Source: Chthonomonas calidirosea
Lineage (GTDB): Bacteria; Armatimonadota; Fimbriimonadia; Fimbriimonadales; Fimbriimonadaceae
Length of the DNA stretch: 35,849 nt
Assembly (NCBI GenBank): GCA_945859975.1
Contig: CAMAPH010000031.1
Location: forward strand, 1 to 35,849
Direction of reading: 5' to 3'
Positions within the stretch are counted from its first letter, which is position 1, and each line of letters opens with the position of its first letter. A program made the position numbers and the translations under genes. Shown piece after piece: positions 1 to 35,849 of this stretch. The notes beneath the pieces are model-generated. The model was given only the letters and a program-made list of their open reading frames with translations. It was not told the origin of the DNA and ran no database searches.

Positions 1-90
1 GCGGCAGCCTTTGGGCAGTTTGGCCGAGAGCCAACCGTTCCGGCCGGAGCATTCGTAATCTACGAAGTAGAACTGCTCGGATTTAAGTGA
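1..90 (+). CDS. FKBP-type peptidyl-prolyl isomerase, C-terminal fragment (5' end outside window)
   Basis: Frame +1 from base 1 reads AAAFGQFGREPTVPAGAFVIYEVELLGFK*, resembling the FKBP C-terminal pattern AYGxxGxxxxIPPxxxLxFEVELL. Its TGA overlaps the next ATG. Not in the ORF track. Confidence 0.75.
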   Translation, partial: AAAFGQFGREPTVPAGAFVIYEVELLGFK

Positions 91-764
91 TGACACCTCG
101 AACTCAGATTGCTCTCCCGCTCATGGCCGGCCTTTGCTTGGTCTCCTCGTCCGCGTTTGCACAGATCACCGCGAAAAACGGCCTTTACGATTTCCGCGTG
201 AAGCTGACCAGCGGGCAAAAGCTCAGCTACGTCAACTCTGTGGTTGCAATGGGCGGAATCAAGGTGGATATGCCGATCTCCATGAAGGTCCTTTCGGTGA
301 CTAGTGGCAAGGCGACCGTCGAAACAAAGACCGGGCCAGGCCGAATGAACGGACAGGCGATGTCTGAAAATGCGGTCACGGAGAAGTCTGTAATCGATCT
401 CAAAGGGCAGCCCGTCGGCGCTGGATCGACCGGCACCGGAACCGTATTCGGTGCCGCGCCCAAAAAGCCGGTCAAGGTTGGAGCAACGTGGACCGGAAAG
501 GCACCCACTGGGGATACCGGCATTGGGATGAAAGACATCACCGCCACTTACACCTTCGTGGGCGTCAAGTCCGTCAAAGGAAAACAAGTTGCTGAGATTA
601 AAGTCACCATCAAGGGCTCTGGAGACTCGTCGTTGACCGGAGGCGGAATCGTTCACCTTCTCACCTCAGACGGCTTCCTCCAATCTAGCAAGCTTTCGAT
701 GGCTCTCAAAATGGCAGGTTCGACGCAGCCAATGACCTTCACCGCAAACACGTACCGCAAGTGA
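90..764 (+). CDS. Secreted hypothetical protein (DUF6263-like, beta-rich)
   Basis: Signal peptide ending SSSAFA-Q. Motifs FRVKLTSGQKLSY and PKKPVKVGATWT are typical of DUF6263-like proteins. ATG is coupled to the upstream stop (TGATG). Confidence 0.6.
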   Translation: MTPRTQIALPLMAGLCLVSSSAFAQITAKNGLYDFRVKLTSGQKLSYVNSVVAMGGIKVDMPISMKVLSVTSGKATVETKTGPGRMNGQAMSENAVTEKSVIDLKGQPVGAGSTGTGTVFGAAPKKPVKVGATWTGKAPTGDTGIGMKDITATYTFVGVKSVKGKQVAEIKVTIKGSGDSSLTGGGIVHLLTSDGFLQSSKLSMALKMAGSTQPMTFTANTYRK

Positions 765-1471
765 TCGACATCCAAGCCGAAAGTGGCCTTACTGGCCTGA
801 TTCCGATGCTGTCTCGCCATCCGCGAGTAGCATCGGTGTCCGAGGGTGCAAACGGAATCTCCTTCAGCTCGAACGGTTGGCATCGCGAAGTTAGAGTTGC
901 CGATCGCGATTGCGAATTGGCCGGTCTGGTTGAGCTAATGGATAACAATCCGTTGGTTTGCGCTGATGTCGTTTCCGTGCTCCCAGCCAACGCCGTGCTG
1001 CCCACGATTGCCGTTGGTCCATTGGCTCAAGCTGGCCTGCTGGTTGAAGCACCCACCGTCATGACCAGCCTAGAAGCCGACGAGGAAGACCTTGCCTACT
1101 GGCTCACTCGCTCAGACTGGCGCGGTGGAGTCACCGTCTCGCACTCTGAACTTGAGCTTGGTACCGTGGTCGCCGTAACCGTGATCGCCGCCATCACCAC
1201 TCCACCCGATCCGAGCGATATTGACGATCTCTTTGAGGAGCGCTACGGCCGCTCGTTCTTTATCCAGCGCAACGAAAGCGACCCCTGGGACACGAAACTC
1301 GTCCAGGGCACAAACAAGGCGGTGTATCGCCTTCGCTGGACGCCTGACGAGCCGCACAGTTTGCTGACCATCCAGTTGATGGCAGATCTAAACGGAAAGC
1401 TTGGCGCGGGCCAGCTTGTTCATTGCTTCAATGTGATGAACGGGTTCGAAGAAAGCCTCGCTCTCGCGTAG
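761..1471 (+). CDS. Degenerate ArgC-like (N-acetyl-gamma-glutamyl-phosphate reductase-like) protein, catalytic Cys absent
   Basis: N-term ESGLTG..MLSRHPRV resembles ASGYxG..LLxxHPxV. AGLVELM resembles YGLPEL. C-term DLNGKLGAGQLVHCFNVMNGFEESLAL resembles DNLxKGAAGQAVQNxNLMxGxxExxGL. Only 236 aa. GTGA overlap with the upstream gene. Confidence 0.6.
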   Translation: MIDIQAESGLTGLIPMLSRHPRVASVSEGANGISFSSNGWHREVRVADRDCELAGLVELMDNNPLVCADVVSVLPANAVLPTIAVGPLAQAGLLVEAPTVMTSLEADEEDLAYWLTRSDWRGGVTVSHSELELGTVVAVTVIAAITTPPDPSDIDDLFEERYGRSFFIQRNESDPWDTKLVQGTNKAVYRLRWTPDEPHSLLTIQLMADLNGKLGAGQLVHCFNVMNGFEESLALA

Positions 1472-1810
1472 CTAGTCTTTCGCGTCCAAGTCAATCACTT
1501 TCGAAGGGCGCGTCTTTTCCGCTTCGATCTGAGCCATTTCTTCTTTGTCGCCGACCATGTAGTCAACGCCCTCGCCGGTGCTCTTTTCCCAGACGCCTTT
1601 CTCGGCGCGCTTCCAGACCGTGAACCCGTGCTTGCCCGGGTCACGCTGTTTCGAAACCTTGAAGGACGCTCGGCTGATGACCCGCTTCACTTCTAAACCG
1701 CAGTCGGGACAGAACTGCAGGGCCTCATCATGCACCGACTGAATCGCCGCGACCCGATTGGGGCACATGAAGCAATCGCGGTCCACCGGCTCGTACTCGT
1801 ACACTGGCAT
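1472..1810 (-). CDS. FmdB-family zinc-ribbon protein
   Basis: MPVYEY start, then CFMC ... CPDCG.EVKRVIS, the FmdB pattern. Start placed at the MPxYEY Met. Confidence 0.8.
1800..1805 (+). promoter_or_regulatory. Putative -10 box (TACACT) for a leaderless udgB transcript
   Basis: TACACT lies 7 nt before GTG 1813, inside the divergent fmdB-like gene. No SD present. Confidence 0.45.
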
Positions 1811-1812
1811 CA

Positions 1813-2499
1813 GTGAGTTCATTGTCCCTCATCGAAAGCTGGAACCAGGAAATCGTCGCCTGCCGAAAGTGCCCGCGCCTTGTGGAATGGCGAGAATCGG
1901 TCGCCGCGGTCAAGCGAAAGTCGTTTGCCGACGAAGACTATTGGGGCAAGCCTGTTCCCTACTTCGGCGATCCAGACGCGCGTTTGCTCATCCTAGGCCT
2001 TGCGCCCGCCGCTCACGGCGCAAACCGAACCGGACGCATGTTTACGGGCGATCGTAGCGGAGACTGGCTCTACCGAGCCCTACATCGTGCTGGCCTTGCG
2101 TCCCAACCAGAAGCGACCAGCCTCGCTGATGGCCTGACCCTGACGAACGTGCTGATCGCTGCGAGTTGCCACTGCGCTCCGCCGGATAACAAACCACTGC
2201 CAGAAGAACTTGAGAACTGTAACCCCTATCTCCGACGCTTGCTAGCCAGCAGAAATTGGGACGGCATCCTGTGCCTCGGTGGTATTGCCTGGACCCAACT
2301 TCACCGCACCCTAGAACTCAAGGGCCCGAAGTTTGCCCATGGCATCGTGCATAAGTCGAATCAGACCCGCCTCGTCGCCAGCTACCATCCAAGTCAGCAG
2401 AACACTTTCACCGGCCGGTTGACCGAACCGATGCTTGATGCTGCCATCGAAGCCTGGAAGGACTACTCATTCAAAAGTTCTTTGCGCTCGATCTCGTAA
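1813..2499 (+). CDS. udgB: Uracil-DNA glycosylase, family 5 (UdgB-type, Fe-S)
   Basis: [49 protein letters not shown] and [15 protein letters not shown] are family-5 UDG motifs. Confidence 0.92.
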
Positions 2500-3617
2500 C
2501 GCTTCACTTCACCGTTTCGGGAAGTTACAATCTTTACTTTTGAACCCTTGGGCCCCTTCATCAGCTTCTCGATGCGCTCGTAAGTGCCTTCAATCTGCTC
2601 TTGACCATCGACGCTGAGTAGCTGATCTCCGACCTTGATTCCGGCCACTTCGGCAGGTGAGTCGGGCGCAACCGCAAAGATGATCGTTCGCTTGCGCTCG
2701 TTGCTGAAGCCAGCCCGAATTCCCACGTCTCCCGACAAGCCGTCGGCCACCTTGCCGGAGAAGTTATCCAGCCAAACGCGACGTCGTTCATAGTCGAAAA
2801 TGATATTGAAGTTCTTAAGGAACTGGAATCCTACGGTTCCGTCCGAATCTGCAGAACTGGACGGCAATTCGATGACGTCCCAAATGCTTTCCTGAACCGG
2901 TACTCCGAAAATGACGGAGTCCTTCATCCGGTAGTACCACGTGTCAACCGCCCCGCTGGCAACGCCCGCGCTAAAGAAGTACTTCGGCTTGTTCCCTTCG
3001 TTCCAAAGCCCGACCCGCTCTAATGAGTCCTTGTGCGTCGTCGCGTAAAACCCGTTCCCGGTGTCCAACGCCAGCGTGAGCTTTTTGCCGGTGCTCACCT
3101 GCGCCGCCAACTCCATGGCCGAACCACCGATCGGCAGTAACTTCGCAAGGAACGTTCGCTTGTTGTCCGGAACCTTCTTCGTTATATCGAGCGACTTCGG
3201 GTGGAAGATGAACTGGTTCTTCTCGAAGTTGATCTCCATCACGTGATCTCGGACGCCATCAAATCCAAGAATTCCGTCCACGTGAGTGCCGTAAGAGGCC
3301 GACATATCTTCCGGCATCACAACAATGGTCCTGTCGGCAGCTGGCACATTCAGGCCACCAATCGACATGGACTTCAGCTTAACGGTACTGGCGGAGAACG
3401 AACCGACGAAGTCTCTCAGCTGTTGCACTCCCGTCGTGGGACCAACGTTGAGGTTCGACGCCAATACGAGCGTGCCACCGTAGCCCGTATCGAACATGCA
3501 GGTCATCTTCTTGCCGTTGGCGGTGATGTCCACGAGGATGGCGGAGTCGGTCTGGCGGAACGGAACGACGATGGGTGCGGCAGCTTGCGCGGTGATGAGG
3601 GCGAGGAGGCTTGTCAC
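2463..3617 (-). CDS. Secreted double retropepsin-like aspartyl protease with C-terminal PDZ domain
   Basis: Two catalytic motifs (MFDTG, ALDTG), each followed by a GILG/GTVG motif. PDZ motif [26 protein letters not shown]. Short signal peptide. Confidence 0.85.
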
Positions 3618-3620
3618 GGT

Positions 3621-4340
3621 TTATTGATCTCGGCTCTTGCGGCCTACAAGGAAATATACGGCGGTCGGGAACCACGGTAACCCACAAAAACAGCAAACCA
3701 TTTGAGGGATTAACCAAGCGATCCGAGCCTTCCGATTTAACATATCTAGAATAAGCCAAGAAAAGCTCGCCAGCCCACTCGAAATCCACGCACAGAGCAC
3801 CAAAAAACTCACGATGTCCGATTTCGGCTTGGTCGTTGAAATCGGTTCTTTCACGCTCATGTCTGGCGGCGAGATCGGCTGAAACACCGCCAATGCGACG
3901 GTGACGGCGATCCCGAGCACGATGATCGCAATTCCAACCCGACTCCAAAAAGGTTCTCGCTGCACCAGGCTCTGGAAAATCGGTGGCAACTGTCCATCCC
4001 GCTCCAATACCGAAAGAGCGGTCGCGTCCTGGGGGTCAACTTCAAGCACCTCCCGCGCGATGAGCAAAGCCTCGATGCGCTTTTCCCCGGCTACCAACAG
4101 ACTCGCCAGATTGCCCGCGACTTTGATGTCTGTCGGATCCAGTTTTCGCGCTTCGCGAAGATCGGCTTCTGCGCCGCTCGCATCCCCCGCGCGGGCCCGC
4201 GTCACCCCCCGCAATCCTAGCAGTTTTGCGTTGGCCGGAGACTCGGCAATCAGGGCGTCTAGTAGAGGAAGAGCCTCGGAATGTTGCTCGGATCGGAGAA
4301 GTTCAAGTGCCTGAGAAAAGCGCGGGTCAACTGAACTCAC
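3621..4340 (-). CDS. TPR-repeat membrane protein
   Basis: N-terminal TPR-like helices (AEADLREARKLDPTD, AREVLEVDPQDATA) followed by about three hydrophobic segments. Confidence 0.75.
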   Translation of the reverse strand: MSSVDPRFSQALELLRSEQHSEALPLLDALIAESPANAKLLGLRGVTRARAGDASGAEADLREARKLDPTDIKVAGNLASLLVAGEKRIEALLIAREVLEVDPQDATALSVLERDGQLPPIFQSLVQREPFWSRVGIAIIVLGIAVTVALAVFQPISPPDMSVKEPISTTKPKSDIVSFLVLCAWISSGLASFSWLILDMLNRKARIAWLIPQMVCCFCGLPWFPTAVYFLVGRKSRDQ

Positions 4341-4346
4341 AACGGA

Positions 4347-4352
4347 ATGTTA
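4347..4352 (-). promoter_or_regulatory. Putative -10 box (TAACAT) for a leaderless TPR gene
   Basis: Minus strand reads ggTAACAT-tccgtt-GTG, a 6-nt spacer with no SD. Confidence 0.45.
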
Positions 4353-4382
4353 CCGTTCCCCATGGAATTGACAGGATTTTTG

Positions 4383-4388
4383 TATAAT
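4383..4388 (+). promoter_or_regulatory. Putative -10 box (TATAAT) of the liv operon
   Basis: Perfect TATAAT in the divergent intergenic region about 50 nt upstream of the livK ATG. Confidence 0.5.
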
Positions 4389-4437
4389 AGGCGCACTCAG
4401 GTCACCGCTAGCTCGGTCTAGCGTGGGACAAGCAACC

Positions 4438-5703
4438 ATGAATATTCAATTCTCCTGGAAACATGGGCTCATCGCCCTCGCTGTAGCCGCCGCAATCGGA
4501 TGCAACGGCGGAGACTCAACCGCAACTACCCCAACGGTCGAAAACAAAGGCACCGAAGCAACGCCCGCTGCGGCTGGTCGAAAGGCCCCAACCGCCGAGG
4601 GCAACAAGGTTGAAGGCGATGTCATTAAAGTCGGCATCGTTGGCAGCTTGACCGGCGACCAGAAGCCATGGGGCGAAGACAGCGTTGAAGGCGCAAAGAT
4701 GGCCGTTGAAGAACTCAACGCTGCTGGCGGAATCAACGGAAAGAAAGTTGAACTCATCACCGGAGACTCCACTTCAAAAGCAGAAGGCGCAAAGACCGCG
4801 GCCGAAAAGCTGATCTCCGACGGAGTCATCGGCATCATCGGTGAAGTTGCTTCGGGCCACACCATCCAGATCGCAAAGTCCGCCTTCGACAAGGGCGTTC
4901 CAGTTGTAGCTATTGGTGCAACCAAGACCGACCTCACTCAGGAAGGGACCCACGTCAGCCGCGTCTGCTACATCGACGACTTCCAGGGACCGGTAATGGC
5001 GAAGTTCGCCTATGAAGAGCTCGGCCTCCGAAAGGTCGCTCTGATGACCGACAACAAGCAGCCTTATTCCCAGTACTTGAGCAAAACCTTTGGAGACAAG
5101 TTCAAGGCCCTCGGCGGAACCATCGTCAAGGAAGCCTTCTACGAGTCCGGCCAAACCCAGTTCTCCGGTCAGATCACCGAACTCAAGGCCGAAACGCCAG
5201 ACGGTCTCTTCCTCAGCGGCTACTTCACGGAAGTTGGTCCAATTGCCCAGCAGGTTCGCCAGGCTGGCCTCAAGGACGTTAAGCTCATGGGTGGCGACGG
5301 TTGGGACAGCCCACAGCTCCTCACCAGCGGCGGCGATGCGATCCTCGGATCGTTCTTCTGCAACCACTACAACAACAAAGAAGATCGACCTGCGGTCAAG
5401 ACCTTCCTGGACGCATACAAGAAGGGCCACGCTGGTAAAGAGCCCGGCACCACCATGGCAGCCCTCGGCTACGACGCGACCAAGTTGATGCTCGAAGCCT
5501 TGAAGAAAGCCAAGTCGCTTGATTCGAAGTCGCTGATCGAAGCGATCAACGAGACCGAGAACTTCGCTGGCGTCTCCGGCACCATCACCCTCAAGGGCTT
5601 CAACGGCAACCCGCCAAAGCGAGCACTCGTGGTCGAGGTCCGACCTCAGTCCGAAGGGTTCCAAGTCTTCCGAAAAGCCTACGAGGCGGACGAGATTAAG
5701 TAA
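4438..5703 (+). CDS. livK: Branched-chain amino acid ABC transporter substrate-binding lipoprotein (LivJ/LivK family)
   Basis: Lipobox AAIGC. IKVGIVGSLTG..MAVEELNAAGGINGKKVELI, GGDGWD and ALGYDA. First gene of the liv operon. Confidence 0.9.
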   Translation: MNIQFSWKHGLIALAVAAAIGCNGGDSTATTPTVENKGTEATPAAAGRKAPTAEGNKVEGDVIKVGIVGSLTGDQKPWGEDSVEGAKMAVEELNAAGGINGKKVELITGDSTSKAEGAKTAAEKLISDGVIGIIGEVASGHTIQIAKSAFDKGVPVVAIGATKTDLTQEGTHVSRVCYIDDFQGPVMAKFAYEELGLRKVALMTDNKQPYSQYLSKTFGDKFKALGGTIVKEAFYESGQTQFSGQITELKAETPDGLFLSGYFTEVGPIAQQVRQAGLKDVKLMGGDGWDSPQLLTSGGDAILGSFFCNHYNNKEDRPAVKTFLDAYKKGHAGKEPGTTMAALGYDATKLMLEALKKAKSLDSKSLIEAINETENFAGVSGTITLKGFNGNPPKRALVVEVRPQSEGFQVFRKAYEADEIK

Positions 5704-5710
5704 GCGGCGA

Positions 5711-6883
5711 ATGACCGTATTACCAGACCTCTTGGCAGGGTTGGAGTTCTCCACCCTGCCGCAGCAACTTGTGAATGGCATCCTTTTGGGTGCCATTTAC
5801 GCGCTTATAGCCCTCGGTTACACGATGGTCTATGGCGTCTTGAAACTCATCAACTTCGCCCACGGCGAAGTCTTCATGCTGGGTGCCTACACCGCCCTTT
5901 TCACTTCATGGTCGTTCGGATTCACGCAGGCAGGTAGCCGGCAGGACTCATCGCCAGGAATTCTTATCGCCATGTTGATCGTCTCGATGACGGTCTGCGG
6001 CTTCGTCGGAGTGCTGATTGAGCGCTTCGCGTATCGCCCGATGCGAAGCCAGCCGAGAATTGCCTCGCTGATCACCGCAATCGGCATTTCCCTGCTGCTC
6101 CAATATGGCGGTCAGTTGTTCCTCCCGAGCAGCCCACCTCCGAGCATCAGCGACAAGGTCAACCCATTCAAGGGCAACATTGAGATTCCCCTGAAGCCAG
6201 CGGACAGCGCACTTCTCGCCCAAGCCGAACAACTTAAGGCCAAAGTCACGAGTACGAAAGCCGCCTACGACGAGCAGCTCAAGTCTGAAAAAGACTCGTT
6301 CAACCTGAGCCCCGTCGGAAAGGGGCTTCGAACCGCTTCGCAAGATGCCGAGCGTGACTACCGCAATGCGATCGACAAGGCAAACAAAGACGCCCTCGTG
6401 ATCACCCTGCCGCAGGGCCAGGTGATCATGCTTGTCACCACCGTTGTCTTGATGATCATCCTCACGTGGCTGGTTATGAAAACCACGGCTGGTCGCGCTA
6501 TGCGTGCTGCCTCGCTTGACTTCGATGCCGCATCTCTCATGGGCATTAACGTCAATACCGTGATTGCCTTTACGTTCTTTATCGGCTCTGCCCTCGCAGG
6601 TGCGGGTGCCATGATGAACGCATCCTTCCTCGGCGGAACCAAGATCGACACGTTCTTCGGCATGTTGCCGGGGGTTAAGGCCTTTGTTGCTGCCGTCCTT
6701 GGCGGAATCGGAAACATTCCCGGTGCCGTTCTCGGAGGAATCCTGATGGGTCTAGCCGAAACCATGGTCATCTGGGCCGGGTATGGCAACTACAAAGACG
6801 CCATCGCCTTCATCGTCCTGATCGTTGTGCTACTCGTAAAACCGGGCGGACTACTTGGCTCGAACAAGGTGGAAAAGGTTTGA
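5711..6883 (+). CDS. livH: Branched-chain amino acid ABC permease LivH (with helical insertion)
   Basis: QQLVNGILLGAIYALIALGYTMVYGVLKLINFAHGE, GRAMRA, KAFVAAVLGGIGNIPGA. Confidence 0.93.
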   Translation: MTVLPDLLAGLEFSTLPQQLVNGILLGAIYALIALGYTMVYGVLKLINFAHGEVFMLGAYTALFTSWSFGFTQAGSRQDSSPGILIAMLIVSMTVCGFVGVLIERFAYRPMRSQPRIASLITAIGISLLLQYGGQLFLPSSPPPSISDKVNPFKGNIEIPLKPADSALLAQAEQLKAKVTSTKAAYDEQLKSEKDSFNLSPVGKGLRTASQDAERDYRNAIDKANKDALVITLPQGQVIMLVTTVVLMIILTWLVMKTTAGRAMRAASLDFDAASLMGINVNTVIAFTFFIGSALAGAGAMMNASFLGGTKIDTFFGMLPGVKAFVAAVLGGIGNIPGAVLGGILMGLAETMVIWAGYGNYKDAIAFIVLIVVLLVKPGGLLGSNKVEKV

Positions 6884-8064
6884 AGTTCTGGGGCGTTCGT
6901 CTTGCCTCGATTCTGGGAGCGGTGGCGTTTTGCTTCTTGCTCGAAGGCGTTGCGCAAGGACAAAGCTCCTTTGTCCAGCGCCTCTTCGTGCTCGCTGGTC
7001 TCTACGTCACCCTCGCGGTGTCTTTGAACCTGATCAACGGAATCACTGGCCAGTTCAGCATCGGCCACGCTGCCTTCTATCAAGTTGGCGCGTACACGGC
7101 CGGATTCTGCGCTAGCAGATTCTTTGCCCAGCTCAACCTCCCACCAGCCGCCTGGCTGCTCCTGATGATGATCACCTCGGCGATAACCGCCGGTTTGGCT
7201 GGTTTACTCGTTGGGCTACCGTCTCTGCGCCTCAAGGGTGACTATCTGGCCATCGTCACGCTTGGCTTCGGCGAGATCATCCGAATCTTCGCGCAAAACC
7301 AAGAAGCCCTTGGTGGAGCCTATGGACTCACCGTCGCGCCGAAGATCCAGTACGTCTGGGCCGCATGGCTCCTCGCAATCCTGTGCATCGCGGTTTGCCG
7401 AAACCTTCTTCGAACCGCGCATGGACTTCCCTTCCTCGCCGTTCGTGAAGACGAAATCGCAAGTAGTGCTATGGGCGTCAACGTCACTCAGACCAAGGTT
7501 GTGGCCTTCGTCCTGGGATCGATGTTTGCCGGTGCTGCAGGCGCAATCCTCGCCCACTTCGAGAGCTTCGTGAGCCCGCCCATGTTCACGATGGACGTGA
7601 GCTTCACCATCGTCACGATGGTCGTTCTCGGTGGAACCGGGTCCATCACGGGCTCCGTGCTTGCCGCGATCCTGCTGTTCTATCTGCCAGAAAAGATGCG
7701 CGACTTCACCAACATCCCTTTGTCGGGTGTTGCCGCTGCCTTCGTCGCGATCAGCGCCGCCGTGTTTGCCATCCGCTGGGTGATGCAAAACTTCCATGGC
7801 AGCGCGAAGGATCGAGCGATTCGGTATCTCGGAATTGTCGTTGGAGCCCTGGTGATTTGGTTCATCAGCAAAGCCCTCCTCGGGAACGTTCCGAGCCTCA
7901 AAGAAAACATTGATGGCTCCAAGCTTCGAATGGTGGTCTTCAGCATCACCCTAGTCGTGCTGATGCTCCTCCGCCCGCAAGGCATGCTCGGACACCACGA
8001 GTTCTCGTGGGATTGGGTGCGAAGCAAGTTCGGCAAGCCAACGGTTAAGGAGGCCACCGCTTGA
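6880..8064 (+). CDS. livM: Branched-chain amino acid ABC permease LivM (with extra TM segments)
   Basis: SLNLINGITGQFSIGHAAF, LRLKGDYLAIVTLGFGEIIR, AVREDEIA, MVVLGGTGS, LRPQG. TTGA overlap with livH. Confidence 0.93.
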   Translation: MKFWGVRLASILGAVAFCFLLEGVAQGQSSFVQRLFVLAGLYVTLAVSLNLINGITGQFSIGHAAFYQVGAYTAGFCASRFFAQLNLPPAAWLLLMMITSAITAGLAGLLVGLPSLRLKGDYLAIVTLGFGEIIRIFAQNQEALGGAYGLTVAPKIQYVWAAWLLAILCIAVCRNLLRTAHGLPFLAVREDEIASSAMGVNVTQTKVVAFVLGSMFAGAAGAILAHFESFVSPPMFTMDVSFTIVTMVVLGGTGSITGSVLAAILLFYLPEKMRDFTNIPLSGVAAAFVAISAAVFAIRWVMQNFHGSAKDRAIRYLGIVVGALVIWFISKALLGNVPSLKENIDGSKLRMVVFSITLVVLMLLRPQGMLGHHEFSWDWVRSKFGKPTVKEATA

Positions 8065-8825
8065 GCCTCCTCCAACTCGATCAGGCAACCATCAAGTTCG
8101 GCGGACTCATCGCGGTCAACAGCGTAAGCTTCGAACTCAAGAAGGGAGACCTGTTCGGCCTCATCGGTCCGAACGGTGCCGGCAAGACCACTTGCTTCAA
8201 CCTGATCACCGGCGTTTACAAGCCGACGAGCGGCAAAATCACCTTCGATGGCAAAGAAATTGGCGGCACTCCCGCCAACAAAATCGCCAACCTGGGCATC
8301 GCACGAACTTTCCAGAACATTCGCCTCTTCAAGTCGCTGTCTGTCCTGGAGAACGTTGTGGTCGGCGGATTTCTGCGCCACAAAACACCGCTCATCTCTG
8401 CCCTCGCCTACTTGCCAAACGTCATCAAAGAGACCCAAAGCTTGAAAGCAGAGGCGATGGAACTGCTCAAGATTGTTAACCTCGACAAGGTTGCAGATGT
8501 TCGCTCGGCAGACCTGAGCTACGGAATGCAGCGACGTCTGGAGATCGCGCGTGCCATGGCGACTCAGCCCAAACTCCTTCTCCTCGACGAACCTGCCGCC
8601 GGCATGAACCCGCAGGAAAAGGAAGAACTCAACGCAATGGTCAAGCACATTCGCGACGAAGTTGGCCTGACCGTGCTTCTCATCGAGCACGACATGCGCT
8701 TTGTCATGTCGCTATGTGAGCGAATCGTTGTTCTAGACGCGGGCAAAGAAATTGCCGCCGGACCGCCGGACGCCATCCGAAGCGACCCCAAAGTAATCGC
8801 CGCCTATCTGGGCGAAGCTGTTTAG
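8061..8825 (+). CDS. livG: Branched-chain amino acid ABC ATP-binding protein LivG
   Basis: Walker [55 protein letters not shown]. Confidence 0.95.
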
Positions 8826-8840
8826 CGGTACAAGGCAAGA

Positions 8841-10205
8841 ATGGACACGACGGTCGAGAGGCTGAACTCCATTCTTGCCAGTGCCGATTTGGGGGATGCC
8901 ATTGGCACCGCCATCGTCTCCCACCTTTACATCATCGGCCCTGCCCTTAGCCTGTTCTGCCTTGCGTGGGCCTACAATGAGGCCAAGCGACGCCGCCAAA
9001 TGCAGGGGCTGCCCACGAGCCGCGTGAAGGGTGTTTTCATTGGTTTTGTAGAACTACACGGCATCCTGCGGTGCAAGAACCCAGTCCAGAGCTATCTGGC
9101 CGAGCTTCCGTGTGCCTTCTACCGATACTCCGTCCAAGAGGAATGGCGTCGCACCGTCGTTGAGCGAGACTCAAAAGGCAACACGCGGACAAGAACCGAA
9201 TCGGGCTGGAATGAGGTTGCCTCCGGCAGTCGAATGACGTGCTTCGATCTTGAGGACGACACCGGCCAAATCCAGATCTGGCCAGACGGAGCGGAAATTG
9301 AACCTGCATCTGCACTATCCAGAACTTGTGGACCTCATGACCCGATGTACTACGAGAAGGGCCCCGCTGGCGCAATTGCCAACAGCACCTACACTCGAAG
9401 ATTCACAGAGGAAATCCTTCCCTTAGATCGCTTGATCTTTGTCGTCGGCCAAAGCCGGGAGCGAGCCGATCGAATAGAACCCGAGATTGCCCATCACCGC
9501 GATGCCCCTCGGTTCCTAATCTCGGTGCGTCAGGAGCAGCAAATCATCTCTAGCCACGGCTGGACCGAATTTGGCGCGCTAATCTTCGGAGCCATCCTCT
9601 GCATTGGACTACCCGCCTTTCAGCTGTATCAAACCGACTTTCGCCCCTTCCGCCCGGACATGTTGATTGCGTACGGTGGCCTGTTCTTACTTGTGCTTGC
9701 GCTGCAAGGCGCGATCGGGGTCTTCAACAGCTTGGTCGACATCCACCAGAGGGTGAAGCAGGGATTCAGCCTCATCGACGTCCAGTTGAAACGCCGATAC
9801 GACTTGCTCACGAATCTCGTCACCACGGTTCAGGGATACAAAGACCACGAATCGAACGCGCTCGAAATGGTCTCAACCCTCAGAGCCGAAGCACAGGAAC
9901 AAAAGCAGCAGCACGCAGTCGGCCGAAAAATCCTTGCTCTGGCGGAATCCTATCCTGAACTCCGTTCGAACCGAAACTTCCTCCAGCTTCAAAAGGAGCT
10001 ACAGGACACGGAGGACAGGATTGCCCTCGCTCGAGCCTACTACCTGGATATCTGCAGCAACTTTGACATCCTGCTCCAGAAATTCCCGAACAGCCTGATT
10101 CAGTCGCTGGTGCAGTTCAAATCTCCGCCCACCCTGGACTTTTTGGCAGAAGAAAGGGCCGTGCCGAGCGTCAAGTTCGAACACGACCCACTCAAGAACG
10201 AGTAA
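8841..10205 (+). CDS. GIDE-domain / LemA-family fusion membrane protein
   Basis: N-terminal TM, then a GIDE-like region (LPTSRVKG..GFVELHG, CAFYRYSVQEEW, FDLEDDTGQI, RFTEEILP), two TMs, and LemA signatures FNSLV..IDVQLKRRYDL and AESYPELRSNRNFLQLQKELQDTEDRIALAR. Confidence 0.8.
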   Translation: MDTTVERLNSILASADLGDAIGTAIVSHLYIIGPALSLFCLAWAYNEAKRRRQMQGLPTSRVKGVFIGFVELHGILRCKNPVQSYLAELPCAFYRYSVQEEWRRTVVERDSKGNTRTRTESGWNEVASGSRMTCFDLEDDTGQIQIWPDGAEIEPASALSRTCGPHDPMYYEKGPAGAIANSTYTRRFTEEILPLDRLIFVVGQSRERADRIEPEIAHHRDAPRFLISVRQEQQIISSHGWTEFGALIFGAILCIGLPAFQLYQTDFRPFRPDMLIAYGGLFLLVLALQGAIGVFNSLVDIHQRVKQGFSLIDVQLKRRYDLLTNLVTTVQGYKDHESNALEMVSTLRAEAQEQKQQHAVGRKILALAESYPELRSNRNFLQLQKELQDTEDRIALARAYYLDICSNFDILLQKFPNSLIQSLVQFKSPPTLDFLAEERAVPSVKFEHDPLKNE

Positions 10206-11219
10206 TCAGTACTTCGCAGTTTGCAACGCCACGCGAACGATCTTCTCGACCGAAGGAAGCACGTGCAACTCAAGCGGCTTCACCCAAGGAACCGGGGTGT
10301 CCAACCGCGTCACTCGTGCCGGAGGGGCATCAAGCAGGTTGAATGCATTGTTCGCAATGCGCGCTACGATCTCACCAGCAAAGCCACAGGTCATCGGAGC
10401 CTCGTTCACCACCACAACTCGGTTGGTCTTGCTGAGCGACTTGTAAATCGTCTCCTCGTCGAGCGGCACCAACGTTCGGATGTCAATCACTTCTGCCGAC
10501 ACACCCAGCTTCTCAAGCTCGGCGGCGGCTGACATGCAGTGGTAAACACTCTGGCCGTAGGAAACGAACGTGATATCGGTTCCTTCTTTGCGAATCACGG
10601 CCTGGCCGAGCGGAACAATGTAGTCCTCGTCTGGAATCACTTCCGCGATTTCGTTCTTTCGGTAAAGCTCTTTGATCTCGAAGAAGATGCAGGGATTGCC
10701 GTCGCGTAGCGCCGCTTTCAGAAGGCCCTTCGCGTCGTACGGCGTGCTCGGTACAACCACTCGAAGTCCAGGGCTGTGGCAGAACCAAGCCTCGTTCATC
10801 TGGCTGTGATAAAGCGCTCCGCCCCCATAGCCGCCTGCCGGACCGCGAACGACAACCGGAAGGTTGACTTCGCCGGCGGTTCGGTAGTGGTAGGTCGCCA
10901 TCATGTTGACGATTTGGTCGAAACCGCAAGAAATGAAGTCGATGAACTGCATTTCTGCCATCACCGTCTTTCCGTTCAACGCCATTCCAACTGCCGTACC
11001 GATGATCGCTGCTTCGGCAATCGGCGCATCGATGACGCGGGTGCTGCCGAATTCATCCAGCAACCCTTCGGTGACGCCAAACGCGCCGCCAAGCATGCCG
11101 ATGTCTTCGCCCTGACAGATCATCTGATCGTTGCGCCGCATCTCTTCGATCAGCGCCTCGCGAAGGGCGGTCAGGTAATTCTTTTTAACCAGAGTTGGTT
11201 CCGCGGCAATTGCAGCCAT
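10206..11219 (-). CDS. 2-oxoacid dehydrogenase E1 beta subunit (probably branched-chain type)
   Basis: GEDIG..GGAFGVTEGL, RVIDAPIAE, AEMQFIDF, GGALYHSQ (BCKDH-like), PSTPYDAKGLL. Confidence 0.92.
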   Translation of the reverse strand: MAAIAAEPTLVKKNYLTALREALIEEMRRNDQMICQGEDIGMLGGAFGVTEGLLDEFGSTRVIDAPIAEAAIIGTAVGMALNGKTVMAEMQFIDFISCGFDQIVNMMATYHYRTAGEVNLPVVVRGPAGGYGGGALYHSQMNEAWFCHSPGLRVVVPSTPYDAKGLLKAALRDGNPCIFFEIKELYRKNEIAEVIPDEDYIVPLGQAVIRKEGTDITFVSYGQSVYHCMSAAAELEKLGVSAEVIDIRTLVPLDEETIYKSLSKTNRVVVVNEAPMTCGFAGEIVARIANNAFNLLDAPPARVTRLDTPVPWVKPLELHVLPSVEKIVRVALQTAKY

Positions 11220-12361
11220 TAAGCGTTCTCCTTAAAGACCCACATGGCGCCTTCTTCTGCGTTCGGGAGCGGCGAATTCAAGGCGAACTCGATACCTCGG
11301 TTGAGGTACTCGACCACTGCGGGCGGAAAATCATCGTTCGTAGCTTCGCTGGCGCTCTTGCGCTCGGCGATGTACTGCTCGGCTTCTGCGCCGCTGAGGA
11401 ATCCTCGCTCGATCAGCGACTCTCGGCAGATCGCAATCGGATCGCGCGTCCGTCCCTTCTCAATTTCTTCGCTCGGACGATACTTCATCGCCCGGTCGTC
11501 ATCGTGATCGCCATGGCCATAGGCTCGGAAGGTCTTGCACTCAACGATGCTCGGTCCCTTGCCGGACCGCGCGTAGTCGACGGCGGCCATTACTTTGTCG
11601 TAAACATCAAAAACGTCTTGACCATCCGCCACCAAACCTGGGATTCCGTAGCCATTGGCTCGGTCCGCAACATCTGGCGTCGGACAACCCATGTGAACCG
11701 GCGTTCCGTACGCCCACTGGTTGTTCTCAACGATCGTAACCACCGGCAGCTTATGAACCGCGGCAAAATTGACTGCCTCGTGGAAGATGCCCTGGGCAGT
11801 CGAACCTTCGCCGTTGAACGTCAGAACGACTGCGTCGCCACCATTCATGCGGTCGGCGTACACAACTCCAGCAGCAACCGGGATCGTTCCGGCAAGCATA
11901 GAAGTCGAGTGAATAATTCGCTTCGACTTGCTTCCGATGTGCGACCAGTTATCGCGTGCTCGGCCCGGCGAGTCGACTTTGCCCCAAACCTGAGCACAGA
12001 CTTCCTCGATCGACATTCCGGATCTTGTGGGGTCGTCCCACTGGAATTTCGAATCCTTCAGGAAGAAGGCCGGCATGTCGCGGTGGATGGGAGAAATCCA
12101 GTCCGTAGCCTTCAGTCCAAACAGGGCGCCCACCAAAATGGCTTCTTGGTTGTGGGAACTGTAAAGAGTGCCACGCAGTCTTCCGCGCTTCTTCTCTTTA
12201 ATCAAGCGGATGTCAAAATATCGCGCGAGATACAGTTGGTTGAAAATTTCCAGGCAATCTTCTTTGGTAAGAAGCTGACTTGGGCGCGAATCATTCGTTG
12301 ATTCGGCGATTTCGGCTAACGGCTCGAATGCCGCTGTGCCAGTAGTTGGAATAACTGACAT
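11219..12361 (-). CDS. 2-oxoacid dehydrogenase E1 alpha subunit (TPP-dependent, probably branched-chain type)
   Basis: TPP motif GEGSTAQG..HEAVNFAAVHKLPV..ENNQWA, GPSIVECKTFR..GH..HDD..KYR. SD GAGGA upstream. Stop overlaps the beta start. Confidence 0.92.
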   Translation of the reverse strand: MSVIPTTGTAAFEPLAEIAESTNDSRPSQLLTKEDCLEIFNQLYLARYFDIRLIKEKKRGRLRGTLYSSHNQEAILVGALFGLKATDWISPIHRDMPAFFLKDSKFQWDDPTRSGMSIEEVCAQVWGKVDSPGRARDNWSHIGSKSKRIIHSTSMLAGTIPVAAGVVYADRMNGGDAVVLTFNGEGSTAQGIFHEAVNFAAVHKLPVVTIVENNQWAYGTPVHMGCPTPDVADRANGYGIPGLVADGQDVFDVYDKVMAAVDYARSGKGPSIVECKTFRAYGHGDHDDDRAMKYRPSEEIEKGRTRDPIAICRESLIERGFLSGAEAEQYIAERKSASEATNDDFPPAVVEYLNRGIEFALNSPLPNAEEGAMWVFKENA

Positions 12362-12446
12362 AGTCCTCTTTCGTGATCAATTAAAGATACCCGAGTCCGG
12401 AATTTTGAATCTCCTGACTCGGGTTTATATCTTAGGTTTGGTTGAC

Positions 12447-13427
12447 TTACCGGAACAATGGGAGGCGCAACGCCTCGGAGAGCCAGTCGAAGAACGGAAT
12501 GGCACCTTCGTACTTGTCGTAATTGTCGACTTCCTCGCCTTTGTCATCCAAGATCAGCTGAGTCGGGAACGTCGTCACGCCATACACTCCCGCCGCCTTC
12601 GGATTCTTCATAACGTCAACTCGCACAAACACAAGCCGATTCTCGAACGCCTTGAATCGAGGCGTGACGTAAACCTCTTGGTCCAGCTTTGCGCTCGTTA
12701 GATCCTTCGGCACGAAGAAGTCCACAAACACTTTTCGCTTGGTCTTGCGGGCCAACTCTACTGCGGCCACCAAATCGGTTGACCACTTTGGCGAGTCGTA
12801 CTCAATTTCGGAAATCTCTCCCTTCGCGGTCTTCGGGTCGAACGCAAACTTTGCCGCCGGAACCTCGCCACTCAGCTTGATGTCCTGAGCAACAACGATC
12901 ATGTTCGGAAGGGGCGACTCCTGATATTCGAACTGGCGAGCGATGTTCGCCTTGGCATCCAGGTAGTAGGTTGTGATGCCGCGACCAAACTGAGCCTCAA
13001 CCGCACGATATTCCGTGTTCAGTCGAGTTCGGACTCCCAAGTCTCGCACCGCCGGAACCTTCGCCATCCCCGGGTCGAAGAATGCGCCCCAGATTCGGAA
13101 TGGAATCGGAGCGAAAAATCGGCCGAGATCGTTTGCCACCTGAGCTCGCTTCGTGAACTTCTGCGATGCCGCATCGAACCGGTAGACCGTCGTTCCGTCG
13201 CCAATCACGGTTTCAGACGGAGACTGCAACCGGAACTTGTTCGGCTTCTGAAGGGTTACCGAATACGCTTCTCGGGTTCCACCGATCGTTTGCACCGTGT
13301 AGTCGACGGAGAGCGTCTTGGCTTTGGAAAGTGAGTCAAGATAATCGCCTAGCGCGTATCTTCCGTTCTGGGCCGGGGCCAGACCCGCCAAACTGCACAA
13401 TAGTACGATGGTCGTAAGTTTCGTCAT
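12447..13427 (-). CDS. Secreted LolA-like / thioredoxin-like fusion protein (no CxxC)
   Basis: Signal peptide MTKLTTIVLLCSLAGLAPA with GAGG 6 nt upstream. LolA-like LQKPNKFRL..VIGDGTTVYRFD..KFAFDP. Thioredoxin_7-like WSTDLVAAVELARKTKRKVFVDF..YGVTTFPT. Confidence 0.7.
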   Translation of the reverse strand: MTKLTTIVLLCSLAGLAPAQNGRYALGDYLDSLSKAKTLSVDYTVQTIGGTREAYSVTLQKPNKFRLQSPSETVIGDGTTVYRFDAASQKFTKRAQVANDLGRFFAPIPFRIWGAFFDPGMAKVPAVRDLGVRTRLNTEYRAVEAQFGRGITTYYLDAKANIARQFEYQESPLPNMIVVAQDIKLSGEVPAAKFAFDPKTAKGEISEIEYDSPKWSTDLVAAVELARKTKRKVFVDFFVPKDLTSAKLDQEVYVTPRFKAFENRLVFVRVDVMKNPKAAGVYGVTTFPTQLILDDKGEEVDNYDKYEGAIPFFDWLSEALRLPLFR

Positions 13428-13525
13428 CAGCATCCTCAAAGGTGGGCTCGTTCGCTCAAAAATGATGATATCCGAAGCATGTTCAGATTCGTGCACGTTC
13501 CGATCCGAGATGAGATAGCAAAGCA

Positions 13526-14902
13526 ATGACGATTTCACGATCTACCTGGACGGCGTTGGGGCTGCTTCTCCTCGCCCACGTCATCCTCGCTTCCATCTTT
13601 GCGTCCATCACTCCATATCGCCAAAGCGGCCTCGTCACCCTCAACCGAAGCGTTGAGAAAGACATCGGCGCCCCCGACGAGCGGCAGCATGCAAACTACG
13701 TTGCTCGACTTCTCAATGGCGAAGGCTTCCCCGTTTTCAACCCGAAAGACCCGAATCTTTACGAAACCTATCAGGCCCACCAGCCCCCGCTCTTTTACGT
13801 TGTTGCGGCAGGTTTTGCCAAAGTCACCGGCGTCAACGACCCAACTGATGCGGAAACCGGGGGGCGACTGCGCTTCCTAAACGTCATCCTGGGCGCAATC
13901 GTCATTGCCGGCGTCTTCTTCCTAGGCAAGAATCTGCAACTACCCGAGCCGGCTGTTATTGCCGCCACGGCATTCGCCGCCCTTTTGCCGATGAATCTGG
14001 CGCTGAGCGGAGCGCTCAGCAACGACCCGCTCTTGTTTGCTCTCTGTACTTGGACCCTGGTCGGGCTCGCGGACGGATCACGGAACGGTTGGACCATAAA
14101 ACGCGCCGTCACCGTTGGCGTGCTGATCGGGCTGGCCTGCCTTACCAAAACCACTGCACTTGCGCTGCTTCCGGTAGCGTTCCTCGCCGTCATCCTGCCC
14201 GGTGAGCACCGGCCCGGAATCCGAGAGGCCGGGATTGCGCTCGTGCTTCCGATGCTCATCGCCGGTGGTTGGTGGCTACGAAACTTGAACCTGTACGGCG
14301 ACCCATTCGCGATTCGTGCCTTCTCCGAAGCCTTCCAAGGCTCCGCGCAAAAGGAGATGTTCGTTACTCAAATCATCCCCTCGCAGAGTCCGGAAGCAAA
14401 TCCCGAACTCGAATACTGGACGCGGTGGGTGGGCTGGTGGACGGTCAGATCATTCTATGGCGTCTTCGGCTATATGGACATTTGGATGACCCAGTCAGGA
14501 CGACAATCGCCAGACTTCGAGCAAAACCGGCTGTATTGGGTTCTCATACTCGTTGGCGCAGTTGGACTTGCCGGTGGCCTGTTTCAGGCGGCTCGAGATA
14601 AGGAAAATCGCAACCCCTCGGTTTTCCTTGTTGCTTTCGCTGCCCTCATTGGTCTGCTCTTCCTCCGATTCAACAATCAGTATTTCCAAGCTCAGGCTCG
14701 TTATCTGCTCCCCGCGCTGGCGCCGATTGCGATTTGGATTGGTAGCGGATATTCGGCCATCATGAAAAGCCGAGCAAATCTAGCGGTCGTCGTCGTTGCC
14801 ATTCCGCTGCTCCTTGCGAACGCTTTCGCCATCTCCCGGCTACCGGGTGAGTTTTCGGCCCGAATCGAGGCTGGCCGAGTTCCCGAAAGTCAGCAACCGT
14901 AA
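13526..14902 (+). CDS. GT-C (ArnT/PMT-like, DUF2142-type) membrane glycosyltransferase
   Basis: APDERQH in the first loop, HQPPLFY, SNDPL, GLACLTKTT, WWLRNLNLYGD, QARYLLP, and about 10 or more TM helices. Confidence 0.82.
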   Translation: MTISRSTWTALGLLLLAHVILASIFASITPYRQSGLVTLNRSVEKDIGAPDERQHANYVARLLNGEGFPVFNPKDPNLYETYQAHQPPLFYVVAAGFAKVTGVNDPTDAETGGRLRFLNVILGAIVIAGVFFLGKNLQLPEPAVIAATAFAALLPMNLALSGALSNDPLLFALCTWTLVGLADGSRNGWTIKRAVTVGVLIGLACLTKTTALALLPVAFLAVILPGEHRPGIREAGIALVLPMLIAGGWWLRNLNLYGDPFAIRAFSEAFQGSAQKEMFVTQIIPSQSPEANPELEYWTRWVGWWTVRSFYGVFGYMDIWMTQSGRQSPDFEQNRLYWVLILVGAVGLAGGLFQAARDKENRNPSVFLVAFAALIGLLFLRFNNQYFQAQARYLLPALAPIAIWIGSGYSAIMKSRANLAVVVVAIPLLLANAFAISRLPGEFSARIEAGRVPESQQP

Positions 14903-14909
14903 CACCACC

Positions 14910-15512
14910 ATGTCAGACCGCGTCGAAGAATCAACGGTGGCCCCATCTGCGGTCGATAAAGCGCGACTTCCTGGATTCGACGAGGACCTTGTTCTAGTTG
15001 AACGATTCCTCTCCGGGGACGAAAACGCCTTCGAGATGATTTATTCTCGTTACCACGACAAGGTTCACGCCATTGCCCGCGGCATCTTGCTCGATTCTGA
15101 CGAAGCCTCGGACGCGGTTCAAGAAATTTTCACTCTCGTTCTGCGCCACCTGCACCGATTCGACCGCCGTTCCCGATTTAGCACTTGGCTCTTCCGCGTC
15201 GCCGTAAATCGCAGCATTCAAGAAGCCCGAAAAGCCCGGCACAAGCACAAGCACGTTGAGCTGGTCGAGGCCATGGAAACCAGCGTTCCGGACCCGCCTG
15301 AGCCGGACGACGCCAAGATTCATGTCGCGATGGAGAAGCTCTCCCCGAGCGATCGCGCAATCCTTGTTTTGTTCTATTGGGAAGAGCTCAGCCTGCAGGA
15401 GATTGCGGACAGCCTCGGGTGCAATGTGAACGCCGCCAAAACCCGGCTCTACCGGGCGCGAGAGCGATTCCGCGTGATCTACGAGGAGGCAGAAGATGCG
15501 GCCGCCGCGTGA
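14910..15512 (+). CDS. ECF-subfamily RNA polymerase sigma factor
   Basis: DLVLVERFLSGDENAFE, ASDAVQEIF, FSTWLFRVAVN, and region 4 LSPSDRAILVL..LSLQEIADSLGCNVNAAKTRLYRAR. Confidence 0.93.
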   Translation: MSDRVEESTVAPSAVDKARLPGFDEDLVLVERFLSGDENAFEMIYSRYHDKVHAIARGILLDSDEASDAVQEIFTLVLRHLHRFDRRSRFSTWLFRVAVNRSIQEARKARHKHKHVELVEAMETSVPDPPEPDDAKIHVAMEKLSPSDRAILVLFYWEELSLQEIADSLGCNVNAAKTRLYRARERFRVIYEEAEDAAAA

Positions 15513-16251
15513 TCTAGACGAGCTCATGTGGGAATTGGCGGAAGGGCAAAACACCCTTGCCATCGACCAATTTTGCGTGCGCTATCCCGAATATGCCCCC
15601 GAGCTTCGGAAGCGGGCGAGCATGGTTAAGGGCCTAAAGCGCGCCAAAGTGGTTGAAGCGCCAAAGCCCGCTCAAACGCCGAAGTTCGTCCCAAGGGCAG
15701 CGCCACCGAAGCCGAGTTCCTGGGCGGTCGGCTGGACGGCTGGGCTCGTCTTGGCTGCCGTAGGGGCGATTGCCTTTGCGGTCGCCATGTTTGCTTTTCC
15801 AAACCAGAATCCGCAGGTGAAGAAGGTCGAGCCAACGCAAGTGGTCAAGAGCTTCCCCGCCGAACCGGTTCCCGAAGTCACTCCGCCAAGTCCGACCTCA
15901 CAGAACGATCCAAAGCTGTCGACCCAACCTCGACCGGAAGACCTTCCTCCCGTAACCGAGCCCGTCCCGGACTACCTAAAGCCAACCAGCGTGAGCCTGA
16001 AAGGGGCGAAGCTGACCGACGCAGTGCGCATGGTCGCCGCCCAAGGCAATCTTGGCGTTGTCGTCGCCCCGGGATTCCCCGAAATTAGCGTCGACATCAA
16101 TTACGAACAGATGAGTCCAATTGAGATCCTTCAAGCGATGGGTCGAGACTACGCGTTCACTGCCTTCGACCAAGGGGACGGCACCGTGATCGTCGTGCCC
16201 GCAGTGGAACCAACGTTAAGAGAACCGGTTTCCGCAGAAAAAATCCGCTAA
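15496..16251 (+). CDS. Putative anti-sigma factor: cytoplasmic domain, TM, Pro-rich linker, STN/FecR-C-like domain
   Basis: Overlaps the ECF gene end. One TM (WTAGLVLAAVGAIAFAVAMFAF). C-term SVSLKGAKLTDAVRMVAAQGNLGVVV..VDINYEQMSPIEILQAM resembles secretin/TonB short N-terminal domains. Confidence 0.65.
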   Translation: MRPPRDLDELMWELAEGQNTLAIDQFCVRYPEYAPELRKRASMVKGLKRAKVVEAPKPAQTPKFVPRAAPPKPSSWAVGWTAGLVLAAVGAIAFAVAMFAFPNQNPQVKKVEPTQVVKSFPAEPVPEVTPPSPTSQNDPKLSTQPRPEDLPPVTEPVPDYLKPTSVSLKGAKLTDAVRMVAAQGNLGVVVAPGFPEISVDINYEQMSPIEILQAMGRDYAFTAFDQGDGTVIVVPAVEPTLREPVSAEKIR

Positions 16252-16290
16252 CCTCGAACGCATCTGATGCTTTTCAGCGTCACCGCCCGT

Positions 16291-16299
16291 TGCTATACT
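16291..16299 (+). promoter_or_regulatory. Extended -10 promoter TGnTATACT
   Basis: TGcTATACT about 50 nt upstream of ATG 16350. Confidence 0.5.
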
Positions 16300-16349
16300 G
16301 TAGAAACCTCGGCACGGCCGCGGTCGAACGCACACGCAGATCTAGAACC

Positions 16350-17096
16350 ATGAAGCGAATTCAGAGAGTATCGGATGTCATTGAACTGATCTCAGAGAAA
16401 GCTCTGGTTTGGGGCCTCGGGGGAATTTTGTCCCTGTGCTTCTCCGCGCTGTTCTACTACTACCGTGGCCAGTCTGGCGGCACGGTGCCTCTCGCCACCG
16501 TCCTCCTGCTCATCGGACTAGGCGCGCTCGGCTACGCCATCAAACATGCCCTGACCATTCGCGAAGTCACGAAGTACGACGTCAAGTGCCCGTACTGCAA
16601 TGAGACGAACCAGGTGCTTGAGGCTCCCGAAGATGACTTCACCTGCATGTTCTGTCATCGCTTCATCCCCATCCAGGATCAGCAGCCGATGCCAGTCGCT
16701 CAGGTCCGCTGCGGTTTCTGCAACAGCCTCAACTTCTATAGTGCGAAAACGGACGTTCTCCTGTGCGAAGAGTGCAACCGCGAAGTCCCGATCGCGACTT
16801 CTGATGAGACCCGCCCGAAGAAGCAGTTGGCGGCCGCGTACGTCACCCACATCGACGACGAGCATATGTACGAATTGCTCCTCACGGATAAGGGCCACAA
16901 GCAAGAAGATTTGATCGCCGCGCTTCAGCACATGCTTGCATTAAACAGAAACCAGGTCAAGCAAATGCTCGATGAGCTGCCCGTTACTCTTTTGACCGGG
17001 ATCAATCGCCGAAAAGCAGAAATGCTCCAGGCCCAGTTGTCTCTGCATGATGCCGGCACCGAAATGCGGCAGATTTCGGACAACGCCAACCGCTGA
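16350..17096 (+). CDS. Membrane protein with four CxxC motifs (double zinc ribbon) and a ribosomal L7/L12 CTD-like domain
   Basis: Two TMs, then CPYC, CMFC, CGFC, CEEC. C-term YELLLTDKGHKQEDLIAALQHMLALNRNQVKQMLDELPVTLLTGINRRKAEMLQAQL aligns by eye to the L7/L12 CTD. Confidence 0.7.
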   Translation: MKRIQRVSDVIELISEKALVWGLGGILSLCFSALFYYYRGQSGGTVPLATVLLLIGLGALGYAIKHALTIREVTKYDVKCPYCNETNQVLEAPEDDFTCMFCHRFIPIQDQQPMPVAQVRCGFCNSLNFYSAKTDVLLCEECNREVPIATSDETRPKKQLAAAYVTHIDDEHMYELLLTDKGHKQEDLIAALQHMLALNRNQVKQMLDELPVTLLTGINRRKAEMLQAQLSLHDAGTEMRQISDNANR

Positions 17097-17221
17097 TTGC
17101 AAGTTCATTTTGGAACTCCCAGAACCCGAGAAAGGTATAACCTTTCCACAAGTTCTGTCCGTCTACGCGGCCAAGTGCATTAGGCACGGAAGCGTGAAAC
17201 CGGCAGGGGAGTTTCACCTTT

Positions 17222-20200
17222 ATGGACTTTAATGAGCTTGCGACCGCGTTTTGCCGCCGGGCAAACGGGCGCTTTTCCCGATTTCTCCTACCTGTTCTTC
17301 TTCTCACCATCTGCCCGACTTTTGCCTTTGCCGCAGAAGGGGACCACGTCAAACTGAGCTTCTCTAGCGATGTATTGCCGTACCTCTATGCGTCCATCGG
17401 CCTCGGCGTCCTGGCCCTCATCTATGCGTTTGTCCTGATCAAACAGCTGATGGCCGAATCGCCTGGCCCAGACACGATGCAAGTCGTTGGCAAGGCGATC
17501 AAAGACGGCGCCATGGCCTATCTGCAAAAGCAGTTCTTCACGATGGCCATCGTGGCGGTCTTCCTGTTCGCCGGACTGTTCGCGCTGAACGCCTCCAGCG
17601 GACCGATTGTTGCGGGCGGAGTCGCCCTTTGCTTTGCCGCTGGTCTCCTAGGCTCGTACGCCGCGGGTTACACCGGCATGGTGATGGCGGTCAACGCAAA
17701 CATGCGCGTTGCTTTTGCCGCGCTGAGCTCCTACAAAAAGTCGCTTGAAATCGCTTTCCGAAGCGGCGCGGTCGCCGGACTCGTTACGGTCGGTATCGGC
17801 CTCATCGGCGCGACGCTGATCCTCATTTTCGGCGGCGAACAAGCCGTCAAGTACCTCGTTGGCTTCGGCTTTGGTGGCTCCCTGGCTGCGCTCTTCATGC
17901 GCGTTGGCGGCGGGATCTTCACCAAGGCTGCTGACGTTGGTGCTGACCTGGTCGGCAAAGTTGAAGCAGGAATCCCTGAAGACGACCCGCGAAACCCGGC
18001 CGTAATCGCCGATAACGTCGGCGACAACGTGGGCGACTGCGCCGGTATGGCCGCAGACGTCTTCGAGTCTTACGAAGTCACGCTCATCTCCGCTATCGTT
18101 CTGGCCGCGGCGACTTCATCAGTCTTCGATCGCGACACCTGGACGAAGCTCGTTGTCTTTGCCCTCATCGCGGCTGGAGTTGGAATCCTCAGCAGCATCA
18201 TAGGTATCGCACGAGTCAAAGGTAGCGACAACCTCGACCTCGATCCGCTGATTCCAATCCGAAAGGGCTTCATCACCGCGGTCATCATCAGCCTCGTCGG
18301 CACGAGCGCAGTTGCATTCTTCCTCCTCGGTGGCCAAAAGCCGCTGAGCACCGGCCGACTGGTGTCGGTCCGAAAGTTTGAAGTCGACGAAGCGAAGTAC
18401 TTGCAGAATCTCCGAAAAGAGATCGCGGCTCAGAGTTACAACAAGGAAGCGATCCGATCTGCCGCCGACGCCAAGGCCAAGGAACTAAAGAAGGCCTTTA
18501 AGGACCTCACTATCTTTGACCTTTACGGCGACCGGGCCAAGGTTCCTGACGCCCTTAAGGCAGTTCCTCAAGCCGTCACCGCACGGATCATCGCCGACAA
18601 GGACACCCCGGTTCTGCCGTACGAGATCACTTCTGCCGACATTCTCCAGTCGCCAAAGGCAATTGCCAAGGGCTACAAAGAAGCAGACGAGATGGTCATC
18701 ACGAGCGCACTCAACGTGAAGCTCGCCGACATGACCGTGCCAGCCTTCGAAGGCTACACCCGCGTCACCAACCCAGATGACGCCAGCATTCCGCAGCTGA
18801 AGTTCGCCGTTCCGACGCCGATGAATCCGCAGACGAACAGCACCACGCCGTTCACCACCGTTGCGGCCTTCTTCCTCGGAAAAGGCGACGATCAGCTCGT
18901 ACTGAAGAAGCTCCAGATCAAAGCGAACCTTCCCGCCCAGCCCGGCGCGAACGGCCAGCCAGGCTCCCCGGCTCGAGACATCGACCAGATCCAATGGGTT
19001 GGTCCCGTCAAGAAAGGTGAAATCGAGAAGCAGATCACTGATCAGCGAGCGCAGATTAAGCAGCAAGGCCTCAAAGCCAGCATCGACGACCTCAAAACGG
19101 TCCCGGTCGAGTTGTATGCCAACAACCAAGGCAAGCTCGCACTCGGCGTGCCTTCCGAAGTTGATCGACCGCAGACTCTGCGCGCCGGAGCAACCACGTT
19201 CTTCCCAACCGATGTGAAGACGATGGAAGCCAGCCAGCAACCGATGGCCGGAATGCCGATGGCTTCTCCACCGTTGGAGAACGTTGAGCTTGCGGTTGTG
19301 CAGAGCTACGAGGTTCCCTGGTTCCTCTTCGTGATCGCGTTCGCCGTTGGTCTGATCCTCGCTCTTGTCATCGAAAAGGTCACCGAGTACTACGTCAGCA
19401 CCGGTAAGAAGCCAACCCAGGAAGTCGCCGGCGTCTCGAGCGGCGGTGCCGCACCGATGATCATTCAGGGCTTCGCCTATGCATGTGAATCCGGTGCCTT
19501 TATGACGCTGGTCCTCGTCATCGCGCTCCTCTGCCCGATGTTCATCTTCCCTGCCGCGCTGTATGGCGGCTACGAAATGGCGATGTTCGGAATCGCGCTA
19601 GTTGGCCTCGGCCTGCTCAGCACCACCGGATACGTTCTTGCCATGGACACCTTCGGCCCGATTTCGGACAACGCCCAGGGCGTGTTCGAAATGAGCGGTG
19701 AAGGCAAAGAAAGCCCAGCCGGTATGCAGGCTGTATCTCGGCTCGACGCCGCCGGTAACACCACCAAAGCCCTCACTAAGGGCTTTGCGATTGCTACCGC
19801 CGTCGTTGCTTCGATTGCGCTCTTCAACAGCTACCGAACGGAAGCCAACTTGGCAACCATCGGATTGAAGCTTGACGTGCCGGAAATCTTCCTCGGTCTC
19901 TTGATCGGCGGAGCCGCGCCGTTCCTGTTCTCGGCCTTTGCGATTAACGCGGTCGGACGCTCGTCCTTCCAGCTCATCAACGAAGTCCGACGCCAGTTCC
20001 GCGAGAAGCCCGGCATCATGACCGGCGCCGACAAGCCGGACTATGCCCGCTGCGTTGACATCGTCACCGCCTCGGCGCAGAAGGAACTCCTCGGACCCGG
20101 AATTCTCGCGATCGCCCTCCCCATCGCCGTCGGCTTTGGATTCAGTATCGGAAAGGAACCTACCGAGATCAACGGCCAGATGTTCAATCTGGTTGGCGCT

Positions 20201-20596
20201 CAGGCTTTGGGCGGATTCCTTGCCGGTGCCATCGTCTCCGGACAGTTGATGGCAGTTCTTCTTGCGAACGCAGGCGGAATGTGGGACAACGCTAAGAAGC
20301 TGATCGAAGACGGTCAGTTCGGCGGAAAGGGCTCCGAGAACCACAAGGCATCGGTCATTTGTGACACCGTGGGAGATCCGTTCAAGGACACCGCTGGTCC
20401 AGCGCTCAACCCGCTCATCAAGGTCATGAACCTTGTCGCGCTCCTGCTCGCTGGTGTCGTCACCATGCCGCTGGAGAACACGGTGAGAATCGCTGTCACC
20501 GTCGTCTGCGTCGCCGCTCTAGGCTACGCCGTGTATTCCACAAAGAAGGGATCATTCGCAGATGATCTCAACAATGTAGGAAAATCTGAAAATTAA
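17222..20596 (+). CDS. hppA: Membrane-bound ion-translocating pyrophosphatase, K+-independent type, with large insertion
   Basis: GGGIFTKAADVGADLVGKVE, EDDPRNPAVIADNVGDNVGD, DTFGPISDNAQG, GNTTKALTKG, GGMWDNAKK, DTVGDPFKDTAGPALN. SD-like GGGGAG upstream. Confidence 0.96.
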   Translation: MDFNELATAFCRRANGRFSRFLLPVLLLTICPTFAFAAEGDHVKLSFSSDVLPYLYASIGLGVLALIYAFVLIKQLMAESPGPDTMQVVGKAIKDGAMAYLQKQFFTMAIVAVFLFAGLFALNASSGPIVAGGVALCFAAGLLGSYAAGYTGMVMAVNANMRVAFAALSSYKKSLEIAFRSGAVAGLVTVGIGLIGATLILIFGGEQAVKYLVGFGFGGSLAALFMRVGGGIFTKAADVGADLVGKVEAGIPEDDPRNPAVIADNVGDNVGDCAGMAADVFESYEVTLISAIVLAAATSSVFDRDTWTKLVVFALIAAGVGILSSIIGIARVKGSDNLDLDPLIPIRKGFITAVIISLVGTSAVAFFLLGGQKPLSTGRLVSVRKFEVDEAKYLQNLRKEIAAQSYNKEAIRSAADAKAKELKKAFKDLTIFDLYGDRAKVPDALKAVPQAVTARIIADKDTPVLPYEITSADILQSPKAIAKGYKEADEMVITSALNVKLADMTVPAFEGYTRVTNPDDASIPQLKFAVPTPMNPQTNSTTPFTTVAAFFLGKGDDQLVLKKLQIKANLPAQPGANGQPGSPARDIDQIQWVGPVKKGEIEKQITDQRAQIKQQGLKASIDDLKTVPVELYANNQGKLALGVPSEVDRPQTLRAGATTFFPTDVKTMEASQQPMAGMPMASPPLENVELAVVQSYEVPWFLFVIAFAVGLILALVIEKVTEYYVSTGKKPTQEVAGVSSGGAAPMIIQGFAYACESGAFMTLVLVIALLCPMFIFPAALYGGYEMAMFGIALVGLGLLSTTGYVLAMDTFGPISDNAQGVFEMSGEGKESPAGMQAVSRLDAAGNTTKALTKGFAIATAVVASIALFNSYRTEANLATIGLKLDVPEIFLGLLIGGAAPFLFSAFAINAVGRSSFQLINEVRRQFREKPGIMTGADKPDYARCVDIVTASAQKELLGPGILAIALPIAVGFGFSIGKEPTEINGQMFNLVGAQALGGFLAGAIVSGQLMAVLLANAGGMWDNAKKLIEDGQFGGKGSENHKASVICDTVGDPFKDTAGPALNPLIKVMNLVALLLAGVVTMPLENTVRIAVTVVCVAALGYAVYSTKKGSFADDLNNVGKSEN

Positions 20597-20630
20597 CGAC
20601 AAATAAGCACCGTTATCGCTTACCACTCCT

Positions 20631-20675
20631 GAAACTTCGCGCTGGGCCATTGTGCCCAGCGCGAAGTTTCTGTTT
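20631..20675 (+). terminator. 17-bp perfect inverted repeat, likely terminator after hppA
   Basis: GAAACTTCGCGCTGGGC-cattgt-GCCCAGCGCGAAGTTTC followed by TGTTT, 35 nt after the hppA stop. Confidence 0.65.
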
Positions 20676-20708
20676 AGGGGGAGTGATTAACTGGCCTTGT
20701 GAGCTCCC

Positions 20709-20948
20709 ATGCGAAGTGAAAGCGATACCAGAGGGCTCAAACTTGCCCGCAGTGAATTCAGTCGACGCGGCCTTGATATCTCCCGAGCAGATTTCCGCCT
20801 TACCCGAGGCGTCCTGCAGGTTCAAGGCATCCTTGGCGTCGGGCATAGTAGCAATGCCGATGTCAAGAGCGCGGTCGAAATCATCTTTAAAGTCCTGAAA
20901 TCCAAGCCGGAGATCAAAGACATCGTGATCACCGCGATGTATCGCTAA
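20709..20948 (+). CDS. Small basic hypothetical protein (possibly BON-like fold)
   Basis: The 79-aa ORF fills the gap between the hairpin and folC. Pattern GVLQVQG..LKSKPEIKDIV recalls BON domains. Confidence 0.55.
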   Translation: MRSESDTRGLKLARSEFSRRGLDISRADFRLTRGVLQVQGILGVGHSSNADVKSAVEIIFKVLKSKPEIKDIVITAMYR

Positions 20949-22207
20949 GCCACGAACCGGCTGATTGCGTCGCCGACCAAGTAGAAACTACCGGTCACGA
21001 CAATCAAATCCTCCGGCCCGTCCAAAGCGGCGGCCATGGCCTGCTCTAGGCTAGCGTGAGGGGTCGCCGAGATTCCGAGCGCAACAACTTCGGCGGCAAT
21101 TTCTTCGGTCGACCGCGCCCGCGGATTGTCAAGTGGAGCCACTTCTGCCCGTGTACACGGGCCAAGAAATGACTCGTAAAACGGTTGCGCTTCGTGGCCT
21201 CGGAGCATGCTGGTAACGAGGGCGTATTTGCGGTCCCCGAACCGCTGATCCAGCGATTGCCTCAGAACCAGCGCCGAGTCGACGTTGTGCGCGCCATCAA
21301 AAACCACGGTCTTCCCTTTTACTGTTGCGGTCTGGAATCGTCCCGGAGCAAAAGCAGTGGAGATTCCGTGGAGTAACTCTTCAGTCGTTGGGACTCCGGC
21401 TAGCTGGAGCGCCGCGATTGCAAGGGCCGCATTGTGCGGCTGCTTCGCGCCGAAGAGTCCAGGTCGAACCGGGCCGAACCTTCCCGTGGGGGTAACAAGC
21501 TCCTCCCCTTCCAACCGGATCTCGTGACCAAACTCCCAAACTTCCGCGTTGTTCTCTCGGGCAACTTCAAGAATCGCGGTGCGTGCTTCCGGCGGCGTTT
21601 CTCCGAGCACTAACGGACGCCCTGGCTTGATGATCCCTGCCTTCTCGCGCGCGATGAGTTCAATCGTGTCCCCGAGAATGTGCATATGATCCATCCCGAT
21701 GCTAACGATGATCGCGCAAGCCGGATCAACGACGTTCGTCGAATCGAGCCTCCCGCCCAGCCCGACCTCAAGCGACACCAATTCGCACTGCCGCTCTTGC
21801 CAGTACCAAAATCCGATTGCGGTCTTGAGCTCAAACTCTGTCACTCCGCCAAACTCGGTGCCGTCCATCTCGTCAACGGTCGCCTTAATCAAGGCGGTGA
21901 TCCGCGCGAACTCGTCTTTCGGAATAAGCTCTAGGCCAAACTGCACTCGCTCTCGCGGATCAACCACAAACGGACTAAAGAACGCTCCCGTCCTTAATCC
22001 TGCGGCATGAGCGGCGTGTTGAACATACGCGGTTGTAGACCCCTTCCCATTCGTTCCGGCAATGTGGATGTACTTCGGCCGCTCCGGTCCGCGCAGGAAC
22101 GGAACCAGCCCCAGCCGGTTCACAAACTCCGCAGTGCGTTCCATGCCGAGCTTCCAACCCCGACTTTCTAGACTAGAAATGTACTTAAGTGCCTGTTCGT
22201 ATGTCAT
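20945..22207 (-). CDS. folC: Folylpolyglutamate synthase / dihydrofolate synthase
   Basis: MTYEQAL start, IHIAGTNGKGST, EVGLGGRLDSTNV, IAREKAGIIKPG, PGRF, DGAHN, VVTGSFYLVG. Confidence 0.96.
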   Translation of the reverse strand: MTYEQALKYISSLESRGWKLGMERTAEFVNRLGLVPFLRGPERPKYIHIAGTNGKGSTTAYVQHAAHAAGLRTGAFFSPFVVDPRERVQFGLELIPKDEFARITALIKATVDEMDGTEFGGVTEFELKTAIGFWYWQERQCELVSLEVGLGGRLDSTNVVDPACAIIVSIGMDHMHILGDTIELIAREKAGIIKPGRPLVLGETPPEARTAILEVARENNAEVWEFGHEIRLEGEELVTPTGRFGPVRPGLFGAKQPHNAALAIAALQLAGVPTTEELLHGISTAFAPGRFQTATVKGKTVVFDGAHNVDSALVLRQSLDQRFGDRKYALVTSMLRGHEAQPFYESFLGPCTRAEVAPLDNPRARSTEEIAAEVVALGISATPHASLEQAMAAALDGPEDLIVVTGSFYLVGDAISRFVA

Positions 22208-22255
22208 TTCGCATCTTTTCGCAACCTGCCCACGTTCTCTAGTTGAGACAACCTC

Positions 22256-23140
22256 ATGAACCAAACTCAATTGGCTCTCTGGAACCAACTCGAAGCCTTT
22301 AATATCGGCACTGGCTCGGAACCTTTCTCATTCACCAAACGGCTCGCGGCAGAAAACGGATGGAGTGTGGCGTACGCCGATCGCGTTTTGCAGGAGTACC
22401 GGAAATTCCTCTTTCTCTGCATGGAGTCTGGCCACGTTTGCACACCGTCCGTCCAAGTTGACGAAGCTTGGCACCTCCACCTGACCTACACGCGAAGCTA
22501 CTGGGACGACCTTTGCGCAAACGTCCTTCCCCGACCGCTCCACCACGATCCGACAACGGGCGGAAATCAGCAAGCAACGTACTTCCACGAGCGGTATCTG
22601 CAAACCCTGGAATCGTACGAAAGCTTCTTCGGCGCACCCGCTCCACGCGACATTTGGCCGGGCATGGCTGAGCGCTTTAGCCCCGCTGCCGAAGCCAAAA
22701 AGGTGTTTCCGAACGAGTACTGGCTGATTCCAAAGTCTGGGTTCCGCAAGCGATTCTCCCTGGCCGCCACCGCCTCCCTCGTGAGTCTAGGTGTGGTTGG
22801 TTGCGGAACGGCCGTCGCCGCGGTGAGCCCTGGAAATCAAGTCCTGCTGATCTTTGGAATCTTCATCATTGCCTTGATTGGTCTGCTCATCGTGTTCCTT
22901 CGCCGAAACCGTGACCGGTTCAACTCTGGCGGCACGGACAACTCCAGCTTCCAGGATACGAGCAGTCCCTTCTTCTGGAGCGGATTCCATGGCGGCTCTT
23001 ACGACTCGAACAATTCCTCAAGCGATAGTTCTTCCAGCGGCGGCGACTCCTCCGGCAGCGATGGCGGAGGTGGCGGAGGCAGCGACGGTGGCGGTGGAGG
23101 CTGCGGTGGTGGATGTGGCGGCGGCTGCGGCGGAGGCTAG
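22256..23140 (+). CDS. Glycine-rich domain (GRDP/DUF1399-like) membrane protein with Gly/Cys tail
   Basis: FTKRLAAENGWS..EYRKFLFL..TPSVQVDEAWHLHLTYTRSYW..LHHDPT, two hydrophobic segments, and a C-terminal GGGGCGGGCGGGCGGG tail. Confidence 0.78.
   Translation: MNQTQLALWNQLEAFNIGTGSEPFSFTKRLAAENGWSVAYADRVLQEYRKFLFLCMESGHVCTPSVQVDEAWHLHLTYTRSYWDDLCANVLPRPLHHDPTTGGNQQATYFHERYLQTLESYESFFGAPAPRDIWPGMAERFSPAAEAKKVFPNEYWLIPKSGFRKRFSLAATASLVSLGVVGCGTAVAAVSPGNQVLLIFGIFIIALIGLLIVFLRRNRDRFNSGGTDNSSFQDTSSPFFWSGFHGGSYDSNNSSSDSSSSGGDSSGSDGGGGGGSDGGGGGCGGGCGGGCGGG
23020..23137 (+). repeat. Low-complexity GGN/AGC codon repeat (Ser/Gly/Cys tail)
   Basis: Repeated ggc/ggt/gga codons encode SSSDSSSSGGDSSGSDGGGGGGSDGGGGGCGGGCGGGCGGG. 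Confidence 0.7.
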
Positions 23141-23157
23141 CCGTCGCCCTTGGCTAC

Positions 23158-23811
23158 TTACGACTTGCGCCGAAACTGAAACTTCGAGGAACTCACCAAT
23201 TCATAGGCATAAGGCACCGCGTTTTCGGGGTGCTTTTTGCCGTAGGTCGTCTTTCCTTCTAGAATCTCCATAAGGACTCCGCCCGCTCCGGAGTGCCCGA
23301 CAATCAGGACGGAGCCGTAGTTCGGCCCGAACTCGGTCGCCAGCCGCCTCGCCCCCTGACGAACCTGCATAACGCCATCTGAGAACGTCTGACTGACGAT
23401 TAGCTTCTCATGGCCCGGTTCGATCCGGAAGAGCGGCGCGATGTCCTTTGGAATCGCGAATGCCGCCCCCATGCGAATCTTTCCGTTGCCATCCATCCGC
23501 TTGTTTCGCCCGGTGCAGCATTCGTAAAGTTCTGGCCAAACGGTTGCCTTTTGGCCCGTGGCTTTAAGAAACGGAGCAACGGTTCGGAGGGCACGCTCGG
23601 AAGGGCTTACTATGATCGCGTTGAATCGGCGAGTGCCGAGTCCTTTAGTCAACTTTGCGACCTGAGCTTTCCCCTTGTCGGAGAACGTGTTGATCGTCTT
23701 GGAGTTGTAACGACCGGTGGCATTTGCCAGGGTCTCGCCATGGCGAACGATCAGAAGGCTGGTTTGCTCCGCCGGAGCAAGCGCCACAGAAGCAAGAAGA
23801 GCAAGCATCAT
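23158..23811 (-). CDS. Secreted histidine phosphatase (phosphoglycerate mutase-like) family protein
   Basis: LLIVRHGET, VSPSERALRT, LIVGHSG. Signal peptide MMLALLASVALA. ATGA overlap with the melA stop. Confidence 0.85.
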   Translation of the reverse strand: MMLALLASVALAPAEQTSLLIVRHGETLANATGRYNSKTINTFSDKGKAQVAKLTKGLGTRRFNAIIVSPSERALRTVAPFLKATGQKATVWPELYECCTGRNKRMDGNGKIRMGAAFAIPKDIAPLFRIEPGHEKLIVSQTFSDGVMQVRQGARRLATEFGPNYGSVLIVGHSGAGGVLMEILEGKTTYGKKHPENAVPYAYELVSSSKFQFRRKS

Positions 23812-25349
23812 ACGGCTGCCGGTCGCTCCTTTGCCTTGTCCGATTCCGCCACCACCGATCGCATCTCTTCCTTCGCCGCCGACATCTCTTCGACCGACTT
23901 GGTGTGAATGCGCGCGGCACCGGAATACTCCTTGGTCAGAACCGTGGAGTTGGCCAATCGCTCTTGAGCCGCCGGAATTGCATCCTCGTATTGCGGCAAC
24001 CACTCGGCCAAAGCCACTAGCATCTCGTCCGCCATTTGCCAAACTTCCGGCGGGTTGCAAACCGCCGCCGTCAGCGGATCAAGCAGCATCGCCTGCTTCA
24101 GCATCGTCACATCCCCGCTCACGGCGGCTTCGACGGCCAGTCGCTGGACCGAAATCGAAGCGTTGCAAACCGCCGCACAACCGAGCGGCAAGTCTCCTAC
24201 TTCGGGCATCGAAATGCCGTTCGCATCAATGTATCCCGGCGCCTCGATAATGCAGTCCGGCGGCAAGTTCGCGATGATCGAATCGTTGACAACGTTGAAG
24301 TGGCCACGATAGACGCGCCCGGTCTCAAGTCCTTCAATGATGTAGCTCGCGTGCTCCTCGCCGCGTTTCTCAGGTTCAAAGGTCAGCGGATCGGCGGTCA
24401 TCCAGTTCGGGAAGTCGTGCTCGAACCACCGTCGTCCTTCGGTGCAAACTCTCAGATAGCCACCTGTCTCGCCGTTGATCCATGAGCCGAGATCGATCCA
24501 GTCCATGATCTCAGAAGCGCGCTTTCGGTACCACGGCAAGTACTCGCTGAGGTGTCCGTTCGATTCGGTGCTGTAGTAGCCAAATCGCCGCAGAACGTCG
24601 ATGCGGACTTTCTCGGTCTTCCGGAAATCTTCGACCAGTTCAAACGCTTCGAGCAGGTGCGGAACCATGTCCATCCCACGCCAACGGACTTGGATGTACC
24701 AAGTCTGGTGATTAATGCCCGCGCAGATGATGTGGACGTCCTTCTTGGTGACCTTATCCTCCGGACCAATCAGCTCGTGAGCTTTCGCCCAAGCTTCGAT
24801 GGCCCGAGATATCTGGGAATGCCCGCCTTGAACCCCGTGACAAAGTCCGATGGTGTTCACGCCACCGTACTGGTTACATGCCCAAGTGAGCATCGCCATC
24901 GGGTTTGAGTAGTTCAGGAACAGGCAATCGTCCGCGGCGACTTCCCGAATGTCCTTACAGAAATCGAGCAGGACCGGAATTCCGCGCTGGGCGTACATGA
25001 TCCCACCTGGTCCAAGCGTGTCACCAACGCACTGATCGACGCCGTACTTGAGCGGAATATCGATATCGTGCTGGAACGCTTCGAGCCCACCGACGCGCAC
25101 GAATGAGAGCACGTAATCGGCTCCGTCCAAGGCCTCGCGCCGCTCGACTGTGCTGGATACCGTCGCAGGCATATTGCTCGACTGAAAGTCTCTCGTGACC
25201 AGTTGCGTGACCATGTCCAGGTTGTGCTGGTTCAGGTCAGTGAAGTGAAACCGCGTGTCCTGCAACTCCGGCACGGTCAAGATGTCGCGGCAAACGTTCC
25301 GCGTGAACCCGACGCTTCCGGCACCAATGACGGCTACTTTGATACTCAT
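23808..25349 (-). CDS. melA: GH4 NAD+/Mn2+-dependent alpha-galactosidase (MelA-like)
   Basis: IGAGSVGF, DIDIPLKYGVDQCVGDTLGPGG, LNYSNPM, GLCHGVQ, AGINHQ, TESNGHLSEY. Confidence 0.88.
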   Translation of the reverse strand: MSIKVAVIGAGSVGFTRNVCRDILTVPELQDTRFHFTDLNQHNLDMVTQLVTRDFQSSNMPATVSSTVERREALDGADYVLSFVRVGGLEAFQHDIDIPLKYGVDQCVGDTLGPGGIMYAQRGIPVLLDFCKDIREVAADDCLFLNYSNPMAMLTWACNQYGGVNTIGLCHGVQGGHSQISRAIEAWAKAHELIGPEDKVTKKDVHIICAGINHQTWYIQVRWRGMDMVPHLLEAFELVEDFRKTEKVRIDVLRRFGYYSTESNGHLSEYLPWYRKRASEIMDWIDLGSWINGETGGYLRVCTEGRRWFEHDFPNWMTADPLTFEPEKRGEEHASYIIEGLETGRVYRGHFNVVNDSIIANLPPDCIIEAPGYIDANGISMPEVGDLPLGCAAVCNASISVQRLAVEAAVSGDVTMLKQAMLLDPLTAAVCNPPEVWQMADEMLVALAEWLPQYEDAIPAAQERLANSTVLTKEYSGAARIHTKSVEEMSAAKEEMRSVVAESDKAKERPAAV

Positions 25350-25364
25350 AAGTCTTCGCGTATC

Positions 25365-27440
25365 TTATCCGTTCGGAACCCATTTCCAGATTCCGTAACA
25401 ACTCGTCGCTACCCAGATCTCGCCTGTTTTCGGGTGGATCCGAACGCAGAACGCTTCGCGCCCTCCGTCTAGCTGCTTCTCATCGAGACGGTCTGGATCG
25501 ATCGGCTTTTGGCGCGTCAAGTTCGTCCACGTTTTGCCCGAGTCGCGCGAAATCATCACCGCCGTTGAACTCGCGTGAACGTTGCCGGCGCTCGCGATCA
25601 CTACCGTCTCAGGCTTTCGCGGATCAACCGCAATTCCGCGCACGTCGTACCAGCCGAACTGATTCTTCGGGATATCCAGTGCTACCCAAGCCCCGTTAAC
25701 AAGGACATACGGCAGTTCGTTCAGCACCGCATAGAGCCGGTCGCCCACGTGATCGTAGGCCATATCCCGGATCTCACCTTCGAAGATGGCCACCTCGCGC
25801 CAGGTCTTTCCCGAATCCGTCGAGACAACGACGGCTGCCTTCGCCCCGCGCCGAATTCCGAACAGCCGACCGTCGGGCCCAGCTGAAGCCGTAATCACGC
25901 CGCTGCAGCCGTCCATTTTTGCCCACGTCTTTCCGCCGTCTTCGCTTCGAAGATTGGAAGCAAAGATCACCTCTGGTCGGCGCGGATCGCCGAAGGAGGC
26001 GTCTTCGCCATCAAACTGGTGCGGTTGTTCTTGCCACGTTTTTCCGCCGTCAAACGAGGTTTTGAGTTTCCTTGGTGCACCCCAGCCGGCCGCGTTTCCG
26101 ACCACTAAAGTCTGCGCCGATGCCGCATAACCGCCGTAGCAGAACCCGCCCCAGCCGTTTCCGCTTGGGTTCAGGTAAGTCCATGTTTTGCCGCGATCAT
26201 TCGTGATCGCCCCGTTGTAGTCCTGCGAGCCGAAGAACATCACATCTGGCGATTGAAGGTTGAAATTGAACTTGCCGCCGACGAGAACGCCATTGTTGCC
26301 TTGATTCGACCACTTGAAGGTCGCCCCGCCATCGGAGCTTTTAGTGGCGAGATCGCCGCCGATGCTAAAGAGAACCTTCTCGTCCGTGGGACTCCAAGCA
26401 AAGATGCCCTGCCTCGTGTTCGACGGCAGGAAAGCTTGGGGAACTTCGATCTTGGATTGACGCCAAGCCTGCCCGCCATCGTCGGAGTAGTATCGCCGCC
26501 AATCCCAGGCATTAGGCTCCTGATCCCGCCAGAGCACCATCCGATCTGGATTAACCGGACTGACCTTAATGTTCTTTAAGATGTGGCCGGTCGCGGAGAT
26601 TTCGCGGCTATTCAACGGCCGCCAGGTCTTTCCTCGGTCCTCGCTTCGAAGCACTTCCGTCGGCGTGGAAATCCAGACCGTAGTTGACTGCTTCGGTGAA
26701 ACGTCGAGGCCCGTCACAATGTCTTTCGTCAGTTGCTCGAAGCTCTTTCCTTTGTCTTTAGAGACATAAAGTCCGGTTGAATTCCCGGCCAGGAGCCAGC
26801 CGGATTCCGGCAAGCAACGCAAAATGCTCCCGCCGAGCGATGCGGTATTCGGCAATTCCTGCCAGGTGTCGCCGCCATCCTCGGAGCGGTAAATCGCCGG
26901 ATGCTCTTCTGGCTTGCCCCAGCCCGCCGTGTCGCCTTTCACTCTGCTCCAAAAGACGCGCATGGTCTTTCGCGCTCCGGCGGCATAACTCGTAGGGTCA
27001 AAAGCCAGTTGCTCCCGGATTTCCCCGATTCCAGCCATCGAAATCGGCAGAACGTTGCGCCAAGATCCGCCGCGATTCGTCGACAGATAAACGCCATGGT
27101 GCCCGCCTGGCGAGGTGTTTCCCCCGATCGCAATCACTCTAAGCGGGTTGTTGGGGTCAAAGGCAATGGCAGCGGCACCGCGCGGCGAGTAGCCAACATT
27201 CGCTGGCTCCCAGCGATTCCCGGCGTCGAGCGACCGGTAGATACCGCCGACATCGATCCCGAGCATAACTGTTTTGCCCGTGGGATCAACGGCAAGGCTC
27301 CGCGGCCACTGGGCCCCTTCTCCGCCAATCTGTCCTGGCTTCCGAAACTCCCCTGCCACGAGCGGTACGGGTTCCCAGTGACCGGAAACTTTGATCTGCG
27401 CAATCGAGTGAGCATGAAGGGCGCAAAGTAGCGTGATCAT
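25365..27440 (-). CDS. Secreted BNR/Asp-box beta-propeller protein (GH74/VPS10-like)
   Basis: About 12 Asp-boxes (SxDxGxTW, e.g. SLDAGNRW, SEDGGDTW, SFDGGKTW, SRDSGKTW), GIDVGGIYRS, and a short signal peptide. Confidence 0.82.
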   Translation of the reverse strand: MITLLCALHAHSIAQIKVSGHWEPVPLVAGEFRKPGQIGGEGAQWPRSLAVDPTGKTVMLGIDVGGIYRSLDAGNRWEPANVGYSPRGAAAIAFDPNNPLRVIAIGGNTSPGGHHGVYLSTNRGGSWRNVLPISMAGIGEIREQLAFDPTSYAAGARKTMRVFWSRVKGDTAGWGKPEEHPAIYRSEDGGDTWQELPNTASLGGSILRCLPESGWLLAGNSTGLYVSKDKGKSFEQLTKDIVTGLDVSPKQSTTVWISTPTEVLRSEDRGKTWRPLNSREISATGHILKNIKVSPVNPDRMVLWRDQEPNAWDWRRYYSDDGGQAWRQSKIEVPQAFLPSNTRQGIFAWSPTDEKVLFSIGGDLATKSSDGGATFKWSNQGNNGVLVGGKFNFNLQSPDVMFFGSQDYNGAITNDRGKTWTYLNPSGNGWGGFCYGGYAASAQTLVVGNAAGWGAPRKLKTSFDGGKTWQEQPHQFDGEDASFGDPRRPEVIFASNLRSEDGGKTWAKMDGCSGVITASAGPDGRLFGIRRGAKAAVVVSTDSGKTWREVAIFEGEIRDMAYDHVGDRLYAVLNELPYVLVNGAWVALDIPKNQFGWYDVRGIAVDPRKPETVVIASAGNVHASSTAVMISRDSGKTWTNLTRQKPIDPDRLDEKQLDGGREAFCVRIHPKTGEIWVATSCYGIWKWVPNG

Positions 27441-27554
27441 TATTGTTCCGACGCTCGAACATTCAAAAGCGATCTCAGGCTCAGTCTAAGCGTTTTTCAG
27501 ACATAGAGCCACGCCTGCAGCTTGTCAAATGCCTTCGGGATGCGTACGGGCTCA

Positions 27555-27563
27555 TGGTATGGT
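27555..27563 (+). promoter_or_regulatory. Extended -10 (TGgTATGGT) for a leaderless rpiB / pentose-phosphate operon transcript
   Basis: Lies 6 nt before ATG 27570, with no SD. Confidence 0.5.
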
Positions 27564-27569
27564 CTACCC

Positions 27570-28031
27570 ATGATTGTTGGAATAGGAGGAGATCATGCTG
27601 GCTTCGAACTCAAGGAACGATTACGAGGTGAGATCGAAGCGATGGGCCACCAAGTCATTGATCTTGGCGCGGCTGAATACGACGCACTGGATGACTATCC
27701 TGACTTCGCCTACGCTGTCGCAAAAGCGGTTTCTACCGGCAAAGCTGAGCGAGGGATTGTGGTTTGTGGCAGCGGTGTCGGTGCCAGCATCGCGGCGAAC
27801 AAGGTTAAAGGTGCTCGTGCAGGAATTGCGACGGATACCTACTCCGCACGCCAAGGCGTGGAACACGACGATATGAACGTGCTTGCCGTCGGTGCACGCA
27901 TCACCGGCATCGAAGTCGTTCGAGAAATTGTAAAATCATTCCTCGGGGCAGAGTTCTCCGGCGAGGAGCGCCACGTTCGTCGCCTGAACAAAGTCCTCGA
28001 AATTGAAGCGAACCCAGGCAACGGCGCCTAA
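27570..28031 (+). CDS. rpiB: Ribose-5-phosphate isomerase B
   Basis: [51 protein letters not shown]. Confidence 0.96.
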
Positions 28032-28045
28032 ACCCAAACACTGCC

Positions 28046-29584
28046 ATGCCAGAACAAGCGCTGTACCTTGACCCTTTGCCTGATCCGCTCATTGCGTTAC
28101 CAGACAACTTTCGATCGCGATTCTGGCAAAAGGACCCTTCGCTCTGGCCCGCCGGAGCAGCCGCAGACGTTGCCGGGATGCTCGGTTGGGTCGATGTGTT
28201 GGGCAAAGTTGGAGCGCACTTTGATGACATTGATGCCTTCGTTCAGGGCGTCATCGCCGATGGCTTCACCAAGGTAGTGCTCTGCGGAATGGGCGGAAGC
28301 TCCCTTGCCCCATACGTTTTGCGCGAAGTATTTGGTCAGCTCCCGGGTGGACTACCACTCACCGTCCTGGATTCCACTCACCCTGGTTCGATTCAGGCCA
28401 TTCTAGATTCTGGAATCGAGAATACGCTCTTCATCGTTGCCTCGAAATCCGGTTCTACCGCTGAGCCAACGACCTTCGATAAGTTCTTCTTCGACCGCGT
28501 CGGAAACCCGAACGCTTTTGTTGCGATCACGGACCCGGGCAGTCCATTCCACCGCGACGCCGAAGCACGAAGCTTCCGGAAAATTTTCCTCAACTACGCC
28601 GACATCGGCGGTCGCTTCTCCGCGCTGAGTTTGTTTGGACTGGTTCCTGCAGCGTTGCTCGGAGTTGATATCCGAAAGTTCCTCCAAGCCGCGCAGGACT
28701 ACGCCGCCGCACTTCAAATCGATGAGTCCGATGCCTTCGATCTTGGTCAGGCGCTCGGTTCGTACGCCAAGACCGGACGAAACAAGCTGACGATCCTCAC
28801 CGATGACCGACTTTCGAGCTTCGGCCTTTGGCTGGAGCAACTCGTAGCCGAAAGCACCGGCAAGTTCGGCACCGGCATTCTGCCCATCGCTGGGGAAACC
28901 GTGGGCGCGCCGGAAGTGTATGGCGAAGATCGATTCTTCGCCGCCTACAACGTTCTGCCAGTCGCGAATCCCTCGTTCCACGTCCACTTCGAAGATCCGT
29001 ATCAGCTAGCCGTTGAGTTCCTTCGCTGGGAAGTGGCCACCGCCGCCGCGGGCGCGATTCTCGAAATCAACCCGTTCGACCAGCCTAACGTGCAAGAGTC
29101 GAAGGACGTCACGAAGCGCATTCTTGCTGCCGTCGAAGCCGAGGGCGAACTGCCCGAGACCGACAAGATTTTCCCGTCATCGAACGAGAAGCTCTCCGAG
29201 TTCCTTGGCGATGTTGCCCCTGGCGATTACATCTGCATCCAGGCTTACTTGCACGAAACCCCCGAGCTTGACGTTCAACTCAAGACGCTGCAGGCTAACT
29301 TGCGCGACACCTACAAGGTGCCTGTGACGATGGGTTACGGACCACGCTTCTTGCACAGCACCGGCCAATTCCACAAGGGCGGACCGAACGTCGGGCACTT
29401 CATCCAGCTTCTGGACGATCCTCAGGACACAATCTCCATCCCCGGCCAGCGCGCAGATTGGACGCGCTTCGTCCTCGCCCAAGCCCGTGGTGACTACGAA
29501 GCCCTCGCGGAAAAGGGACGGCGGATTGTCGCCCTGAACCTAGGCTCCGAACCAACCCAAACCCTCCAGTCTTTGATCTCCTAA
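28046..29584 (+). CDS. pgi: Glucose-6-phosphate isomerase (Tal-Pgi-type PGI domain, stand-alone)
   Basis: GMGGSSL, ASKSGST, AITDPGS, IGGRFSALS, EQLVAESTGK, NPFDQPNVQESK, GPRFLHSTGQFHKGGP. Confidence 0.9.
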   Translation: MPEQALYLDPLPDPLIALPDNFRSRFWQKDPSLWPAGAAADVAGMLGWVDVLGKVGAHFDDIDAFVQGVIADGFTKVVLCGMGGSSLAPYVLREVFGQLPGGLPLTVLDSTHPGSIQAILDSGIENTLFIVASKSGSTAEPTTFDKFFFDRVGNPNAFVAITDPGSPFHRDAEARSFRKIFLNYADIGGRFSALSLFGLVPAALLGVDIRKFLQAAQDYAAALQIDESDAFDLGQALGSYAKTGRNKLTILTDDRLSSFGLWLEQLVAESTGKFGTGILPIAGETVGAPEVYGEDRFFAAYNVLPVANPSFHVHFEDPYQLAVEFLRWEVATAAAGAILEINPFDQPNVQESKDVTKRILAAVEAEGELPETDKIFPSSNEKLSEFLGDVAPGDYICIQAYLHETPELDVQLKTLQANLRDTYKVPVTMGYGPRFLHSTGQFHKGGPNVGHFIQLLDDPQDTISIPGQRADWTRFVLAQARGDYEALAEKGRRIVALNLGSEPTQTLQSLIS

Positions 29585-29593
29585 CGACATCTC

Positions 29594-30985
29594 ATGAGCG
29601 ACGCAAATTACGATTTCGGCCTGATTGGCCTCGGCACCATGGGGCACGCGCTCCTTCTGAACATGCTCGACAACGGCAACACCGTCGTCGGCTACAACCG
29701 AACACCGAGCAAGGCGGCGGAGATTGAAGCCATGAGCGAAGGTCGACTCAAGGTCTATTCCGACCTTGAAGCATTCGTGAAGAGCATCCGAAAGCCACGC
29801 GCCATCATGCTGCTTGTCACCGCTGGCAAAGCGGTGGACGATGTCATCGCGGGCATGTTGCCTTTCCTTGAACCCGACGACTTCATTATCGACGGCGGCA
29901 ACAGCCACTTCCGCGACACTGATCGCCGCATCGGCTACATGACCGAGAAAGGCTTTGGCTTCATGGGCATGGGCGTGAGCGGTGGCGAAGATGGCGCCCG
30001 GTTCGGCCCAAGCATGATGCCCGGCGGAACCCCGGCGCAGTACGACCGAGTCGGTAAGGTGTTTGAAAGCGTCGCAGCGAAAGTTGACGGCGTTCCCTGC
30101 GTGGCCCTCATGGGTAACGGCTCCGCCGGACACTACGTGAAGATGGTTCACAACGGCATCGAATACGGCATCATGCAGGCCATCGCCGAGGTGTACGACG
30201 TCCTCCGCCGAGGCGCAGGCAAAGATATGCCGTATGCCGCCAACCTGTTCCACACGTGGAACCAAGGCGAACTCGCCAGCTTCCTCATCGAAATCACGGC
30301 AACCGTCCTGAAGAAAGAAGATGAGCTCGCCGAAGGCTGGCTGGTCGACAAAATCAGCGACAAAGCCCGCGCGAAAGGCACCGGCAAATGGACCAGCCAA
30401 GACGCGATGGATCTCGGAATTCCGGTTCCAGCGATCGACGCCGCCGTGTCCGCCCGTGAACTCAGCGAATCCAAGCCACTGCGGCAGCAAGCGGAGGCAA
30501 TTTACGGTTCCGCCGGAACGCTGGAAGTCAGCGACCAAGATTTGCACGATGCGCTCCTCGCCACGATGCTTCTGAGCTACGCGATGGGACTAACTCAGAT
30601 TCGAGCCGCATCGGCCGAGTACGGCTACGAATCGAACCTAGAAACCGTTGCGACGGTTTGGCGGGCGGGCTGCATCATCCGCAGCGTCCAACTTGAACCG
30701 ATCCGCGCCGCGGTCGCCAAGAACCCGGACCTCGCTTCCCTGTTGCTCGATGACGCGTACGCGGAAAAGCTTAAAGGCTGCATCGACGGGCTTCGAAACG
30801 TTGTCGCCTCCGCCCAAAAGGCCGGGATTCCCGTTCCGGTGCTTTCGGCGAGTCTTGCCTACTTCGATGGCATTCGCTCCGGCCGACTTCCGGCGAACGT
30901 CATTCAGGCGCAACGGGACTACTTCGGCGCGCACACCTACGAACGGCTGGACCAGAAAGGTTCGTTCCACTCCAAGTGGGCCTAA
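29594..30985 (+). CDS. gndA: NADP-dependent 6-phosphogluconate dehydrogenase (decarboxylating)
   Basis: GLIGLGTMG, YNRT, IDGGNS, VSGGEDGARFGPS, VKMVHNGIEYG, KGTGKWT, QAQRDYFGAHTYER. Confidence 0.97.
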   Translation: MSDANYDFGLIGLGTMGHALLLNMLDNGNTVVGYNRTPSKAAEIEAMSEGRLKVYSDLEAFVKSIRKPRAIMLLVTAGKAVDDVIAGMLPFLEPDDFIIDGGNSHFRDTDRRIGYMTEKGFGFMGMGVSGGEDGARFGPSMMPGGTPAQYDRVGKVFESVAAKVDGVPCVALMGNGSAGHYVKMVHNGIEYGIMQAIAEVYDVLRRGAGKDMPYAANLFHTWNQGELASFLIEITATVLKKEDELAEGWLVDKISDKARAKGTGKWTSQDAMDLGIPVPAIDAAVSARELSESKPLRQQAEAIYGSAGTLEVSDQDLHDALLATMLLSYAMGLTQIRAASAEYGYESNLETVATVWRAGCIIRSVQLEPIRAAVAKNPDLASLLLDDAYAEKLKGCIDGLRNVVASAQKAGIPVPVLSASLAYFDGIRSGRLPANVIQAQRDYFGAHTYERLDQKGSFHSKWA

Positions 30986-30988
30986 GAA

Positions 30989-32491
30989 ATGGCAAATCCT
31001 ATCGCCCCAACCGTGGTCGCCATTTTTGGTGCAACCGGCGATCTAACCCAGCGAAAGCTGATTCCGGCCCTGTTCAATCTGTTCCTAGACCAGGAACTGC
31101 CAAGTCAGTTCACCATCGTCGGCGTTGGCCGACGTGGTGATCTCGAGAACTTCCGCGAATCCATGCGCCAAGCCCTCGGGAAGTACTCCCGGCGGGGCGA
31201 ACCGAACGAGAAAAAGTGGGCGGAGTTCTCTGGACGCATCCGCTACATCGCAGAGGACTTTCAGAGCGTTGAGCTGTACGAGAAGCTTAAGGCCGAAGTC
31301 GACGCCAGCGAGGCGGAATTTGGGCAACTGGCGAGCCGCGTTTACTATCTCAGCGTTCCACCTGACATCTTCGGCCGCGTAGCCGAGGGTCTCGGAAACG
31401 CCGGTCTAAGCGCCGCAAAGGACCGAGATCGAATCGTTATCGAAAAGCCTTTCGGCCGGGATCTCGAATCTGCGGAAGTCCTCAACAAGAAGCTGATCGA
31501 GCACTTTGACGAGCAGCAAATTTACCGAATTGACCACTACCTCGGCAAAGAGACCGTTCAGAACATTCTTGCTCTGAGGTTTGGCAACGCCCTCTATGAG
31601 CCAATTTGGAATCGCCGGTATGTGGACAACGTCCAGATCACGGTAGCCGAAGAGGTAGGCGTCGAAAAGCGAGGCGGATACTACGAAACGTCCGGAGCGC
31701 TTCGAGACATGGTACAGAACCATCTCTTACAGTTGATGTGTCTCGTGGCGATGGAACCGCTGGTGAGCTTTGACGCCGACGAAGTTCGGAACAAAAAGGT
31801 CGATGTGCTCAAGGCTGTCCGCCCAATGGAAGCCAAGAACCGACATCTGTTCTCAGTCCGAGGTCAGTACGGTCCGGGATACTCCGGCGGAATGTCCGTC
31901 CCGGCATACCGAAAGGAAGTCGGCGTCGATCCGCACTCTGGAACCGAAACGTACGTGGCCCTGAAGCTCTACGTCGACAACTGGCGCTGGCACAACGTGC
32001 CTTTCTATCTGCGAACCGGAAAGCGCATGGCGCGAAAGGTTTCGCAGGTCGTGATCAACTTCTGCCCGGTCCCTCACCAGATGTTCCCGGCATCCAGCAC
32101 CGACGACTTCGAGCCGAACCGGATGATCATCAACATTCAACCGGAAGAAGGCATTTCGGTCCAGTTCCAGGCCAAGGAGCCCGGAGCAGGCATGCGATTG
32201 CGGACCGTCTCGATGGACTTCAACTACGAGAGGGCATTCCAATCAGAAAGTCGAGAGGCCTATGAGACGTTGCTTCAAGAAGTGATTGAAGGCAATACCA
32301 CGCTCTTTATGCGTGCCGACCAGGAGCACCTGGCATGGGAACTGCTGATGCCGCTGTTGAGCGCATTTGAGAACAGCCCGCCCGCAAACTTCCCGAACTA
32401 TGTTGCCGGAACCTGGGGACCAGAAACGAGCGACCTTCTGTTGGCGAAAGATGGGCACCGGTGGTACAACCCGCCGGTACATCCGCAGTAA
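30989..32491 (+). CDS. zwf: Glucose-6-phosphate 1-dehydrogenase
   Basis: [53 protein letters not shown]. Confidence 0.97.
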
Positions 32492-32496
32492 CCCAA

Positions 32497-33210
32497 ATGA
32501 CCCTGTACGTACTTTCGGATCCGCTCGCGGTCGCGCAAAAGGGAGCATCCTTTTTCAAGGAGCAGTACGAAGTCGCGGTCCAAGACCGCGGCCGTTTCAT
32601 CGTCGGACTTAGCGGTGGATCGACCCCGCTTCTGATGTACCGAGAACTTCTTCTCGATGCAGAAATTGACTGGCGAAAGGTCTGGGTCACATTCACCGAC
32701 GATCGCTTTGTGCCACTGGATGACCCTCAAAGTAACGAACGCGCCGCGCGGGACGGTTTGCTCAACCATGTACGGATTCCGGCAACGCAAATCATAAACT
32801 TGGTCCGAACCGAGAACCCGGACCTTTCGGCCAAGTTAGTCGAGACCGACCTGAAGAAAGAATTCGGCGAAGAGCCTGTGCTCGACCTGGCCTTTCTTGG
32901 GCTCGGCGAAGACGGTCATACCGCCTCTCTGTTCCCCGGCGATCCGTCCGTTCACGTTTACGACCACGATATCGTTGTAAGCCATGCCCCGGTGAACACG
33001 CCGATCCGAATCACGATGACGCCACCCATCCTAAACCGGGCGCGCAGAACGGTGTTTCTCGTTACCGGGGTCGGCAAAGCTGACGCTGCTTGGCGCTGCT
33101 TAGAAGGTCCGGCGAACGTCGATGAAACGCCGAGCCAAGCGATTGCGCGGTTCGCATGGCGGGCAGAAATGGCGATTGATGAAGCCGCGGCGAGTCGCTT
33201 AAACCACTAA
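32497..33210 (+). CDS. pgl: 6-phosphogluconolactonase
   Basis: LSGGSTP, DDRFVP..SN, LGLGEDGHTASLFPG, RITMT. Follows zwf. Confidence 0.94.
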   Translation: MTLYVLSDPLAVAQKGASFFKEQYEVAVQDRGRFIVGLSGGSTPLLMYRELLLDAEIDWRKVWVTFTDDRFVPLDDPQSNERAARDGLLNHVRIPATQIINLVRTENPDLSAKLVETDLKKEFGEEPVLDLAFLGLGEDGHTASLFPGDPSVHVYDHDIVVSHAPVNTPIRITMTPPILNRARRTVFLVTGVGKADAAWRCLEGPANVDETPSQAIARFAWRAEMAIDEAAASRLNH

Positions 33211-33284
33211 TCCTTACCATTCTCAAGGATTATTTGCCTCCGACGCCGAATTGTCTCCTAAATTGCTCACAAAACAACACGTTC

Positions 33285-33293
33285 TGATATTAT
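33285..33293 (+). promoter_or_regulatory. Extended -10 promoter TGnTATTAT
   Basis: TGaTATTAT in the AT-rich spacer about 50 nt upstream of the ferritin-like gene. Confidence 0.4.
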
Positions 33294-33341
33294 TGTCCTC
33301 GTCACACAGAAGTGGCACGTTTTGCTCTCAGGGGCGCAATT

Positions 33342-34106
33342 ATGGACAATATCAAAAACCCATTCTCGGATGTTGAAATCGACCGACGCGGCCTACTCAA
33401 GGGTGCCGGCGCGGCGACTTTGTCTCTCGCTTTCGGTGGTCTTCTAACTAGCACGTCCAAAGCCGGCACGGCCGCCGACGTGGACATTCTCGGCGTTGCG
33501 AAGATTGCAGAAGCACTCGCGACAACGATGTACACCGGCATCATCAACGAATCTCCGTTCTTCGCTACTCTAAGTCCCGATGATCAGGACTACTTCCGCG
33601 CCGCCCGCGATGAAGAGAAGTTCCACTACGACCTTATCAAGTCGGCTACGGGGAACGTGGATGCTGGCACGACCTACTTCTTCCCCGCTGCGATGTTCAC
33701 CAGCACAAAGACAACCCTCAACACGTTGATCAAGCTGGAAGACATCTTTATCGCCGCCTATCAGCTCGGCGTTTATTTCTTCTCGTCAAACGAGCTCAAG
33801 CTTCTCTCGGCCCAGATTCTTGGCGTCGAAAGCGCCCACCGAACTTTGGGGCGATTAGTGGCGGCCGAGCTCGGACGAACGGAAGTCGCCGGTGCGAGCG
33901 GTCTCGAACTTTCGAGCCCACCGAACAACAACGTTTACGAGCGGCTTCACGGCATCAACACCCTGGACCGCGCCGTGAACCAGGTTCTCGGCTACATCGA
34001 CCCAACCGAAGCGGCCCGAAAGGGATACACGACGGTTCGAACTTTCGATCCGACGTACGTTCCTGCCTTCCCAGGCCTTCGCGGCAACCCGCCCGAAAGC
34101 GTTTGA
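33342..34106 (+). CDS. Tat-exported ferritin-like (Ferritin_2) di-metal protein
   Basis: Twin-arginine DRRGLLK. Ligand pattern DIL..AEAL, EEKFH, LEDIF..AY, ILGVESAH. Confidence 0.8.
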   Translation: MDNIKNPFSDVEIDRRGLLKGAGAATLSLAFGGLLTSTSKAGTAADVDILGVAKIAEALATTMYTGIINESPFFATLSPDDQDYFRAARDEEKFHYDLIKSATGNVDAGTTYFFPAAMFTSTKTTLNTLIKLEDIFIAAYQLGVYFFSSNELKLLSAQILGVESAHRTLGRLVAAELGRTEVAGASGLELSSPPNNNVYERLHGINTLDRAVNQVLGYIDPTEAARKGYTTVRTFDPTYVPAFPGLRGNPPESV

Positions 34107-34131
34107 TCTCCAACCGTCTGTTGCTTGCTTT

Positions 34132-34160
34132 GCCCCTCCGAGTTCGGCGGGGCTTTTTTT
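34132..34160 (+). terminator. Rho-independent terminator
   Basis: GCCCCtCCG-agtt-CGGcGGGGC followed by T7, between convergent genes. Confidence 0.8.
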
Positions 34161-34161
34161 G

Positions 34162-35472
34162 TCAATGAATCTTGAAGTTTTCCGTGAGCGAAATAACATC
34201 TCGCTTCACGGCCGCAAGGTTCTCAGCGTTCGTGAGGTCACTCAAAGCCCGATCGATCAGGTCAGCGACGGTTTCCATCTCCGCTTCCTTCATTCCTCTC
34301 GTTGTGATCGCCGGGGTTCCGAGTCGGATTCCGCTAGTGATCAGGGGAGACTTGTCGTCAAACGGGACCGCGTTCTTGTTGCAGGTGATGCTGGCCAGGT
34401 CAAGCGCAGCTTGTGCCGCCTTGCCGGTGAGCCCCTTGTTTCGAAGGTCCACAAGCATCAAGTGGTTGTCGGTTCCCTTCGAAATGATGTGGTAACCGCG
34501 TGCCATCAGCGCGCCTGCCAAAGACTTGGCGTTGCGGATGACTTGCTTCGTGTAATCCGTGAACTCTGGTCGGAGGTTCTCTCCGAATCCAACTGCCTTC
34601 GCAGCAACCACATGCATCAGGGCACCGCCTTGGACGCCCGGAATGACCATGCTATCCAGCAGTTCGCTCATCATTTTTGTTCGACCGCTCTTTGCCGCAA
34701 CCGCGCCAAAGGGGTTTTCGAAGTCCTTGCCCATCATGATGATTCCGCCTCGCGGACCGCGAAGGGTTTTGTGGGTTGTAGAAGTTACGACGTGGGCGTA
34801 TGGAACCGGCGAGGGAAGCTGCCCGGTAGCGATCAAACCGGCAGGGTGCGCGATGTCGGCAAACAGGAACGCACCGACCGAATCCGCGATCTCGCGGAAA
34901 ATCTTAAAGTCGATCGGTCGAGAGTACGCCGACGCACCGACCGTGATCATTTTCGGGCGAATCTTCTTCGCCTGATCTGCGACGTGATCGTAGTCCAGCA
35001 ATTCGGTTTCTCGATTGATCCCGTAGGCTTCGAACTTATACAGTTGGCCGCTGAAGTTGACCGGGGATCCGTGGGTTAAGTGGCCGCCGTGCGAAAGGTC
35101 CATGCCCATCACAGTGTCGCCGGGCTTCAGAAACGTGAAGTAGACCGCCGTGTTCGCCTGCGATCCGCTATGCGGCTGAACGTTGGTGTACTCGGCACCA
35201 AACAGGGCTTTTAGCCGATCTCGGGCGATGTTTTCGACTTCGTCGACGACTTCACAACCGCCGTAATACCGGGCGCCAGGATAGCCCTCGGCGTATTTGT
35301 CCGTGAGCACCGAGCTCATGGCGTCGCGTACGGCTTTGCTCGCGATGTTTTCGCTAGCAATCAACTCAAGGTTTTCTTCCTGTCGCTGCTCCTCTCGGTG
35401 AATGAGATTGGAGATGACAGGATCAGACTCGCCCAAGGAAACTCGATGGAACGAGGCAAAATCGGAAGGCAT
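34162..35472 (-). CDS. glyA: Serine hydroxymethyltransferase
   Basis: [43 protein letters not shown]-Lys motif [27 protein letters not shown]. Confidence 0.98.
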
Positions 35473-35504
35473 CCCTTATTATGGCGGCTGCCAACCGCGC
35501 GGAA

Positions 35505-35849
35505 TCACTTCGCGCGAGGATACAAGTCGATCACATCGGGGTGATCGTAATTGATGAAAATGACGCTGTAGTCGTTCGGCTCGCCTCGACGTCGCTCTAC
35601 GGCAATCGCGCCGCTGTCGGTCAAATTCGTTATGAGAGCCTTGCGTTCGAACTCGGCCAAAAGCGGCATTTCGAACCGCAGCTTGTGGAGATACGGCGTC
35701 ACCCAGACTTCGCGCTTGTCGCCAAAGTAGCGGAGCATGATTTCAAGCGCGGTGCGCTCGTTCTCATCTTCCAGCTTCATCCACTTCTCAAACTTGACCG
35801 GAGAGTTCGTAGCGGGAGCCGGCATGAGTTCGGTCTGCGCTCGAAGGCC
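35505..35849 (-). CDS. C-terminal part of a hypothetical protein (5' end outside window)
   Basis: The frame stays open from Met 35825 to the window edge (GLRAQTEL-M). It ends INYDHPDV, reminiscent of the C-termini of some NYN-domain proteins (weak). Confidence 0.6.
   Translation of the reverse strand, partial: GLRAQTELMPAPATNSPVKFEKWMKLEDENERTALEIMLRYFGDKREVWVTPYLHKLRFEMPLLAEFERKALITNLTDSGAIAVERRRGEPNDYSVIFINYDHPDVIDLYPRAK

Follow-up and report, generated by a model that had tools for sequence, protein, structure and literature searches.

A K+-independent-type membrane pyrophosphatase of the Fimbriimonadales with a once-gained periplasmic domain between TM8 and TM9

Introduction

Typical membrane pyrophosphatases (mPPases) are regarded as pumps of 650-850 residues that consist of a single domain and carry no accessories. 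The window analysed here, a whole stretch of DNA of 35,849 nucleotides, encodes one of 1124 residues, and the question it raises is what a block of 328 residues is doing where other mPPases have a TM8-TM9 loop of roughly 10-15. The answer that I favour, with a probability of roughly 0.55, is that a complete pump carries a once-gained periplasmic domain whose role at the pump's outer mouth would be one of binding or regulation. The host is a freshwater Fimbriimonadaceae bacterium.

Results

The gene at 17222..20596 (like every feature described here, on the + strand) gives a product that scores 757.2 bits (E 2.2e-227) with the Pfam profile PF03030 (H_PPase), whose cut-off is 29.7 bits. DVGADLVGK, DNVGDNVGD, DxxGDPxKD and the other cytoplasmic motifs are present in the translation and align with those of the solved pumps, and in an alignment of 44 orthologues the catalytic Asp and Lys positions do not vary, which bears out the original prediction of a giant mPPase with its motifs intact. 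The full-length model (mean pLDDT 86.1) has the 16-helix mPPase core fold (TM-score by target 0.84-0.89 against solved mPPases), and its Foldseek matches include the mPPases of Thermotoga, Vigna and Pyrobaculum (E 1e-25 to 1e-35). The top solved relative by sequence is 8b37, the K+-insensitive H+ pump of Pyrobaculum (E 1e-120); GNTTKALTKG in the window's protein (aa 845-854, 19754..19783) aligns with its GNTTKATTKG and with GNTTAAIGKG in V. radiata, whose pump is K+-dependent. I take Lys and Thr in GNTT-K-x-x-T-K to mark K+-independent mPPases, and Ala and Gly to mark K+-dependent ones; the window's pump has Lys and Thr. These comparisons show the gene to encode a complete mPPase of the K+-independent type, predicted from its sequence to be an ion pump. 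The ion is most likely H+ and not Na+, as read off the signature, with the database names at odds: NCBIfam offers a mixture of them, and no entries other than NF001960 and TIGR01104 reach their cut-offs.

Both ends of the protein extend beyond the core. The hydrophobic leader read from the sequence at aa 1-37 (17222..17332) ends in A-F-A, followed by AEGD, and may be either a cleavable signal peptide or an additional N-terminal helix; it is modelled with low confidence (pLDDT 33-53), and comparable leaders, with an A-x-A end and then GGENV, occur in most of 43 relatives (exceptions include L058 and L061). After TM16 the full-length model has an additional hydrophobic helix (aa 1086-1108, 20477..20545) that is kept in every aligned orthologue but L058, a short paralogue. 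An apparent N-terminal fusion in another genome, G166, was discarded, its 1502-aa frame being an upstream read-through over an opposite-strand gene. Upstream of the pump gene, and syntenic with it, lies a gene for a membrane protein with four zinc-ribbon-like CxxC pairs (16290..17096); its product is 49% identical to its counterpart at the corresponding position in genome G150. That homologue matches DZR_2 weakly, and Pfam gave no match for the window's own copy. Because a soluble pyrophosphatase of family I is encoded in the genome as well, PPi removal does not depend on the pump alone.

The PF03030 match falls into two stretches that break at about profile position 296, the strongest running from aa 695 to 1076 against profile positions 296-645. 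Alignment to solved mPPases pairs query residues 136-369 with V. radiata 144-384 and residues 698-1077 with 400-752; because it halts at 369 and resumes at 698, V. radiata has 15 residues where the query has 328. The last helix ahead of the gap is TM8 (aa 343-369, 18248..18328), a helix in the full-length model at whose end the V. radiata alignment stops, and the next is TM9 (aa 701-725, 19322..19396), also a helix in the model, which runs to the TEYY motif and near whose start the alignment to solved mPPases resumes (698-707). Alignments to solved mPPases and orthologues thus bound the periplasmic inserted domain at aa 370-697 (18329..19312). The original prediction had put it at 18330-19310, which gives the right location in a register off by one to two bases: 18329-19312 reads open in frame and the frame begun at 18330 contains 8 stops. 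The hydropathy of the insert peaks at just 1.16 (19-aa window), so it contains no membrane helix, in agreement with the hydrophilic block that had been predicted between TM8 and TM9.

An AlphaFold2 model of the insert built from 54 sequences is confident (pLDDT 93.6, pTM 0.86) and comprises an N-terminal helical part and a C-terminal alpha/beta part, with helices across insert residues 14-129 and strands chiefly in 144-327. The same secondary structure is recovered in the full-length model, and it matches the predicted succession of a helical, Lys/Ala-rich section and a Pro/beta-rich one. In the full-length model the first domain strand (aa 375-382, 18344..18367) departs from TM8 and the last (aa 689-698, 19286..19315) leads into TM9, and the two probably pair. 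The Lys/Ala-rich section is mostly a 57-aa helical sub-insert (aa 403-459, 18428..18598), confidently modelled. Of the 54 rows of A1, an alignment of pump inserts and free-standing copies of the domain, just 4 have residues there (the window, L003, L005 and L009), and on this occupancy the sub-insert is a second insertion nested in the first and confined to the window's subclade. Pump inserts and free-standing copies share a proline-rich loop, P-x-x-P-x-x-x-G-x-P, that joins two long strands (aa 571-580, 18932..18961), in which P571, P574, G578 and P580 are each the commonest residue at their own column in 34-40 of the 54 rows. Apart from this loop, the conserved positions of the insert are Gly, Pro, aromatic or hydrophobic; across A1 I found neither a conserved catalytic-type residue nor a conserved polar residue that would mark a gate or sensor site. 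On this pattern of conservation the domain is unlikely to be an enzyme.

Is the domain related to anything already classified? I was unable to identify any match to the insert in Pfam or NCBIfam at E<=1, which covers ligand-binding, peptidoglycan-binding and catalytic families, and the 54 A1 members gave scattered single matches in Pfam with no family in common. An OmpA-like peptidoglycan-binding domain is rejected at the sequence level by these same results. Searches of PDB sequences with the single insert sequence and with the A1 profile found nothing at E<=10. With the insert model, Foldseek gave 0 PDB matches at E<=0.001 (best 0.15), the BFVD fold search gave 0 matches, and the ESM Atlas yielded no usable match for it or for a free-standing copy that is poorly modelled there. 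The top VIA match among 48,161 chains, 1lxj_A, reached Z 5.6 (rmsd 3.5 over 62 residues), where by the tool's own note Z under 8 is frequent for unrelated models, and a repeat on 998 chains reached Z 4.9. That match covers insert residues 186-259 only, and the ferredoxin-like or ACT-like beta-alpha-beta sub-motif of about 70 residues that it suggests scores at noise level; residues 136-187 and 260-328 were thinly covered by the fold searches. An intein is rejected because no Hint, intein or homing-endonuclease family matches at E<=1 in Pfam or NCBIfam, the insert opens on Gly-Gly and the residue after it is Val, and its homologues are ordinary secreted proteins; the original prediction had likewise seen no intein hallmarks. 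The insert is an autonomous domain whose family has so far not been classified, with a fold that has no recognisable relative in the databases searched, and the uncharacterised folded domain of the original prediction stands.

An assembly chimera can be set aside. Two named records hold copies that are 97-100% identical, the protein cluster has 24 members from four sources, a 14,241-nt contig from another study spans 18022-19700 without a gap, and contigs from an RNA library cross both insert junctions. These RNA contigs come from one library and a strain about 93% identical, and weakly indicate transcription. A protein recorded from cultured Fimbriimonas ginsengisoli is identical in sequence to the pump of one relative; the genome paper of that species does not mention the pump.

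Conservation among relatives, which the original prediction had proposed to check, is extensive. An insert of 223-337 aa occupies this site in 41 of the 49 mPPase genes from the order, and the other 8 genes have 3-41 aa there. In a phylum sample the A1 profile matches 31/31 genomes of family f1 and 2/2 of f5, and none of 267 others (a search with a single sequence missed 6/6 genomes of f5, a family that does carry a divergent insert). The domain is thus limited to the order Fimbriimonadales of the Armatimonadota, and within it to two families. On a tree made without the insert columns the insert-bearing genes group together in a single clade (99 SH-aLRT), which argues for a single gain: the pump gene acquired the domain in the shared ancestor of the two families, and the two have been inherited vertically since. 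No case of secondary loss was found among the genes fetched from both families, and the A1 profile found no donor outside them in 5 genomes of families f2, f3 and f4 (best E 0.335). A beta-hairpin in loop 14-15 was considered as a co-acquired docking partner and discarded, since insert-free orthologues have it too.

Could the domain be a tolerated passenger, captured by chance in a permissive loop and conserved merely because its misfolding would cripple the pump? The insert diverges fast: median pairwise identity is 21% against 74% for the core, and its dN is 2.5-6.2 times that of the core in 9/10 pairs (0.83 in the pair of window and L009). The periplasmic face does seem permissive, because f2 pumps accept an unrelated insertion of about 106 aa in loop 12-13, and the domain itself accepts nested sub-insertions. 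However, all 41 insert-bearing genes examined keep the frame open and retain the domain at full length, and in the three closest pairs, the only ones in which dS is not near saturation, insert dN/dS is 0.017, 0.060 and 0.062, so the insert is not there by chance; in the closest pair its value is as low as that of the core (0.017 vs 0.026). Copies freed from the pump are also retained, which is unexpected of a mere passenger. The insert is kept by purifying selection while evolving faster than the pump core in 9/10 pairs, and I regard the passenger explanation as very improbable.

The free-standing copies came to light through a phmmer search of 1.84 billion representatives, in which 5 of 13 matches are proteins of 286-314 aa that cover insert residues 81-324; a word-indexed homologue search had returned only the window's protein and one relative at 59% identity. 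Free-standing frames score E 1e-85 to 1e-88 against the A1 profile, and pump inserts and free-standing proteins are by these matches homologous along their whole length. In G150 a pair of free lipoproteins is encoded upstream of the pump. The free-standing homologues open with a hydrophobic leader, followed in 11/12 by a Cys and a Gly/Ser/Asn-rich linker, and because they bear such signal-peptide or lipoprotein leaders the insert itself can be placed on the extracytoplasmic side, as predicted. Being polyphyletic and nested among the inserts, they show that the domain gave rise several times, in related genomes, to free-standing copies that by their leaders would be secreted proteins or lipoproteins. 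One genome, G129, retains a free-standing copy and has a sole mPPase that lacks the insert, which argues that the domain can work outside the pump. Neighbours of the free-standing genes include a DUF4397 protein, a radical-SAM enzyme and a GGDEF protein, with no shared theme.

These copies also bear on a second possibility, namely that the domain binds the cell wall, the outer membrane or an envelope protein, that its fusion localises the pump, and that the free lipoproteins do the same job. The lipoprotein-type leaders, the copy in G129 beside an insert-free pump, a secreted protein with two tandem domain copies and the conservation of a proline-rich loop rather than of catalytic residues would all suit such a binder or scaffold, and the C-terminal OmpA-like periplasmic tether of some mPPases is a precedent (PMC11210485). 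On the other hand, OmpA, LysM, SPOR and other envelope-binding families go unmatched by Pfam in the insert and the A1 members, rapid sequence change is ill-suited to an invariant polymer such as peptidoglycan, and the insertion site would lie next to the exit channel and not at one of the protein's ends. I consider envelope binding possible but doubtful.

Discussion

What, then, might the domain do? In the Thermotoga mPPase, as described in PMC6530997, loop6-7, loop8-9 and loop12-13 build a cleft near the exit channel, and the allosteric inhibitor ATC bound in this cleft holds the channel closed. By the location of loop 8-9 in that structure, the inserted domain would adjoin the ion exit. Hanging from loop 8-9 at the pump's outer mouth, it could act there as a binding or regulatory module that shields or gates ion release; alternatively, it could link the pump to a partner in the periplasm or envelope. 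Such a role in binding or regulation is the most likely reading because loop 8-9 flanks the exit cleft and no catalytic-type residue is conserved. A bolder version, that this is the first natural protein regulator of an mPPase, a periplasmic gate or sensor on the exit cleft that tunes ion release or back-flow and whose lipoprotein copies act in trans, including on insert-free pumps, seems to me unlikely.

Ordinary mPPases dimerise via their membrane helices and do so without such a domain, and the free lipoprotein versions look monomeric; both points weigh against a brace, in which domain copies would touch across the periplasmic face and stabilise the dimer or relay catalytic asymmetry. Its attraction is that mPPases are homodimers with inter-subunit asymmetry in which lumenal or periplasmic loops are involved (PMC8657866; PMC6530997), and that loops of both subunits contribute to the ATC cleft (PMC6530997). 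I nevertheless rate a brace as quite unlikely, and return to the binding or regulatory module.

A folded domain of about 30-36 kDa, lineage-wide and under selection, in a loop that appears to border an established allosteric site as well as the ion exit, has several consequences. If it modulates the exit channel, it would be a natural handle on the coupling of ion release to hydrolysis, an open question for mPPases. The idea is testable because a protein of identical sequence is on record from cultured F. ginsengisoli, and the added soluble mass may aid cryo-EM of a small membrane protein. Finally, an internal domain that repeatedly escapes as a free lipoprotein gene is an unusual and datable case of domain mobility.

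Comparison with known systems

The P1 domain of Gram-negative YidC is likewise a large, lineage-specific, fast-changing soluble periplasmic domain, set between two membrane helices of a membrane protein that is conserved in other respects. It is a beta-sandwich, in a different protein and of a different fold, and I know of no free-standing copies of it, so the likeness to the insert is one of analogy only. Among solved pumps, the Pyrobaculum aerophilum PaPPase (8b37) has the 16-helix core, the GNTTK..TK signature and every catalytic motif in common with the window's protein. At 729 aa it is the shorter of the two: its TM8-TM9 loop is short, and the 328 residues at that site, the N-terminal leader and the additional C-terminal helix are features of the window's protein.

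A search of the literature outside subscription journals and supplements yielded no printed description of this domain or of any mPPase above 810 aa. The sole accessory domain found in print is the OmpA-like C-terminal one (PMC11210485), and it does not match the insert; with the insert recovered in independent assemblies and in relatives, neither of the two outcomes that the original prediction had named against itself, a described accessory domain or a chimera, came about. That 2024 review, which looked out for oversized mPPases, names as the largest an 810-aa enzyme of Paucibacter sp. (PMC11210485), about 300 aa shorter than the window's protein. Both are ion-pumping pyrophosphatases with an added extracytoplasmic domain of unknown role, but the Paucibacter domain sits at a terminus, spans about 110 residues and is a member of a known peptidoglycan-binding family, whereas the window's is internal (loop 8-9), has 328 residues and matches no family.

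The lumenal loop 2-3 of the plant vacuolar H+-PPase, for which PMC8657866 proposes a role in regulating both the exit channel and the asymmetry between subunits, is also a lineage-specific element on the non-cytoplasmic face. It comprises 14-19 residues in another loop and is not a domain, in contrast to the insert in loop 8-9. The insertions of the Fimbriimonadales sit in loops that, in the Thermotoga pump, help to form the ATC cleft: loop 8-9 in f1 and f5, and loop 12-13 in f2. Where Thermotoga has short cleft loops and a synthetic ligand, the window's pump has a whole protein domain growing out of the loop.

The pump and its insert

The pump is encoded by a single long open reading frame in the window (17222-20596, + strand, 1124 residues), unremarkable in base composition throughout, which matches PF03030, the Pfam membrane-pyrophosphatase (mPPase) family, in two stretches with an E-value of 2.2e-227, the stronger covering residues 695-1076 and profile positions 296-645. 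The catalytic Asp and Lys columns do not vary across 44 aligned mPPase orthologues, and a full-length AlphaFold2 model (pLDDT 86.1, pTM 0.78) superposes on the pumps of Thermotoga, Vigna and Pyrobaculum, with the TM-score by target between 0.84 and 0.89. Residues 136-369 align to residues 144-384 of the Vigna radiata pump and residues 698-1077 to 400-752, and the span between TM8 and TM9 is 328 residues in the window pump versus 15 in the plant pump. Alignment to solved mPPases places the insert at residues 370-697 (18329-19312, +). The original prediction of a giant pump with an extracytoplasmic insert at 18330-19310 had the place right and the register slightly off: a reading from 18330 meets 8 stops, whereas 18329-19312 is open.

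Among solved structures the closest is 8b37 (E 1e-120), a proton pump from Pyrobaculum aerophilum that is insensitive to K+; its GNTTKATTKG aligns with GNTTKALTKG in the window pump and GNTTAAIGKG in the K+-dependent pump of V. radiata. Lys and Thr at these positions (GNTT-K..T-K) are a sign of K+-independent, H+-pumping mPPases. I infer that the window pump is of this type; ion specificity goes no further than inference because its database names conflict ('sodium-translocating', 'K+-stimulated sodium pump' and 'K+-insensitive proton pump'). A soluble pyrophosphatase, of family I, occurs in the same genome as well (G000:C8:53235-53678, within a 273-aa open frame).

Both ends of the pump are extended. 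A hydrophobic N-terminal leader (17222-17332, +), recognised from relatives and from the model, which is poor in this region, may be a signal peptide that is cleaved off, or one more helix at the N-terminus. In most of 43 relatives it is basic and hydrophobic, ends in A-x-A and is followed by a conserved GGENV-x-L-x-F, to which AEGDHVKLSF corresponds in the window; the A-x-A leader is absent from L058 and L061. In the full-length model an extra hydrophobic helix follows TM16 (20477-20545, +), and after it come the conserved motif SK(K/R)GS and a tail of variable sequence. The helix, which would put the C-terminus on the cytoplasmic side, occurs in all orthologues, insert-bearing or not, the short paralogue L058 being the sole exception.

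Elsewhere in the window, an ECF-type sigma factor gene (14796-15512, +) overlaps by 17 bases a frame (15496-16251, +) whose Pro-rich product of 251 aa has a single membrane helix, matches no Pfam family and is probably the anti-sigma factor of the adjoining sigma. A frame at 25365-27440 (-) encodes a protein of 691 aa that contains BNR/Asp-box and sortilin-Vps10 repeats; it adjoins a family 4 glycoside hydrolase.

Authenticity of the insert

An assembly chimera can be ruled out. The insert occurs at 97% and 100% identity in two named public records, one of them a complete Fimbriimonadaceae bacterium chromosome, and the 90% cluster of the pump protein has 24 members from NCBI, ENA, JGI and Logan, with a length of 1123-1124 aa in 10 of the 15 members listed. 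When contigs from other studies' runs were compared with window 17900-19700, no joint was seen within that interval: a 14,241-nt contig spans 18022-19700 with 79 differences and zero gaps, and shorter DNA contigs also cross each junction. Given these near-identical records and junction-spanning contigs, I conclude that the insert is no assembly artefact. Two contigs from a metatranscriptome library (18260-18831 and 18803-19402) cross both junctions as well, but they are only a weak sign of transcription because the RNA library may contain DNA and the strain is about 7% different.

Distribution and a single gain

The window belongs to a member of the Fimbriimonadaceae in the phylum Armatimonadota. 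A query with the insert alone matched 19 of 24 genomes of the same genus and none of 16 from the other four families of the order Fimbriimonadales (f1-f5 here). This absence partly reflects low sensitivity, because a PF03030 search of 121 genomes of the order, a tally that takes in the unpublished G059, finds the profile split near position 298 inside frames of 1040-1351 aa in f5 as well as f1. Among 49 mPPase genes fetched and aligned, the TM8-TM9 spacing is 223-337 residues in 41 and 3-41 residues in eight, the latter from f2, f3, both f4 paralogues, G035 and G129. A profile from the domain alignment (42 inserts and 12 free-standing relatives) matched 31 of 31 f1 and 2 of 2 f5 genomes in a phylum-wide sample and none of 267 genomes of other families; five f2, f3 and f4 genomes likewise gave no match.

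On a tree of the core, from which insert columns were left out and which was rooted with distant paralogues, the 38 insert-bearing genes fall together in a single clade (99% SH-aLRT) with the f2 orthologues as sister, indicating that the insert was gained once and then descended vertically. Many of the core-tree groupings recur in the insert tree.

Structure and selection

The AlphaFold2 model of the insert, built from the domain alignment, has a mean pLDDT of 93.6 and a pTM of 0.86. In it a strand leaves TM8, a helical part runs to about residue 130, an alpha/beta part of about ten strands follows, and a last strand leads into TM9; the insert has no hydrophobic stretch of membrane length (peak hydropathy 1.16). 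Pfam and NCBIfam searches place it in no family, and the 54 members of the alignment share no Pfam family. Sequences of solved structures gave no match to the single sequence or the profile, nor did Foldseek against the PDB (top E 0.15), BFVD or the ESM Atlas find a relative. The best of 48,161 chains in VIA-align (Z 5.6 over 62 residues, a ferredoxin-like beta-beta-alpha-beta unit) lies inside the tool's stated background. I describe the domain as having no recognisable relative rather than as a new fold because the structural aligner barely covered parts of the model.

Residues conserved in at least 60% of the 54 aligned rows are limited to Gly, Pro, Tyr/Phe, Leu, Val and Ala plus a single Asn and a single Asp. 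Among them are a proline-rich loop at aa 571-580, P-x-x-P-x-x-x-G-x-P, and the motif P-V-x-L-Y-x-N-x-x-G. With no Cys, His, Ser or acidic cluster conserved across these rows, a binding or scaffolding role is likelier than a catalytic one. The Lys/Ala-rich helices originally reported as part of the insert are present, but they are a second insertion nested inside the first: of the 54 rows, just four (the window, L003, L005 and L009) have residues at aa 403-459 (insert residues 34-90). A further nested segment of 63 residues, lying past window residue 646 in an f5 pump (L048:443-3838, G054), resembles by eye the C-terminal domain of ribosomal protein L7/L12; one member of the alignment matches PF00542 (E 4.6e-4).

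The window and its 97%-identical relative differ in the insert by 124 synonymous and 12 non-synonymous changes (dN/dS 0.017, against 0.026 for the core); in two more close pairs it gives 0.060 and 0.062 versus 0.038 and 0.025. For distant pairs dS is near or beyond saturation, hence dN alone was used: the ratio of insert to core dN is 2.5-6.2 in nine of ten pairs and 0.83 in the window pair. Median identity over 703 pairs is 21% for the insert and 74% for the core. These comparisons show a domain that is retained, yet with far more latitude for change than the pump has.

Free-standing copies

With the insert alone as query, 1.84 billion representative proteins yielded 13 matches, eight of them pump genes or their fragments and five proteins of 286-314 residues spanning insert residues 81-324; one such protein was already recorded from a Fimbriimonadaceae MAG. 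A free-standing query against 121 f1 genomes matched the pump insert in most, and nine genomes also have separate matching frames, 271-328 aa long. In the window's own genome the insert is the only copy. A free copy adjoins the pump gene in G138, and two in tandem lie just upstream of it in G150, between the pump and a zinc-ribbon gene. The counterpart of that gene neighbours the window pump (16290-17096, +; 49% identity) and encodes a membrane protein of 268 aa that has four CxxC pairs and a helical C-terminal domain and matches no Pfam family. In G088 a 497-aa secreted protein (L064:1180-2673, -) consists of two tandem copies, a third architecture next to the insert and the single lipoprotein. 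By eye, 11 of the 12 aligned free-standing sequences have a hydrophobic leader, a Cys and a Gly/Ser/Asn-rich linker, as in lipoproteins, and the twelfth has a membrane anchor and no Cys; these leaders are independent evidence for an extracytoplasmic place of action.

Free copies do not form one group on the maximum-likelihood tree, which needs six state changes, at least four of them forced by well-supported branches. No bootstrap tree of 200 grouped them, and the AU test rejects their monophyly (delta lnL 190.65, p 1e-164). Two of them pair with insert pairs that include their own genome's (G062, 100/100; G199, 100/99). Every free copy falls within the f1 inserts. With f5 across the root, this is most simply read as repeated origin of free copies from the pump insert; ancient free genes kept similar to the insert through gene conversion would leave an indistinguishable pattern.

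Possible role of the domain

The domain is folded, extracytoplasmic and under selection, bears no catalytic signature, hangs from loop 8-9 and can stand alone. As a module that binds or regulates, it would sit at the pump's outer mouth or over it, where it might shield or gate ion release or tie the pump to a periplasmic partner. I put the chance that some version of this holds at about one in two; a gate specifically seems unlikely. A rival is an envelope tether that leaves pumping unaffected, and G129 (f1, 98% complete) favours it: its sole mPPase (L061) is distant (47% core identity) and insert-free, and a free domain copy (L016) is kept on a long branch. A brace for the dimer is another candidate. 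I disfavour a tolerated passenger, since the insert is retained universally and escaped copies survive.

The window pump represents a genuine variant of a well-known pump, shared across its lineage and bearing an unclassified domain. The sequences are public and the feature, as far as I found, is undescribed: a full-text literature search gave no account of an mPPase this large or of the domain. The translation of L005 is identical to WP_025228248.1 (1172 aa; AIE87874.1 / A0A068NZ33 with a shorter start) from the cultured Fimbriimonas ginsengisoli, whose genome paper leaves the pump unmentioned and whose automatic annotation names the pump and not the insert. The domain's location is mechanistically interesting, and this cultured relative makes its function testable.

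Where a 2024 review describes a UniProt search for oversized mPPases, the largest has 810 aa and a C-terminal OmpA-like domain of unknown role (PMC11210485). In the Thermotoga pump a synthetic inhibitor in the exit-channel cleft, which loops 6-7, 8-9 and 12-13 form, is described as locking the channel closed and freezing the dimer in an asymmetric state (PMC6530997), and a lineage-specific lumenal loop of the plant pump has been tied to exit-channel opening and subunit asymmetry (PMC8657866). In f2 orthologues the loop 8-9 insert is missing, and a different, unrelated insertion of about 106 residues (L054:500-3310 and L056:501-3326, after the position aligned to window residue 880) stands in the periplasmic TM12-TM13 loop, which by analogy with Thermotoga would be another wall of the exit-channel cleft that loop 8-9 borders.
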